The notes beneath the pieces were generated by a model. It searched no databases. It saw only the letters and a list, made by a program, of their open reading frames with translations, and was not told where the DNA came from. From the NCBI GenBank assembly GCA_963666425.2, contig OY762825.2, forward strand, positions 2,016,001 to 2,080,000: a stretch of 64,000 nucleotides of DNA, written 5' to 3'. The position numbers and the translations under genes were made by a program. This document shows, one piece after another, positions 1-64,000 of the stretch. The DNA is from Bacillota bacterium (lineage in GTDB: Bacteria > Bacillota > JAAYKD01). Each line of letters starts with the position of its first letter. Within the stretch, counting starts at the first letter, position 1.

Positions 1-190
1 ATCAGATAAACTAAAAGACGTTCCCTATGAATTACTGGCTCAAGAACTTGAGAAGCGAATGATAAAGATTGAATTGCATGAAGTTAACCATCTGCGTGAC
101 GATTCGGAATATTCGGATAAATTGGACTACTTACAACGCGTGTATGATGAATTAAAGTTTGTACTTGATGAAGTGCATGGAGTGAATTAA
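1..190 (+). CDS. 3' end of an ORF truncated by the window edge (first visible gene of the operon)
   Basis: Open frame from base 2 (SDKLKDVPYELLAQELEKR...DEVHGVN) to TAA at 188-190, 2 bp before the next ATG. Confidence 0.7.
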   Translation, partial: SDKLKDVPYELLAQELEKRMIKIELHEVNHLRDDSEYSDKLDYLQRVYDELKFVLDEVHGVN

Positions 191-192
191 TA

Positions 193-600
193 ATGAGTGA
201 ATCTGCACAGCATCAACAACTTGTACAGCTTATCATTAGCGATGTAATATATACTGTCGGTCAAGATCACAATTGCTTTATATCTTCTGATGCTGTTGAC
301 GAATTTTCACTTTCTCCTTATACCGAAGAAGGATTTCGACCTGATTTGTTCTATTTATTCAAAGATCATCTCATCATCGGTGAAGCTAAAACAAGTGATG
401 ATATTGAAAGAATACATAGCAAGCAACAATATGAATCATTTATTCGTAAATGCTCACTTTTTGAAGGTAGTGCTATATTTATCGCTGCAGTACCTTGGAA
501 GGATCACGCAACAATTCACAATATTCTTCAGAAAATCCGCAAGAAATATCCCGGTAATTACTTAATTAAGATATTGGATGGCATCGGGGGAACGATATGA
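193..600 (+). CDS. Small PD-(D/E)xK nuclease-fold protein
   Basis: FRPDLF...IIGEAKT matches the PD...ExK catalytic motif; ATGA overlap with the helicase gene. Confidence 0.7.
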   Translation: MSESAQHQQLVQLIISDVIYTVGQDHNCFISSDAVDEFSLSPYTEEGFRPDLFYLFKDHLIIGEAKTSDDIERIHSKQQYESFIRKCSLFEGSAIFIAAVPWKDHATIHNILQKIRKKYPGNYLIKILDGIGGTI

Positions 601-2087
601 AAAAAGTTCATTTGATAAAAGAGCCGAGTCTACTGGCAAAATATGATGCCTTTCCATATCAACGAGAAGCGTTTGAGGCTGTTAAGGACTTAGATTATGC
701 GGCGATTTTTCATGAACAAGGTTTAGGAAAGACAAAAATCGCGATTGACCTATTGCTCTATTGGTTAGGTAAAACATCCATAGATACTGTACTGGTAGTA
801 ACAAAAAAGCAACTCGTCCAAAACTGGATCCGAGAGTTCAAGATGCATACATCAATCGTGCCAACAGTATTGAATACAGATAAACAAAGTAATTACTATG
901 TATTTTCTGGGCCGACAAGAGTTGTTGTTACTAATTTCGAACTGTTGATAGTAGAAAAAGAGCGTTTTAAACTATATTTAAACACGCGCAATGTAGCTAT
1001 CATAATTGATGAATCGGCCAAGTTGAAAAATCCTGATGCTAATTTAACAAAGGCCTATTTTGAATTAGCACCTCAATTTAAAAAAAAAGTAATTATGACC
1101 GGTACTCCCGTTGCTAATCGACCATATGACATTTGGTCGCAGATTTTCTTTCTAGATCAAGGCGCAAGCTTGGGAACGGATTTCAAGGCTTTTAAGCGGC
1201 AAACAGACTTAAATAATAAACTTTCGAATGACGAAGAATTGCAAAAGGGTTTTGAGAATATTGTCTCAAATATACATGATAAAATCAAGAATTTCTCTGT
1301 ACGCGAAATAAAAAGTAGCGGAATCATTGAATTGCCGGACAAAATCTATATTCGAGAAGAAACTGAATTTACTCCGGAGCAGGAAGAGCTATATGATAGA
1401 ATATGTGATGAGCTGAAAATTGAAGTTATAAAAGCAGGGCAGGTAATTGAAGATGACTCCACAGCATTAGTAAAACGGCTTTTGCGTTTAGTTCAAGTAA
1501 CTTCAAACCCATACCTTGTAGATGAGTCATATAAAGGGAAATCGGCAAAGGAAACTGTTTTAGATTCTTTATTACATCACATCGTTGATGCTGGTGAGAA
1601 ATGTATTGTATGGACTAATTTTATCGATAATGTTGAGCAGTTTACAAAGACTTACTCCAAATATGGGAGCGTCAAAATTCACGGCGGCATGAAAATTACT
1701 GATCGAAACCGCTCCGTTGAACGATTTCGGACAGAAGATTATAAGGTGATGTTTGCGACACCTGCATCAGCTAAAGAAGGCTTAACGTTGACAATGGCAA
1801 ATCATGTTATTTTCTATGATCGAGGTTTTAGTTTGGATGACTATCTACAAGCGCAAGATAGGATCCACCGAATATCCCAGAAAAAAACGTGTTATATCCA
1901 TAACATCATAATAAACAGAAGCATTGATGAATGGATTGATGTATTGTTAAAATCTAAGCAAAACGCTGCATCCTTAGCTCAGGGAGACATTTCGTTAAAG
2001 GAATATAGAAAAGTGGCAGATTACAGTTTTGGAGACTTAATCAAAACAATATTATCCACAAATCAGGAGGGCAAAGAATATGAGTAA
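597..2087 (+). CDS. SNF2-family SF2 helicase/translocase
   Basis: Motif I HEQGLGKT, II IIDES, III MTGTPVAN, V EGLTLT, VI QAQDRIHRISQ. Confidence 0.92.
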   Translation: MKKVHLIKEPSLLAKYDAFPYQREAFEAVKDLDYAAIFHEQGLGKTKIAIDLLLYWLGKTSIDTVLVVTKKQLVQNWIREFKMHTSIVPTVLNTDKQSNYYVFSGPTRVVVTNFELLIVEKERFKLYLNTRNVAIIIDESAKLKNPDANLTKAYFELAPQFKKKVIMTGTPVANRPYDIWSQIFFLDQGASLGTDFKAFKRQTDLNNKLSNDEELQKGFENIVSNIHDKIKNFSVREIKSSGIIELPDKIYIREETEFTPEQEELYDRICDELKIEVIKAGQVIEDDSTALVKRLLRLVQVTSNPYLVDESYKGKSAKETVLDSLLHHIVDAGEKCIVWTNFIDNVEQFTKTYSKYGSVKIHGGMKITDRNRSVERFRTEDYKVMFATPASAKEGLTLTMANHVIFYDRGFSLDDYLQAQDRIHRISQKKTCYIHNIIINRSIDEWIDVLLKSKQNAASLAQGDISLKEYRKVADYSFGDLIKTILSTNQEGKEYE

Positions 2088-3072
2088 GATTACAATTGGG
2101 AAAACTGAATATGAATTTAAAGAGGAGCTTCTTGATCAGTGTCAACTCCTCTTCTATGAAGAGAATCCCCGTGTCTACTCTATTCTTAGGGCGAATGGTT
2201 CTATTCCAACGCAAAATGGAATAGAAGAACAGTTGACTTCTATGGATCATGTTAAGCAATTGCGTCTATCAATTGAGCAAAACGGAGGTTTGATAGATCC
2301 CTTAATGGTTGTGAAACGTAAAGGGGACTATGTTGTATTGGAAGGTAATAGCCGGCTTGCAGCTTATCGACTACTTGCGGTAAAAGATCCAATCAAATGG
2401 CAAAAAGTGAGAACACATTTACTTCCTGAAGAAATATCTGACAATGATATTTTTACGCTCTTAGGGCAATATCATCTTATCGGACGCAAAGATTGGAGTG
2501 TGTTTGAGCAAGCTGCATACCTATATCGGCAAAAAAAAACCTCACAATTAGAAAATGACATACTCGCGAAAAATGTAGGTTTGACTGAAAGCAAGGTATA
2601 TACATATATCAGCGTGTATACTTTTATGCTTGAGCATGATGATTTGCGACCGGATAGATGGAGCTATTATGAGGAATATTTAAAAAGCAGAGGAATTAGA
2701 AAATATCGTGATACCAATCCTGAAATAGATGAAGTGTTCGTAAAACAAGTAAAAAACAGAAAAATTAAACAAGCCATGGACGTACGTACTGTCCTTGGAG
2801 AAATTGCAAAATCTGGAGATAAAATTGCGAAGAAGATTATGCAGGGCATAATTAATGATGGAACGGACATTTACGATGGTCATGAAAAACTTAAAGTAAC
2901 TGGCAAAACAAGCAATGGTTATCAAAGAATCAAGAGATTCCATGAATTAGTAGCTGATGATGACTTTCAAAAAGTGTTAAAACTTGAGGCTACATCAAAT
3001 GCATCCATTGCTTTTGAACTCAAAAAGATACAAAAAGCTGTTGATAAATTACTAAGGGATATCTCCAAGTAA
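2080..3072 (+). CDS. ParB/Srx N-terminal domain protein
   Basis: ENPR motif, SIEQNGGLIDPLMV and VLEGNSRLAAY (ParB GxxR motif), followed by an HTH-like segment; overlaps the helicase stop. Confidence 0.85.
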   Translation: MSKITIGKTEYEFKEELLDQCQLLFYEENPRVYSILRANGSIPTQNGIEEQLTSMDHVKQLRLSIEQNGGLIDPLMVVKRKGDYVVLEGNSRLAAYRLLAVKDPIKWQKVRTHLLPEEISDNDIFTLLGQYHLIGRKDWSVFEQAAYLYRQKKTSQLENDILAKNVGLTESKVYTYISVYTFMLEHDDLRPDRWSYYEEYLKSRGIRKYRDTNPEIDEVFVKQVKNRKIKQAMDVRTVLGEIAKSGDKIAKKIMQGIINDGTDIYDGHEKLKVTGKTSNGYQRIKRFHELVADDDFQKVLKLEATSNASIAFELKKIQKAVDKLLRDISK

Positions 3073-3099
3073 TATTCTTTCGAAAGGGTCTACGACTAT

Positions 3100-5145
3100 A
3101 TGAGTAATATTTTGCTAATTGAACCGAATTATAAGAATAAGTATCCACCACTTGGACTTATGAAGATTTCGTATTTCCATAAACATTTTCTTCATGATTA
3201 TGTTCGCTTTACCAAAGGCGAGCTACCTCCAGCATTAGCAAATACAAAATGGGACCGTGTCTATGTGACTACACTCTTCACATTTGAATGGGCGAATACA
3301 ATTGCGTCAATCGAATACGCAAAGACATTGGTTGATTCTTTAGAGAAAATTACAATAGGTGGTATTGCTGCGACTATGCTACCCGATCAGATATACAAAG
3401 AAACTGGTATTCATCCAGTTTGTGGTTTATTAAATCATCCTGGTAAGTTAGGAATATTAGGCGATGAGTGCATAGACCAAATTGTTCCAGATTATTCAAT
3501 CCTCGATGATGTCGATTATGTATATCCATTTAGTGATGCCTACTTTCTCAGTGCAACCAAAGGGTGCGGTAACAAATGCGGCTTCTGCGCTGTCCAAACT
3601 CTTGAACCCACTTATGTTCCATACATAGATATCAAGGAAAAAATTACAGCTATTGACTGTGAGTTCGGGTCAAAAAGAGATCTCTTATTAATGGACAATA
3701 ATGTGTTACGTTCACCAGACTATGATCAGATCATTGATGATATTATTGTTGCTGGCTTTGGTAAAGGTGCGACTTATGTTAATCCAAGAACAAATAAAAC
3801 CGTTCGCAGATATGTTGATTTTAATCAGGGTTTAGATGCTATGTTCCTTAATGAAACAAAAGCAATGCGTCTTGGAGAAATAGCGCTAAAAACTGCCAGA
3901 GTAGCTTTTGATCATATTGAAGACCAGCAAACATATGAGAACGCACTGTGTTTGTGTGCGAAGTATGGTATTACAGAGTTATCAAATTATGTTTTGTACA
4001 ACAGCGAGAATTTTGGTGGAAAAGGTCACCAATATGCCGCAGATACTCCAGCTAATCTATATGATAGAATGCGTATTACCTTAGATATTAAAGAAGAAAT
4101 TAATAAAAAGCTTCTCGTAAGTGAACGCGTCAGCGCATTTTCTTTCCCGATGAGATACATACCTCTTTCTGCTCATGAACGAGGCTATATTGGCTCTCAA
4201 TGGAACGCCAAATTTTTGCGCGCAGTTCAATGTATGCTTATACCAACTCAGGGTAAGGGAGTCGGTAGTCGGTCTTTCTTCGAAGCGGATTTTGGCAAAG
4301 ACTCTGATGAATTCGTGCGCTTTTTATGTATGCCCGATAAGCTGATTGCTGCACGTGGTAATCTTAGCTCTGGAGGTCGTGGTAGAACAAGTGAAACAGA
4401 AGAAGAATTTAATACTCGTAAAAATGCTTGGGAAAAAAACCAACGGAAAATTGCTGAGTGGAATCGTCTATATGATCAACTCGGGGAAGAGAAAGAAAGC
4501 TTCATCACGTTTATAAGCGATAATGAATTTTTGCCTGAGAAATTTCTTGGCATTTCGTCGATAGCTCAAAAGAAACTATATTTATTCTACTTGACTACCC
4601 CACGTATTTTGTCTTTGTTTGGATTTCTAAGCCCAAACTCACCAACCTCTAGCATCGTTTATGACTATATAACCAATGAATTTCCAGCTATGTATCAAGA
4701 TGTGCTGATATTTGTTTGTGAAAGTGAAACGCAACAACAGTATATTTTTAGAAACTTTCTTTCTTTCTTTGGGAAGGAGGGTGTGTCCAATATCTTGCAT
4801 GTTCTCGCAGAAATCGATTTTTCTGCCGACAAACAATTACGGAAGTGGAATATCTTTTGCAAAAAAAAGGGTATATGGTTTATTGATTTTGAGCTTATCA
4901 GAGTATATAGAAGATACATCGATGTACATGTCTTCAATAAATCAGATCATCAAAGTGCAAAAAATGCGATATTAAGAATGGATATGCCCGAATTAGCTTC
5001 AATACTTGAGAGGAATTTTTTGAGCTTTAAAAATAACATTGCCTCAACTCTCAGCAATGAAAAAGGGCAGAAGATTTTAACAAATGCGACGAAATCGATA
5101 TTTAGTAATATCCAAATAAAGTTGTCGCGTGTTATGGAGGAATAA
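3100..5145 (+). CDS. Radical SAM protein with putative cobalamin-binding N-terminal domain and long C-terminal extension
   Basis: CGNKCGFC (CxxxCxxC); N-terminal LIEP..YPPLGLMKIS and IGGIAAT resemble B12-binding radical SAM proteins; MDNN and DFNQGLD core motifs. Confidence 0.88.
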   Translation: MSNILLIEPNYKNKYPPLGLMKISYFHKHFLHDYVRFTKGELPPALANTKWDRVYVTTLFTFEWANTIASIEYAKTLVDSLEKITIGGIAATMLPDQIYKETGIHPVCGLLNHPGKLGILGDECIDQIVPDYSILDDVDYVYPFSDAYFLSATKGCGNKCGFCAVQTLEPTYVPYIDIKEKITAIDCEFGSKRDLLLMDNNVLRSPDYDQIIDDIIVAGFGKGATYVNPRTNKTVRRYVDFNQGLDAMFLNETKAMRLGEIALKTARVAFDHIEDQQTYENALCLCAKYGITELSNYVLYNSENFGGKGHQYAADTPANLYDRMRITLDIKEEINKKLLVSERVSAFSFPMRYIPLSAHERGYIGSQWNAKFLRAVQCMLIPTQGKGVGSRSFFEADFGKDSDEFVRFLCMPDKLIAARGNLSSGGRGRTSETEEEFNTRKNAWEKNQRKIAEWNRLYDQLGEEKESFITFISDNEFLPEKFLGISSIAQKKLYLFYLTTPRILSLFGFLSPNSPTSSIVYDYITNEFPAMYQDVLIFVCESETQQQYIFRNFLSFFGKEGVSNILHVLAEIDFSADKQLRKWNIFCKKKGIWFIDFELIRVYRRYIDVHVFNKSDHQSAKNAILRMDMPELASILERNFLSFKNNIASTLSNEKGQKILTNATKSIFSNIQIKLSRVMEE

Positions 5146-5146
5146 C

Positions 5147-6673
5147 ATGAGCAACATTGTAATCGGGAAACACACGCTAGAATCGCTTACTTCGGGAATG
5201 TATTTAGATCCATATGTTATTTTTCGTGAGTATATTCAAAATGCTGCAGATTCTATTGATGAAGCCATTAAATCTGGTATCCTGAAAAGCGGTGAAGATA
5301 AGGTAGAGATAAACCTTTCTCCTTCTGAGTGTAAGATAGCTATTCGTGATAATGGTGCTGGTATTTCATCACTTATTGCCGAGAAATCATTAATCAGTAT
5401 AGGCAACTCTAAAAAAGTTTCTGGCAGTTCACGAGGGTTTAGGGGGATAGGTAGATTGTCAGCCCTAAGTTATTGCACTAAGCTAACATTCGAAACAAGT
5501 GCTTATGGTGAAAAGAGTGGAACAAGAGTTATTTTCAATGCAAAAAAGCTATCTGAATTGCTTGCTTCAAATGAAAGAGATGATCTTTCGGCGATAGATG
5601 TATTACTCAATATATACAAGATGGAAACATTTGTTGAAAAGGAAAACTCACACTATTTCTGCGTTTGTTTAGAAGGTGTAGACGAGAAATCCAAATTAAA
5701 TGAATATGACGAAGTTATGTCTTATATTTCTCAAAATGTCCCAGTGCCATATGATCCAGATGGTTTCATTTTGGGGAAGGAAATTTACCGCCGACTAAAT
5801 CAGGAAAAACTCGCTATACACCAATATAATGTTTTTGTTACATATGGAAATAAAACAATATCAATATTTAAGCCTTATAAAGATGAATTTCTAGTTGATA
5901 AAGGCAAAAACTTAATTGATAAAATAACCGACATTAACATTATAAAAATCAAACAAGCTGATGGGTCCATTTTTGCCATTGGATGGATTGCGAAAACAAA
6001 CTACCTAGGTAGTATTTATGATAAAACAATCAAGGGAATACGGCTACGCAAGGGGAATATTCTTATCGGAGATAGTCAAACACTCAATGTTATTTTTAAA
6101 GAAGGTCGGTTTAATGGTTGGGCAATTGGCGAAATATTCGCGATTGATTCAAAGTTAATTCCAAATGCGCGGAGAGACAACCTGGAAAAAAATACTGCAT
6201 ATTTCAAGCTATTTGAGCAATTGACGCCGATAGCAAGTAGTATTACAAAGGAAATTAGATATGCATCGTTAAACAGAAGCATAGAATTATCAAATATATT
6301 AAACCAGTCTGAGCAAGTGGCAATGTTGGCAAATGATGCAATTCAGGAAGGTTTTAGCAGTTCTAAAAAAAGTGTGATTAAGCAAAGCATTACTAATATG
6401 CAATCGGTCATAGCCAATTCCAACCTGAATAGTGATACTGATGTTTATTATCAGGAAATTGCTTTTGAAGAACTTGATATGCTTATCGGAAAACTACAGG
6501 GGTTAACATCCTTTAAAGCAATTAATGCTATTAAGGGCTTGACAAAAACAGAAAAGAAAATTCTCGAAAGAGTATTCAATGTTATTCTTTTTATTGATAA
6601 AGATCATTCCGATGTAACAATTGATGCTATACTTGAAAGTTTCTCTACGCGTGATGATTCGTCTTTGGAATAA
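5147..6673 (+). CDS. GHKL (HSP90/MutL/MORC-like) ATPase
   Basis: N-box REYIQNAADS, G1 DNGAGI, G2 GFRGIGRLS; PNARRD motif; GGAGG RBS before ATG 5147. Confidence 0.88.
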   Translation: MSNIVIGKHTLESLTSGMYLDPYVIFREYIQNAADSIDEAIKSGILKSGEDKVEINLSPSECKIAIRDNGAGISSLIAEKSLISIGNSKKVSGSSRGFRGIGRLSALSYCTKLTFETSAYGEKSGTRVIFNAKKLSELLASNERDDLSAIDVLLNIYKMETFVEKENSHYFCVCLEGVDEKSKLNEYDEVMSYISQNVPVPYDPDGFILGKEIYRRLNQEKLAIHQYNVFVTYGNKTISIFKPYKDEFLVDKGKNLIDKITDINIIKIKQADGSIFAIGWIAKTNYLGSIYDKTIKGIRLRKGNILIGDSQTLNVIFKEGRFNGWAIGEIFAIDSKLIPNARRDNLEKNTAYFKLFEQLTPIASSITKEIRYASLNRSIELSNILNQSEQVAMLANDAIQEGFSSSKKSVIKQSITNMQSVIANSNLNSDTDVYYQEIAFEELDMLIGKLQGLTSFKAINAIKGLTKTEKKILERVFNVILFIDKDHSDVTIDAILESFSTRDDSSLE

Positions 6674-6766
6674 GAAGCAGTAATTCTTTGCTCAACGAAT
6701 AAGTTGTCAGAAATAGTATATTTTCGATTGCTTGCCAACTAGAACATCCATTAAGGAGATATTTCA

Positions 6767-8008
6767 GTGGACGACGATAAAAAGAAATATTATGAAAATG
6801 AATATTTCATGCTCAAAGATGCTCATTTTCAAACTTCTCAAAGGATTACCACTTTTTTTCAATATGCATTATTAATATTTTCAGCGCCAATCGCGTTACT
6901 GACGTCGGTTGAAATTGACCAATTGCTTCTTGGAATAGTGTTTGCATTCATAGGAGTTGTAGGTCTATTTGTCATGCTTTATCTTTCTCGACTCAGAGTC
7001 GAATCTTTATTGTACGCAAGAGGCATTAATAGAATTCGTAGTATACTCTACACTTCCGGTCTTCTTGGAAGGGGAATTTATGAGATACATAAAGGTAAAG
7101 TGTTGCTCGCTCAAGATAAAAAGCCAGAATACTCTGATTGGCAACAATTTGGATTTATAGTTACTGTATTAGGTCTCTTTGATTCATTTTATTTCGCATT
7201 TGGCATAAATAAAATCATCTCGTCTCCAGGCATTTATTGTGAATGGATTATAAGGCACTTATTACTTATAACAGTAGTTATTGGTTTTTTTTGGTTATTG
7301 GTACATTTTTTCTTGCATAACTGGTGTAGTGAAGTCAGTGAGTATGGTAGTGATTATTATAAGAGGATAATTGGCGTAGACATTGATGGAGTACTAAACA
7401 AGCACGAAAAACAATTCGTTAAAATATTCAATCAGATTTATAGAAAAAGAAAATCAATTACTGTATCAGATATTACCACTTTGCCTGTTTCAGAATCGGG
7501 TATTGTTAATCGAACGGAAGAACACATGATATTCAACACCCTTGAATATTGGAGCGATATGCCAGTAAATGATCATGTTTTCGAAAATTTAATAGAAGAA
7601 ATTCGAAATAAACGTGGTTATAAGATATATATTTTTACTTGGAGAGATTGGGAGATATGCCGGAATATAAAGGGTGAATCAGTTACTAGTTCCATTAACA
7701 AGCAGACAAGAAAATGGCTTAAAGACAATGAAATATTGTACAATAAGTTACTTTTTGAAAAAGGGAATGTTGATCGTCCAGTTTCGTTATTCAATGTGAA
7801 ATATAAAACGAGATATTACTATTCAAAAAAATATAAAATTAGATATTTTGTTGAAGACACAGCAGAAAATGCGATTAAATTGTCTCATATTTGTGAATAT
7901 GTATTTCTGATTAACCATCAGTATAACGGAAATATTGAATTACCGTACAATGTTGTTCGAGTCGATGGTTGGGATGATATTCTCTACTGGATTAAGAAAT
8001 TTGAGTAA
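6767..8008 (+). CDS. Multi-TM N-terminal domain fused to HAD-family 5'(3')-nucleotidase-like domain
   Basis: About four hydrophobic helices in residues ~30-185; HAD motif I IGVDIDGV, motif II IFTWR, motif IV FVED; AAGGAG RBS. Confidence 0.8.
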   Translation: MDDDKKKYYENEYFMLKDAHFQTSQRITTFFQYALLIFSAPIALLTSVEIDQLLLGIVFAFIGVVGLFVMLYLSRLRVESLLYARGINRIRSILYTSGLLGRGIYEIHKGKVLLAQDKKPEYSDWQQFGFIVTVLGLFDSFYFAFGINKIISSPGIYCEWIIRHLLLITVVIGFFWLLVHFFLHNWCSEVSEYGSDYYKRIIGVDIDGVLNKHEKQFVKIFNQIYRKRKSITVSDITTLPVSESGIVNRTEEHMIFNTLEYWSDMPVNDHVFENLIEEIRNKRGYKIYIFTWRDWEICRNIKGESVTSSINKQTRKWLKDNEILYNKLLFEKGNVDRPVSLFNVKYKTRYYYSKKYKIRYFVEDTAENAIKLSHICEYVFLINHQYNGNIELPYNVVRVDGWDDILYWIKKFE

Positions 8009-8120
8009 ATACAATTTGAAACTTAGGTACTCTATTATGTACACCCCGGATAGAGCAAAATAATTGCGTTTTTACCTTTCCGAAATCTTCCGATGATTAC
8101 CGGAGCAGTTTGAGTCCCTT

Positions 8121-8172
8121 TTTGTCAATCGAAAAGTTGACAACTATGTTATTTGAAAAGTAGACCACCTGG
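8121..8172 (-). mobile_element. Degenerate orphan IS21 terminal repeat
   Basis: tttgtcaatcgaaaagttgacaac...gaaaagtagaccacctgg matches the reverse complement of the IS21 right end at 14541-14597. Confidence 0.65.
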
Positions 8173-8628
8173 AGGTGTGGATAAAATCCTGGGTCAGATT
8201 TATTTAGGCGGTATCGCATGTTCTCGTATTAAGATCGAGTCAAAGCCGTCAAGTAATAATTCAATATGATATGAGTTACCCAACCATAATTCGTGAGTTG
8301 GAATATCCTTCAAAACAATCCCTATGCAAGTGGGATGAAACCTTATCCGGGAAATCAATCGATAATTATAAGAGAATATGGCCTCAGTTTTGAATGCGTC
8401 TAGTGTAAATTACGAACCCTAAACATCACGCGCACGGACTAAAAACTCCAGTGAAACAGCATATTAATACCGGGCTCTCGGCGAAGTAATACCAGCCTAA
8501 CGGAAGAGAACTCAATTCTAGATACTTGATAAAAAATAAATCGAGTGGCATCATAATAATGCGTTAACTCATATACAGGATAGGGCAACGCTGAGGTGCG
8601 ACCTGAGTGGTATATGAGGTTTTGCGAG

Positions 8629-8662
8629 AGAGTGATGCCATGACGGTGTCACTCTTTTCTTT
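8629..8662 (+). terminator. Intrinsic terminator
   Basis: Stem agagtgatgcc / ggtgtcactct followed by a T-rich tract. Confidence 0.6.
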
Positions 8663-8955
8663 GCGTTTAAACGAGAAAACATCAGTATCACTCTCCTGGT
8701 AAAACCTAAGCGTTAAACCTTAGGGGTTCGGGGGCAACGCCCCCGGTAGTCAACTTTTACGAATCTATATCATCGAAACTTTTTAAGCCATGGCGTTCAT
8801 GCATAGATTTTATCCTGTTAATAATAAGACCAATAGAATGATACTTAAATAAAATGGTGCTCAGGTCCGTGATGGTGGAGCTATTTGACCGTGCACGTGG
8901 AATTCTTAAGGCGTAATCTACAGTAAACAACGGAAATTTGGAAAGGATGAAAACA

Positions 8956-9483
8956 ATGAGCTTTGAAGAGCAGGTTATGAGTGAGTATTTAAGTTTTGAT
9001 GCAATGAAGAATAATATTGAAACATTGCCTGATTGCCCGGGGAGTCTCATCATATTATTAAAAAATAAAAAAGTCTGTGATGCACTTTTCCCTAACGTTC
9101 AATTTCATTACTTACAAGGTTTGCCTATCATCTACGTCAGTATCACTAATCATGGGATATACGGTCGGTATAGGAATCATTTCCTTGGGACAGCCATATT
9201 CTCAACTTTAAGAAAAAGCATAGGAGCCTTGTTTCATTGGCACGATTACCGGGTGATTATGGCTGGCAATAGATACCATTTCGATGATTTACACGAAAGT
9301 GAATTAACCGAGTGGATGAAGAAGAATTTACTTTTCTTGTATAAGTGTGTTTTACCAGATGCCGATTTGGACATATGTAAACAATACCTTACCCAGGAGT
9401 TGAATCCACCGTTAAATATTAGCATGAATCATAATCCAGTAAATTCTCAATTTAGAGAAGAGCTAACAATGTTGAGAAGGTAA
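8956..9483 (+). CDS. GIY-YIG-fold nuclease-like protein
   Basis: PG..I / IIYVSIT..GRY..HF, STLRKSIG, C-terminal NPPLN; GIY and YIG motifs are degenerate. Confidence 0.65.
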   Translation: MSFEEQVMSEYLSFDAMKNNIETLPDCPGSLIILLKNKKVCDALFPNVQFHYLQGLPIIYVSITNHGIYGRYRNHFLGTAIFSTLRKSIGALFHWHDYRVIMAGNRYHFDDLHESELTEWMKKNLLFLYKCVLPDADLDICKQYLTQELNPPLNISMNHNPVNSQFREELTMLRR

Positions 9484-9649
9484 CTAACGAACTCGCCAAT
9501 ATGAACCTTTTTATTCAGTTGAGTGTTGCTGCCAAGTAGCTTTGGCCGCAAACTGACAGGAACTTTTGGCCTCACTTTGACAGCAATCGTGACCGCTTGA
9601 GGGTAAGCAGGTTGGCGGTGCCAACCTGCTTCGCAAAATCCAAAAGGAC

Positions 9650-10121
9650 TTAACTCATTTCACCTTCAATCACCAGACGAACCATATGGTCATCAATAAT
9701 CCGGTGTTTACCAGTTGCACCATACAGCAAACAATTGGTGCAGAGCTTGTTAATCAGGCGCGGGATACCGGTAGAATAAAGATAGATCTCCTGGACCGCC
9801 GCATCGGTAAAGAGATCCCGCTCCACTCCAGCACAGCGTAACTGGCTATGGATAAACGCGGCTGTTTCGGCTTTATCCAATGGCTGTAAGCGGCATAGAA
9901 TATCAATGCGCTGCCGGATGGCCGCAAAGGCTTTCAGCTCCAGCCGGTTCCATAATTCACTTTGACCTACCAAAATCAGAGCGAATAGCGAACAGCTGAT
10001 GCTCCGCCGCGTAGCGCAAGCGCCCCAGGGTTTCTTCCAGCATGCCGCTGGGGTAGAGTGACTGAGTCGTAATTTCTCGGGAAAACGGCGTTCTTTCGCA
10101 TTGGTAGAAGCTTTCATACAT
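9650..10121 (-). pseudogene. ExeA-like AAA ATPase (transposition helper), internally deleted and frameshifted
   Basis: Start MYESFYQCERTPFSREI at 10121 joins out of frame to FALILVGQSELW...GIPRLINKLC; Walker A/B region missing. Confidence 0.8.
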
Positions 10122-10596
10122 GGCGGTCTTCTCCTAAATCACGAAAGGAAATGGCAGTCTTTTGTTGCTTTTCCCGTATTTGGTTTTTCAGCTTCGCCGC
10201 TGTCAGATACCGAGATTGAGCAGGCTGCTCCACTTTACCCGCAGGTAAGACAGGTCGGATAGCGGACCTTGAACCTATTTGTAACGGTTTAGCGGTAAAA
10301 CGCGGCAGGCCGTCGGCTTCTACCCAGAGCAGATCCGGGGTTTGGCTGTCGTAGAGTAGTGTGACTTTACGACCAACCAAGAGTAAGCCATACTCCAACT
10401 CGTATTTTTTACCGTTGAAGCTAATACAACCGGCTTTGTCTACTTTGCGTTGTTCTACCCGTAGAAAGGCTTCTGCCAAGCTTTCGCTGGCAATAAAGCG
10501 TAAGGGTTCGCTGTCTTGCCGGAAGGCCAAAGCCGGCGAAGTCTTACCTCCTAAACCACGGTGCGGCCGATTTTGGTAGCATTCCGCTAACCAAAC
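10114..10596 (-). pseudogene. C-terminal fragment of a Mu/IS481-like DDE transposase
   Basis: YQNRPHRGL...RKVDKAGCISFNGKKYE; overlaps the ExeA start; N-terminal part absent. Confidence 0.75.
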
Positions 10597-10714
10597 CAGT
10601 CTATTTCTATCTCGTAACCGGGTTTGTGTTCAAGGTGCATTGTAGCCTTATTACGCTGCACATATTCGTAATAATGATGCCTAAACTGGGTATAGCCGTA
10701 TGGAATTTGTGTTT
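10597..10714 (-). pseudogene. istA: Internal fragment of an IS21-family (IS408-like) istA
   Basis: Minus strand reads QIPYGYTQFRHHYYEYVQRNKATMHLEHKP-frameshift-GYEIEIDW. Confidence 0.65.
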
Positions 10715-10793
10715 TGTCAAGAAGAAATCCCTGAAATTATCAAGGTAAATTCCCGGAAATAATCACGAGCAATCCCGAGAAAAATCATCGAGG

Positions 10794-11552
10794 TTATTTA
10801 ACAGATTGACGCATCAAAGCATGAGTCATCCGGTAGCTTTGGCCCTCAAAAATCAGAAGGTGACCATGGTGAACCAAACGGTCAATCATGGCAGCAGCCA
10901 TTTGCTCATCCGTGAAAATACCACCCCATTTGGAAAATTCGAGGTTCGTTGTGAGGATCAAGCTTTTACTCTCGTAGCTGTCAGCAACTACCCGAAAGAG
11001 CAATTGAGAACCTTCCTTATCAACCGGAATATAGCCCCATTCATCGAGAATCAGAAGATCCAGATTTATCAAATCACGCACCAAACGTTCCAGCGTGCCG
11101 GATCTGTGTGCCTCTCCCAGTTTTAAAACAAGTTCTGTCACTGTGAAGAAACGCACATTCATCCCCATCTCGCAGGCTTTGACACCCAAAGCAATGGCCA
11201 AGTGCGTTTTACCGATTCCTACCGGACCATAAAGAATCAAGTTTTTCTTTTCCGCAATAAAGCGGCAGCTTAGAAGTTCTTCTTTTGTTAGGGATGGCGG
11301 GAGGCGCATTACATTGAATTCATAATCGGCGAAACTTTTCAGGACTGGAAAGCAAGCTCGATTCAACTGTCTGGTTCGTCGGTTCCTTTCTCGCTTCAAA
11401 ATCTCCTCTTCAAGCACGTAAGCGAGGAACTCCTCTTGTTTTGGTGTTGCTTTTTGCTCACACAATTCCACCATTCGCTGCGAAAGAATCAGCTTTTTAC
11501 AACTAGCTGAAATGGAGTCGCGAGCCGCGCTGCGCGCCTTCGTGTTAAGCAT
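10794..11552 (-). CDS. istB: IS21 helper ATPase IstB
   Basis: GPVGIGKT Walker A, LILDEWGY, TTNLEFSKW, DRLVHH. Confidence 0.93.
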   Translation of the reverse strand: MLNTKARSAARDSISASCKKLILSQRMVELCEQKATPKQEEFLAYVLEEEILKRERNRRTRQLNRACFPVLKSFADYEFNVMRLPPSLTKEELLSCRFIAEKKNLILYGPVGIGKTHLAIALGVKACEMGMNVRFFTVTELVLKLGEAHRSGTLERLVRDLINLDLLILDEWGYIPVDKEGSQLLFRVVADSYESKSLILTTNLEFSKWGGIFTDEQMAAAMIDRLVHHGHLLIFEGQSYRMTHALMRQSVK

Positions 11553-12277
11553 CGCGTTCACCCACCTGCAGAAGCTGGTCATAGGCAGTCAGATCGGGTC
11601 CTTTTTCCGGAGCGGTATGCAAGCCATAATTCATCATACGGGCAGCTAAGACAGCAGCATCGCAGAAATGGTGCCGATTCGTGCGAAATCCCTCCTCCAA
11701 AGCTTTTACTGCCGTATCAAAAGAATAAACCTTGCTCAATTCAGACAGGGTGCGCACCGTTTGCTTGAGATCTTCCCGGCAAAGAACATCCATATTGTCC
11801 CGCAAAGCAACCGGAATCATTTCACGCACACTGCTATTTTTCCAGGCGCCGACGTTCCTGGTCAAGGTTGCTAAGGTGGTGCGATAATCCAGGCTGTCCG
11901 TCCGTTCTTCACCAAATTTGCGGCTGTGGATGACAATCATCTCACCACGCTCGGCATAAATCTCTATGGTATGCGCTTTCACCCCGACCAAAAACTCGGT
12001 TCCACCGAATTCAGGGCAGGTAGAGTAGTAATGGCGGTCGTCCACTCTTACTTTGCCGTAACTGTCGGCATTGACGTAAATGAAACGGCAGACATTGGAC
12101 GGGTGTACCGGAAGTGATTTGAGCGCTTTGAGATCTTCTTCGAATAATTCATGAATGTATATGCTAATCTAAATGTTGACCAGTTTAGCACCGAATGCTA
12201 AACGAAAAGTTGACCACCTTGAGCCCCTTTCCTGTTATGATGTATTTGCGAGAAACATCAAGCAGGAGGAAAGGAAA

Positions 12278-13747
12278 ATGTACAAGATGGTCGATAAAGA
12301 GTATATCAGAAAACTGTATTACATGGAAGACTGGCCCATCAGGAAAATCAGTCGTCAGCTTCAGATATCACGTCAAGCCATCCGAAAAATGATAGAGGAT
12401 ACGGAAAAGCCAAAGTATGAAATTAAGAAAGAGCGGCCGGCACCGGTCATGGATCAGTATTTGGAAATATTGCGGCAATGGATTGAAGAAGACGAGAAAG
12501 CTCCGAAAAAACAAAGGCATACTGCGATACGAATGTATGAACGCTTAAGGGATGAACATAATTTTACCGGTGGCAGTTCAACCGTGAGACAGAGCGTTGC
12601 CAAATTGAAAAACAAAGTACCGGAAGTATTTATACCTTTAACGGCAGCACCGGGTGAACAGGTTCAGGTAGACTTCGGGCATGCACAAGTGGTGCTGGCC
12701 GGTCATGAACAGAAAGTAAATATCTTTTGCATGCGTTTGAAGCACAGTTCGGTACCCTTTGTTGTAGCTTTTCCAACAGAACGGCTGGAAGCCTTTTTGG
12801 AAGGACACGTTCAAGGTTTTGCTTACTTCGGTGGTGTGCCAAGAGAAGGTCTCTACGATAATGCGAAGACGCAGGTCGTGAAGATCTTAGAGGGGCCTTA
12901 CCGCCAAGAACACGAGGATTTCTCAAGTTTACGCTCTCACTATTTGTTTAACAGTCTTTTTTGCCGACCGAGAAAAGGTAATGAGAAAGGAGCGGTAGAG
13001 GGTCTGGTGAAGCAAGTACGCAGCCAAGCAATGGTTCCCGTGCCGGAATGCGAAAATTTGGAAGAACTTAACGCTTTATTACTGAATTGGTGTAAGAAAG
13101 AAAAATCAAGAAACCAAGAAAAGTGGTTAGCTGAACAGGCGCAATTACGTCCTTTGCCAGTAGAACCATACTCGGCAGCAAAAATAGTGGCTGCGAAGGT
13201 GAGTTCTTACTCACTGGTGACCATTGACCGAAACCGTTACTCCGTTCCCACAGAGTTTGTAGGAGAAAACTTATTTGTTAAAGCTTATGTGAATCGCATA
13301 GAAGTTCTGCACCGTAACCATGTTATTGCGACTCACAATCGCTGCTACGGTAGGAACCATACTTCTTTACAATTAGAGCATTATCTCAATGCCTTAGAGA
13401 AAAAACCACACGCGGTAACACATGCTACGGTGGTTCGCCAATTGCCTTTACCTTTTCAGCAGGTCAAAGAGAACATGGAGCAAGCGCACGGAACCGGCTA
13501 CAAAGATTTTTTACGAGTTCTTTTGTTAACACACGAGTATCCGTTGAATGAAATAGGTGCTGCGATTACCGACCTTGGGGCTTCTCGAGCCTGCGAAGAG
13601 ACCCTGAGACACTATTTACAAAGTAAACGAAACCCATTAGAAGAACAGCGAGACCCACAAAGACAACTCCTCACCAATGGGATTCCCCTGATCACCATAC
13701 AAGATACTCAACGCTATGATTTGTTGTTGCAGGGGGTGAGAGCATGA
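12278..13747 (+). CDS. istA: IS21 transposase IstA
   Basis: HTH, QVDFG, YDNAK, NEKGAVE DDE motifs; AGGAGG RBS. Confidence 0.95.
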   Translation: MYKMVDKEYIRKLYYMEDWPIRKISRQLQISRQAIRKMIEDTEKPKYEIKKERPAPVMDQYLEILRQWIEEDEKAPKKQRHTAIRMYERLRDEHNFTGGSSTVRQSVAKLKNKVPEVFIPLTAAPGEQVQVDFGHAQVVLAGHEQKVNIFCMRLKHSSVPFVVAFPTERLEAFLEGHVQGFAYFGGVPREGLYDNAKTQVVKILEGPYRQEHEDFSSLRSHYLFNSLFCRPRKGNEKGAVEGLVKQVRSQAMVPVPECENLEELNALLLNWCKKEKSRNQEKWLAEQAQLRPLPVEPYSAAKIVAAKVSSYSLVTIDRNRYSVPTEFVGENLFVKAYVNRIEVLHRNHVIATHNRCYGRNHTSLQLEHYLNALEKKPHAVTHATVVRQLPLPFQQVKENMEQAHGTGYKDFLRVLLLTHEYPLNEIGAAITDLGASRACEETLRHYLQSKRNPLEEQRDPQRQLLTNGIPLITIQDTQRYDLLLQGVRA

Positions 13748-14508
13748 GTCTTGATATAACCGAGGCTCAAATTGAGCTCTCTTGTAAACTTCTTCGCTTA
13801 CCAGGCTTGAAACAACAGTTTCGCGCTCTGGTTCGCGAAGCAAACGAAAGGAACCTGAATTGTAGTCAATTCTTGAAACTGTGCTTAGAACAAGAAATTC
13901 ACGATCGCCAGGTAAAGAAACAGCAAATTCTGCTTCGTCAGGCTAAATTCCCGGCAAAGAAGACCTTGGCGGATTTCGATTTTACGAAAATCCCGCAACT
14001 GCCAAAGAACAAAATATTAAAGCTTGCCGATTCCGAATATGTTAAGCGTAAAGAAAATATTATTTGTATTGGCAGAGCTGGAACGGGAAAAAGTCATATT
14101 AGCATTGCCTTGGGAATGGAAGCTTTACAAAAGGGTTTTCGAGTTCGGTTCATTTCAGTGATGCAGCTTTTGCAGGAAATTCAATTGGCTGAAGCGGAAT
14201 TCCGCTTACCCCGCTACTTAAAAGCATGGAACCGAGTCGATCTTGTTATTCTTGATGAACTTGGTTATCTCCCACTTGGGGAACAGGGTAAACTACTATT
14301 TCATTTTATCTCTCAACGTTACGAAACAGGAAGCTTGATAATAACCTCTAACTTAGAGTTTTCCCGCTGGGTTGAAGTCTTGCATGACCCAGCATTAACT
14401 TCTGCCTTGCTAGACAGACTGACTCACCATTCTAATATTATTCTTTTCGATGGAGAATCGTATCGCTTTCGCGAAAGCCTGGCTCGCCAGGCGGTGGATT
14501 TGAATTAG
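13744..14508 (+). CDS. istB: IS21 helper ATPase IstB
   Basis: GRAGTGKS, ILDELGY, TSNLEFSRW, LDRLTHH. Confidence 0.95.
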   Translation: MSLDITEAQIELSCKLLRLPGLKQQFRALVREANERNLNCSQFLKLCLEQEIHDRQVKKQQILLRQAKFPAKKTLADFDFTKIPQLPKNKILKLADSEYVKRKENIICIGRAGTGKSHISIALGMEALQKGFRVRFISVMQLLQEIQLAEAEFRLPRYLKAWNRVDLVILDELGYLPLGEQGKLLFHFISQRYETGSLIITSNLEFSRWVEVLHDPALTSALLDRLTHHSNIILFDGESYRFRESLARQAVDLN

Positions 14509-15610
14509 TTTTCACTAAGTTTTTATCTTATTTTTTTACGCCAAGGTGGTCAACTTTTCGAATAGCAAGGTGGTCAACTTTTCGATTGACAAATACACAT
14601 GAATCGGGCGCAGCTTTTTGTAATGGATCTCTTCTGCCTTGATTCGGTGCATTTCCAGCAACTCTTGGTTGTAACTTTCTATGCTGTCGTATGAGGGAAT
14701 CGGCACAAAGAGATTATGCCGGGTATAACATACCTTGTTCTCTACGTGGCCTTTTTCATGTCCGGCACTTTAGATTACAGAACCTTGCAATGAAACCGTA
14801 GTGTGCCCGCATTTGCTGAAAAAGCTGCGCCTCACGAATTTCATCCCCCATACGCCGTCCGATTCCCGTTGCGTTGTCAAAGACCAATACACTGGGAACG
14901 CCGCCAATATAAGCAAAAATATCCTTTAATCCTTGGCAGACGCACTCACTTGTTTCCCCGCCAAATACTTGGCTGAAACCATTATTGCTGTAAGGGAACG
15001 AAACTGTCAGATATTTTTTCCGAATCAACTCGCCCTTTTCGTAAAAATCCGATTCGCCAAAATCAACTTGTGCTTCTCCGGCATGCCAAACGAGTTCCTG
15101 AAAGGTTTGTTTCTTCTGTATGCTTGCTTTATATGACTTAACGTAACGTTGCACGGTTGGATAGGATAAATCGAATTCCGGATGTTCTTTCTTCAGACGG
15201 TCGTAAATTCTCTGTGCCGTATGGCGTTGTTTATACCAAACATTCGCATCTGCATCGATCCATTCACATATCTGTGCTTTATATGGATCCAGGCGCGATT
15301 CGCGCTCTTCATGCGAAGGTACTTGCGGTGAAAAATCTTCCTTGTTCAGATATTTTCGCACCGTTTTCTCATCTAGCGTCAGCTCTCGGGCAATCTGTGC
15401 GATTTTATTCCCGGCCGCGTAGCTTTCTTTGATTTCATTGATTTGAGACATATTCAGCATGACTCCCTTCCTCCTCAACCGCTTCTTTACGATTAAGGAT
15501 ATGGTTTTTAAGACAGTAGTCAACCATCTTTTCGTCATGATTTTTCCCGGGAATTCCTGATGATAATAACCGGACTTCCTGATAATTTTTTCCGGTATTT
15601 TTAGTTTACA

Positions 15611-16117
15611 TTAAACAGGAATTTCTGCTGTATGCCGACAGTCATTGCAGTATTCATCTCAAAGCAGAGAGAAGGTAACGCCTCGCTGACCCAGATCTTT
15701 ATGCATTTTCTCGTAATCCGGCACCCGCCGGTTTTGGTCCTTAGCAGCCTTTTCCGGATAGAGCAGAGCTTCCAGTTCGGTGTCACTCATTTCGTTTGGC
15801 TGCGGCCAAACCATGGTCTTCTCGCTGGCACGCTTGAGCACGTCAGCTACTGTGTTTCGCGAGTATCCGAGGTTTGCTCCAATACTCGTGCGGCTCAAGC
15901 CTATGCTGTTAAGCCGTAAGATTTCGCGGTAATTGGTCATTCTTTGACCTCATTCATGTTTTCACACTGATTGTGTGTAACATGATTTTACCACGATTGA
16001 GAGACTGCACTGAGTTCCGTTTTAGCTGCACTCGTTTTCCGTCGCTGCTGCACTCGTTTTCCGTCGCTGCTGCACTAACTTTCCGATCCAACTGCACGGT
16101 TTCAGCCGATGTAATCA
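15611..16117 (-). mobile_element. Left end and truncated istA of IS21 (IS408-like) element A
   Basis: MTNYREILRL...LL*DEYC (in-frame TGA where W is expected); end TGATTACATCGGCTGAAACCGTGC followed by cggaaa..agtgcag repeats. Confidence 0.8.
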
Positions 16118-16554
16118 GAATAACTACTTTAGACCCTGTCTATATGTCACGAATAATATCGCAATTCACCGCAATTGACAGCAGATTTAATAGTGATAAC
16201 TTCACAGAAAATTATACACTAGCTATAGATTATGAAAAAGCTAAATATTTGTGCGAAAGATTCAATCTTACTATTCTAGACGATTTGTGTAATGAAAATT
16301 TTCCCTGCAAAACGGTACCGCCACATTGAAATATGCAACCAAAATGATCTCTGAAAACACTCGATTCTAAATAGTCTTCTCTTCGTTCTGCTTTCTTTGA
16401 CTTCATCACAGAAGGTTCATCATCTTCACACTCTTATTTTGTCGGGTTTTTCTAGACCATTATAATTGGTTGTCCAGGATTTTGACCGCCCCCTCGGTAG
16501 TATCGTATACCGAATATATTTGTCAACCGAAATATTCATAAAGGAGGGGCTAGC

Positions 16555-17043
16555 GTGTTTTATAAAGGCTTTAATAGTAAACTTCAAGGTTACGGAGATT
16601 ATCAATTTGAAATAGGTAAAACTCACTCATCAATTACTAAAGATAACTTTGTATGGTTTCATTATGCAGAATATCTAAGTGCGACATTGGTACATTTTGA
16701 AGCAGACATACGTATTTGCTTGGTTACTCCACTTGGAGAAACGCGATATTTTAAGGGGGGATTGGATGGGGTAGGAAAAGGTTACTACACAACAAACAAA
16801 ATTCTGATTGACAGGGAATTAACGAGACGAGAAATCTTCGAAATTTTTGGGAATGAGGAATTCTCTTTCTATTTACTTCTTAAATTGAATCCCCCGTTTG
16901 AAGTGTTAGTTAAATATAAAATGAAAATATTTAAATACTCAGATAGCGTTCTACAAATGAAACACCTAACCAAGGAGCAGAAGCTATTCTTACTTCCTAA
17001 GGTTTGTCATAAATATATCGATTTGTATCCAGCTGCTTTCTAA
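16555..17043 (+). CDS. Hypothetical protein with phage-type N-terminal motif (DUF7666-like)
   Basis: YKGFNSKLQGYGDYQFEIGKTH resembles the YKGF..L.C.GFQYE.GK motif; GGAGG RBS. Confidence 0.55.
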   Translation: MFYKGFNSKLQGYGDYQFEIGKTHSSITKDNFVWFHYAEYLSATLVHFEADIRICLVTPLGETRYFKGGLDGVGKGYYTTNKILIDRELTRREIFEIFGNEEFSFYLLLKLNPPFEVLVKYKMKIFKYSDSVLQMKHLTKEQKLFLLPKVCHKYIDLYPAAF

Positions 17044-17067
17044 CTGATTGTTAACCTTTCTGATGCA

Positions 17068-17282
17068 TCAAAGGCGACTTACTAACATGTTACATGAAAG
17101 AGTTTTTGAACCCTGTGAATTTCTTAGTAAAGTTAGTATAAAGAGATGGGTTACCTTGGGCAATTTCCTCGAGGTTACGACTGAACCGATATTGGCGAAG
17201 TGAGATTGCAGTCCAGCTTCGGGTATCTTGTAAGCAACCAAGTCCCGATGCAACAGATGACGTTGGAGTAAGGCCGAATAGT
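17068..17282 (+). mobile_element. Group II intron (IIA-like) domain I remnant
   Basis: gatgggttacct...ggttacgactga resembles the Ll.LtrB domain I segment GATGAGTTACCT...GGTACGACTGA (from recall); no intron ORF. Confidence 0.45.
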
Positions 17283-17450
17283 CGATATAGTTTTCAAACT
17301 TTTTTACGATACTTATATCTTTTAATCATTTCTTTTTTACCGCCTACAAGATGGTGTGCATGAAATAATTATTAAATTACAAAAAATGCGCCAGGGCAGG
17401 CAAAGCCAACGTGGAAGATAAACTTCAATTGCATATGAAAGGGAAAAGCA

Positions 17451-19052
17451 ATGAAAAGAGTTTTGAGTGTTTTGTTAATAATTCTGCTTCTGTTCTCAGT
17501 AACAATAGGGAGCGCCCTTGCATCAAATCCAGCTATTCCGACTTCGGCTTCTGTACTGGTAAACGGACAATCCGTCACTTTCGAAGCTTACAACATTACC
17601 GATAACAACTACTTCAAACTGCGTGATTTAGCACAAGCTCTAAAGGGCTCAGATAAACAGTTTGAGGTTGGTTGGGATGTATCTCTAAACGCAATCAATT
17701 TGACTACAGGCCAGTCATATACTACCGTTGGTGGTGAGTTGACTTCTTCTGGTAGCATTGGAGCGCAATCAGCAGTATTGTCTTCATCGCCAGTATATAT
17801 CAACGGGACTAAAGTTTCCTTAACTGCTTATAATATCGCCGGTTATAATTATTTCAAATTACGGGATATAGCAAATGCAATCAAATTCGGCGTTGGCTGG
17901 GATGGAATAACAAGTACAATTACTATTGATACCACTGTCGGGTATACAGACACATCTGATTTAACTGTACATTTCCTTGATGTTGGGCAAGGTGATTCCG
18001 AATTCATTATCCTACCGGATGGCAAGACTATGCTGATAGATGCCGGTGAAAGTGAATATGGCGATACTATCGTCAATTACATCAAAAATCTAGGCTATAG
18101 CAAAATTGACTATCTAGTAGCTACCCATCCCCATACTGACCATATTGGTGGTATGACGATGATAATTCAGAATTTCAAGATGGGTTCAATTTATATGCCA
18201 TACGCCACAACGACAACAGAGACATATGCGGATCTACTGATGGTAATAAAAAACGCTGGTCTTACGATATCAACTGCAAAAGCAGGAGTTACTATGTTCA
18301 ACTCCAACGGAGTAACGGCGAATATCATAGCACCTGTGGGAACTGAATATGATGATTTAAACAATTATTCAGCTGTCATCAAGCTCATATACAACAACAA
18401 TTCTATTCTGTTTATGGGTGACGCCGAAGAATTATCCGAGAATGAGATAACAGCTAATGTGGAAGCTGACATTTTAAAGGTAGGTCATCATGGCAGTGAT
18501 TCATCCACAGGGCAAACTTTCCTAAATAAAATTGCTCCAAAGTATGCAGTGATTTCTGTTGGAGCAGATAATGATTATGGGCATCCGGCTCAGACTACAT
18601 TAGATAAACTGAGCAAAGTTGGAGCAGCAATATACAGGACAGACAAAGATGGAACGATTATTTTCACACTTGATGGAACGAATATCACGGTCAATAAGAT
18701 ACCTTCAACAGAGAGTTCAAATACAGATCCAAGTGCAGGATCAGGCAACGGAACACTGGCAACAAATGTTGTAATTAGTAGCGTAGATAAAGTTGTGGAA
18801 CTCGTGACCATTGAGAATAACGGTATGAGTGATGTCAATCTAGCTGGCTGGGTGTTGATTTCTGTGACAGGTAATCAGAGATTTACATTCCCGTCTTATA
18901 TTCTTAAGGCGGGTGAAAAAATAACAGTTGCAAGCGGTGGGGCTTATGGAGATTTAGTTTGGTCAACAAGCAATACCTGGAACAATTCAAGCAGTGATCC
19001 TGCACAATTGTATGATTCAAATGGCACTTTGATTTCTACCCATTCAGATTAG
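17451..19052 (+). CDS. Secreted ComEC/Rec2-type MBL-fold nuclease with N-terminal stalk repeats and lamin-tail domain
   Basis: Signal peptide; two YNI..YFKLRD repeats; LDVGQGD, THPHTDHIGG, KVGHHGS, YGHP; C-terminal LTD (ELVTIEN..VNLAGW). Confidence 0.9.
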   Translation: MKRVLSVLLIILLLFSVTIGSALASNPAIPTSASVLVNGQSVTFEAYNITDNNYFKLRDLAQALKGSDKQFEVGWDVSLNAINLTTGQSYTTVGGELTSSGSIGAQSAVLSSSPVYINGTKVSLTAYNIAGYNYFKLRDIANAIKFGVGWDGITSTITIDTTVGYTDTSDLTVHFLDVGQGDSEFIILPDGKTMLIDAGESEYGDTIVNYIKNLGYSKIDYLVATHPHTDHIGGMTMIIQNFKMGSIYMPYATTTTETYADLLMVIKNAGLTISTAKAGVTMFNSNGVTANIIAPVGTEYDDLNNYSAVIKLIYNNNSILFMGDAEELSENEITANVEADILKVGHHGSDSSTGQTFLNKIAPKYAVISVGADNDYGHPAQTTLDKLSKVGAAIYRTDKDGTIIFTLDGTNITVNKIPSTESSNTDPSAGSGNGTLATNVVISSVDKVVELVTIENNGMSDVNLAGWVLISVTGNQRFTFPSYILKAGEKITVASGGAYGDLVWSTSNTWNNSSSDPAQLYDSNGTLISTHSD

Positions 19053-19065
19053 AGGTGACTTAATC

Positions 19066-19266
19066 ATGAAAATTATCATTGAACGTTTTGAAGGTGATTT
19101 TGCTGTAGTTGAACTTGAAGACAGAACCTTTGCAAATATACCCAAGAAACTAATTCCCTTTGGGGCATCAGAAGGCACAGTATTAATCATAAATATTGAT
19201 CATGAAGAAACAGAAAAGTTAAAAGCGGAAATATCAAGACTCGCGAAAGAGCTTTTCAAAAAATAA
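19066..19266 (+). CDS. DUF3006 family protein
   Basis: IERFEGDFAVVE...EGTVL motif; usual partner downstream of ComEC-like MBL genes. Confidence 0.85.
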   Translation: MKIIIERFEGDFAVVELEDRTFANIPKKLIPFGASEGTVLIINIDHEETEKLKAEISRLAKELFKK

Positions 19267-19619
19267 TAATAAGGATAACATGTGCCATCAGAAGGTACTC
19301 TGTGTATCGTCAGGATTTGGTTAATGCCGATTGAATATTCCGGTGTGACAGAGTCCACCAGTCCAGCGCAATAGAGTCGTTTCAAGAAAACCTTATTTTT
19401 GTCTCATCATAGTGCAGGCGAGACAAAGAAATAGCATAGAGCCAACGGAAAAACAGTGTAGTGCAACGGAGTTTGGATGCCAGTCCATACTTGCAAAATT
19501 TCATTTGATGGATCGGGTTTTCATTGATTTTTACACTAATTTTGAGAATCTTTGAAACCACGCCAAAGAATATTTTTTGAGAAATAGTGAAATATTGAAG
19601 AGAGCGAAGGAGATTCGAC

Positions 19620-20993
19620 ATGGACAAAGAAGAATTTCTTAAATTTATGTCTGTATCATCTGAAGAAGAATTACTTTTGTATTTCAACAATTACAGTCTA
19701 GAACAATATACATTCGATAATAGTAAATATGAAATAACTTTTTTATATAACCTCGGCTTATTCATATCTAAAGTATACTCGCAAGATATACTTCAGAATC
19801 TTTTTAGAAGTGAAGACAAGTATTATTATGCACCTTTTTGCTATCTGAAAGCGGTTCAAATATATGAGACTAATAAACTGGAATTGAATAAAGATAGAGG
19901 TTTTGTCCATGAAACTATAAGGCGCTGTTACGTTAACTTAGGAAATGAATATAGTAATCAATTTAGAACGGTCGATGCTCTAAGATATTTTCGAAAGGCG
20001 TTAGAAATTGACAACTTTTTTGATATGGCAGTAGGAAATTTTGCATACTGCATTGAAAGGCATCCCGTTTTTTTTAAGTTTAGTGAGTCCGATAAAATCT
20101 TTAATTTATTATTCAAATTATACGACGGTGTTCATATTCAAGAATTGGATGCTGGCCAAGAATTCTTTAACAATAAAAAAATTCGATCTAATTACTTAAG
20201 GAGTTCTTATAACGAATCAATTAGGCTTGGACAAAATTCACATTATAACCCGGGTAATTTTCTCATAAAAATTTCTAATGAGGGGTACGAAGAATGGTGT
20301 GTTAGAAACACTTTGGTTTTAAATCCAATTAATGATATAGGCGATTATGTAGAAGGTCAAAAGGATATGGACTTTGACTATATTGCCCTGAAATTGGAAC
20401 TAAAAAATGAGAAAACTTTACTAAAGCATATGTATGACCTTTACATCTATCTACGGAAAAAGATATTTCTACACAAAGAAATTAATGATATAGGAGATAT
20501 TTTTGAAATAGAACTGGTTTTTAATACCTTATACTCATTCTTTGATAAAATAGCATTTTGGTTATACAAATATTTTAGTTTAGAGTTCAAAGATGAAAGC
20601 AAAGTAAGCATATTAAGCATTTGGTGTAAAAAAACAAACTTAGGTGTACCTTTGTTGGATTATAAAAATCAACATCTTTATAACATTTTTTGGCTTAGAA
20701 AAGAATATCGACAACTAAAACCAGGTGATTTGGAAATTAATAAACAATTATCACCGGATGCTCAAAATTATTGGACCCTTCGGAATAGTATGGAGCATAG
20801 AGGATATAGTACTGACGCGTCAGCGGAACATTATATCAATCCATTGGATTTATTATCTAAAACCATAAAATTAACTTCGGTAGTAAGAAATTTAATATTA
20901 TCGATTATATTCATGGTTGATGTTGAAAACAAATTGATTGTAGATGGCAAAAGGAATTTAGATTTAGTGTTTTTTCCATGTGAGTGGTTTTAA
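19620..20993 (+). CDS. TPR plus LA2681-like HEPN domain protein (putative defence RNase)
   Basis: TPR YVNLGNEY..A..YFRKALE; YSFFDKIA; HEPN RxxxxH motif RNSMEH. Confidence 0.8.
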   Translation: MDKEEFLKFMSVSSEEELLLYFNNYSLEQYTFDNSKYEITFLYNLGLFISKVYSQDILQNLFRSEDKYYYAPFCYLKAVQIYETNKLELNKDRGFVHETIRRCYVNLGNEYSNQFRTVDALRYFRKALEIDNFFDMAVGNFAYCIERHPVFFKFSESDKIFNLLFKLYDGVHIQELDAGQEFFNNKKIRSNYLRSSYNESIRLGQNSHYNPGNFLIKISNEGYEEWCVRNTLVLNPINDIGDYVEGQKDMDFDYIALKLELKNEKTLLKHMYDLYIYLRKKIFLHKEINDIGDIFEIELVFNTLYSFFDKIAFWLYKYFSLEFKDESKVSILSIWCKKTNLGVPLLDYKNQHLYNIFWLRKEYRQLKPGDLEINKQLSPDAQNYWTLRNSMEHRGYSTDASAEHYINPLDLLSKTIKLTSVVRNLILSIIFMVDVENKLIVDGKRNLDLVFFPCEWF

Positions 20994-21015
20994 TAAAATG
21001 TAGTTTTTTTGTTGA

Positions 21016-21254
21016 TATATTGCAAAATGGAGTGTGCCACCCTGAGTGTGGGTAAAAGGCTAGCTCACAATGAAGACTTCGTATAGAATGGAGTTGTAAA
21101 GACAACATTCAAACGGAGGTAACAATATGAGCTATGTTGGGATTGCGGACGACTTTTTGGAAAATTTAGGTGGCCAGATTACGAAAATGTATGGGCTGGA
21201 AATCGCCTATTCAAGTATTTCTTAACGAAGTGGCGCACTTGACATTACAATTCA
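21016..21254 (+). mobile_element. Internally deleted IS30 derivative (~240 bp)
   Basis: 25-bp imperfect terminal IRs (17/25); RBS plus MSY start; C-terminal RKCMGWKSPIQVF..AHLTLQF. Confidence 0.75.
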
Positions 21255-21378
21255 TTAAATATATGAATGCGATCATAATCCGGATTCCTCGCAGAAATTA
21301 CACAACTAATAATGAAGCGCCTTTATCCGCGCAACAAGACGCGGCAATAATACTTAAACATTGTAAGGAGGGACCATT

Positions 21379-22395
21379 ATGGCTCAGCAACTATCATTCA
21401 CCTCCGTCTTCGAGAGCGCGGCAAAACTCCCGCTTGTACACATCGACCGAAAAGCGTTCTTGACCAAGAACCTCAGCAAGCTCTGTACCAAAATACAGTT
21501 GCAAAAGGCTATCGCTGAGGGAACGCTTCATGCCAACATCCCGATTGCAACATTAGACAGTTTGGCAAATGCCGTCATTAACGCAGAAACCATCAAGGTA
21601 ACCGTCATATCAACAGCGGCAGGCATGCCAGGCGGGATCGCTATAGTTGCTACTATCCCGGCTGACTTGGTGCAGTTCTACGGATTTGTAATCCGTATAT
21701 CGCAAGAACTGGCATACATATACGGTTGGGAAGAGATATTTGCCGAATCGGCTGAGCTTGACGCGGGCACGGAGTCTCAACTCATTTTGTTTATCGGCGT
21801 GATGTCCGGTGTAGGAGCCGCTAACAAGGTCGTGGCCAAGTTGTTCGGTGAAACGGCAATGAGGGCTGTTGCAAAAAAAGTTGCCGCCAAAGCGCTTACT
21901 AAAACGTGGTATTATCCATTTGTCAAGAAAATCGCGACAATGTTGGGGCAAAATATGGTAAAGGCAACATTCGCCAAGGGCGTATCAAAATTTGTTCCTA
22001 TACTTGGCGGAGTTATCTCTGGCGGTCTCACGCTGGCAATGTTTAAGCCGATGGCACACATGCTCAAGAAGCATCTCTCAACAATGGCTCATATGTCGCC
22101 GGAAGAGTTTGCCGAGTACGAAGCCGCTATTGTCTTTGATGCGAAAGACTCAGACACAGATGGCGAGATTGTTGAAGTAGTGATTGAGGAGGTTGCGACA
22201 AACTATTGGGTTTGTACTTGTGGTGCGGAGAACAAAGGTAAATTCTGCACTGAGTGTGGCAAAACAAAACCCATCGGGATACCGCAATACAAATGTGACA
22301 AGTGCGGTTGGGAACCGGATGATAAGACTCACCTACCAAAGTTCTGTCCGGCATGTGGCGACTCATTTGATGATGGCGATATAGTATTGGTATAA
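21379..22395 (+). CDS. EcsC-like helical/membrane-associated protein with C-terminal zinc ribbons
   Basis: IPADLVQFYG..QELAYIYGW, PILGGVISGG; CxC..CxxC and CxxC..CxxC at the C-terminus. Confidence 0.6.
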   Translation: MAQQLSFTSVFESAAKLPLVHIDRKAFLTKNLSKLCTKIQLQKAIAEGTLHANIPIATLDSLANAVINAETIKVTVISTAAGMPGGIAIVATIPADLVQFYGFVIRISQELAYIYGWEEIFAESAELDAGTESQLILFIGVMSGVGAANKVVAKLFGETAMRAVAKKVAAKALTKTWYYPFVKKIATMLGQNMVKATFAKGVSKFVPILGGVISGGLTLAMFKPMAHMLKKHLSTMAHMSPEEFAEYEAAIVFDAKDSDTDGEIVEVVIEEVATNYWVCTCGAENKGKFCTECGKTKPIGIPQYKCDKCGWEPDDKTHLPKFCPACGDSFDDGDIVLV

Positions 22396-22573
22396 CATAA
22401 TTAGCAAACATTATAAACAAATTGGTAGCTCTCCAGTTACTATGAGTTGCCCACTATGTTTAAAAAAACGTAACGAGCGTAATACAAATATTCTGAAATA
22501 AAAGCTCCTCATCACAAGAAGGAAAATCAATGATGATGAGCTTTTTATTCCCAAGCCTTATATCTGTATAACC

Positions 22574-22880
22574 GTAAGCGTCAAATAATACCCACATCAA
22601 GCTAAAAAAGCCACCCGAAAATGGCAAAGTCATAATTCACACAGAATTCTTCTATTTGTGGCTTAACCTGCAGATTTGTGGAATTTCCACTGCCCACAGC
22701 AGCGCTTCTATCGGTTCTGTTTTATACCGTTGATTACGTCGGTTGAAACTGTGCCGTTGCACTAACTTTCCGTTTCTACTGCACTCCAGAGGTGATATAA
22801 TCAATACCGTTGGATCTGCTGGAAGACATACTCAAGATAAGCATACGGAATAAGCCCGTTTTCTTTTGCGGTCTCTACTG
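22574..22880 (-). mobile_element. IS66 right end with tnpC C-terminal fragment
   Basis: IR GTAAGCGTCAAATAATACCCACAT; minus strand VETAKENGLIPYAYLEYVF...EALLWAVEIPQICR after removing the 73-bp insert. Confidence 0.8.
22731..22803. mobile_element. 73-bp miniature IS21 derivative with 7-bp target duplication
   Basis: TGATTA...TAATCA ends matching the IS21-A end; ATACCGT at 22724-22730 and 22804-22810. Confidence 0.8.
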
Positions 22881-22924
22881 GACATTTTCTTGGACCTAAG
22901 ATACTAAACAAAGACTATATCTGT

Positions 22925-23071
22925 ACCACTGTGAGACTCATTTCTTTGAGTAAGGTTTTAATCTGACCTTCGTTCTGGTTCGAGTTGACGTTTGTGTAAA
23001 CTGAGGAAGCGCCGTAAACCGAACGGTACGTACGGTGCTGTGGGAGGTGGGTATTCCGGACGAGGTTACCC
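22925..23071 (+). mobile_element. Group IIC intron 3' remnant (domain V/VI)
   Basis: gaagcgccgtaaaccgaacggtacgtacggtgctgtgggagg at 23006-23047 is a class C domain V with CGC triad. Confidence 0.75.
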
Positions 23072-23127
23072 CGGAGGGGGTGCGGATAAAATCCTGAACT
23101 GATTAAACCCAAACCAAGGAGACAAAG

Positions 23128-23685
23128 ATGAGCCGATTTGCAGTTATAGACACGGAGACAACTTGGCGCGATGCGGTTATGTCCATTGGGATTGTGATAG
23201 CGGAATCTGCAACTTTCGAATTGATTGACAAGCGGTACTTCATACTTACGCCATTCAAAAATCAAGGCGGTATGTATTCATATGCTTTATATGCAAACAA
23301 CATCAAGCCAGATCTTGAGTGCTCTCGGGAAAAGGCGATTGACGAGTTAAGGCAGTTTCTTTTTGATCACGATATTGAGACTATCTTTGCTTACAATGCT
23401 GCATTCGACTATCGTCACTTGCCAGAACTCCAGCACTTCGCTTGGCACGACATTATGAAGTTGGCGGCGTATAGGCAGCACAATCCCAGAATACCACATT
23501 GTGCCCAGTGTTATGGTACGGGCAGGTTGAAGCGCGGATATGGTGTGGAGAGCATTTATCGAATGTTAAGCGAAAATTTGGAATACTGCGAAATGCATAA
23601 TGCCTTAACCGACGCGATAGATGAATTGATTATTATGAGGATGCTAAATCACGAGCTTGGTAATTATGCTATGGCAAGGATATAA
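23128..23685 (+). CDS. DEDDh 3'-5' exonuclease (copy 1)
   Basis: VIDTETT, AYNAAFD, HNALTDA. Confidence 0.88.
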   Translation: MSRFAVIDTETTWRDAVMSIGIVIAESATFELIDKRYFILTPFKNQGGMYSYALYANNIKPDLECSREKAIDELRQFLFDHDIETIFAYNAAFDYRHLPELQHFAWHDIMKLAAYRQHNPRIPHCAQCYGTGRLKRGYGVESIYRMLSENLEYCEMHNALTDAIDELIIMRMLNHELGNYAMARI

Positions 23686-24079
23686 ATAGCAGACACATCG
23701 CGGCTAACCTTTTAGCAATACATGTGAAGTGCTATACTTATTTATAAAACGTCTGAAAAATGCACATGGTTGTGCATGTAATGTTATAGCTAGCTCAAAT
23801 AAGCCGCAAAATGCTAAGGTTACCTGACCGAGAGTTGTTTGGCATAATGGCCAAAAAGAGAAAGGAAAAGTCACCCTCGATAAGGAGCTCCATGTGTATC
23901 TAGCACAAGAACCCAAGGGGTGTCTCACCAAAAGCATGATAATTATATCAGACTTTACTTTGAAGCGCAGGAGCGAAAACGAAGCAAAAGCGCGCTTTAA
24001 ATTAAGCGAGTGAATTGCATCAAACCAACTTATTATATATGGTCGGTAAAACCTCAGCTGCACACTGGTTCGCACGATG

Positions 24080-24235
24080 ACTTGCGACTAACTTGCAACT
24101 AACTTGCGACTAACTTGCAACTAACTTGCGTTTAACTTGCAACTAACTTGCAACTAACTTGCGACTAACTTGCGACTAACTTGCGACTAACTTGCAACTA
24201 ACTTGCAACTAACTTGCAACTAACTTGGAACTAAC
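24080..24235. repeat. 11-bp tandem repeat ACTTG(C/G)(A/G)ACTA, 14 units
   Basis: Counted directly; one unit variant acttgcgttta. Confidence 0.95.
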
Positions 24236-24389
24236 ATTTCCCAGCAGAACGGTCAATAACACAAGAAGTCGCGGAGGCACTCAAGTGCAGTCAGAAACGA
24301 TAAAACGAATGCTTGCGATCCGGTTTGCCGCGCTGCTAACTGCATTTCATTATCCACAATGAATCCTCAACAAACAAGGAGATGATTTT

Positions 24390-25754
24390 ACGAAAAGAAA
24401 AATCGCCGTATTTTACTATGATGGTTTCGCGGAGTTTGAAATCGCTCCGCTTTTACTGCTGTTGAACGAACAAGAGATAACATTTTTGGCCTTGGAAAAC
24501 AGGTCTTATCAAAGTGGGGAGCAACAGCGTTTCTCGGTGGATAAGACCATTGCAGAAATAGATCCGCTCCTCTTTGATCTTTTAATTCTGCCGGGTGGAG
24601 ATTCCGCGCCATTATACGAAAATAGGCGACTGAAGAATTTCATCTCTGCCATGCTCAGCCAGGGCAAAGCGGTTGCCGCAATCTGCGGCGGCTCAGAGCT
24701 GCTGGCCGCCATGGGCTTCCTCACTGGCAAGCATTGCACCGGCGGCGCATCGGGTGTATCAAAAACAGACACTGTATATCCGCTTTATCGCGAAGCGCTC
24801 TTATCTCAAGCGCAGGTGGTGTTGGATGGCAGCATCATTACCGCTCAAGGCCAAGCCTATCTGGAATTTGCGGTGACGGTGGCCAAGTACCTGGGGATTC
24901 TGAAAGATGATCCTGCAAAGCTTGAGACGCTGAACTGGCTGAAAAATAGGCGCGGGGAAGCGAGCACGGTCAATTGGCTGCAGCCGCTGGATGGTTGGAT
25001 CGACCTAAGCGAGTCTGTCAAGGTGAGCACCGGCAGCTTTGAAGAATGCAATCTGACTCTGGTCGTTTCGGAGGGCGAGGCGCTTTTAGTGGATACCGGC
25101 TACGAAATGCCGGAAGCTGAACGTGTACTGCTGTATCTGAAAAAGCATGGCTTAAAACTGAAGCATATTGTTATCACCCATCATCATGATGATCACGATG
25201 CGAATCTGGCGCTTTTTACGATGAACGAAGGGCAGATTTTCGATCCGGCGCATCTGCCGGATGAAGCGGAATTGCGCATTGGCAATAAGAAAGTCAGGTT
25301 GCAGAAAACACCGGGACATTTTCCGGCAGGAGATATCAGCGCTGTTGTGGTAGAGGAGCAGATCTTGATTGCGGGGGATATTCTCTATGCCTGTCTGCCG
25401 CCGCAATTGTGTTACGGTGCCAATCCGGAAGTATTGATCCAGACCTTAGAAAAAATAGAGCAGCAGCACTACAAATGGATTGTCCCGGGGCACGGCAAAG
25501 TGCTTTCGGGGCCGCTGATGATGTCTATGTCACTGTCCTACATCCAACTGCTCTACGAAAAACTGCAGGCAATTGTTCTGCGGCAGGGTGCGGCGGTGGA
25601 GATAGACCAGATTGCTTTAGCCGATTGTATCCTACATCGGGATTGGATGGTGGAAGCACCGGCGCTTGATCTGCATCGTCAAAACAAAAAGGAACTCTTC
25701 GCTAAACTCAAGCGTATCAATGCAAACGGCAGCACCAGCGTGCTTAAAGGGTGA
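24390..25754 (+). CDS. DJ-1/PfpI plus MBL-fold hydrolase fusion (copy 1); start apparently ACG
   Basis: KIAVFYYDGFAEFE upstream of the tracked TTG, LILPGG, AICGG; THHHDDH, TPGH, AGD, PGHG. Confidence 0.85.
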   Translation, partial: TKRKIAVFYYDGFAEFEIAPLLLLLNEQEITFLALENRSYQSGEQQRFSVDKTIAEIDPLLFDLLILPGGDSAPLYENRRLKNFISAMLSQGKAVAAICGGSELLAAMGFLTGKHCTGGASGVSKTDTVYPLYREALLSQAQVVLDGSIITAQGQAYLEFAVTVAKYLGILKDDPAKLETLNWLKNRRGEASTVNWLQPLDGWIDLSESVKVSTGSFEECNLTLVVSEGEALLVDTGYEMPEAERVLLYLKKHGLKLKHIVITHHHDDHDANLALFTMNEGQIFDPAHLPDEAELRIGNKKVRLQKTPGHFPAGDISAVVVEEQILIAGDILYACLPPQLCYGANPEVLIQTLEKIEQQHYKWIVPGHGKVLSGPLMMSMSLSYIQLLYEKLQAIVLRQGAAVEIDQIALADCILHRDWMVEAPALDLHRQNKKELFAKLKRINANGSTSVLKG

Positions 25755-25763
25755 ACAAGCAAG

Positions 25764-26269
25764 ATGAATCATCATAACATGGACATTCAGCCATAGAATT
25801 TAACTCGGATCGAACCAATTCTGCAGGCGCATCTGCGTGCTTTGGCCTTTCCAATGGATTCTTTTCTCGAAGACCGCTTGACGAACAGTAAAATTTACGC
25901 ACTATCGTCTGAGGATCAGCTGATTGGATATGCCGGCGTTTACGAAGGGGTATTGTATTTCTTTCACATTTTACTCGCTCACTTTAGCCTGGCGCCTGAG
26001 ATTTTGGAGAAATTCATACTGGAAAATGTAATCGACCGCGTTTATGTTACAACGCAGGACCCTCTTTTTGCTGCTTTAATTGCCGAATGGGATTATGAAA
26101 AGCAGAAAGATGCCTGCTGGTTCATTGACGGCAACAGAAGTATGCGGCCAACAGCAATCACGAATGCAATGGTCTTTCGCTTGGCTCAAGCGGAGGATCT
26201 GCAAACAATTGCTGCTGCAACCGATCCTTTTTTTGATTCGCTGGGCCAAAGAATCCAAGAGCAAAGCAT
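25764..26269 (+). pseudogene. GNAT acetyltransferase copy 1, premature stop and truncated by IS66
   Basis: Codon 10 is TAG (TCG in copy 2); homology ends at 26269 where IS66 tnpA begins. Confidence 0.88.
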
Positions 26270-26491
26270 TCAGCCATTTGTGCAGTGTGCTGACGCCAAT
26301 GCCGTTTTCTTCACACCATGTTTTTATTGACATTCCGCTGCACTGATACAAATTTAGCAGCTCGGTCTTTTCTGGCTTTGTGTATTTCTTGCGCTTTTGC
26401 GTTTTTGTTGTTTCCATGACTACACCCCCTTTTGGAGGTATTATCTCATTTCGAAGTTTGTTTGACTATGTGGGTATTATTTGACGCTTAC
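26270..26491 (-). mobile_element. IS66 left end with truncated tnpA
   Basis: IR GTAAGCGTCAAATAATACCCACAT on minus strand; SGMSIKTWCEENGIGVSTLHKW HTH starting at 26417. Confidence 0.85.
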
Positions 26492-26545
26492 TGATAAGCA
26501 ATAGTAAGCAACTGCAGTTTGTAAAAAGTGGGAGATGGAAAAAGT

Positions 26546-27907
26546 ATGGAAATTAATGCTGCATTAAGAAAAGAAATCGAGATAGACATCTCGCAATGTG
26601 AGGAATACGGTGAAGCTAAAGGCTCGGAGTCTCTTTATGGCGTCCTCATGGCAAAATATAGCGTTGTAGATTCGCAATTTGGCAAGGGGTTATCTACGAA
26701 CGGAAAAGCTGCAGCGCCGGGCAACGAGTTCGATTTCAGGCAGGAACTAAAAGCGATAGCTGCAAAATTGCGGATGTGGCTGTTGACTACCCCTTCGTCA
26801 ACTGATATATCTCCAAATACAAAATCGAACCCGCTGAAAGAGAAAGTTTGTTCTTTCATCCAGCGAGGAGAGGAAATACTGGTCAAAGAGCGGCATACTC
26901 CAGAAAGAGGAATCGTCATGCCCTCTTATGTGTCTGGGCCTTTGTTGGATGCATGGATGGGTGAAATTATCATTTTCAACGAGCGGTATTTGAAAAAGCA
27001 TCCCCTCCATGACAGCATATACACTACATATCTCCGTTATAAGGAACAATTTTCCTGTTGTGGAGATATGCTTGGCCATTTGCGTGCGTTAGCAACAGAC
27101 GATGAATTTTTCGAAATAAACCAACATCCAGCATCGATAAAAACTGCTTCGGTCATTCCAAACATGGCAGATATGTTGACAGATGATATATCCAGATGTC
27201 AAGAATTCATCGCCAGGCCAACTGATGAGAAAATCGGTCAGAATCTTTACACTGAGATCACAAGCCGATATGACAGCGCCATAAAGGGATTTGGCAACGG
27301 GTTATACCAATACTACGCCGAACAGCATTTTTATGATCCGGAGATTTCAGGCGATTCACTCACTCACAATCTGAATGTGTTACTTAATAAGATGGTCTCA
27401 TTCAAGGCACAAAAATACGGTGTGTCGAACGAAAGTCGAAAGATGGCGACGCATATGAGCAATAAGGTATTTATTGTCCACGGACATGACGAAGCTGCAA
27501 AACAAACAATGGCGCGTACACTTGAACATGGTGGATTTGAGCCAATCATCCTCCATGAGCAAGCAAGCAGCGGGCGTACAATTATCGAAAAAATTGAAAA
27601 TTATACAGATGCTTCTTTCGCTGTGGTTTTGTATACTGAGTGCGATTTAGGACGAGCGAAAGAAAAAAGATGTGAAGATGAGCATTACCGAGCTCGTCAA
27701 AATGTTGTATTTGAACACGGATATCTGATTGGCAGATTAAGCCGGGAGCGTGTTTGCGCGCTGGTAAAGGGCAATGTTGAAACCCCCGGTGATATTTCCG
27801 GCGTTGTATATATATCGATGGACGATGCCGGTGCATGGAAAATGGAACTTGCAAAGGAAATGCAGAATGTGGGTATAACTATTGATATGAATAGTTTCTG
27901 CAAATAA
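26546..27907 (+). CDS. Protein with C-terminal TIR-like nucleotide-binding domain (PF10137/CAP12-type)
   Basis: KVFIVHGHDE, ILHEQ..GRTIIEK.E, RARQNVVFEHGY, ETPGDISG. Confidence 0.88.
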   Translation: MEINAALRKEIEIDISQCEEYGEAKGSESLYGVLMAKYSVVDSQFGKGLSTNGKAAAPGNEFDFRQELKAIAAKLRMWLLTTPSSTDISPNTKSNPLKEKVCSFIQRGEEILVKERHTPERGIVMPSYVSGPLLDAWMGEIIIFNERYLKKHPLHDSIYTTYLRYKEQFSCCGDMLGHLRALATDDEFFEINQHPASIKTASVIPNMADMLTDDISRCQEFIARPTDEKIGQNLYTEITSRYDSAIKGFGNGLYQYYAEQHFYDPEISGDSLTHNLNVLLNKMVSFKAQKYGVSNESRKMATHMSNKVFIVHGHDEAAKQTMARTLEHGGFEPIILHEQASSGRTIIEKIENYTDASFAVVLYTECDLGRAKEKRCEDEHYRARQNVVFEHGYLIGRLSRERVCALVKGNVETPGDISGVVYISMDDAGAWKMELAKEMQNVGITIDMNSFCK

Positions 27908-28236
27908 AGAAAGGCCGCACTAAAGGTTTTATCCTTCTGGAGTTGTCAATAGCGGTTCAGTCATTATCTCGAGATAATTGGGTCTGTCAAGAGTTTTGTG
28001 CTTTTGCTTACCAGAAGTAATTCTACTGCAAATAGGACGAAAACAAATTCAGGAAATCAATCGATAATTGTAAGAGACTATAGCCCCAGTTTTGAATGCG
28101 CCTAGACCACTTCCTGAGGATATCCTTTCTAGGTAGACAAGCATTTTCTTTAAAGCTTCATCATTAGAGATTATTTTTTTCTCATTTGCGCCATTCCTTT
28201 CACCTCTACATCCAATCATACATCGATAGGTTTGGT

Positions 28237-28264
28237 TTGACAAAAGCACAAACTATTTTATACT
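28237..28264 (+). promoter_or_regulatory. Sigma-A-like promoter for exonuclease copy 2
   Basis: TTGACA-16 bp-TATACT; absent upstream of copy 1. Confidence 0.55.
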
Positions 28265-28294
28265 ACCAATTAATCCCAAACCAAGGAGATAAAG

Positions 28295-28852
28295 ATGAGC
28301 CGATTTGCAGTTATAGACACAGAGACAACTTGGTGCGATGCGGTTATGTCCATTGGGACTGTGATAGCAGAATCTGAAACCTTCGAATTGATTGACAAGC
28401 GGTACTTCATACTTACACCATTCAAAAATCAAGGCGGTATGTATTCATATGCTTTATATGCAAACAATATCAAGCCAGATCTTGAGTGCTCTCGGGAAAA
28501 GGCGATTGACGAGTTAAGACGATTTCTCTTCAACCACGATATCGAGACTATCTTTGCTTACAATGCTGCATTCGACTATCGTCACTTGCCAGAACTCCAG
28601 CACTTCGCTTGGCACGACATTATGAAGCTGGCGGCGTATAGACAGCACAATCCCAGAATACCAGATTGTGCCCAATGCTATGGCACGGGCAGATTGAAGC
28701 GCGGATATGGCGTGGAGAGCATTTATCGAATGTTAAGCGAAAATTTGGAATACTGCGAAATGCATAATGCCTTAACCGACGCGATAGATGAATTGATTAT
28801 TATGAGGATGCTAAATCACGAGCTTGGTAATTATGCTATGGCGAGGATATAA
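28295..28852 (+). CDS. DEDDh 3'-5' exonuclease (copy 2)
   Basis: Same motifs as copy 1. Confidence 0.88.
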   Translation: MSRFAVIDTETTWCDAVMSIGTVIAESETFELIDKRYFILTPFKNQGGMYSYALYANNIKPDLECSREKAIDELRRFLFNHDIETIFAYNAAFDYRHLPELQHFAWHDIMKLAAYRQHNPRIPDCAQCYGTGRLKRGYGVESIYRMLSENLEYCEMHNALTDAIDELIIMRMLNHELGNYAMARI

Positions 28853-29245
28853 ATAGCAGACATATCGCGGCTAACCTTTTAACAATACATGTGAAGTGCT
28901 GTCGTTATTAATACAATGTCTGAAAAACGCACATGGTTGTGCATGTAATGTTATAGCCAGCTCAAATAAGCCGCAAATGCTCAGATTGTCTGACCGAGCG
29001 TTGTTTGGCATAATGGCCAAAAAGAGAAAGGAAAAGTCACCCTCGATAAGGAGCCCCATGTGTAGCTAGCACAAGAACCCAAGGGGTGTCTCACCAAAAG
29101 CATGATAATTGTATCAGACTTTTCTTTGAAGCGCAGGAGCGAAAACGAAACAAAAGCACGCTTTAAGTTAAGCGAGTGAATTGCATCAAACCAATTTAAT
29201 ATATATGGTCAGTAAAACCTCAGCTGCACACTGGTTCGCACGATG

Positions 29246-29315
29246 ACTTGCGACTAACTTGCAACTAACTTGGAACTAACTTGGAACTAACTTGGAACTA
29301 ACTTGGAACTAACTT
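29246..29315. repeat. 11-bp tandem repeat, 6 units (paralog of 24080-24235)
   Basis: Counted directly. Confidence 0.95.
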
Positions 29316-29467
29316 CTTCCAGCAGAACGATCAATAACACAAGAAGTCGCGGAGGCACGCAAGTGTTGTCGGAAACGAGAAAACGAGTGCTTGCGATCTG
29401 GTTTGCCGCGTTACTGACTGCATTTCATTATCCACAATGAATCCTCAACAAACCTGGAGATGATTTT

Positions 29468-30832
29468 ACGAAAAGAAAAATCGCCGTATTTTACTATGAT
29501 GGATTCGCGGAGTTTGAAATCGCTCCGCTCTTACTGCTTTTGAACGAACAAGAGATAACATTTTTAGCCTTAGAAAACAGGTCCTATCAAAGCGGGGAGC
29601 AGCAGCGTTTCTTGGTGGATAAGACCATTGCAGAAATAAATCCACTCCGCTTTGATCTTTTAATTCTGCCGGGTGGAGATTCCGCGCCATTGTACGAAAA
29701 TAAGCAATTGAAGAATTTCATCTCTGCCATGCTCAGCCAGGGCAAAGCGGTTGCCGCAATCTGCGGCGGCTCGGAGCTGTTGGCCGCCATGGGTTTCCTT
29801 AATGGCAAGCATTGCACCGGCGGCGCATCGGGTGTATCAAACACAGATGCCGTTTATCCGCTTTATCGCGAAGCGCTTTTATCTCAGACGCAGGTGGTGT
29901 TGGATGGCAGCATCATTACCGCCCAAGGCCAAGCCTATCTGGAATTTGCGGTGACGGTGGCCAAGTACCTGGGGATTCTGAAAGATGATCCTGCAAAGCT
30001 TGAGACGCTGAACTGGCTGAAAAATAGGCGCGGTGAAGCGAGCACGGTCAATTGGCTGCAGCCGCTGGATGGTTGGATCGATCTAAGCGAGTCAGTCAAG
30101 GTGAGCACCGGCAGCTTTGAAGAATGCAATCTGACTCTGGTCGTTTCGGAGGGCGAGGCGCTTTTAGTGGATACCGGCTACGAAATGCCGGAAGCCGAAC
30201 GTGTGCTGCAGTATCTAAAAAAGCACGACTTAAAACTGAAGCATATTGTCATCACCCATCATCATGATGATCACGATGCGAATCTGGCGCTTTTTACGAT
30301 GAACGAAGGGCAGATTTACGATCCGGCGCATCTGCCGGATGAAGCGGAATTGCGCATTGGCAATAAGAACGTCAGGCTGCAGAAAACACCGGGACATTTT
30401 CCGGCGGGAGATATCAGCGCTGTTGTGGTAGAAGAGCAGATCTTGATCGCGGGGGATATTCTCTATACCTGTCTGCCGCCGCAGCTGTGTTATGGCGCCA
30501 ATCCGGAAGTATTGATTCAGACCTTAGAAAAAATAGAGCAGCAGCACTACAAATGGATTGTCCCGGGGCACGGCAAAGTGCTTTCGGGGCCGCTGATGAT
30601 GTCTATGTCACTGTCCTACATCCAACAGCTCTACGAAAAACTGCAGGCAATTGTTCAACAGCAGGGCACGGTAGCGGAGATAGACCAGATTACCTTGGCC
30701 GATTGTATCCTGCATCGGGACTGGATGGTGGAAGCACCGGCGCTTGATCTGCATCGTCAAAATAAAAAGGAACTCTTCGCTAAACTCAAGCGTATCAATG
30801 CAAATTGCAGCACCAGCGTGCTTAAAGGGTGA
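29468..30832 (+). CDS. DJ-1/PfpI plus MBL-fold hydrolase fusion (copy 2); start apparently ACG
   Basis: Same motifs and same GGAG-8 nt-ACG context as copy 1. Confidence 0.85.
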   Translation, partial: TKRKIAVFYYDGFAEFEIAPLLLLLNEQEITFLALENRSYQSGEQQRFLVDKTIAEINPLRFDLLILPGGDSAPLYENKQLKNFISAMLSQGKAVAAICGGSELLAAMGFLNGKHCTGGASGVSNTDAVYPLYREALLSQTQVVLDGSIITAQGQAYLEFAVTVAKYLGILKDDPAKLETLNWLKNRRGEASTVNWLQPLDGWIDLSESVKVSTGSFEECNLTLVVSEGEALLVDTGYEMPEAERVLQYLKKHDLKLKHIVITHHHDDHDANLALFTMNEGQIYDPAHLPDEAELRIGNKNVRLQKTPGHFPAGDISAVVVEEQILIAGDILYTCLPPQLCYGANPEVLIQTLEKIEQQHYKWIVPGHGKVLSGPLMMSMSLSYIQQLYEKLQAIVQQQGTVAEIDQITLADCILHRDWMVEAPALDLHRQNKKELFAKLKRINANCSTSVLKG

Positions 30833-30841
30833 ACAAGCAAG

Positions 30842-31675
30842 ATGAATCATCATAACATGGACATTCAGCCATCGAATTTAACTAGGATCGAACCAATTCT
30901 GCAGGCGCATCTGCGTGCCTTCGCTTTTCCAATGGATTCTTTTCTCGAAGACCGATTGACGAACAGTGAAATTTACGCAATATCGTCTGAGGATCAGCTG
31001 ATTGGATACGCCGGTGTTTACGAAGGGGTATTGTTTTTCTTTCACGTTTTACTCGCTCACTTTAGCCTGGCGCCGGAGATTTTGGATAAATTCATACTGG
31101 AAAACGCAATCGACCGCGTTTATGTCACAACGCAGGACCCCCTTTTTGCTGCTTTAATTGCCGAATGGGATTATGAAAAGAAGAAAGATGCCTGCTTTTT
31201 CATTGACGGCAACAGAAGTGTGCAGCCAACAGCAATCACGGATACAATGGTCTTTCGCTTGGCTCAATCGGAGGATCTGCAAACAATTGCTGCTGCAACC
31301 GATCCTTTTTTTGATTCGCTGGAACAAAGAATCAAAGAGCAAAGCATCTTTCTCTTGGAAGAGGGAAAGCAATTATTGGGCTGCGGCCTGATTGAAAAAG
31401 GAGTGTTCTTTCCAGGCTGCGTCTCCATCGGCATGATTACCTGTAAAGAGCATCGCCGGAGAGGCATCGGCCAGAGTATTCTTTGCTGCTTAAAAGAATG
31501 GGCGTATGAAAAGGGTTATCAACCCATTGCCGGCTGTTGGTATTATAATACGTTATCCAGAAAAACCTTAGAAAAAGCAGGTATGGTTGCCATTGGCATA
31601 GGTTATGAAGCAAAATTAACCGGAAAAGAAAAAGCGCCGCTTATCACAGGCCGTGCATCGGGTGAGAAAATATAA
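30842..31675 (+). CDS. GNAT family N-acetyltransferase
   Basis: Acetyl-CoA motif HRRRGIG; N..SRKTLEKAG. Confidence 0.88.
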   Translation: MNHHNMDIQPSNLTRIEPILQAHLRAFAFPMDSFLEDRLTNSEIYAISSEDQLIGYAGVYEGVLFFFHVLLAHFSLAPEILDKFILENAIDRVYVTTQDPLFAALIAEWDYEKKKDACFFIDGNRSVQPTAITDTMVFRLAQSEDLQTIAAATDPFFDSLEQRIKEQSIFLLEEGKQLLGCGLIEKGVFFPGCVSIGMITCKEHRRRGIGQSILCCLKEWAYEKGYQPIAGCWYYNTLSRKTLEKAGMVAIGIGYEAKLTGKEKAPLITGRASGEKI

Positions 31676-31694
31676 AAAGAGCGGAGGACGTATC

Positions 31695-32816
31695 ATGCAA
31701 CTCGGCTGCACAAAGAAGCTTTTGGATTACCTCGGTAAAAAAGGTGGACCTGCGGATACCAATATTGCACCGCTGCTGTCCTGGAGCGCGAACCTAATCA
31801 CGCTCAATCGTCGGCATGTTTTGGTGGCAGCCAACGATTCGTCGCGTTACGGTTTTGTGCTGTATGGTTTGAAAGCCAAGGATGTTAAAGCACTGGATAA
31901 GATCATATTGGACGGTATACGTACCTGTTTGGAGATCGAATGCATCGCACCGGAACTGATTGAGCAATACATAGCCGATTGCGGCGATACCGTAAGCTTC
32001 ACCAAAACGGCTAACCGTACCGTCGTGGCACGGCTGAACAAGCTGTGTGAAAGAGCAGCATGGTATACGGAGGGATTGACAACAGACAAGCTGCTGCAGC
32101 CTCAAATTCAACTCTCGCTTAATTACGATTTTATTACCGATAAAAGCGACCCTGCTGGGCATCACATGATCCCTTATGAAAAGTTAGCCAAAGATCTTGC
32201 TGACCGTTACAGCGCTCCACCTTATCGCTGCCGCGCCGCCGAGTTGGAAGTGGAACTGGAGTTGGAGCCGGAGAGCGTTTGCCGCCGTCGCATTGTTGTG
32301 CCCCTGAGCTATAACTTCCAGCAGCTGCATCTGGGTCTTCAGACGCTTTTTTGCTGGCAGGATTACCATTTGCATGATTTCTGGATTGAGCGTTATCCTA
32401 ACGGCAGATTGAAATATACGCTGGTCGGTTTTCCGCGTGAGGATGAATATGAAGGTGAGACCACGCGGATGGATCGAGACGTTTGCCTGTCCGAGATCTT
32501 CCCGGCCTACGAGCATATTATCTACAATTACGATTTTGGCGACGACTGGATCCATCACATTCGGCTCGTCCGTATCGTGGAAGATTACGATAAAAACGTG
32601 CCTGTCTGCTTGGTCGGCGAGGGTGACGCACCACCGGAGGATGTCGGCGGGCCAGACGGTTATGCCCGGATGCTGCTTATTTTGGCTAACCCGCAGGATG
32701 TGGAATACGAGGATATCAAAAGTTGGTTTGAGGGTATGCGCTGCGAGCCTTTCAATCTTAAGCATGTGAACTATGACCTAAGCAAAAGTGCAAGGTTAAG
32801 CTATCTTCTGCATTGA
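31695..32816 (+). CDS. DUF6933-like plus plasmid pRiA4b ORF-3 family protein
   Basis: CTKKLLD N-terminus; W.DYHLHDF, YDFGDDW.H, PPEDVGGP. Confidence 0.85.
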   Translation: MQLGCTKKLLDYLGKKGGPADTNIAPLLSWSANLITLNRRHVLVAANDSSRYGFVLYGLKAKDVKALDKIILDGIRTCLEIECIAPELIEQYIADCGDTVSFTKTANRTVVARLNKLCERAAWYTEGLTTDKLLQPQIQLSLNYDFITDKSDPAGHHMIPYEKLAKDLADRYSAPPYRCRAAELEVELELEPESVCRRRIVVPLSYNFQQLHLGLQTLFCWQDYHLHDFWIERYPNGRLKYTLVGFPREDEYEGETTRMDRDVCLSEIFPAYEHIIYNYDFGDDWIHHIRLVRIVEDYDKNVPVCLVGEGDAPPEDVGGPDGYARMLLILANPQDVEYEDIKSWFEGMRCEPFNLKHVNYDLSKSARLSYLLH

Positions 32817-32849
32817 TCTTGATGGTGCTTATGCAGTCATGAAGGGAGC

Positions 32850-32903
32850 AAAATAGTCACCCCGAGTATTACTCTTTGTAATATCCGGAGTGACTTTTTT
32901 TTG
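32850..32903. terminator. Bidirectional terminator between convergent genes
   Basis: agtcac...gtgact stem with A-tract and T-tract. Confidence 0.6.
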
Positions 32904-32904
32904 C

Positions 32905-34095
32905 TTATTTTTGATTTTGCTTGAGCCAATGAAAAGCGCAGTTGGCATAAACTGCCGCGCCGTAGGATAACGCTGTTTCATCAAATACGGCACTTGGATG
33001 ATGAATTGGATGAATATAACCTTCCTTTGGCGAGCCAACGCCAAGTTTCAAGACGAGTGCCGGTATTCTTTGGGTTATTTCCGAGAAATCTTCACCGCCA
33101 TAAGAGGTAGGCCGATCAACCAGTAAAACTTTGTCGTTGCCACAGATTTCTTGGATAAACGGATAAAGTTCATCGCACAAAGCAGGATCGTTATAGACCG
33201 CTTTGCCGCCCTGCTTGTAATCAATCTCCACATCCACGCGCATTGCTTTGGCAACATTTTCCGTGACTTCAACAACCCTTTTATGCATGAACTCTGCCAT
33301 TTGTTCGGTATAGGTTCTGCAAGTTCCGGCAAATTCAACAAAATCCGTAATCACATTGGCAGCGGAACCACCTTGAATTTTGCCAAAGGTTAAAACGGCT
33401 CTTTCGTCGGAGGCTACTTCCATAGAAATGATATGCTGTAAAGCTGTGATGATGAGAGCTGATGCTGTGATGGGATCAATTGCGGTATGCGGCTGTGCGC
33501 CATGCCCGCCTTTGCCAATGACTTTAATCTTCACACTTGCGCCTGATGCAAAGGCCGGGCCGCGGCTATAGTGCACCGTGCAGGTGTCTGTGAGCTCGTT
33601 TGCAACCGCAACATGAATTGCCATGCCGGCATCCACCTTGGGATTCTCTAAGACGCCTGCTTTCACCATTGTACTGCAGCCGCCGGCACCTTCTTCCGCC
33701 GGTTGGAACATCACTTTTACCGTGCCCTGCAAATTCGGCTCATTTTCTTTCAGCATTTTAGCAGCGTATAAGAGCATAGAAGAATGAAAATCATGGCCGC
33801 AGGAGTGACTGCTGCCATTGCTGGCGGCAAAGGCTAAGCCGCTCTTCTCCACAATCGGCAGTGCATCAAAATCGCCTCTCATGAGGAATACAGGAGTTCC
33901 TTTGCCGATGGTTGCCACAATTCCACACTTGCAGATTTCTTGATAGTCGATCTTCCATTCCGCTAACTTCTCTTTGATGAAGCCGGCGCTGTCTTCCAGA
34001 TCAAATCCGATTCCGCCAAATTGATGAATGATTCTTCTTGCTTTTACAATTTCGGGTTGCAATTCTTTGGCTCGTTCAAGAAAAATTGTATTCAT
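32905..34095 (-). CDS. M20 family amidohydrolase
   Basis: RGDFDALP, HSCGHD, FQPAEE, GGHGA, GEDFS, HHP. Confidence 0.93.
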   Translation of the reverse strand: MNTIFLERAKELQPEIVKARRIIHQFGGIGFDLEDSAGFIKEKLAEWKIDYQEICKCGIVATIGKGTPVFLMRGDFDALPIVEKSGLAFAASNGSSHSCGHDFHSSMLLYAAKMLKENEPNLQGTVKVMFQPAEEGAGGCSTMVKAGVLENPKVDAGMAIHVAVANELTDTCTVHYSRGPAFASGASVKIKVIGKGGHGAQPHTAIDPITASALIITALQHIISMEVASDERAVLTFGKIQGGSAANVITDFVEFAGTCRTYTEQMAEFMHKRVVEVTENVAKAMRVDVEIDYKQGGKAVYNDPALCDELYPFIQEICGNDKVLLVDRPTSYGGEDFSEITQRIPALVLKLGVGSPKEGYIHPIHHPSAVFDETALSYGAAVYANCAFHWLKQNQK

Positions 34096-34552
34096 GGCAT
34101 CTCCTTTTCGTTTTTGGAAGCTTTTGCTCGTGCGTGGCTTCCGTTTCTTGTTGTTCGTTCACATTATCCGCGTAATTAGGGTGTAAAAGGGCGCAAATAA
34201 CCATTGGCACCTGTGTTACCATTACCAGGTTCTTTGATGATGACAATCGTAAGACCTTTAGCGGTGCCAAAAGCGGCAGCAATTGATATTTGCAGTTCCT
34301 CCTTCAGAAATATAGATTCTATATTCTATTTTAACAGCTTATTTAGAAATGTATAATGTATAAAAGGAGTATCTTAATGACTGAGTTTCATATAATGTCT
34401 TTCTATTTGGCTTTAGTGGGAGAAATGCTTCAGTGCCACAACCGAAATCTGAAATAGAAAAGAGATTCTTCGTCTCATATTTCAAAAAACATTAAAATTT
34501 TGAAATATGCAAATTCTTCGCAAAGGTACCGAATAAAAGAATTGCGCATATT

Positions 34553-34620
34553 AAGGGGTTGTAGCAAAACAACAAAAAAAGCGGAGCCGAGTGACTGCAG
34601 AGCAGACATAAGGCTTTGCT
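34553..34620 (+). repeat. ~70-bp dispersed repeat with hairpin (second copy 35432-35501)
   Basis: aagggg.tgta.caaaac...agcagacataaggctttgct shared between the copies. Confidence 0.75.
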
Positions 34621-34736
34621 TTTTTTAAAATTGTCGCAGATTCAGTATATTAAAAACACAATTTCGCCATAGCATTTCGGTATGATCCGATTGTGGTCAA
34701 GAAAACGAACCATAAAATAGAAGGAGGTCATTTCAA

Positions 34737-35399
34737 ATGACAAATCTTAAAAAAATCTTCGCACTCACCGCTATGGTATTCACTATCAGCGCAGGATCGC
34801 TCAATGTTTACGCTGCTTCCAACTACACTACCCCCGCTGAAGCCTTATCCGGCTTGACCGGCAAGTCTTACGAAAGCATTACCGCTGAGAGATCAAACTC
34901 CGGCACAACCTACGGCGGAATTGCCTCTGCAGCAGGAGTCTTAACAGAGTTCAAAACCGAATTGCTTCAAATTAGAAAGGATCAGTTGACAGCAAAAGTT
35001 GCCGATGGCAGTCTGACTCAGAGTGAAGCGGATGCTTTGCTAGCTACGATGCAGGAACAGCAGATAAGCTGCACCGGTGAAGGCAGTGGAGCGCAAGCTG
35101 GTTTGGGAATGGGCAGCATGTCCGGCAATCATCAGCAAAACGGCTCCGTCAGCGGACAGATGAATGGTACTCGTTTACAGGATGGCACCGGAGCAGGTAA
35201 CAAAAACGGTTCAGCTCAAGCAGGCAGTGGAATGCAAGCTGGTTTGGGAACGGGCACTATGTCCGGCAATCATCAGCAAAACGGCGCTGTTAGTGGACAG
35301 ATGAATGGTACTCGTTTACAGGATGGCACCGGTACCGGCAGCAGAAACAATTCGGCTCAAAACGGATTGCGCAATCAAACCTGTCTGGTTACCGAATAA
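34737..35399 (+). CDS. Secreted DUF2680-like protein with Gly/Asn-rich internal duplication
   Basis: Signal peptide; TPAE..GLTGK, G.LTQ.EAD; repeated SGNHQQNG..SGQMNGTRLQDGTG. Confidence 0.75.
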   Translation: MTNLKKIFALTAMVFTISAGSLNVYAASNYTTPAEALSGLTGKSYESITAERSNSGTTYGGIASAAGVLTEFKTELLQIRKDQLTAKVADGSLTQSEADALLATMQEQQISCTGEGSGAQAGLGMGSMSGNHQQNGSVSGQMNGTRLQDGTGAGNKNGSAQAGSGMQAGLGTGTMSGNHQQNGAVSGQMNGTRLQDGTGTGSRNNSAQNGLRNQTCLVTE

Positions 35400-35671
35400 C
35401 AACTCTCAATTTGATCCTATATCCTAAAAACAAGGGGCTGTAACAAAACAGCAATAAAAAGCAAAGCCGCATGACTGTCAAAGCAGACATAAGGCTTTGC
35501 TCTTTTATATCATAATAGCACGAAAGGAAATATATCGTTGCGGATTTATAATATATTCTAAAAATGGGTTGGTATCTATTTCTTGAAAATAAACCAGCCA
35601 AGGTGTATAATGAATTAGGGATAATTTTGAGTATGGATGGGACGATAGAGGAGAATAAGGAGGGATTTGAA

Positions 35672-36139
35672 ATGAAGCTGAAAACTTGGCAAAGGAATGT
35701 CCTCTTAGGAGCAGTCATTGCTGCCGGTGGATTTCTTCTCTTCAATCTGGCTTTCCTCTTCGCTGCGCTGACCATGCAGGTCTGCCGCAGGATCATTTTG
35801 CTTTTCAGCGGATCCGCTGAGCCCGAATTCAATCCGATGCTTTGGCGATACGTTTTCGCCATCCTGATCTTGCTGATTTCCTGGTTTGTGCTTCGCTCAA
35901 AATTGCCAATCTTAGTGAAAGCAACTTATCTGACAATGCCGCTGATGGTGCTGCTGGTTATGGTAGGCATTCAATTCTACGCTCAGCCGCAGTGGGTTCC
36001 CATTGCCTTGGGAGGCATCATCGTGGCAGCGGTGCTCGCTTATCTCTACCAAAAGAAACTGGCCTGGCAGTATTATTTTGCCGCGCTCTATACGGCAGCC
36101 CTGGCGCTTTATATCGTTCTAGCCGGTATTGATATTTAA
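35672..36139 (+). CDS. Hypothetical integral membrane protein
   Basis: About five hydrophobic helices; AAGGAGG RBS. Confidence 0.75.
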   Translation: MKLKTWQRNVLLGAVIAAGGFLLFNLAFLFAALTMQVCRRIILLFSGSAEPEFNPMLWRYVFAILILLISWFVLRSKLPILVKATYLTMPLMVLLVMVGIQFYAQPQWVPIALGGIIVAAVLAYLYQKKLAWQYYFAALYTAALALYIVLAGIDI

Positions 36140-36145
36140 AAATAG

Positions 36146-36192
36146 AAAACCCGTCCAAACTAAAATCGCATTTTAGTTTGGACGGGTTTTTG
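36146..36192. terminator. Bidirectional terminator
   Basis: Perfect stem aaaacccgtccaaactaaaat / attttagtttggacgggtttt. Confidence 0.8.
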
Positions 36193-36225
36193 CCTTTCGT
36201 CAAGTAAAAACAGGTTCGCTGCTGC

Positions 36226-38337
36226 CTAGCGGATATCCGCCTGGAAGCTACGCTGCAGCAGCAGCCGGCCGGCGCTGTCATAGGCGGACACCACAAACTC
36301 AACGTCCTGCATGCCTTGGTAAGCACTCAGGTCGCAGGAGATGGTAAAGGGCGATGCATAGGTCGTGCCAAGGTGGCTGCCGTTGATTTGATAACTTACG
36401 CTGGCGACTGCTGCGTTATCGATATAATTGACATAGCTGCACAGCTGCGTGGTAGCAGCCGGAATGGAGATGCCAAACAAAGGCACATAGTAGGTCGCCA
36501 ATTCTGCGCCGGCGGTGTAGTCAGATAAATAACTGGCAGACTGGATTACGCTGCTGTAGGTGCTGCGCAGGGTGGCATTCTGCGAGAGCATAAAGTTGCG
36601 AATGACGGCGCCCGTATCGGCAGAGTCAAAGTAAAACATGGCTTTGACATTGGGATAGACGATGGGCAGATAGGTATAAAAATCTTTCAATTGCCAATTG
36701 GCGAAGGCGGTGACATCGCTGCCTTCCTGCGAAACAAAGGTTGCGGCGCCTTCCGAGATGATGATCGGTTTTTTGCCGCCATAGAGCGTATAGAGCGCCG
36801 CCAGACTGTTGATCAAGCGCTGGCGCACTTGGCCTTCGCCCAGCGGATCGGTGGCGGCCAGTGCGGCACTGTTGTTTTGATAAGCCGAAACGCCAACATA
36901 ATCGCAGTATTCATCACCGGGATAGAAGGTTTGGTAATTGGTGGTGGGATAAAAATTCGGCGACCAGACAACCGCCGCATTGTCGGCGTATTGGTGCATG
37001 ATGGTATAAACGCGGCGGAAGGCTTCAATATAACGAGCGCCGCTGGTGGACCAGGGCGTGCTCTCGAGATTCATTTCGGCGGCAAAGCGAACATAAACAG
37101 GCACGCCGGTGGTGGCCAGGTATTTGGCGAAGTTCTCCAGCCAGGTCTTGCCTTGGCTGGACAATACATAATCGAGGCCGCTCAGCGGCTGCAGCGCAAT
37201 TTGCAGGACGGTGTTGCTTTCCTGCGCCATATGGATGTACTGTTTGAGGCCATAGGTCGCCTCCAGATTGGCGCCAACGGAGTAATAAATCAGATAAGCC
37301 CCGTGTGTTTTGCCAACATAATTGGAGAAGGTGGTATAGTTGCCGCTCAGCGCTTTTTCCGCTTCGGCATAGGCGCCCAACAGAATGCCGTTTTTGCTTT
37401 CACCGGCTTCGCCGTAATTGTTGACCAGCGATAAACTCGCGTCGTTGGTGACGGCAAAAAGACTGATCCCTGCTGTGCAGTACTCCGCCCGGCGGCGGGC
37501 GTCGATGATCATCTGTTCGGCCTGATTGGCGTTGTAACTGTCGGCGGCAGCGCTGTATTCGGCGTAGAGCTGCTGCCAGTAATCGGCTTCCCGCAGATAG
37601 CTGGCCGCGGCCCGATCGTAGTTGCCAATTTTAGCCTGGCAGCTGCCGAGATCGAAAAAAGCCAGCGCGAGATTGGTATACATGCCATTCAATCCGTCTT
37701 CGCTACCGTAGACGCTGAGATCACAAACCGCCTGTTCCAATTGGGGAATCGCAGACGAATAGGCTCCGCTCTGATAAGCGGCGAGGCCGGCGTTAAAATT
37801 CGGCCAGTAGTTGGCCTGGGCGACCGCGCCGGTTTCCAATGCCGTTGTGTAAGCGGCGCTGCATTGGCTGTCGACCAGGACGGTCCGGTTTGCCTGATCC
37901 CAACCTACCAGGCAGCCAAAGGCTTCCAGAACAACGCGGATGGGCAGATAGGTGCGGCCATCGTTCGGGTTGATCACGGCGGACGTATCATTGGCGATCG
38001 CCTGATTGTTGCGGTAGATTGTACTGGAACCAATGGCAACCAGCACGCTGACCGCACCTTTGCTGATGGTGGCTTCTTTGCGGCTTGCATCCCAGGTGAC
38101 CTGGCAGCCAAGGGCTTCGCAGGTCAGACGCAGCGGCACTTGCGTGCGGTTGTTGGCATCAATATAAGGATAACCGGAGTCCGCCGTGTAGGGCAGCCAA
38201 AAGTTGTCGATGATGGCATTGGCCCGGTTTCCGTCCGCGGCCTGTACATTGGTCAGCGGTAAACCTGCTTTGACCAGTACGAGCAGCAGAAGCAGGGAAA
38301 GCAGCAGGGTACGTTTCACTTGATAGGATTTTGGCAT
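36226..38337 (-). CDS. Secreted GH26 glycoside hydrolase with copper-amine-oxidase-like stalk domain, TPR and Ig-like domain
   Basis: RTQVPLR/RTYLPIR stalk; VRFAAEMN, VWSPN, YPGDEYCDYVGVSAY, KPIIISEG. Confidence 0.85.
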   Translation of the reverse strand: MPKSYQVKRTLLLSLLLLLVLVKAGLPLTNVQAADGNRANAIIDNFWLPYTADSGYPYIDANNRTQVPLRLTCEALGCQVTWDASRKEATISKGAVSVLVAIGSSTIYRNNQAIANDTSAVINPNDGRTYLPIRVVLEAFGCLVGWDQANRTVLVDSQCSAAYTTALETGAVAQANYWPNFNAGLAAYQSGAYSSAIPQLEQAVCDLSVYGSEDGLNGMYTNLALAFFDLGSCQAKIGNYDRAAASYLREADYWQQLYAEYSAAADSYNANQAEQMIIDARRRAEYCTAGISLFAVTNDASLSLVNNYGEAGESKNGILLGAYAEAEKALSGNYTTFSNYVGKTHGAYLIYYSVGANLEATYGLKQYIHMAQESNTVLQIALQPLSGLDYVLSSQGKTWLENFAKYLATTGVPVYVRFAAEMNLESTPWSTSGARYIEAFRRVYTIMHQYADNAAVVWSPNFYPTTNYQTFYPGDEYCDYVGVSAYQNNSAALAATDPLGEGQVRQRLINSLAALYTLYGGKKPIIISEGAATFVSQEGSDVTAFANWQLKDFYTYLPIVYPNVKAMFYFDSADTGAVIRNFMLSQNATLRSTYSSVIQSASYLSDYTAGAELATYYVPLFGISIPAATTQLCSYVNYIDNAAVASVSYQINGSHLGTTYASPFTISCDLSAYQGMQDVEFVVSAYDSAGRLLLQRSFQADIR

Positions 38338-38487
38338 GAAGAACCTCCTTTTGCTGAATCGCCAGAGTGACGTTGCTGATGATATCGTAACATATCAGGG
38401 ACGGTTAATGCAAGTGATCTTTGAGGTGAGATCTTTTTACCTCAATTAAAGAAGAGCAATACTAAGCAAGGGAGTTTCACTCGTAGC

Positions 38488-38563
38488 TAATTAACCCATA
38501 AGGTATATTTTCTATTGACAGTTGCCATGAATTATGTTATCATAAATTAACCTTACAGGTAAA
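38488..38563 (+). promoter_or_regulatory. higBA promoter with two candidate antitoxin operators
   Basis: TTGACA(38515)-17 bp-TATCAT with TG extension; imperfect palindromes ttaacccataaggtata and ttaaccttacaggtaaa flank it. Confidence 0.7.
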
Positions 38564-38574
38564 GAGGTGGTGAG

Positions 38575-38874
38575 TTGCTTCGGATAACTTACAAAACTCG
38601 AAAGTTGAAAGAGGAATGCACAAACTTTTCAACAGCTAAAAAAAATCATGGTGATAGCATGGCGGTGCTCATCCATCAACGGATTGCAGAGCTTAATGCG
38701 GCTGATTCGGTTCAGATGCTTGTTAAATTTCGTATTGGCAAATGTCACCCGCTTGTGGGGGATCGAAAAGGTCAGTATGCTATGGATTTAGTGCAACCTT
38801 ATCGCTTAGTATTCAAACTAAGTGAAGAGGAGAGCCAGGTAGTGCAGGTGATCAAGATCGAGGACTATCATTGA
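38575..38874 (+). CDS. higB: HigB/RelE-family toxin
   Basis: CHPLVGDRKGQYAMDL..PYRLVF...IEDYH. Confidence 0.9.
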   Translation: MLRITYKTRKLKEECTNFSTAKKNHGDSMAVLIHQRIAELNAADSVQMLVKFRIGKCHPLVGDRKGQYAMDLVQPYRLVFKLSEEESQVVQVIKIEDYH

Positions 38875-38927
38875 TTTGATATCGTCTTGTGATTTTGATG
38901 TAGTCATGTGATAAGGAGAGATTAATT

Positions 38928-39977
38928 ATGATGTACAGCAATAATACAATTGCTGTTCCACCGGGGGCTACAATCCGGGAACAACTCGAAAATCGAGGTA
39001 TGAAGCAGAAAGAATTTGCTTCTCGCATGGGATTATCCGAGAAGCACATTAGCCGCTTGATCAATGGTCAGGTTGAATTGACTCAGGAAGTCGCGTTAAG
39101 GCTTGAGTCTGTTTTGGGTGTACCGGCGGGCTTTTGGAACAATCTCGAAGCCATCTACAGAGAAAAACTGGCTCGCGTTATTGCGGAAAATGAATTGGCT
39201 CAAGATGTGGAACTTGCGGAAAAATTCCCCTATGCAAAAATTGCAGCTTTAGGATGGGTTGCAGCAACAAGAAAGGCAGAAGAAAAAGCGATACATTTAA
39301 GAGCCTTCTTTGAAGTGGCAAAACTGGAATTGTTGGAAAATTTAAGAATACCGGGCATTGTTTACCGAAAAGCAGGTGCGAATGAAGCATCTGACTATAG
39401 CCTTGCAATATGGGCACAGAAAGCAAGAATTGAAGCAAGGCAATATGAAACGGCAGCAATCAATATCAGCAAGTTGGAATTGGAATTGCCTCGCATCCGC
39501 GAGATGACACGAACTACTCCTGATGTATTTTGCAGCGAACTCATCAATTTATTTACGCAATGTGGGGTTGCTTTGGTGCTTTTGCCGCATATTGGAGGTT
39601 CTTTTCTAGATGGAGCCACCTTTTATGATGGCAACCGCATCGTTATGGGATTAACAGTTCGTGGTAAAGATGCAGATAAGTTTTGGTTTAGCCTTTTTCA
39701 TGAAGTGGGTCACATTGTTTTAGGGCATATAGGTGCGTTAGAGGAAGATAAGCAGCAGCAGGAAATTGCAGCGAATGTTTTTGCAGCAAATATGCTCATA
39801 CCGCCAGAGCTCTATCAAGAATTTACAGATTCGCATGAATTTACAGAGGATTCTATTCTTGCGTTTGCACAAAAGATTGAAATCGCACCCGGAGTTGTTT
39901 TAGGACGACTTCAAAAAGAAGGCTATGTTCCATACAATAAAATGAATACCTTGAAAGCGAAATATGAAATAGTGTAA
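38928..39977 (+). CDS. higA: HigA antitoxin, HTH fused to ImmA/IrrE metallopeptidase domain
   Basis: AVPPGATIRE, FWNNLE, FWFSLFHEVGH (HExxH). Confidence 0.9.
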   Translation: MMYSNNTIAVPPGATIREQLENRGMKQKEFASRMGLSEKHISRLINGQVELTQEVALRLESVLGVPAGFWNNLEAIYREKLARVIAENELAQDVELAEKFPYAKIAALGWVAATRKAEEKAIHLRAFFEVAKLELLENLRIPGIVYRKAGANEASDYSLAIWAQKARIEARQYETAAINISKLELELPRIREMTRTTPDVFCSELINLFTQCGVALVLLPHIGGSFLDGATFYDGNRIVMGLTVRGKDADKFWFSLFHEVGHIVLGHIGALEEDKQQQEIAANVFAANMLIPPELYQEFTDSHEFTEDSILAFAQKIEIAPGVVLGRLQKEGYVPYNKMNTLKAKYEIV

Positions 39978-40042
39978 TACTGTGTTTTTTCTAGACAAAG
40001 CCGCAGTCTGCGCTTGGTTTTTTTTGAAAGAGGTGACTGACC

Positions 40043-41866
40043 ATGCCCGATAATTTAGTCTTAAAATCCATCAACCGGCTGCTGGGAGAGGATTTCTTTA
40101 TTCCTGCTTATCAACGCGGTTACCGCTGGACCGAACAGCAGGTGCTGGATCTCCTGGATGATATCTGGGCCTTCCGCTGTAAAAGCCGCAGCACAACCGA
40201 GGCGGAATTTTATTGTCTGCAGCCCATTGTTGTAAAAAAGAAAAGCTGGCAGGAAAGCGGCAAGCGGCTGCAGGGCTGGGAAGTCATCGACGGCCAACAG
40301 CGGCTGACCACGCTTTATATCATTCTGTATTACATCAGCAAGGAATATCTGCATACCGACAGCCTGCAGGCGCACTACGGCAGGAACAGTTTTACGCTGC
40401 GCTATGAAACCAGAAAGCAAAGCGAGCAATTTTTGCGGGAGATCCACGACGATACCTCCAATATCGATTTTTATTACATGTCCAAAGCCTATCGGGTGAT
40501 CAAGGATTGGTTCAGCAATGCTCAAAACATGAAAGACCGCAGCGACCGCGAGAATTTTCTCAGTACCATTCTGGGCAAAGAAGAAGACCGCTTCTCGGTG
40601 CAGATTATCTGGTATGAGGCGGAACCGCAGGCGGATGGCAAGGAACTCTTCACGCGGCTGAATATGGGTAAGATTCCGCTGACCAATTCGGAGCTGATCA
40701 AGGCCTTATTTTTATCTTCTTCCGGTTTCGATGACGAAGCCTTTGACGAAGCGGAAAAACAGAAATTAAAGAATGAAATCGCGCTGCTCTGGGACGAAAT
40801 GGAACTGCGCCTGGCCGATCCGGACTTTTGGGCTTTCATCAGCAATGAGCCGCAGTCGAATTATGCCAATAAGATCGAGCTGCTCTTTGACATGATGGCC
40901 AAGAAAAAGAAGCGGGAATTCGATCCGCTCTTTACTTTTATCCATTTATACCAGCGCGTCAAAGCAAAGGATCAATCGTTAAGGAAATTGTGGTTTTCCA
41001 TTGAACAATACGACCAGACCTTGTGCGAATGGTATAAAAATAAAAATCTTTATCATAAAGTCGGCTATCTGATCCATGTCGGTGAAAATTTGGACGATTT
41101 GATCGCCGCCTCGCTGCAAACCAGAAAAGATAAGTTTGAAAGCAAGTTGGACGCCATGATCCGCGAGAAAGTCAATTTTCAGCTGGCCGATTTAAGCTAC
41201 GAAGAAAACGCCGATTATGAGAAGATTACGCGCGTGCTGCTGCTGTTCAATGTGGAGTCTATTCGCAGCAACGCCAGTATTGCGGAAAAATATCCCTTCC
41301 GTTTTCATAAATCTACCCGCTGGAGTCTCGAGCATATCCATGCGCAGAATTCCGAGGGGCTCGATCGCAATAAGAAAGAACAATGGCAGACCTGGCTGAA
41401 TTATCATCTTACCCTGATGGAAGAAATCAAAAAAAGCCAGAGCAAAGAACGCCGCCAAAAGTTGGAAGAGCTGATCACAGAAGCCAAAGCCCTGGATCGC
41501 AGCCGCTTAACCTGGGAAAAATTCAGCGCCGTCTCGGAGCGGATCATCGAACTCTTCTCCAAAACCAGCGGCGAAGCGAGCGATGACATGCACAGTATTG
41601 CGAACTTAGCGCTGCTCAGCCAGCCGGACAACAATGTGCTGAACAATTCTGTTTTTGAAGTCAAGCGCCGGGCAATCATCAAACTGGATAAAGAGGGGAA
41701 ATACATCCCCATCTGCACCCGAAGAGTCTTCCTCAAGTATTATAACCCCTTGTCTTTTGCAGAACAGTTCTATTTTTGGAGTCATGACGACCGGGTCAAT
41801 TATCTGCAGGAAATAAAAACAGTGCTGCAGGCTTATTTGCCGCAGCAAGAGCCGGCGGAGGAGTAG
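40043..41866 (+). CDS. GmrSD-like DUF262 plus DUF1524/HNH protein
   Basis: YQRGYRW, DGQQRLTT, FTRLNMGK; EHIHAQ...NLALL...N. Confidence 0.88.
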   Translation: MPDNLVLKSINRLLGEDFFIPAYQRGYRWTEQQVLDLLDDIWAFRCKSRSTTEAEFYCLQPIVVKKKSWQESGKRLQGWEVIDGQQRLTTLYIILYYISKEYLHTDSLQAHYGRNSFTLRYETRKQSEQFLREIHDDTSNIDFYYMSKAYRVIKDWFSNAQNMKDRSDRENFLSTILGKEEDRFSVQIIWYEAEPQADGKELFTRLNMGKIPLTNSELIKALFLSSSGFDDEAFDEAEKQKLKNEIALLWDEMELRLADPDFWAFISNEPQSNYANKIELLFDMMAKKKKREFDPLFTFIHLYQRVKAKDQSLRKLWFSIEQYDQTLCEWYKNKNLYHKVGYLIHVGENLDDLIAASLQTRKDKFESKLDAMIREKVNFQLADLSYEENADYEKITRVLLLFNVESIRSNASIAEKYPFRFHKSTRWSLEHIHAQNSEGLDRNKKEQWQTWLNYHLTLMEEIKKSQSKERRQKLEELITEAKALDRSRLTWEKFSAVSERIIELFSKTSGEASDDMHSIANLALLSQPDNNVLNNSVFEVKRRAIIKLDKEGKYIPICTRRVFLKYYNPLSFAEQFYFWSHDDRVNYLQEIKTVLQAYLPQQEPAEE

Positions 41867-41868
41867 AG

Positions 41869-44097
41869 ATGGCGACGAGTTTTTGGCAGCTGATTCAAAC
41901 GCATAAAATCGTGATCCCCAAACTGCAGCGCGATTACGCCCAGGGCCGCGATTCCAGCAAGATCGCCGCGATTCGGGAAAATATCCTGACTGCGATTTGT
42001 GATGCCCTGCAAGGCAAGACAAAACCGCTGGAATTGGATTTTATTTACGGCTATACCAATCAAAGCAAAAACGGTGAGAAGGAGCGTAAAATCTTTTATC
42101 CGTTGGACGGACAACAGCGCTTAACCACCTTATTTTTGCTGCACTGGTATATCGCAGCCAAAGAAGGTTATGGCGAGGTTGCCGCTCCTGTTTTAGCAAA
42201 ATTCACTTACGAAACCAGGCACAGCTCCGGTTTGTTTTGTTCCGAATTGGTTAATTATCAGCCGCAGAGTTTTTCGGAATCGATCCGCAGCGATATCATC
42301 AATCAGCCCTGGTTTTTTACTGCCTGGGAAAATGATCCGACCATCCGCTCGATGTTGATCATGCTGGATGCAATTCAGATAAAAGTGTCCGCCTATCATT
42401 TGGCTAAGGTATGGCCTTTGCTGACCGCGGCCAAAGCGCCGGTTTTCTTCTATTTGCTGCCCATGGAGCAGCTCGGTCTGCCGGATGATTTATACATTAA
42501 AATGAATTCTCGGGGCAAAGAACTGACCGAGTTTGAATATTTCAAGATTCGCTTCGCCGAGCTGCTCAGCCAAAACAGCAAGAAATTTACGGTGGACCCG
42601 GCGAAAACCTTCACGCGCAAAGCGGATTTGGATTGGTCCGATTTATTTTGGAACCTCTACCGACAGGACGAACTGACGGACATTGCCAAGCAAGTGGATG
42701 AGGGTTTTCTGCGCTTTTTTCGCTACATCACCGATCTCATCGTAGTAAAAAGCAACCGAAGCCAAGAAGAGAGCGCGGAGGAGTGGCAGCTTTTTGCGCA
42801 AGTTTATGCCGTCAAAGAGAATGTGGAGTTTCTTTTTGCCGTGCTGGATGCTTTTGTGGCCCTGGAGCAACGGGATCCGGTCTTTTTCACCTCGCTGTTC
42901 ACGGTGGAAACCGCTGCGGAGGCAGGCGGCAAGACGCGCTTGTTCTTTTTCAATGCCGATGCCAATTTGTTGAAGAAGTGCGCCAATGTCTACGATACCG
43001 AGGAGCGCAGCAATCCCTTTTCCATGGGAGAGCAGCTGATGCTTTATGGCTGTATCGTTCACCTGCTGCAGGCGACGGTGCAATTCAAAGTCAGAATTCG
43101 TAAGCTGCGCAATCTGATTGCCAATTCCGAGGATACCATGCGCAAGGAGAACCTGGCGGCGCTGCTCAATTCCGTTGCCGAGTTGATCAGCACCGATCAT
43201 TTATCGGCAGAGACGAAATTCAATACCCGGCAGATTGCCGAGGAGAATGAGAAGGCAACCCTGATCAAGCAGCATCCCAAGTTGGCGAAACAGGTTTCTC
43301 ATTTGGAGGATCATCCTTTGCTGCAGGGTGCACTGGCGATTTTTAAGTTGGCGCCCGATCTCGGCGAATATGCCAAACAATTCGAGCGGCTTTTTGCCAG
43401 GGACTGCAATTATGATACCATCAGCTGCGCGCTGCTCACGTTTGCCGATTATTCGCAGGCGGTCGGTAAAACCAGAAGATTCGGCAATAAAAGAGAGTAT
43501 GTCTGGCGTGAATTATTCAGCCGCAGCCAAAGACGCGGCGATTATGAAAACACCCAGAAGGTGCTCTACAAACTGCTGAATGCCCTGCGGGCGAACCCTA
43601 ACCTGACAGCGGAAGAAGTGGTGAACGCCTATCTGGCTGCTTTTGCGCAGAATCCCAAAAAAGAGAAAGACTGGCGCTATTACTTTATTAAGCACAGCGA
43701 GTTCAGGTCCTTTATGGAGGGTTACTATGCCTGGAACGATGCCGCTAAACCTTATGAGTGCATGATGCTGAACAAGAAAACCATGGATGGCAGTCATTGG
43801 GATCCGTTCCTGTTGACGATGAAAAATAAACTGGGCAGTCTGGTCACGCTGGACAAGAAAGCTTCTCCCTTAAAGTATCTGAAAGGCGAGATCGAGCTGC
43901 AGATCAGCAATCTGAATGGCGGTTTCCAATTGCAGGCCGTCGGGCCGGCTAGCCATGCCCTGCTGAAAAAAATGAGCCGCTCCGGTGTGCTTACGCCAGA
44001 ATTTTTCTGTAAGATCAAACAATCCGCCGCCGGTCTGGACGAAGAAGACAGAATTGAGAAAGGCATCCGCCTGATCGAAAGTCTGAAGAAATTGTAA
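41869..44097 (+). CDS. Second DUF262-domain protein
   Basis: QRDYAQGR, LDGQQRLTT, YIKMNSRGKEL; no clear HNH motif seen. Confidence 0.85.
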   Translation: MATSFWQLIQTHKIVIPKLQRDYAQGRDSSKIAAIRENILTAICDALQGKTKPLELDFIYGYTNQSKNGEKERKIFYPLDGQQRLTTLFLLHWYIAAKEGYGEVAAPVLAKFTYETRHSSGLFCSELVNYQPQSFSESIRSDIINQPWFFTAWENDPTIRSMLIMLDAIQIKVSAYHLAKVWPLLTAAKAPVFFYLLPMEQLGLPDDLYIKMNSRGKELTEFEYFKIRFAELLSQNSKKFTVDPAKTFTRKADLDWSDLFWNLYRQDELTDIAKQVDEGFLRFFRYITDLIVVKSNRSQEESAEEWQLFAQVYAVKENVEFLFAVLDAFVALEQRDPVFFTSLFTVETAAEAGGKTRLFFFNADANLLKKCANVYDTEERSNPFSMGEQLMLYGCIVHLLQATVQFKVRIRKLRNLIANSEDTMRKENLAALLNSVAELISTDHLSAETKFNTRQIAEENEKATLIKQHPKLAKQVSHLEDHPLLQGALAIFKLAPDLGEYAKQFERLFARDCNYDTISCALLTFADYSQAVGKTRRFGNKREYVWRELFSRSQRRGDYENTQKVLYKLLNALRANPNLTAEEVVNAYLAAFAQNPKKEKDWRYYFIKHSEFRSFMEGYYAWNDAAKPYECMMLNKKTMDGSHWDPFLLTMKNKLGSLVTLDKKASPLKYLKGEIELQISNLNGGFQLQAVGPASHALLKKMSRSGVLTPEFFCKIKQSAAGLDEEDRIEKGIRLIESLKKL

Positions 44098-44173
44098 AAA
44101 AGTGCAAGTCCTTTTTTTAAAGAACATTGCTTGCTCTTGAGATGGATCGCTCTGTAAAGAAGGTGAAGATCGT

Positions 44174-44650
44174 ATGGAAAAAACCAATGTCATGCGTTTG
44201 CTGGAGGCAAATAAGGTAGAATATACCCCGTATGAATACGACGCGGAGCTCACCGACGGAGAACAGGTGGCGGCTGCCGTCGGCAAAGAGCCGGAAACGG
44301 TTTTTAAAACATTAGTGACCATCGGCAGCAACAAGCAGTATTATGTTTTTGTGATTCCGGTAAATTGCACGCTCAACCTAAAAAAAGCGGCCAAAGCGGT
44401 GAAGGTGAAGAGCATTGAAATGATCAAGCAAAAAGAGCTCTTACCGTTGACCGGCTATCTGCATGGCGGTTGTTCTCCGCTTGGCATGAAAAAAGTGTTT
44501 GAGACCGTGTTGGATGAAACCGCTTGTTTGTTCGAGACGATTACCTGCAGCGCCGGGAAAAAGGGAACTCAAGTGCAATTGGCTCCGCAGGATTTGCTGC
44601 AAATGGTCAAGGGCAAATATGACGATCTCATCGAATCGCCTCAGACTTAA
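44174..44650 (+). CDS. ybaK: Cys-tRNA(Pro) deacylase YbaK/EbsC
   Basis: KTNVMRLL, VFKTLV, TGYLHGGCSPLGMKK, SAGKKG. Confidence 0.93.
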   Translation: MEKTNVMRLLEANKVEYTPYEYDAELTDGEQVAAAVGKEPETVFKTLVTIGSNKQYYVFVIPVNCTLNLKKAAKAVKVKSIEMIKQKELLPLTGYLHGGCSPLGMKKVFETVLDETACLFETITCSAGKKGTQVQLAPQDLLQMVKGKYDDLIESPQT

Positions 44651-44711
44651 AAAAACCGACTGCCTTTTGTGAAAAGTCACAAGAGACAGTCGGTTTGCTG
44701 AGCGGGAGGAT

Positions 44712-45299
44712 TTAATAAATAGCGATCAGACCGCCTTTTTCCGGATAGCCGGTATCCCAAAGGTCGGACAGAGAAGCCAGACAGCGCTCACCCCAGGTGG
44801 AATAAACGATCTCCTCATCCGTGTAGCCGGTGATGGTGAACCAGTGCCATTCAATTTCCGAAAATGCTTCGTTCTGGTGCTTCAGCAGCAGAAATTGCAC
44901 ACTGATGCCGTTATCAATCATCTGATGGATGAATTGGCGGGCAGCATCGAGGCTTTCGTCTCCCTGCAGTTCGGCATAGGAGACCTTGACGGCGACGTTT
45001 TGGGCATATTTTTCAAAACCTTCCCGGAAAAGCCGGGTTTCCGGCATACCGCGAAAGCCCGGGAAGACATATTGATACATCGTTTTGGCAAAGACCTTGA
45101 ATTCTGTTTCTGTTATGTTCAGCCTATCGTAGGGGTAAAGGGCGGCTTTCGTCCGGTCGTGCATCGCCAGTAAGGCGGCGGCATGGCAGGCGCAGACGGT
45201 GGAACAACCGCCGCGGTTCATCATGGGGTGTAGAAATTTATATTGATTGCCACCGTAGGTGTTGCTAATATTTAAAAAATCCAGGTCTTTGCCGTTCAT
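44712..45299 (-). CDS. Hypothetical protein, papain/C39-like fold possible
   Basis: GGNQ..GGC, WHWFTITGY, STWG pattern. Confidence 0.6.
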   Translation of the reverse strand: MNGKDLDFLNISNTYGGNQYKFLHPMMNRGGCSTVCACHAAALLAMHDRTKAALYPYDRLNITETEFKVFAKTMYQYVFPGFRGMPETRLFREGFEKYAQNVAVKVSYAELQGDESLDAARQFIHQMIDNGISVQFLLLKHQNEAFSEIEWHWFTITGYTDEEIVYSTWGERCLASLSDLWDTGYPEKGGLIAIY

Positions 45300-45850
45300 T
45301 TTTTCTCCTCTGCTGTATCGAAACAAGATTCTCTGAAAGAACACAAGTATTCCTGAAAAGCTTTCGCCGTTCAGTCAAACATTTTGATAGACGACATTCA
45401 TTATAAAAGAAAATGTGAGAATCAGCAAGAGGTAAGATCAAATCATTTTGTAATATTTTCATACTGGAAATATTCCTGTTATTCCGCTCAAGCCAGGGGT
45501 TACTATGACCATAAACGGGATCGTTGCAGAGTAGAAAGAGATATTCTACAGAATCTGTAAGTTCCGGAACCTGGGATGAAAGACAAGAAAAAATCGCCTC
45601 AACGTGCAATGAAATCACGATGAGACAATTCCAATTAGTTTTTTATTGCATTGCACCAGAACGATTTATTCTTGATCTTTTAATTCAAGTAACGGAAGTC
45701 AAGCAAGTCTTTACTCCCCTAATTTGAAGGGCTGTAGCAAAACCAAAAATTGCTGCAGCCCTCGCATTAGAACCTGCTCTTACGGCGGCAGGGCACTGAA
45801 TATTACCAAATTAACAGACCGATCTAAAAAGTAAAGCTCCCTGTAAGGAT

Positions 45851-46036
45851 CTATTTATCCTCAGAAGGTGGAGATGTAAAAAAATAACAGAACAAGAATC
45901 CTAATGGACCAGATAGGGACAATAGGATAAGAGTGATTGGATTTTTAATCTTACTGACTCTTGTTGCTTGTAAAAAAGCAAATATTCCGAAAACAATCCA
46001 AATAGTGAATCCGGTGAGGGTATCTTCTAATGACAT
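45851..46036 (-). CDS. Small two-TM hypothetical protein
   Basis: AAGGAGG RBS, two hydrophobic segments. Confidence 0.55.
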   Translation of the reverse strand: MSLEDTLTGFTIWIVFGIFAFLQATRVSKIKNPITLILLSLSGPLGFLFCYFFTSPPSEDK

Positions 46037-46467
46037 AATAGCTGCTTCCTCCTTTCTGCTTTTTTCGGTATTCTATTTTTATATTTATATGTTTTTGTGC
46101 CATCCGTGACACAGATTTGCTATCTAGTTTCACTGACTCGCCCGGTAGTTCAGGTGGTAAATCATGAGGAACAGACTTTGCTGCGAATCTCAAACCCTTC
46201 TCAATAATACAATAATTACCATAATTTCAATTATCTGTATCTTAGCACATAAAGTAAAAATTTCAAGTATTAATCAAAATAAATATAGATGGAGTTCAGT
46301 TAATTGGTATCTCTATGACGTGGATAGATATGAAATCTTCTTTCTTGTGATGTTTTTTGCACAAATGATAAAGTGTCGGTTTTTTACTGGTATCAGAATT
46401 CACTTTATAGTATAATCAGTAAAAAAGAAAAGCTGAAACTGGCTAGTTTTAGTTTAAGGGGGATTTT

Positions 46468-47193
46468 ATGATGAACAAATTTCGGATTGAACCGGCATTC
46501 TGGCAGCTATTCCCGCAATGTGAGATTGGTGTGGTAGTGCTGCATGGCATCAATAACAGCGAAGAAGGCTGTGAGCCTGTGCGTCCTGAGATGATCGAGC
46601 AGTTGGAAAAAGCGAACCTCGAAGCAAAAAAATATTTAACCGAAGCGGTGTTCAGCCAAAATCAAGTCGTGGCGGTTTGGCGCCAGGCGTTTACGCAGTT
46701 CAAAACTAAGAAAGGAGCCCGTTCTTCCATTGAAGCGCTCCTGAAACGCATCGAAAAAGGCAATGAAGTGGGTTTGATTAATCCCTTGGTTGATCTTTAT
46801 AACACGGTATCGCTGCGCTATGGTTTGCCCTGCGGCGGTGAGGATCTCGATTGCTTCGTCGGTGATTTACGCCTGACAGTCACAGCCGGCAACGATGTCT
46901 TTTTGGCGCTGGGTGATGAAGAGAGCGATCTAACCCTGCCGGGGGAAGTCTGCTATCTGGACGAGGAAGGCGCGGTCTGCCGCTGCTGGAATTGGCGCGA
47001 CGGTCAGCGCACGATGCTGACAGAAGACACGCAAAATGCCATTTTGGTGATTGAATCGGTCGATCCCAGCCGTCATCCGGATCTCTTGGCAGCAGTGGAT
47101 TTTCTGGCAAAGACAGCAGTGCAGTATTTGGGCGGCAAAGCTTCTACCAAGATTTTAACGCGGGAAGCTGCCGAATTTGATTTAGCCGATTAA
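46468..47193 (+). CDS. B3/4 domain protein (tRNA-editing-like)
   Basis: SSIEALLKR, INPLVDLYN.VS, GGED, CRCWNWRD. Confidence 0.9.
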   Translation: MMNKFRIEPAFWQLFPQCEIGVVVLHGINNSEEGCEPVRPEMIEQLEKANLEAKKYLTEAVFSQNQVVAVWRQAFTQFKTKKGARSSIEALLKRIEKGNEVGLINPLVDLYNTVSLRYGLPCGGEDLDCFVGDLRLTVTAGNDVFLALGDEESDLTLPGEVCYLDEEGAVCRCWNWRDGQRTMLTEDTQNAILVIESVDPSRHPDLLAAVDFLAKTAVQYLGGKASTKILTREAAEFDLAD

Positions 47194-47375
47194 ACCTGCA
47201 CGTGAAAAACACGAAAAATCCGAATGGTTCCGGACGGACGCTCTCTTTTCTTGAGGAGCGGCTGGTGGGAATTCGTCCGGATTTTTTTGTAGCCGAAAGG
47301 ATTTATTCCCTCAAACGACAAATAATAATAGTAGGTTTATTGCAAAGAATCTGTAGGAGAGAGGTGTTCTTGAAA

Positions 47376-48644
47376 ATGGAGATTCAAAAATTAGCGCAGG
47401 AACAATTTGATTACATGGTAAAACACCGGCGTCATCTGCATACCCATCCAGAGATGTCTGGCAAAGAATTCGAAACGGTTCAGTACATCATGCAAGAGCT
47501 GAGGGCTTTGCAGATTCCCTCCATTGAAGTAGAAAACGGCGGTGTGCTTGGTTTTATCAAAGGCACGCGCCTCGGTAAAACCGTTTTGCTGCGTGCCGAC
47601 GTGGATGCTTTGCCCATTCAGGAGCCAAAAGTCAACCTGAAGGCAGAACGGGTTTGCATCAGCCAGAATGACGGCGTGATGCATGCCTGCGGGCACGACG
47701 CACATACCTCCATGCTGCTGGGAGCAGCAAAAATTCTCAATCTGCATAGAGATGAGATCAAAGGTGAAGTCCTGCTCGTTTTTGAACGCGGCGAAGAAGC
47801 GGCCGGCAACATTCGTCAAATCATGCACTATATGGAAGATCACGAGATTACCTGGGACGGTGCCTGGGGTCTGCATTGCTTCCAGGATATGCCGACCGGC
47901 ACTCTGGGTATTCGCGCCGGCGGCAGCATGGCAGGTTCGCTTGTCTTCCGCTATAAGATCACCGGTGAAGGCGGTCACGGTTCCCGTCCGGATCTTTCCA
48001 AGAGCCCCATCGACTGCATGCTGGCGGTACTCGACGATTTATACAAAGCTCCCATGAAATATACCAATCCGTTTGAACCGTTTACCTTATCCATCGGTCT
48101 GATTCAAGCCGGAACGGTGCAAAATGTGATTCCCGATACGGCGGAATTTGCCGGTACGGCGCGTTTCTTTGACGAAGAGAAATCGGCGCTGCCTTTCTTA
48201 AAGCATATGGCCGAGAGCGCAGAAGCTTACAGCAAGCTCTATGACTGCAAGATCGATTATACGGTCCGGCATGGTAAGCCGCTGATTAATCAACCGGATG
48301 CAACCCGGCTTGCTTGGGATGCAATTTCGGCTGTCGTCGGCGCCGATCATGTGGTGGAAGGCATGCCCGCCATGGGTTCCGAAAGCTTCCCGGCTTACGC
48401 CAACTATGCGCCGGCTTGTTTCGGCAAACTGGGCATTGCCAATCCTGAAGTGGGCAGCGGTGCGGAGATTCATAACCAGTTCTTTGATATCGATGAGAAG
48501 GCCATGATCAACGGCGCGGCCGCTACCATCGCGTTTGCCTTAGCCTTTCTCAACAGTGAAACAGTCATCCCGTTCACACCTTTTGCCGGCAATGTGACCG
48601 ATTACTATGCCGAGAGTTTAAAAGAGGTGCATTTTGGTGAATAA
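47376..48644 (+). CDS. M20 family amidohydrolase
   Basis: HPEMSG.E, RADVDALP, MHACGHDAH, GEE, GGHGS. Confidence 0.92.
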   Translation: MEIQKLAQEQFDYMVKHRRHLHTHPEMSGKEFETVQYIMQELRALQIPSIEVENGGVLGFIKGTRLGKTVLLRADVDALPIQEPKVNLKAERVCISQNDGVMHACGHDAHTSMLLGAAKILNLHRDEIKGEVLLVFERGEEAAGNIRQIMHYMEDHEITWDGAWGLHCFQDMPTGTLGIRAGGSMAGSLVFRYKITGEGGHGSRPDLSKSPIDCMLAVLDDLYKAPMKYTNPFEPFTLSIGLIQAGTVQNVIPDTAEFAGTARFFDEEKSALPFLKHMAESAEAYSKLYDCKIDYTVRHGKPLINQPDATRLAWDAISAVVGADHVVEGMPAMGSESFPAYANYAPACFGKLGIANPEVGSGAEIHNQFFDIDEKAMINGAAATIAFALAFLNSETVIPFTPFAGNVTDYYAESLKEVHFGE

Positions 48645-50130
48645 CGCAACGCTACTGGCCCAATTTAAGCAATACCAGGAACAAATGGCTGCTTACAATT
48701 TCATGCGTTTTCACATCAGCTGGGACGCTTCTACCCGAGCACCGCAAGCCAGCGGTGCTTACCGCAGCAAGATGCTGGGGATTTTAAGCGGCGATCATTT
48801 TGCTTACTGCATGCAGCCGGCTATGATCAGTCTGCTGGAGACGGTCAGTCAGCTCAGCGATATCGATCCGCTGCTGCAAAAATCGGCTGCCAAGTATCTG
48901 CGCGAAACCAACAAAATCCGAAAAATCCCGCAGGCGGAGTTTGTGGCGCATCAGCAGGATCTGTCTTTGGCGTCTTCCGCCTGGGAAGAAGCGAAGAAAA
49001 CTAACAATTACGCCCTGTTTGCGCCTTATCTGGCTAAGTTGATCGAGTACGATAAACGCGTGGTGGAATACCGTGGTTACAGTGAGCATCCCTATAATAC
49101 GCTGCTGGATGATTACGAAGCAGGCATGACCATCACGAAATACGATGCTTTTTTCAATGCCCTGCGCGCCGAATTGGTGCCGTTTGCGAAAAAAGTCCAG
49201 GCAGAGGGCCGCAAGATCGACGACAGCCCGCTGTATCAGTTTTATCCCAAAGCCAAACAGCGCGAATTCTTAGTTTATCTGGCCGGCGTGCTGCGCTATG
49301 ATCTCAATCGCGGCGGCATCAGTCAATCGATGCATCCCTTTACCAGCGGCGCTTCGCGGGACGATGTGCGGATGACTGCGCGTTATCTGGAAAACTACTT
49401 GCCCGCTTCCATTTTCTTGGGTATGCATGAAATGGGACATGCTTTGCACGGGCAGCAGATTGATCCGCGCCTCGACGCGAGTAATTTGGATTTCGGCGGC
49501 TGCGGTCTGGGCGAATCACAGTCACGTTTTTATGAAAATTATATCGGCCGCAGCCACGCCTTTTGGCAGCGACACTTTGGCAAACTGCAGAATCTTTTCC
49601 CGGAACAGTTGGCAGACTTGAATCCCGATTCCTTCTGGTGTTTGGTCAATCGCAGCAAACCGGGCCTGATTCGCCTTGATGCCGATGAATTGACCTATCC
49701 GCTGCATATCATGGTGCGTTATGAACTGGAACGGGAAATTTTCTCCGGTGAGGTTGACGTTCGTCAGCTGCCGCAGAAGTGGAATGACAAAATGGAAGCC
49801 TATCTGGGCGTGCGTCCACAAACCGACAGCGAGGGCATCCTGCAGGATTCTCACTGGTCCGGCGGCAGTTTTGGTTATTTCCCCACCTACGCCCTGGGTA
49901 CCGCCTACGGCGCGCAATTTTACCATACCATGCTCAAATCGGTCGATCTGGAACGGGAAATTGCCAATGACCGCATGGAAAATGTCAATGCCTGGCTGAA
50001 AGAAGAGATCCATCAATATGGCGGTTTGCTTGAACCGGATGAATTGATGCAAAAAGTGACCGGCGAGTCGTTTGATCCCAAGTATTTCATTGAATACATC
50101 AAGGATAAATTCAGCAAAATTTATTTTTAA
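48637..50130 (+). CDS. Carboxypeptidase M32 (paralog 1)
   Basis: HPF, DVRMT, HEMGH, ESQSRF, ADELTYPLH, GYFPTYALG. Confidence 0.93.
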   Translation: MNNATLLAQFKQYQEQMAAYNFMRFHISWDASTRAPQASGAYRSKMLGILSGDHFAYCMQPAMISLLETVSQLSDIDPLLQKSAAKYLRETNKIRKIPQAEFVAHQQDLSLASSAWEEAKKTNNYALFAPYLAKLIEYDKRVVEYRGYSEHPYNTLLDDYEAGMTITKYDAFFNALRAELVPFAKKVQAEGRKIDDSPLYQFYPKAKQREFLVYLAGVLRYDLNRGGISQSMHPFTSGASRDDVRMTARYLENYLPASIFLGMHEMGHALHGQQIDPRLDASNLDFGGCGLGESQSRFYENYIGRSHAFWQRHFGKLQNLFPEQLADLNPDSFWCLVNRSKPGLIRLDADELTYPLHIMVRYELEREIFSGEVDVRQLPQKWNDKMEAYLGVRPQTDSEGILQDSHWSGGSFGYFPTYALGTAYGAQFYHTMLKSVDLEREIANDRMENVNAWLKEEIHQYGGLLEPDELMQKVTGESFDPKYFIEYIKDKFSKIYF

Positions 50131-50188
50131 GACAAAAGTCAAAGCGATTTTGCCAGAAAACAATCAAAAAGAAAGAGGTGCGTCAGAA

Positions 50189-51682
50189 ATGGACAAGGAA
50201 GTCACGTTAAAACAGTTCCATGAATATCAAAACAGAATGGCAGCCTTCCGTTTTGCTATGTTCCACATCAGTTGGGATGCTTCCACGGCAGCGCCGCCGA
50301 TGTCGGCAGCTTACCGCGGCAAGATGCTGGGTATTTTAAGCAAAGATAATTTTTCCATGCAGCGCGACCCCAAGAATATCGCCATGCTGGAAGCCGTCAG
50401 CCAAATGACGGAGATCGATCCGCTTGATCAATTTGCCGCCGCCAAAATGCTGAAAGAGATCAACAAGAACGCCAAGATCCCACAGGAGGAAATGGTCGCC
50501 CGTCAGCAGGACAATGCCATGGCCAAAAAGGTCTGGGAAGAAGCCAAAAAGAAAAACGATTTTGCCATGTTTGCACCATATCTTGCCAAAAACATTGAGC
50601 ACAATAAGATTTCTGCCGAATACCGCGGCTATGTCGGACATCCTTATAACACGCTGCTGGATGATTTCGAAGAAGGCATGAACATGGAGCGCTATGATGC
50701 TTTCTTTGGTCTGCTGCGCGCGGAGTTGGTCCCTTTTACCAAGAAGATTCAGGCAGAAGGCAAAAAAATCGACGACAGTGCGTTGTATCAATATTATTCC
50801 AAAGCCGATCAGCGCAAGTTTTTGGAATATCTCGCCGGCGTCTTGCGTTATGATTTAAACCGCGGTGTGATCAGCGAATCCGCTCATCCGTTCACCAGCG
50901 GCGCTTCCTATAACGACATGCGCGTGACCGCCCGCTACCTGGAGCATTATCTGCCGGCTTCTGTTTTCTTGGGAATGCACGAGATGGGCCATGCCATTCA
51001 CTCGCAGCAAGGCGATCCCGCTCAGGAAGGCCGCATGATCGGTGGTGCCGGCATGGGTATCGGCGAATCACAGTCGCGTTTCTATGAAAACTATATCGGC
51101 CGCAGTCACGCCTTCTGGCAGCGTCATTTCTATAAGCTGCAGAACATTTTCCCGCAGCAGCTGGCCGCTTACGATCCGGAATCCTTCTACCAGATGGCAA
51201 ACCGCACCAAACCGGGCCTGATCCGTCTCGATGCGGATGAGCTGACTTATCCGATGCACATCATGGTTCGTTATGAACTGGAACGTCAAATCATGTCCGG
51301 TGAGATTGAGATCATGCAGCTGCCCAAGCTGTGGAACGACAAGATGGAGGAATACCTTGGCGTGCGTCCGCAGAACGACAGCGAAGGCATCCTGCAGGAT
51401 ACCCATTGGGCCAACGGTTCCTTTGGTTATTTCCCCACCTACGCACTGGGCACCGCTTACGGCGCCCAATTCTTCCATGCGCTCTGCCAGGAAGTGGATG
51501 TGGAAAAAGAAATCGCCAACGACCGCATGCAGACGATCAACGCCTGGCTGCGGGAAAAGATTCATCGCCATGGCGGCTTATTGACGCCGGATGAATTGAT
51601 GATCAATGCCAGCGGCGAATCCTTTGATCCGCATTATTTTGTCAACTACCTGAAAGAAAAATACAGCAAGATCTATTTCTAG
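50189..51682 (+). CDS. Carboxypeptidase M32 (paralog 2)
   Basis: Same M32 motifs; GAGGTG RBS before ATG 50189. Confidence 0.93.
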   Translation: MDKEVTLKQFHEYQNRMAAFRFAMFHISWDASTAAPPMSAAYRGKMLGILSKDNFSMQRDPKNIAMLEAVSQMTEIDPLDQFAAAKMLKEINKNAKIPQEEMVARQQDNAMAKKVWEEAKKKNDFAMFAPYLAKNIEHNKISAEYRGYVGHPYNTLLDDFEEGMNMERYDAFFGLLRAELVPFTKKIQAEGKKIDDSALYQYYSKADQRKFLEYLAGVLRYDLNRGVISESAHPFTSGASYNDMRVTARYLEHYLPASVFLGMHEMGHAIHSQQGDPAQEGRMIGGAGMGIGESQSRFYENYIGRSHAFWQRHFYKLQNIFPQQLAAYDPESFYQMANRTKPGLIRLDADELTYPMHIMVRYELERQIMSGEIEIMQLPKLWNDKMEEYLGVRPQNDSEGILQDTHWANGSFGYFPTYALGTAYGAQFFHALCQEVDVEKEIANDRMQTINAWLREKIHRHGGLLTPDELMINASGESFDPHYFVNYLKEKYSKIYF

Positions 51683-51697
51683 GCTGTTATCACAACG

Positions 51698-51730
51698 AAG
51701 GGGATGCGAGACGATTGCGTCCCCTTTTTG
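51698..51730 (+). terminator. Intrinsic terminator
   Basis: aaggggatgc / gcgtcccctt plus T-tract. Confidence 0.65.
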
Positions 51731-51770
51731 GCAACAAAACAAGAGTGCAGCAAGCAAAAGGAGGTCAATT

Positions 51771-52883
51771 ATGGAAACAAGACCTTATCTTTCCTGGCAG
51801 TTGGTCGGTGATTTTATGACGGCGGCCTTGATCAAAGTGGGCGTGCCGCCGGCGGACGCTTTGATTTGCGCCGATGTTTTAATGGAAAGCGATCGGCGCG
51901 GCATTGAGAGTCATGGCTGCAATCGTTTTAAACCGATCTATATTGACCGCATTCAAGCCGGAATTCAGCAGCCGGTAACAGAGTTCGAAGTAATCCGCGA
52001 AACCGCCACAACGGCTGTGGTGGACGGACACGACGGCATGGGCATGGTCGTTGCGGTCAAAGCCATGCAGATGGCGATTGATAAAGCCAAAGCCTACGGC
52101 ATGGGTATGGTGGCGGCGCGCAATTCCACCCATTACGGCATCGCCGGTTATTATGCCACCATGGCCACCAGGCAGAATATGATCGGTCTGACCGGGACCA
52201 ATGCCAGACCCTCCATTGCTCCTACCTTTGGCGTGGAAAATATGCTGGGCACCAATCCCCTGACCTTTGGCCTGCCGACGGATGAAGAATTTCCTTTCGT
52301 GCTGGACTGCGCCACCAGTATCATTCAGCGCGGCAAGATTGAATATTACGCCAGAGCCGGTCTGGAGACGCCGGCCGGTACGGTAATCGGGCGGGATGGT
52401 TCCACACAGACCGACAGCAAGCAAATTTTACTGGATTTGGTCAGCGGCAGCGCTGCCCTGACACCGCTGGGTGGCATTGGCGAGACGCTGGCCGGTTATA
52501 AAGGTTATGGTTATGCCACGGTGGTGGAGATTCTCTCGGCGGCGCTGCAGGCGGGCAGTTACATGCGCATGCTGACCGGTTTGGGAGCAGGGGGAGAGAA
52601 AGTGCCCTACCATTTAGGCCATTTCTTTTTGGCGATTGATCCGGAAGCTTTTATGGGTGCGGAGAGTTTCAAGCACACGGCTGGAGCAATTTTAAGAGAA
52701 CTGCGCAGTTCAACCAGAGCGCCCGGGCAGGAACGAATCTACACCGCCGGAGAAAAGGAATATTTGATTTGGCTGCAGCGCAAAAGCAAAGGTGTGCCGA
52801 TTGGAAGTGCGGTGCAGCAGGAATTTATCCAGATCCGTGACCAATTGCAGTTGCCCTTCACCTTTCCATTTGAAGCGGCTTAG
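51771..52883 (+). CDS. Ldh_2 family (malate/L-lactate dehydrogenase-like) oxidoreductase
   Basis: GIESHG, NSTHYGIAG, GTNP, GYKGYG. Confidence 0.92.
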   Translation: METRPYLSWQLVGDFMTAALIKVGVPPADALICADVLMESDRRGIESHGCNRFKPIYIDRIQAGIQQPVTEFEVIRETATTAVVDGHDGMGMVVAVKAMQMAIDKAKAYGMGMVAARNSTHYGIAGYYATMATRQNMIGLTGTNARPSIAPTFGVENMLGTNPLTFGLPTDEEFPFVLDCATSIIQRGKIEYYARAGLETPAGTVIGRDGSTQTDSKQILLDLVSGSAALTPLGGIGETLAGYKGYGYATVVEILSAALQAGSYMRMLTGLGAGGEKVPYHLGHFFLAIDPEAFMGAESFKHTAGAILRELRSSTRAPGQERIYTAGEKEYLIWLQRKSKGVPIGSAVQQEFIQIRDQLQLPFTFPFEAA

Positions 52884-52928
52884 CAAGGTTTAATCAAGAT
52901 TTAGCTTTTTAGGGGGTTAGAAAGAAGA

Positions 52929-53942
52929 ATGCCAGAGAAAAAAGTGCTTGAGGTGACACGCGTTGGTTTCCCCGGCTACACCGGCGATCAGCGGGCGCCG
53001 GAAAGTTTGCCGTTTCCGGCCTGCATGACCTCCCTGATGGAACACTTAGGAGAAGATTATCCGCTGAAAATCAGCTATTCGGAAGGCCGCCGTTACATCA
53101 AACGCAGCGGCTATCAGCAATTTATTACCGTCAGCGGCATGACGTTTCAATTGCTCTGGCACGAAACACTCTGCCCGAGCAGTTTCGATTTGACCATCGG
53201 TATTGAAGCGGTCGGCCGTGCCTTTGCCTGGGCAGGTTACGATTATCGGATTGTACGGCCCGATCAGACGAGCTACGAAGCAATGAAAGCCGAGATCGTG
53301 GCCTCGATTGACCGCAACAAACCGGTGCTGGCCTTTGGCGTCATCGGACCGCCGGAGTGCAGTCTGATCGCCGGCTATGATCAGGCGGGGGAAGTACTGC
53401 TGGGCTGGAGCCATTTCCAGGTGATCGCTCCCTCTGAAGAAGAGCCGAACGGCATGTTTCGCCAGGCGGATTGGCAGAAGAACCTCTATTTTCTCGTGTT
53501 TCCGGGCGAGAAAACCGCACGCCGGCTCAAGCTATCCGACGTATTGGCTTACGGTTTGTCGATCCTGGAGCAGAGAAAAGTCGAAGATTACCTAGCGGGG
53601 CAGGCGGCTTATGACGCCTGGATCGACTTGATTGCGACGGCTGCGGACTTTGACGATGCCTCTCTGAAAATGCGTTATCAGTTTCAGCGCAATCTCTTGT
53701 TCAGCAATGCCGAAGCGCGCAGCTGGGCGGCTGATTTTCTGCGGGAGAACGGGATCAAAGATGTGGCCGGCTGCTTTGTCAAAATCCGCAACCGCAGCCG
53801 CAAGGCGGATGCCGTGCTGCGCGAAAAAGGCTGGCAAGGCTTGCGTGAACCGAAAAACAGAAGAGCGATCACAGAATTGTTAAGAGAAATGCAGGCGCTG
53901 GACCGGCAGGCGATCACAGCCCTGTGCCGTTACAAAGAATAA
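52929..53942 (+). CDS. Hypothetical protein
   Basis: 337-aa ORF; SIDRNKPVLAFG..IAGYD suggests a papain-like fold, not confidently assigned. Confidence 0.65.
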   Translation: MPEKKVLEVTRVGFPGYTGDQRAPESLPFPACMTSLMEHLGEDYPLKISYSEGRRYIKRSGYQQFITVSGMTFQLLWHETLCPSSFDLTIGIEAVGRAFAWAGYDYRIVRPDQTSYEAMKAEIVASIDRNKPVLAFGVIGPPECSLIAGYDQAGEVLLGWSHFQVIAPSEEEPNGMFRQADWQKNLYFLVFPGEKTARRLKLSDVLAYGLSILEQRKVEDYLAGQAAYDAWIDLIATAADFDDASLKMRYQFQRNLLFSNAEARSWAADFLRENGIKDVAGCFVKIRNRSRKADAVLREKGWQGLREPKNRRAITELLREMQALDRQAITALCRYKE

Positions 53943-53961
53943 ATAGCAGAGAATTTTCTGC

Positions 53962-53990
53962 TTGACAAAGCGATGCTGTCGGCTTATAAT
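53962..53990 (+). promoter_or_regulatory. Sigma-A promoter
   Basis: TTGACA-17 bp-TATAAT consensus. Confidence 0.9.
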
Positions 53991-54002
53991 CTCAAACATA
54001 AA

Positions 54003-54275
54003 CCATTGAACAAGACGAGTAGGTAAAGCAGCCTGTTAACAGAGAGCCGCCGATGGTGCGAGTGCGGTAACATCAGCTTTAGTGAATGGACTTGTGAGGG
54101 CAGCCCGAAATTTTTTAGAAAAGTAGGCGCTGACGGCTTCTTCCGCCGTTATCCAGGGAAGCGCATATGATGGTATGCGAAAGAGTGGGCGGCAGTTTGC
54201 CGTCAAATTGGGTGGTACCGCAGAAGCTTTTATAAGCCTTTGTCCCTTTTATTGAGGAGACAAAGGCCTTTTTTG
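54003..54275 (+). ncRNA. Trp T-box riboswitch
   Basis: AGAGA box, specifier GAA-TGG at 54084-54089, T-box AATTGGGTGGTACCGC at 54206, terminator gcctttgtc / gacaaaggc plus T-tract. Confidence 0.93.
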
Positions 54276-54404
54276 TGTACCCGAAGAGACGGTTTGCAGG
54301 AGAAAAAAGTAAGCGCTTGCTTTTAATTCGGCATCGGATCTGCTGCTAATCAGGAAAAAATAAGAATAATAGAAAGGAACGTTTCATGCCATCAATGAAA
54401 TAGG

Positions 54405-55643
54405 GTGATTACCATGAATGAAACCAAGGAAAATCTCCAGTCTGGTCAAAATTCTCTCTCCGCAGGCTTTTTCGGTCAATTTGGCGGGCAGTTTATCCCG
54501 CCGGAATTACAGCCGACCGTAGAGGAAGTGGATTTGGCATGGCAAAAATTCCGGCATGATCCGGAGTTTCAAGCAGAATTTTTACATCTCTGCAAGACTT
54601 ACACGGGACGTCCTTCTCTGCTTTATTATGCGGAAAATCTCAGCCGCGAATTGGGCGGCGCTAAAATCTATTTAAAACGCGAAGATTTGAATCACACCGG
54701 CGCCCATAAAATCAACAATGCGCTGGGACAAGCCTTGTTAGCCAAACGCATGGGCAAGACGCATCTGATTGCCGAAACCGGCGCCGGTCAGCATGGCGTT
54801 GCCACGGCCACTGTGGCTGCTTTAATGGGCTTCAGTTGCGATATTTATATGGGTGAGGAAGATACCAAACGTCAGGCGCTGAATGTCTACCGCATGGAAT
54901 TACTGGGCGCGACGGTGCACGCCGTCACCAGCGGCACACGCACGTTAAAAGACGCCGTGGATGCGGCACTGTTGGCCTGGATGCAGCGTCATGATGATAC
55001 TTATTACTTGCTGGGTTCGGCTGTGGGGCCGCATCCTTTTCCGGAAATGGTGCGTGAGTTTCAGAGCATCATCGGCCGGGAAGCCAAAGAGCAGATTCTG
55101 GCAGCGGAAGGGAAACTGCCGGCAGCCGTGATTGCCTGTGTGGGCGGCGGCAGCAATGCCATTGGCTTGTTCCATGAATTCGCTTGCGAAAAGCAAGTTC
55201 GCTTGATCGGCTGTGAAGCCGCCGGCAGAGGACTAGATACACCGGATCACGCCGCAACGCTGACCTTGGGTCGGGTGGGAACCTTCCATGGCATGAAATC
55301 CTATTTCAACCAGACAGCGGAAAACGAATTGGCCCCGGTCTATTCCATTTCCGCCGGTTTGGACTACCCGGGCGTCGGGCCGGAACACGCGTTTCTGCGG
55401 GACAGCGGCAGAGCGGAATACACCGCAGTGACCGATGACCAGGCGGTGCATGCTTTTGAGGTGCTTTCCCGCAGTGAGGGGATCATCCCGGCCATCGAAA
55501 GTGCGCATGCGGTGGCGTTTGCCCTAGAGTTTGCCGGCACCTTGCCGAAAGAGGACTGCATCATCATCAATCTTTCGGGCAGAGGGGATAAAGACGTAGC
55601 GGCGATTGCACGCTATACAAGACAGATGGATTTAGAGGAGTAG
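54405..55643 (+). CDS. trpB: Tryptophan synthase beta chain
   Basis: [50 protein letters not shown]. Confidence 0.97.
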
Positions 55644-55679
55644 AAGAGCATTTTAGATTATGCCGATTGTTGATTTTCC

Positions 55680-57048
55680 GAACTCCGCTCGTATCATAGG
55701 ATTCGCAAGTGGTATTTGGAGATGCAGCACTCTTTGTATTCCTAACCCCACCCGTATCATATGTTTCGTAAGTTACATTTGGTGATGCAGCACTCTTTGT
55801 AGGGAACGGTCTTGACCGTTCCGCGTTCTTTCGTACTTCCAACTCCGCCCATATCAATAGGATTCGTGAGCTGCATTTGGAGACGCAGCACTCTTTGTAG
55901 GGAGCGCGTCTTGACCGCTCCGCGTCCTTTCGTACTCCCAACCCCGCTCGTATCATATGTTTCGCAAGTTGCATTTGGTGACGCAGTAATCTCTGTATTT
56001 CCAACCCCGTCTGTATCATATGTTTCGTAAGTTGTATTTGGAGACGCAGCACTCTTTGTAGGGAGCGCGTCTTGACCGTTCCGCGTCCTTTCGTACTTGC
56101 GTCTTGTGTAATTGAATATTCATATGTAAACTGTGACGTTCGGAACGGTCAAGACCGTTCCCTACAGATACTCAGCATCGTTTGTAACTACATATCCGTT
56201 GTGGATTGTGACGTTCGGAATGGTCAAGACCATTCCCTACAGATACTCCACATCGTTTGTAATTACATCTTCGTTGAAAAAAGGTGGCGTTTGGAGGAGC
56301 TTGACCCTTCCAACCACCACCTTCGTCAGTTATTTTTTTAAGCCCGCTCGTATCATATGTTTCGTAAGTTGTATTTGGAGACGCAACACTCTTTGTAGGG
56401 AACGGTCTTGACCGTTCCGCGTTCTCCGTATTTGTGTCTTGTGTAATTACATATTCGTTGTGGATTGTGACGTTCGGAAAGGTCAAGACCATTCCCTACA
56501 GATACTCCACATTGGTTGTAACTAAATATCCGTTGTGGATTGTGACGTTCGGAACGGTCAAGACCGTTCCCTACAGATACTCCGCATCGTTTGTAACTAA
56601 ATATCCGTTGTGGATTGTGATGTTCGGAATGGTCAAGACCATTCCCTACAAATACTCCGCATTGGTTGTAACTAAATATTCGTTGTAAACTGGGACGTTC
56701 GGAACGGTCAAGACCGTTCCCTACAGATACTCCGCATCGTTTGTAATTACATCTTCGTTGAAAAAAGGTGGTGGATGGAGGAGTTTGACCCTTCCAACCA
56801 CCACCTTCGTCAGTTATTTTTTTTAGCCCACTCGTATCATATATTTCGCAAGTCACATTTGGTGACGCAGCAATCTCTGTATTTCCAACCCCGTCTGTAT
56901 CATATGTTTCGTAAGTTGTATTTGGAGACGCAACACTCTTTGTAGGGAACGCGTCTTGACCGTTCCGCGTCCTTTCGTACTTGTGTCTTGTGTAATTGAA
57001 TATCCGTTGTAAACTGTGACGTTCGGAATGGTCAAGACCATTCCCTAC
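55680..57048. repeat. Mosaic of 12 GTAG-type REP hairpins and 60/75-bp spacer repeats (BIME/REPIN-like)
   Basis: GTAGGGAACGGTCTTGACCGTTCCG at 55799, 55897, 56058, 56395, 56942 and inverted at 56141, 56216, 56475, 56550, 56625, 56700, 57024. Confidence 0.88.
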
Positions 57049-57122
57049 AACCACCGCGCTAAGGGAATTTAAAAATTCTATATAATGGTGCATCGCACCC
57101 CCACAACCCTGACGCCAGCTTT

Positions 57123-57752
57123 TTAATAAGTAAAGTAGACGCCTGCCTGACCGACCGCACCTGAATGACAGTCGTTGATTTCCAGCAGGAGGTAGTAAGT
57201 TGCATCGGGCAGCAGGGCAACACCATCCGGCCGGGCGATTTGGATCAAAAAGGCATCCATCGCCGCCTGATCCGCTTTGATATACTCGCTTACTCGATTA
57301 CAGTGCAGCAAAGGGCAGGCGACCCCATTCACCCAGGCCTTGATCTGCGCTGCTTCCAGATCCGGGCAAAGGTTATTTTCCTTGGCCAGAACTTTTTCTA
57401 AGCTCATGGGACGAAAATAAAGGGTGAGAGCGGGACTTGCTCCGCGGATTGAAAAACAATGCAGACCATAGATTTCCAATTTGTCGATGACAGCATCCAA
57501 GCATAGATCCGTCCGAAGCGGCAGGTCCTGGCACCAGAATTCCAGGTTGTTGACCGCATAGTCCTTACAGGCAAAAAAGAAAGGGTAAACGCCTGCTTGC
57601 ACCGGCAGTGCGTAATTTCCGTTTGCATCGGTCAGACCGCTATAAAGGGTTTCAAAATGACGATCGAGCAAGCGGACTTCCGCTTCTGCGATCGGATTTC
57701 CAGTTTTATCTTTGACTGTCCCCTGCAGCGTATAGGTATCCGGCATTTCCAT
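57123..57752 (-). CDS. Carboxypeptidase-regulatory-like domain protein
   Basis: GTVKDKTGNPIAEAEV...TDANGNY. Confidence 0.75.
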   Translation of the reverse strand: MEMPDTYTLQGTVKDKTGNPIAEAEVRLLDRHFETLYSGLTDANGNYALPVQAGVYPFFFACKDYAVNNLEFWCQDLPLRTDLCLDAVIDKLEIYGLHCFSIRGASPALTLYFRPMSLEKVLAKENNLCPDLEAAQIKAWVNGVACPLLHCNRVSEYIKADQAAMDAFLIQIARPDGVALLPDATYYLLLEINDCHSGAVGQAGVYFTY

Positions 57753-58068
57753 CCACTCTTTTCTTTTTTTCTTATTATAGCCGCAGCAGTGAGAGATAGC
57801 AAGAGATGAGAGTATTGCCAGAAAATAGGTTTTAAAATAAGCAGCCAGTGGCTTTTTTTTACTATTACCGGCAGCGTGCGGCGGAGATTCAGGCTTATTT
57901 ACTAATTCACTGGATATGTTTTAGTAATGTCCTATTTAGTAGTTTTATGCTTGCAATTTCTTTTTTACAGTGGTATAATGAGCAAAGTTTGCAATATTCC
58001 GCAAAAATACGGGAGAATTTGCAGTTAGTCAATGGCTTTATACCTATTTTTAAAGGAGGATTTTTGCT

Positions 58069-59073
58069 ATGGATATCGGCGAGAAGTTTGCTGCCCTTTC
58101 CAGCATGATCGGCAATACGCCGCTGCTGGAGATTTCTTTGAAGTATAAAGGTGAACTCAGAAAAATCTATGTCAAAGCCGAATATTACAACCTGACCGGC
58201 AGCATCAAGGACCGCATCGCGCTGCATTGTATGCGCAAAGCGTATGCCAAAGGGACGGTCAAACCGGGTGACACCATCGCTGAAGCAACCAGTGGCAATA
58301 CCGGGATCGCTTTTTCCGCAGTCTGCAGTTATTTGGGGCATAAAGTGATCATTTACATGCCGGACTGGATGAGCAGCGAACGGAAAAATCTGATTCGCAG
58401 CTATGGAGCGGAGATCCGTTTGGTTAGCAAAGAGGAAGGCGGTTTCGTGGGAAGCATTACCAAAACCGAAGAGCTCGCCAAAGAAGGCGGTATTTTCCTG
58501 CCTTGCCAATTCTCCAATGAAGATAATATCGAAGCACATTTTACTTCCACCGGGCCTGAAATTGTCAAGCAACTCGAGAAGTTCGGTTTGATACCGGACG
58601 CGATTGTGGCCGGTGTCGGCACCGGCGGTACTGTGATGGGCATCGGTAATTTTATCAAATGCGTCAATCCCAACGCCAAAGTCTATCCTTTGGAGCCGGA
58701 GAGTTCTCCCACCATGAGCACCGGATATCGGGTAGGCAAACACCGCATCGCCGGTATTTCCGATGAATTTATCCCGGCTTTGATGAAGATGGACAAAGTG
58801 GACGGCATTATTGCGGTGGATGACGGCGACTCCATCATCATGGCTCAGATGCTTTCCCGTCAGCTCGGATTGGGTGTTGGCATTTCTTCCGGTGCGAATC
58901 TCTTAGGCGCTTTGAAGGTTGGAGATCTGATCGGCGGCAATAAAACCATCGTTACCGTCTTTAGCGACGACAGCAAGAAATATCTCTCGACCGATTATGT
59001 CAAAGACGAACCGGTGAAAGCCGATTTTCTTAGCTCGCAAATTGAATTGCTTGGCTATAAATCGGTGAAGTAG
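58069..59073 (+). CDS. cysK: PLP-dependent cysteine synthase family protein
   Basis: IGNTPL, TGSIKDR, EATSGNTG, GVGTGGT, GISSGAN. Confidence 0.9.
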   Translation: MDIGEKFAALSSMIGNTPLLEISLKYKGELRKIYVKAEYYNLTGSIKDRIALHCMRKAYAKGTVKPGDTIAEATSGNTGIAFSAVCSYLGHKVIIYMPDWMSSERKNLIRSYGAEIRLVSKEEGGFVGSITKTEELAKEGGIFLPCQFSNEDNIEAHFTSTGPEIVKQLEKFGLIPDAIVAGVGTGGTVMGIGNFIKCVNPNAKVYPLEPESSPTMSTGYRVGKHRIAGISDEFIPALMKMDKVDGIIAVDDGDSIIMAQMLSRQLGLGVGISSGANLLGALKVGDLIGGNKTIVTVFSDDSKKYLSTDYVKDEPVKADFLSSQIELLGYKSVK

Positions 59074-59284
59074 CATCGTTTGCAAGCAAGGACGCAATTG
59101 CTTGCTAAAAGTGAAGTAAAACAAAACAGACTCAGAAGAACAGAGTGGCGCTGCAGAACAGCCTTACGTGGGCTGCCAACAGCGGTCAATTTGTTCCGGA
59201 GTCTGTTTTTTACTGTACGGATTTTTTGGGAGGAAAATCAAAAGCGTGTTTTCATATTCATGAAAACACGCTTGCATTTTTATA

Positions 59285-59360
59285 TGGTGGAAGTTAACGG
59301 GCTCGAACCGCTGACCCTCTGCTTGTAAGGCAGATGCTCTACCAACTGAGCTAAACTTCC
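59285..59360 (-). tRNA. tRNA-Val(TAC)
   Basis: GGAAGTTTAGCTCAGTTGGTAGAGCA..CCTTACAAG..GTTCGAGCCC..CCA. Confidence 0.97.
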
Positions 59361-59364
59361 AAAC

Positions 59365-59439
59365 TGGTGGGATACGATGGGATCGAACCATCGACACCCC
59401 GCTTAAAAGGCGGGTGCTCTACCCCTGAGCTAGTATCCC
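59365..59439 (-). tRNA. tRNA-Lys(TTT)
   Basis: GGGATACTAGCTCAGGGGTAGAGCA..CCTTTTAAG..GTTCGATCCC..CCA. Confidence 0.95.
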
Positions 59440-59459
59440 TTTTGCGACATCGCTTATCT

Positions 59460-59488
59460 ATAATACACAAATGTCGGCAGAATGTCAA
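59460..59488 (-). promoter_or_regulatory. tRNA operon promoter
   Basis: TTGACA-17 bp-TATTAT on the minus strand. Confidence 0.75.
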
Positions 59489-59558
59489 TAAAAAAGGGGT
59501 GTTGTTTTTCAAAGAATTCTGCAAATTCAGTTAATATAGGATGAATTCTCCTAATTTA

Positions 59559-60956
59559 TCAAAGAGAGCTCGATTCATCGCGTTCTGCGATGACTCTGGC
59601 CGCAATTAAGCCGGAAGCCGATGCCTGTACCAAACCGCGGGTGATGCCGGCGCCGTCGCCTACCGCAAAAAGGTTGTGAATTTGGGTTTCCAACTGATTG
59701 CTGACCTGCATGCGGTTGGAATAGAATTTTGCTTCGACGCCGTAGAGCAGGGTATGTCGGCTGTTGACGCCGGGTGCTACTTTATCCAGCGCCTCCAGCA
59801 TTTCCATGATGTCCACCAGATGACGGTAGGGCAGCACAAGGCTCAAATCGCCGGGCGTGGCTTCCGGCAGGGAGGGTGTGACCAAACCGCGTTTGATCCG
59901 TTCTTCGGTAGAACGCCGACCGGACTGCAGATCACCGAGACGCTGAACGATGACGCCGTCACCCAGCATATTTGCCAGGGCTGCGATGTTTTTACCATAG
60001 GTGATCGGTTCATTGAACGGTTGGGTGAAAGTTTTGGCGACCAGTAGGGCAAAATTGGTGTTTTCGGTTCGCTTGTCGGCGTAGCTATGACCATTGACGG
60101 TGATCAGGCCGCGCGTGTTTTCCATCACGACTTCGCCGTAGGGATTCATACAGAAGGTCCGCACCTGATCGTCGAAGGAGTGGGAATAGTAAATGAATTT
60201 CGATTCATAGATGGCATCGGTCAGGTCAGACATCACCACAGCCGGAACTTCTACCCGTACACCGATATCGACCTGATTGTTGGTGGTGGGCAGATTCAGG
60301 CGTTTTGCCTCTTCAGAAAACCATTCGTGTCCTTCGCGTCCCGGAGCCGCAATGACGAAGCGGGCAGTGATCTCGCTGCCGTCATGCAGGATGACACCGC
60401 AGATCTGGTGATCTTGCACCAGGAGTTGTTCCACCGTGGTTTCGGTCCGGATTTCCACCAATTTATCCAGAGCCTGACGCAGGTTGGTCAGAATTTCATA
60501 GTTTTTATCCGTGCCCAGATGGCGGATTTTGGCTGGGATCAGGCGCAGATCGGCAGTGGCGGCCTGACGCTGAATGGCTTTAATTTTATCCAGATCCATG
60601 CCGTAGACTTTGGAATTGCCGCCGTATTGCACGTAGATATCGTCTACCTGAGCGATGATTTCTTCCAGAGCTTTGGTGCCGATGAAATCACCCAGCCAGC
60701 CGCCGTATTCGGTGGTCAGCGTGAGTTTGCCGTCGGAGTAAGCGCCGGCACCGCCCCAACCGGAGGTAATGGAGCAGTTTTTGCAGTGAATGCAGGGGAT
60801 GTGTTTATCGTGCATCGGGCAATAGCGTTTCTGAATATCGTTGCCCTTTTCCAGAATCAGAATGCGCCAATTGGGCTTTTTACGGATCAATTCAGCGGCG
60901 GCAAAGATACCGGCGGGACCGGCTCCGATGATGATGACATCATATTGCGTAGGCAT
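59559..60956 (-). CDS. NAD(P)/FAD-dependent oxidoreductase
   Basis: IIGAGPAG, GGAGAYSDGKL, GDGAGITRG; Cys cluster C..C..C. Confidence 0.9.
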   Translation of the reverse strand: MPTQYDVIIIGAGPAGIFAAAELIRKKPNWRILILEKGNDIQKRYCPMHDKHIPCIHCKNCSITSGWGGAGAYSDGKLTLTTEYGGWLGDFIGTKALEEIIAQVDDIYVQYGGNSKVYGMDLDKIKAIQRQAATADLRLIPAKIRHLGTDKNYEILTNLRQALDKLVEIRTETTVEQLLVQDHQICGVILHDGSEITARFVIAAPGREGHEWFSEEAKRLNLPTTNNQVDIGVRVEVPAVVMSDLTDAIYESKFIYYSHSFDDQVRTFCMNPYGEVVMENTRGLITVNGHSYADKRTENTNFALLVAKTFTQPFNEPITYGKNIAALANMLGDGVIVQRLGDLQSGRRSTEERIKRGLVTPSLPEATPGDLSLVLPYRHLVDIMEMLEALDKVAPGVNSRHTLLYGVEAKFYSNRMQVSNQLETQIHNLFAVGDGAGITRGLVQASASGLIAARVIAERDESSSL

Positions 60957-60977
60957 GGTTTTAATGGTCTCCTTTAC

Positions 60978-62303
60978 TTAAACCGGCTTATCTTTATTGA
61001 CGAACCGATTGATGCTTTTCAAAAAAAACAGATTGACGGTGCCGGTCGGGCCATTACGCTGTTTGGCAATGATCAGTTCCGCTCCGTTGGGGTCGGTGCT
61101 GGGATTATTATAATAGTCGTCACGGTAGAGAAAAACAACCACATCCGCATTGGCTTCGATACCGCCGGATTCCAACAAATCGGATAACATCGGGCGTTTA
61201 TCATTACGGCCTTCTACACCGCGGTTTAATTGGGAAGCCACCATAATCGGCAGGTCGAGTTCCTTGGCGATTGCTTTCAATGTCCGGGAGATGAAGGAAA
61301 TTTCCTGCTGGCGGGATTCCGGCTTGCTTTCGATGGTCATCAGCTGCAGGTAATCGATCGCAACCATGCCGATATTCAGCTCGGCTTTCATGCGGCGCAG
61401 ACGGGAACGAAATTCCACAACGGAAAGTGAAGGGGTATCGTCGATGTAGATTGGTGCGGCGGACAGCGGGCCGATGGCCTGGGTAATCTTGCTCCAGTCG
61501 TCTTCTTCCAAATAACCATTGCGCAGTTTATAGAGATCGACATTCGCTTCACCGCAAAGGATCCGCTGTGCCAACTGTTCTTTGGACATTTCCAGACTGA
61601 ACAAAGCGCAGGGTACATGATTGTTGACTGCTGCGTGCTGTAAGATATTGGTCATGATCGTCGTTTTGCCCACGCCGGGGCGAGCGGCCAAAATGATCAA
61701 ATCCGAGCGCTGCATGCCGGCTGTAAAGCGGTCAAATTCATAAAAGCCGGTGGAAACGCCGGTTAGACCACCTTTTTGGTTCATCAGGGTTTCCAACTCT
61801 TCGTAGGTATGAAAGAGGATGCTGCCAATGGATGCGTAGGTGGAGCCGCTGCCGCGGCGGTTGCCGATCTCCAGGAATTCTTTTTCCGCTTTATTGAGAA
61901 TTTCACCGGCAGATTCTTCGGCGGCGAAGGCCAGATTGCTGATTTTGTGCGCACTGGCGATCATCGCCCGCAAAGCCGATTTTTCCTGCAGGTCTTTAAT
62001 ATAAGCCGGCAGGTTGGCGGTGGTCGGCACAATTTCCACCAGTTGATTGAGATAAGCGAGGCCCCCGGCGGTTTCCAATTTTTGTCTGCGCCGAAGTTCG
62101 TTGATTAACGTGATCAAATCCAGCGGTTCTCCGCGTGCATAGAGATCGTAGGCGGCCGCGTAGATTTCCCGGTTGTTTTCCCAATAAAAATCGTTTTCAC
62201 GCAGTTCTTCCATGATGCTGGTGATGGCGTTGCGTTCAATCAGCATCGAACCCAGCACAGACTGTTCCGCTTCCAAACTCTGAGGCATGTTACGATCGGG
62301 CAT
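60978..62303 (-). CDS. dnaB: Replicative DNA helicase
   Basis: EAEQSVLG, ARPGVGKT, FSLEM, DYLQL, SQLNR, KQRNGPTG. Confidence 0.97.
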   Translation of the reverse strand: MPDRNMPQSLEAEQSVLGSMLIERNAITSIMEELRENDFYWENNREIYAAAYDLYARGEPLDLITLINELRRRQKLETAGGLAYLNQLVEIVPTTANLPAYIKDLQEKSALRAMIASAHKISNLAFAAEESAGEILNKAEKEFLEIGNRRGSGSTYASIGSILFHTYEELETLMNQKGGLTGVSTGFYEFDRFTAGMQRSDLIILAARPGVGKTTIMTNILQHAAVNNHVPCALFSLEMSKEQLAQRILCGEANVDLYKLRNGYLEEDDWSKITQAIGPLSAAPIYIDDTPSLSVVEFRSRLRRMKAELNIGMVAIDYLQLMTIESKPESRQQEISFISRTLKAIAKELDLPIMVASQLNRGVEGRNDKRPMLSDLLESGGIEANADVVVFLYRDDYYNNPSTDPNGAELIIAKQRNGPTGTVNLFFLKSINRFVNKDKPV

Positions 62304-62326
62304 GGGATACCTCCGTTCTGTGATCG

Positions 62327-64000
62327 TCAATCAATTGCTTCGGTCAGCATGATTTTCATGGCTTCTTCAATATTTGCATAGGGGGTCAGCTTGACGCCGT
62401 ACATTTCGGCAGGCAGTTCTTTGCTGTTGGCTGCCGGGACCAGGATTTCTTTCATGCCCGCCCGTGCAGCGCCGTAGAGCTTGCCATATAAGCCGCCAAC
62501 CGGTTTGATCAGCCCCTGCAGGGAGATTTCTCCGGTCATGGCGATATCCTGGCGGACCGGCGTATTGCGGACGGCGCTGATCAGGGCCAGGGTCAGCGCC
62601 CCGCCTGCCGAAGGACCGTCGACATTGCCGCCGCCGACAAAATTGACATGTACGTCATAATCCTGTAAATGCAGATTGAGCACTTTGCGCAGGACTGTGG
62701 ATGCAACAAAGATAGAATCTTTAGCCATCGAACCGGCGGTATCGTTAAAACGAATGCTGCCTTTACCTTTTTCCGTGCTTGGGAAGACTGCCGCTTCAAT
62801 TTCCAAGACACTGCCGCTAAAGCCAAAAGCACCCAAGCCAAAGACTTGACCTACTTTCGGTGTTTCCTGCGCCAGATAGGGAGCCTGCGGGGTAATGCGG
62901 CTGATCTGCAGAATTTCCTGCACATCGGCAACCGTAACATCCACATTACGCCGGCGATCCAATTTTTCTTTGATCCGCGAGAGTACAAAACCATAACTGT
63001 CGGCCAGAATATTCACAGCTTTTCTGGCTTCGTCGGTATGTTCGGCAATTAGTTTTTCTGCCCCGGCGGCCAGATTGATGTGCAGGCGTTTGGCTGCTCC
63101 CAGCACGACTTGTTCGATATCCTCTTTATAGAGAGGATCAAAGAAAACTTCGGCACAGCGGGAACGGATGGCGGGATTGATTTCTTCCGGACTGCGGGTG
63201 GTGGCACCGATCAGAATGAAATTAGCCGGTGCCCCTTCTTCGAACAGCCGGTGAATATACTCCGGTATATTGGTGTTTTCTGGATCGTAATAGGAAGATT
63301 CAAAGAAAACCCGCTTATCTTCCAGTACTTTCAGCAATTTGGCCTGCAGTTGATAATCCATTTCGCCAATTTCATCGATGAAGAGAATACCGCCATGCGC
63401 GTCGGTGACCAAGCCTGGCTTGGGCTCCGGTACGGCATTGTCTGCCAAATCACGCCGAGCCCCCTGATAGATGGGGTCATGCACCGAACCCAATAAGGGA
63501 TTGGTGATCTCACGCGGGTCCCAGCGCAGTACGGTACCGTCTACTTCGATAAAGGGGGCATTGGCGCTGAAGGGAGAATGAGGAGAGGTGCGGGCTGCTT
63601 CCAGCACCAGACGGGCTACCGTTGTCTTGCCGACACCGGGCGGACCGTAAAGCAGGATATGTTGAGGAAAGGGAGTGGCAAGCTTGGCCATCAAGGCGGT
63701 TTTGGCTTGGGCTTGTCCAACTACCTCATCCAAAGTATGCGGCCGCATCTGTTCCATGGCCATTTTTGGCGCTTTGCGTTTTTCCAAAGCCAATAAGGTT
63801 TTCAATTTTCGGGTAGTAATTTCCGTTTCGGGCCCATTCTCTTCTTTGATCAGAGTGAGTTTGAGATCCCGCATATAGTCATCCTGCTGACTTTGAATGC
63901 GCTCGTTGACGATTTTTTCCAAACGGTCTTCTACAGAGCGGCGGGCGATGAATTCAGCCAGATCATTTTCCACCTGTTCCATGACCGCTGCCAAGTCTTC
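62327..64000 (-). CDS. lonC: LonC-type ATP-dependent protease (start outside the window)
   Basis: GPPGVGKT, FIDEIG, DGPSAG catalytic Ser, PVGG...K; sits upstream of dnaB. Confidence 0.9.
   Translation of the reverse strand, partial: EDLAAVMEQVENDLAEFIARRSVEDRLEKIVNERIQSQQDDYMRDLKLTLIKEENGPETEITTRKLKTLLALEKRKAPKMAMEQMRPHTLDEVVGQAQAKTALMAKLATPFPQHILLYGPPGVGKTTVARLVLEAARTSPHSPFSANAPFIEVDGTVLRWDPREITNPLLGSVHDPIYQGARRDLADNAVPEPKPGLVTDAHGGILFIDEIGEMDYQLQAKLLKVLEDKRVFFESSYYDPENTNIPEYIHRLFEEGAPANFILIGATTRSPEEINPAIRSRCAEVFFDPLYKEDIEQVVLGAAKRLHINLAAGAEKLIAEHTDEARKAVNILADSYGFVLSRIKEKLDRRRNVDVTVADVQEILQISRITPQAPYLAQETPKVGQVFGLGAFGFSGSVLEIEAAVFPSTEKGKGSIRFNDTAGSMAKDSIFVASTVLRKVLNLHLQDYDVHVNFVGGGNVDGPSAGGALTLALISAVRNTPVRQDIAMTGEISLQGLIKPVGGLYGKLYGAARAGMKEILVPAANSKELPAEMYGVKLTPYANIEEAMKIMLTEAID

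Follow-up and report, generated by a model that had tools for sequence, protein, structure and literature searches.

Several described systems resemble the locus reported here. Viperins and Ophion are radical-SAM enzymes of immunity, Ophion joining a radical-SAM protein to PHP and PRTase components, as set out in the consulted part of a recent preprint (bioRxiv 2025.09.30.679545). In the consulted part of the Tiamat preprint, a GHL/MORC-type ATPase acts in immunity as a single gene without a radical-SAM enzyme, unlike the pair described below. Class B radical-SAM enzymes (QCMT/MgmA, PDB 9ccb; TsrM; CysS; TokK; OxsB) share with the protein studied here a Rossmann-like N-terminal domain followed by a partial TIM barrel with a CxxxCxxC motif. 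In Dnd and Dpd systems, as at this locus, ParB/DndB-family genes adjoin a putative modifying enzyme, and DISARM shares two genes, drmA and drmB, with one variant of the family.

We analysed a 64,000-nucleotide stretch of a Bacillota genome (the window), in which a radical-SAM gene overlaps a gene for a GHKL ATPase within an operon of DNA-processing genes (Table 1). This radical-SAM–GHKL cassette is a real feature and probably lies at the heart of a defence system not described before. No description of such a system was found in the open-access and bioRxiv literature, although the supplementary tables of PMC12458937 and of a modularity preprint—which, in the part consulted, reports >500 candidate systems—may list it. 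Nor is the pair described in the consulted parts of PMC2292703 (MORC), PMC10853773 (Dnd), PMC7159879, the Tiamat preprint or PMC12458937 (YprA).

Table 1. Genes of the operon and domains of the radical-SAM protein, in window coordinates.
Feature	Position	Strand	Details
ParB-like protein A, 3' end	2-190	+	330-aa gene, starts 802 bases before window
Small PD-(D/E)xK-like protein, putative nuclease	193-600	+	135 aa
SNF2-family helicase	597-2087	+	496 aa; PF00176 E 2.5e-29, Helicase_C 7.2e-20
ParB-like protein B	2080-3072	+	330 aa, paralogue of protein A
Radical-SAM gene (the finding)	3100-5145	+	681 aa, open ORF
Radical-SAM N-domain, Rossmann-like	3100-3414		residues 1-105
Radical-SAM core	3535-4359		residues 146-420, (beta/alpha)6-type
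Radical-SAM helical C-domain	4360-5142		residues 421-681
GHKL (Hsp90/MORC-like) ATPase	5129-6673	+	514 aa, HATPase_c_3 E 1.3e-8
Accessory gene specific to this locus	6767-8008	+	413 aa

The product of the central gene is a radical-SAM enzyme, with the canonical three-cysteine site for a [4Fe-4S] cluster and a radical-SAM fold. A sequence-only reading of this DNA had picked out three segments, all of which are present in the translation: CxxxCxxC (C156-x3-C160-x2-C163, window 3565-3588), PPLGLMKIS (residues 16-24, window 3145-3171) and GGIAAT (residues 87-92, window 3358-3375). In a family alignment C156, C160 and C163 are kept in 78, 79 and 79 of the 79 rows, so the motif is not due to chance, and no conserved cysteine outside CxxxCxxC appeared in this 79-sequence alignment. 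The Pfam radical-SAM profile PF04055 scores 18.2 bits on the window's own protein (E 0.003) against a Pfam cut-off of 29.5, and matches 72 of 79 family members (E ≤ 0.01, best 1.1e-10); the own score being sub-threshold, the assignment rests on the family matches together with the fold.

Single-sequence AF2 modelling of the protein was unusable (pLDDT 33) and was replaced by an alignment-based AF2 model (mean pLDDT 95.2, pTM 0.90), which places an alpha/beta N-domain before a (beta/alpha)6-type core at about residues 146-420 and a helical C-terminal part. Many radical-SAM structures match this model in VIA-align (Z 10-21), two-domain enzymes doing so at Z 17-21 over residues 1-420. The family is large: at 90% identity its members fall into >6,600 clusters, and at 50% there are still 1,189 representatives. 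The protein has no match in NCBIfam and none among the families of PADLOC-DB v2.0.0, viperin models included, and the strongest hit to a PDB sequence, obtained with a profile of the family, reached only E 0.014 (QCMT/MgmA, 9ccb).

Whether the enzyme uses cobalamin turns on its N-domain. The Rossmann-like N-terminus proposed from the sequence is borne out by the model as an alpha/beta domain, to which DSSP assigns four strands (residues 3-8, 34-39, 53-58 and 84-88); a class I cobalamin domain has five strands and five helices, according to the consulted part of a 2026 review (PMC12931638). The B12-binding profile PF02310 matches 18 of 79 family members (best 1.6e-8), and a Pfam search gave no PF02310 match on the window's own protein. 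In VIA-align the best structural match is AprD4 (6fd2; Z 21.4, rmsd 3.4 Å, 348 residues aligned across N-domain and core), a radical-SAM diol dehydratase for which that review, in the part consulted, reports no bound cobalamin. The cobalamin enzymes QCMT/MgmA, CysS, TsrM and OxsB follow over residues 1-420 at Z 20.4, 18.1, 17.9 and 17.1, and the cobalamin-free MiaB, MtaB and RimO at 18.2-17.3; cobalamin-free AprD4 is thus no worse a match than the cobalamin enzymes. These comparisons of sequence and model support a class-B-like two-domain architecture, with cobalamin dependence putative.

Each of these relatives differs from the window's protein. AprD4 is 11% identical, has an aminoglycoside substrate and works without a GHKL partner, whereas the class B enzymes lack the extra 260-aa helical domain of the window's family and belong to biosynthesis instead of a defence or DNA-processing context. 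MiaB, MtaB and RimO share a flavodoxin-like N-domain and radical-SAM core with it, and in a HMMER alignment the LLLxDNN strand of the family falls on TLLGQNV of MiaB. They act on nucleic acid (tRNA) or on ribosomal protein. Unlike them, the window's enzyme has an all-helical C-terminus in which no TRAM domain was recognised. Residues 1-105 hold no cysteine, and none is conserved there across the 79-sequence alignment, so there is no auxiliary cluster; a methylthiotransferase reading was rejected because the N-terminal cysteine triad is missing. Viperin matches the core only (residues 145-388, Z 9.7-10.3), and the partners of Ophion differ from those of the radical-SAM–GHKL pair.

Residues 434-680 form helices only in the AF2 model, so the helical C-terminal extension of some 250 residues, noticed from sequence, is real. 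Across 118 close homologues this domain shows 53% identity to the query against 82% for the core. Such faster evolution fits a specificity or docking role, in line with the specificity function suggested by the sequence-only reading, with its variability only moderate and not mosaic like that of the target-recognition domains of restriction-modification enzymes. The domain has a pI of 8.4 and is not strongly basic. Structure and fold searches recognised no DNA-binding fold within it, the fold matches being filled by residues 1-420, and an ESM Atlas search gave no usable match. A predicted complex of the GHKL protein with residues 421-681 scored 0.00, which speaks neither for nor against binding.

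Immediately downstream lies the GHKL gene, which opens with a GTG codon and overlaps the radical-SAM gene by 17 bases in the window; the overlap is 4 nt in other loci, such as L012. A profile of the GHKL family matches the N-domains of HtpG and TRAP1, of the Hsp90 family (E 7e-13), and nine residues (R33, E34, N38, D41, D74, G78, G103, G106 and G108) do not vary among the 30 sequences compared; all but R33 we assign to the Bergerat-fold motifs ExxxNxxD and DxGxG and the Gly-rich lid. PADLOC returned only MzaB for this protein, at E 0.006. The gene adjoins the radical-SAM gene in 72 of 80 related loci by tblastn, ORF clustering giving 76 of 81, and six of the eight loci without an adjacent GHKL gene lie at contig ends or hold partial ORFs. 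Pairwise distances of radical-SAM cores and GHKL proteins correlate at r = 0.91 over 61 loci, a value reached by none of 999 permutations; as a comparison of sequence distances, this is a sign of co-inheritance, as distinct from a physical complex. The two genes are a translationally coupled, co-inherited core in which GHKL is the constant partner. Short phage and prophage homologues of the radical-SAM protein occur without any GHKL gene.

The sequence-only reading had named a ParB-like gene and a GHKL ATPase as neighbours, both of which are matched by profiles, and overlooked the GHKL ATPase as the obligate partner of the radical-SAM protein. It also missed that the ParB-like gene belongs to a set of accessory modules that replace one another beside the pair. 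Two such proteins, 31% identical over 128 aa, are encoded upstream. Protein A is matched by PF02195 ParB_N (E 2.7e-4), PADLOC PD-Lambda-5_A (5.4e-9) and ParB-like PHROG families (~1e-6); its gene start lies at G000:C1:2015198 (L082 11198-12190). Protein B is matched by TIGR00180 (E 3.5e-4), PADLOC PDC-M38A (4.6e-10) and ParB-like PHROG families (3e-9 to 1e-6). Between them, the SNF2-family helicase matches PADLOC ZorD (3.8e-47) and DpdE (1.8e-36), and its gene overlaps by 4 bases that of the small PD-(D/E)xK-like protein. The latter has no match in any profile library searched, PADLOC and PHROG included; its residues P50-D51 and G63-E64-A65-K66, which we read as a restriction-endonuclease-fold motif, are the same in all 4 orthologues compared, which come from Bacillota and Alphaproteobacteria.

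Downstream of the GHKL gene, the 413-aa accessory protein has about four hydrophobic helices and, after them, a HAD/NT5C-like nucleotidase domain (PF06941 NT5C at E 0.0078, below cut-off; PHROG 420 at 1.1e-6; a PHROG of polynucleotide kinases, residues 198-411, at 7.4e-5); its sequence contains a DIDGV motif. ORF clustering found no counterpart of its gene in the other 80 loci. The sequence-only reading had also reported no biosynthetic cluster, peptide precursor or transporter nearby; profile searches of window 1-9500 bear this out for transporters and biosynthetic genes. Promoter and terminator scans gave counts at or below shuffled expectation and were uninformative.

The operon sits in a low-GC island (GC is 0.33-0.36 in window 1-8000, while most of what remains of the window has 0.43-0.54; a few blocks at 16-22 kb are also low, at 0.37-0.38), with a Type I restriction-modification system directly upstream and insertion sequences beside it. 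Among 101 related genomes the family occurs in only five, the window's own included, and is absent from a genome of the same genus; copies are found on plasmids and also in a temperate phage next to HerA-NurA. At 15 of 17 related loci at least one PADLOC match (E ≤ 1e-10) falls within 6 kb, a count that includes some generic domains and was made without a background control.

Around the constant pair, the partners change. NurA-HerA is the commonest (a HerA-like gene in 41 of 81 loci, matching PDB 7f6d HerA at E 4e-55; a NurA-like gene in 38), and DrmA (1.8e-155) and DrmB (3.4e-52) with a NERD helicase accompany the pair in five loci. The ParB, PD-ExK, SNF2 and ParB set is found in the window, L001, L003 and L009, and has a counterpart for every gene on a Rhizobium plasmid (40-42% identity). 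Protein A shares 40% identity over 306 aa with the product of the first gene in that plasmid operon, and protein B is 42% identical over 308 aa to the same-position 'ParB N-terminal domain-containing protein' of Rhizobium pCC511_1, being distinct from the DGQHR/DndB-type protein of the pCC511_1 operon. DndB/DGQHR genes directly adjoin the radical-SAM gene in L042, L002, pCC511_1 and pNL1. A minimal variant, in 14 of 81 loci, consists of the core and a cyclase-like protein of ~265 aa only, without helicase or nuclease. Accessory genes vary further, being dCMP-deaminase-like in L042, RelA/SpoT-like in L002 and NT5C-like in the window. No DNA methyltransferase was found among the conserved partner clusters, and no conserved biosynthetic, precursor-peptide or transporter partner across the 81 loci. 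Partner type follows the radical-SAM tree, with 10 label changes where shuffling gives 26.4 on average and none of 200 shuffles matched the observed count, so the systems evolve as units; at least five architectures are spread over Bacillota, Bacteroidota, Pseudomonadota, Acidobacteriota and Planctomycetota.

Two known systems invite direct comparison. A second radical-SAM–GHKL locus in the window's genome is DISARM-like, with DrmA, DrmB and a NERD helicase, and in this variant drmA and drmB lie directly upstream of the pair; it differs from DISARM in that DrmM and DrmC are replaced by the NERD helicase and the radical-SAM–GHKL pair, and PADLOC gave no methylase or DrmC match among the genes scanned at that second locus. 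The window's operon, by comparison, is without DrmA and DrmB, with only a weak DrmD match on the SNF2 helicase (1.1e-14). Against Dnd and Dpd models, PADLOC matched no operon protein besides DpdE and DpdF hits, both on that helicase; we liken the operon's ParB-like proteins to DpdB. By analogy, the logic would be the same modification plus restriction as in Dnd and Dpd, with radical-based chemistry instead.

A DNA-directed role, marking or damaging, is the best-supported reading, with DNA as the target read solely from the neighbours. Tentatively, and at a little less than an even chance, we propose that the radical-SAM protein is the catalytic subunit of a radical-SAM–GHKL core in a widespread, modular and undescribed DNA-directed system against phages or plasmids. 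In such a system a dimer of the GHKL ATPase would engage DNA, and the radical-SAM enzyme would reductively cleave SAM to give a 5'-deoxyadenosyl radical that alters the DNA, the Rossmann-like domain perhaps holding cobalamin meanwhile. The outcome would be a self-mark that protects, or else a lesion in the DNA of the invader; in the self-mark case, the pair would take the place that DNA methylases or the Dnd and Dpd enzymes have in systems of the DISARM, Dnd and Dpd types. In the window, the two ParB-like proteins, the PD-(D/E)xK-like protein and the SNF2 helicase would track and cut DNA, and the fast-evolving helical C-domain would confer target or partner specificity.

A more detailed version, which we consider unlikely as it stands, makes the pair a DNA-modification engine of a new kind: a radical enzyme, perhaps assisted by cobalamin and brought to its site by a GHKL clamp that loads it, would write on host DNA a mark that is non-canonical and carbon-centred, or leave a lesion in the invader's, and swappable NurA-HerA, DrmAB or ParB-SNF2 restriction modules would read this as a self/non-self signal. 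If true, the pair would be the radical-SAM equivalent of restriction-modification, Dnd and Dpd. The sequence-only reading, which had proposed a B12-dependent enzyme acting on DNA or a nucleotide, is upheld in part: the radical-SAM identity, the class-B-like architecture (PF04055, PF02310 and the two-domain fold matches) and the DNA-processing context, which holds for the window and the homologues' loci alike, all stand, with B12 dependence and substrate at the strengths given here.

Part of the evidence points elsewhere. The minimal cyclase-like variant fits signalling or effector logic better than restriction-modification, and where the accessory genes act on nucleotides, a nucleotide substrate fits equally well as DNA. 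The C-domain, too, counts against a DNA-directed reading, being neither strongly basic nor assigned to a DNA-binding fold, and varying only moderately and without mosaicism. There is some, if slender, likelihood of a nucleotide-analogue effector of the viperin or OxsB kind, in which GHKL or a partner would sense infection, the radical-SAM enzyme would make a chain-terminating or toxic (deoxy)nucleotide, and helicase and nuclease would be separate arms of the island. Viperins and Ophion, introduced above, already place radical-SAM enzymes in defence; the fold matches include OxsB, whose substrates are deoxyadenosine phosphates; and NT5C-like, deaminase-like and RelA/SpoT-like accessory genes join the nuclease-free cyclase-like variant on this side. 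Yet the viperin match is confined to the core, at Z ~10 against 21 for two-domain enzymes, a soluble-nucleotide enzyme needs neither tight operon coupling nor a gene order, conserved from phylum to phylum, that includes DNA translocases and nucleases, and neighbours of the DndB/ParB type are typical of DNA-acting enzymes.

The strict one-to-one pairing and co-evolution of the core would also suit an enzyme with a protein substrate, one that methylates or otherwise alters a residue of GHKL, a partner nuclease or an ATPase—compare QCMT/MgmA and Mmp10 on methyl-coenzyme M reductase—and so switches on or matures the system. QCMT/MgmA (9ccb) is the best PDB sequence match, the top Foldseek match and second in VIA-align, but its likeness to the window's protein is indistinguishable from that of AprD4, MiaB and others, and the short phage and prophage homologues lack GHKL. 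We know of no precedent for a protein-modifying radical-SAM step in a defence system, and regard this reading as improbable.

A DNA-repair module, in which NurA-HerA resection and a MutL/Hsp90-like ATPase would be joined by a radical-SAM enzyme reversing a particular kind of damage in anaerobes, is distinctly improbable. Spore photoproduct lyase, a radical-SAM enzyme whose direct substrate is DNA, is a precedent for it, and the commonest partner, NurA-HerA, is a known end-resection machine. Against repair stand the patchy distribution among related genomes, down to absence within the genus, the setting in a low-GC island beside restriction-modification genes and insertion sequences, carriage on plasmids and prophage, and defence-rich flanks with swapped partner modules. 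That the protein is an ordinary class B enzyme of small-molecule or peptide biosynthesis, set among DNA genes by chance, is highly improbable: most characterised two-domain enzymes do work in natural-product or cofactor pathways, by the consulted part of the 2026 review (PMC12931638), but the conserved partners at the 81 loci are GHKL, HerA, NurA, DrmA/B, ParB-like and SNF2 genes, and the biosynthetic-cluster reading was rejected for want of biosynthetic neighbours.

If the pair acts on DNA, as in the reading we prefer, radical-SAM chemistry would join the few means by which bacteria tell self from non-self through marking or attacking DNA, and a new DNA modification could emerge. Even without action on DNA, the analysis defines a very large family, unnamed in the libraries, with a clear ATPase partner. 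Its size, that partner and at least five architectures make it a well-defined target for defence-system screening, and the radical-SAM–GHKL family offers an entry point to how NurA-HerA and DrmAB function in the absence of a methylase.

The open frame under study encodes a 681-aa member of the radical-SAM superfamily (rSAM) that is itself a poor library match: PF04055 stayed sub-threshold against it (E 0.003, 18.2 bits; cut-off 29.5 bits), PF02310 gave no match, and nothing in NCBIfam or PADLOC matched. Its identity, as judged from sequence, is settled at family level, the family numbering 6,660 proteins at E ≤ 0.001 out of 8,000 candidates scored in a 90%-clustered database (among 50% representatives, 1,189 at E ≤ 1e-3 and 211 at E ≤ 1e-30). 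Across a 79-sequence family alignment, the three cysteines of the motif C156-x3-C160-x2-C163, read from the translation, are kept in 78, 79 and 79 rows, with no further conserved cysteine; PF04055 was found in 72 of these members and the B12-binding PF02310 in 18. As a single-sequence AF2 model reached pLDDT 33, an alignment-based model was used instead (mean pLDDT 95.2, pTM 0.90), which has an alpha/beta N-domain (residues 1–105, four strands by DSSP), a partial-barrel core (about residues 146–420) and helices only in residues 434–680. The sequence-only reading had described a CxxxCxxC motif, a Rossmann-like N-terminus (PPLGLMKIS, residues 16–24; GGIAAT, residues 87–92) and a helical C-terminal extension of about 250 aa, and was correct on all three, because family alignment, Pfam matches and AF2 model agree. 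The C-terminal domain (residues 421–681) diverges faster than the core (53% versus 82% identity to the query in 118 close homologues).

Foldseek and VIA-align searches with the model, whose matches cover residues 1–420 only and revealed no DNA-binding fold in the C-terminal domain, ranked two-domain radical-SAM enzymes top: AprD4 (Z 21.4, rmsd 3.4 Å, 348 aligned), QCMT/MgmA (9ccb, Z 20.4), MtaB (18.2), CysS (18.1), TsrM (17.9), MiaB (17.9), RimO (17.3) and OxsB (17.1), with single-domain enzymes (viperin, SPASM enzymes, LipA) at about 10. According to a 2026 review (PMC12931638), the class that contains TokK, OxsB, TsrM and QCMT has a cobalamin domain of five strands and five helices, while AprD4 and ArsL have a related domain yet bind no cobalamin. 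The top matches mix cobalamin users, one non-user and auxiliary-cluster methylthiotransferases, so fold alone does not decide cobalamin dependence. The enzyme resembles class B and is putatively of the cobalamin-dependent class; the B12 use proposed from sequence is about equally likely to be right or wrong. A methylthiotransferase reading was ruled out by the absence of any cysteine from residues 1–105; the enzyme is probably not a viperin either, and none of the PADLOC systems matched it.

The constant partner of rSAM is an Hsp90/MORC-like (GHKL) ATPase gene, found by tblastn with the window's proteins next to rSAM in 72 of 80 related loci (the best 80 of 307 confirmed) and by ORF clustering in 76 of 81 sources, window included. 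Six of the eight tblastn misses are contig ends or partial GHKL ORFs; in the other two, rSAM is split (L040) or the locus ends soon past it (L046). The genes overlap: 17 nt are shared in the window, and 4 nt where GHKL precedes rSAM, which is the more frequent order. Across 61 loci, the pairwise distances of rSAM core and GHKL are closely correlated (r = 0.91; 0/999 permutations as high), which shows, at the level of sequence divergence, co-inheritance as a unit; physical contact is not thereby proven. Bergerat-fold residues are kept in 30/30 sequences and the GHKL N-domain profile lies nearest to Hsp90-family proteins (E 7e-13). The ATPase is competent-looking and, across the loci compared, obligately co-inherited with the enzyme that carries the rSAM active site.

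Clustering every ORF of the 81 sources defined the architectures in which the pair occurs. Type I comprises NurA-like, HerA-like, GHKL and rSAM genes (HerA-like in 41/81 loci, NurA-like in 38/81); its HerA-like profile matched HerA of PDB entry 7f6d at E 4e-55, and its NurA-like gene matched NurA of that entry (E 0.034), a single member also matching PF09376. Type II (14 loci) has a ~265-aa protein, GHKL and rSAM, and type III DrmA, DrmB, a NERD/UvrD helicase, rSAM and GHKL (5 loci, one GHKL-before-rSAM, as well as another locus of this genome, its second). Type IV (the window, L001, L003 and L009) runs ParB-like A, a 135-aa protein with an invariant PD...GEAK pattern, SNF2 helicase, ParB-like B, rSAM and GHKL. 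In type V (4 Bacteroidota loci), GHKL is accompanied by an unknown protein of 335 aa, for the most part in divergent orientation to rSAM; type VI (L076, L080) has an NsnB-like ABC ATPase. When the rSAM core was placed on a maximum-likelihood tree from a quick search, the types clustered (10 label changes versus a shuffled mean of 26.4; 0/200 shuffles as low), and type III was the sister group of the clade that holds the window (SH-aLRT 100%). Rhizobium plasmid pCC511_1 repeats the type IV order gene for gene (identity 40% for ParB-A, 42% for ParB-B, 40% for rSAM), with an extra DGQHR/DndB-type gene before rSAM; in Novosphingobium pNL1 the gene order is DGQHR, rSAM, ATPase, and DndB-family genes also adjoin the pair in L042 and L002. 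The pair is recurrently built into operons that also encode DNA translocases and nucleases.

The ~265-aa type II protein matched nothing in Pfam or the PDB; among the Atlas clusters closest to it are one that carries the automatic name guanylate-cyclase domain protein (score 0.97) and one of PF00211 (score 0.88). Its motifs are presumably those of class III nucleotide cyclases, and we treat its cyclase-like nature as a lead only. It stands in for helicase/nuclease genes in L010 and 13 other loci; in L051, a full NurA–HerA–GHKL–rSAM operon is followed directly by the cyclase-like gene and a second GHKL without a second rSAM.

Positions of features in the window, in this genome and in related loci (L082, region upstream of the window; L087, second locus in the same genome; G000:C1, the genome's contig)
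Feature	Source	Position	Strand
rSAM	window	3100-5145	+
rSAM Cys motif	window	3565-3588	+
GHKL ATPase	window	5129-6673	+
413-aa gene	window	6767-8008	
GIY-YIG nuclease, downstream of operon	window	8938-9483	
IS21-family genes	window	9650-14508	
Mu-transposase C-terminal fragments	window	10114-10530, 11545-12045	
IstB (IS21-family)	window	10794-11582	minus
IstA/IstB pair, apparently complete	window	12173-14508	plus
Phage holin gene	L082	738-1145	
Type I R-M system	L082	3330-10933 (G000:C1:2007330-2014933)	
Second rSAM-GHKL system, type III	L087	7880-18352 (G000:C1 ~1,432,900-1,443,350)	minus
PLD-helicase-DUF3427 enzyme	L003	6465-9473	
PLD-helicase-DUF3427 enzyme	L029	12010-14931	
PLD-helicase-DUF3427 enzyme	L031		
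PLD-helicase-DUF3427 enzyme	L047	9046-11436	
~265-aa cyclase-like protein	L010	7593-8381	
NurA-HerA-GHKL-rSAM operon and additions	L051	5529-14147	
Marinitoga camini virus 1 region	L085	6001-9827	
LoVEphage region	L086	2796-6633	

The window's operon starts with ParB-like A, 802 bases ahead of the window, and directly upstream lies a complete Type I R-M system (hsdM, hsdS, zinc-ribbon gene, 260-aa gene, hsdR), with a phage holin gene farther upstream and a drop in GC at about L082 2000. GC is 0.33–0.36 in window 1–8000 and 0.43–0.54 in most of the remainder, a few blocks at 16–22 kb also being lower (0.37–0.38). Downstream, the IS21-family genes look like one element inserted within another. 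The 413-aa product, with about four predicted membrane helices and a HAD/NT5C-like deoxynucleotidase domain, occurs at no other locus among the 81 compared and might serve as a separate or back-up effector. The second locus encodes DrmA (1151 aa, PADLOC 1.8e-155), DrmB (629 aa, 3.4e-52), a NERD helicase (543 aa), an rSAM of 670 aa that shares 50% identity with its counterpart in the window, and then GHKL, whose gene is intact; next to this locus are an ABC ATPase and a PDC-S01 candidate.

Among this genome and 100 relatives, the rSAM family occurs in 5/101 and is absent from the same-genus genome. In a survey of 17 of 27 long loci, made without a background control and with a few matches to generic domains, PADLOC at E ≤ 1e-10 matched 21/102 flanking ORFs, with at least one match in 15/17 loci, including Type IV and Type II restriction enzymes, DrmD, DpdF, a DRT reverse transcriptase and several PDC candidates. 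Homologues also lie on 16 plasmid and 12 phage records. The temperate phage Marinitoga camini virus 1 encodes an rSAM-core homologue of 360 aa, without C-terminal domain or GHKL gene, in convergent orientation to genes annotated as HerA and NurA-type; Bacteroides phage LoVEphage has a 305-aa homologue (PHROG 9298, E 4.6e-34) among PAPS-reductase and DNA methyltransferase genes, in what looks like a phage DNA-modification region. The C-terminal domain is missing from phage homologues that lack GHKL. The setting of the pair is mobile and in defence islands. At several loci, which belong to different system types (L003, L029, L031 and L047), the pair is immediately adjoined by a Type IV restriction enzyme, thus modification-dependent, of PLD-helicase-DUF3427 make-up (PADLOC mREase_IV, E to 1e-224).

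We infer that the rSAM–GHKL pair acts on DNA and, by analogy, would fill in DISARM-like, Dnd/Dpd-like and NurA–HerA contexts the slot of the DNA-modifying enzyme of characterised relatives; no DNA methyltransferase is found among the pair's conserved partners. The GHKL dimer would hold DNA, rSAM would use a 5′-deoxyadenosyl radical, with cobalamin optional, to mark self DNA or lesion invader DNA, and the faster-evolving C-terminal domain would set specificity or docking. Against this stand the type II systems, which lack both nuclease and helicase, the accessory genes that vary between loci, which are nucleotide enzymes (NT5C-like in the window, deaminase-like in L042, RelA/SpoT-like in L002), and the C-terminal domain, without a recognised DNA-binding fold; for these reasons a nucleotide effector of the viperin or OxsB kind stays a serious rival. 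An rSAM that modifies protein or a pair that forms a repair module is less likely, and a biosynthetic rSAM very unlikely.

A search of open-access and bioRxiv full texts found no description of an rSAM–GHKL system. That the DNA-directed pair represents a categorically new immunity based on DNA modification seems unlikely; we rate it as a modular helicase/nuclease defence system, known in kind, with an unprecedented core.
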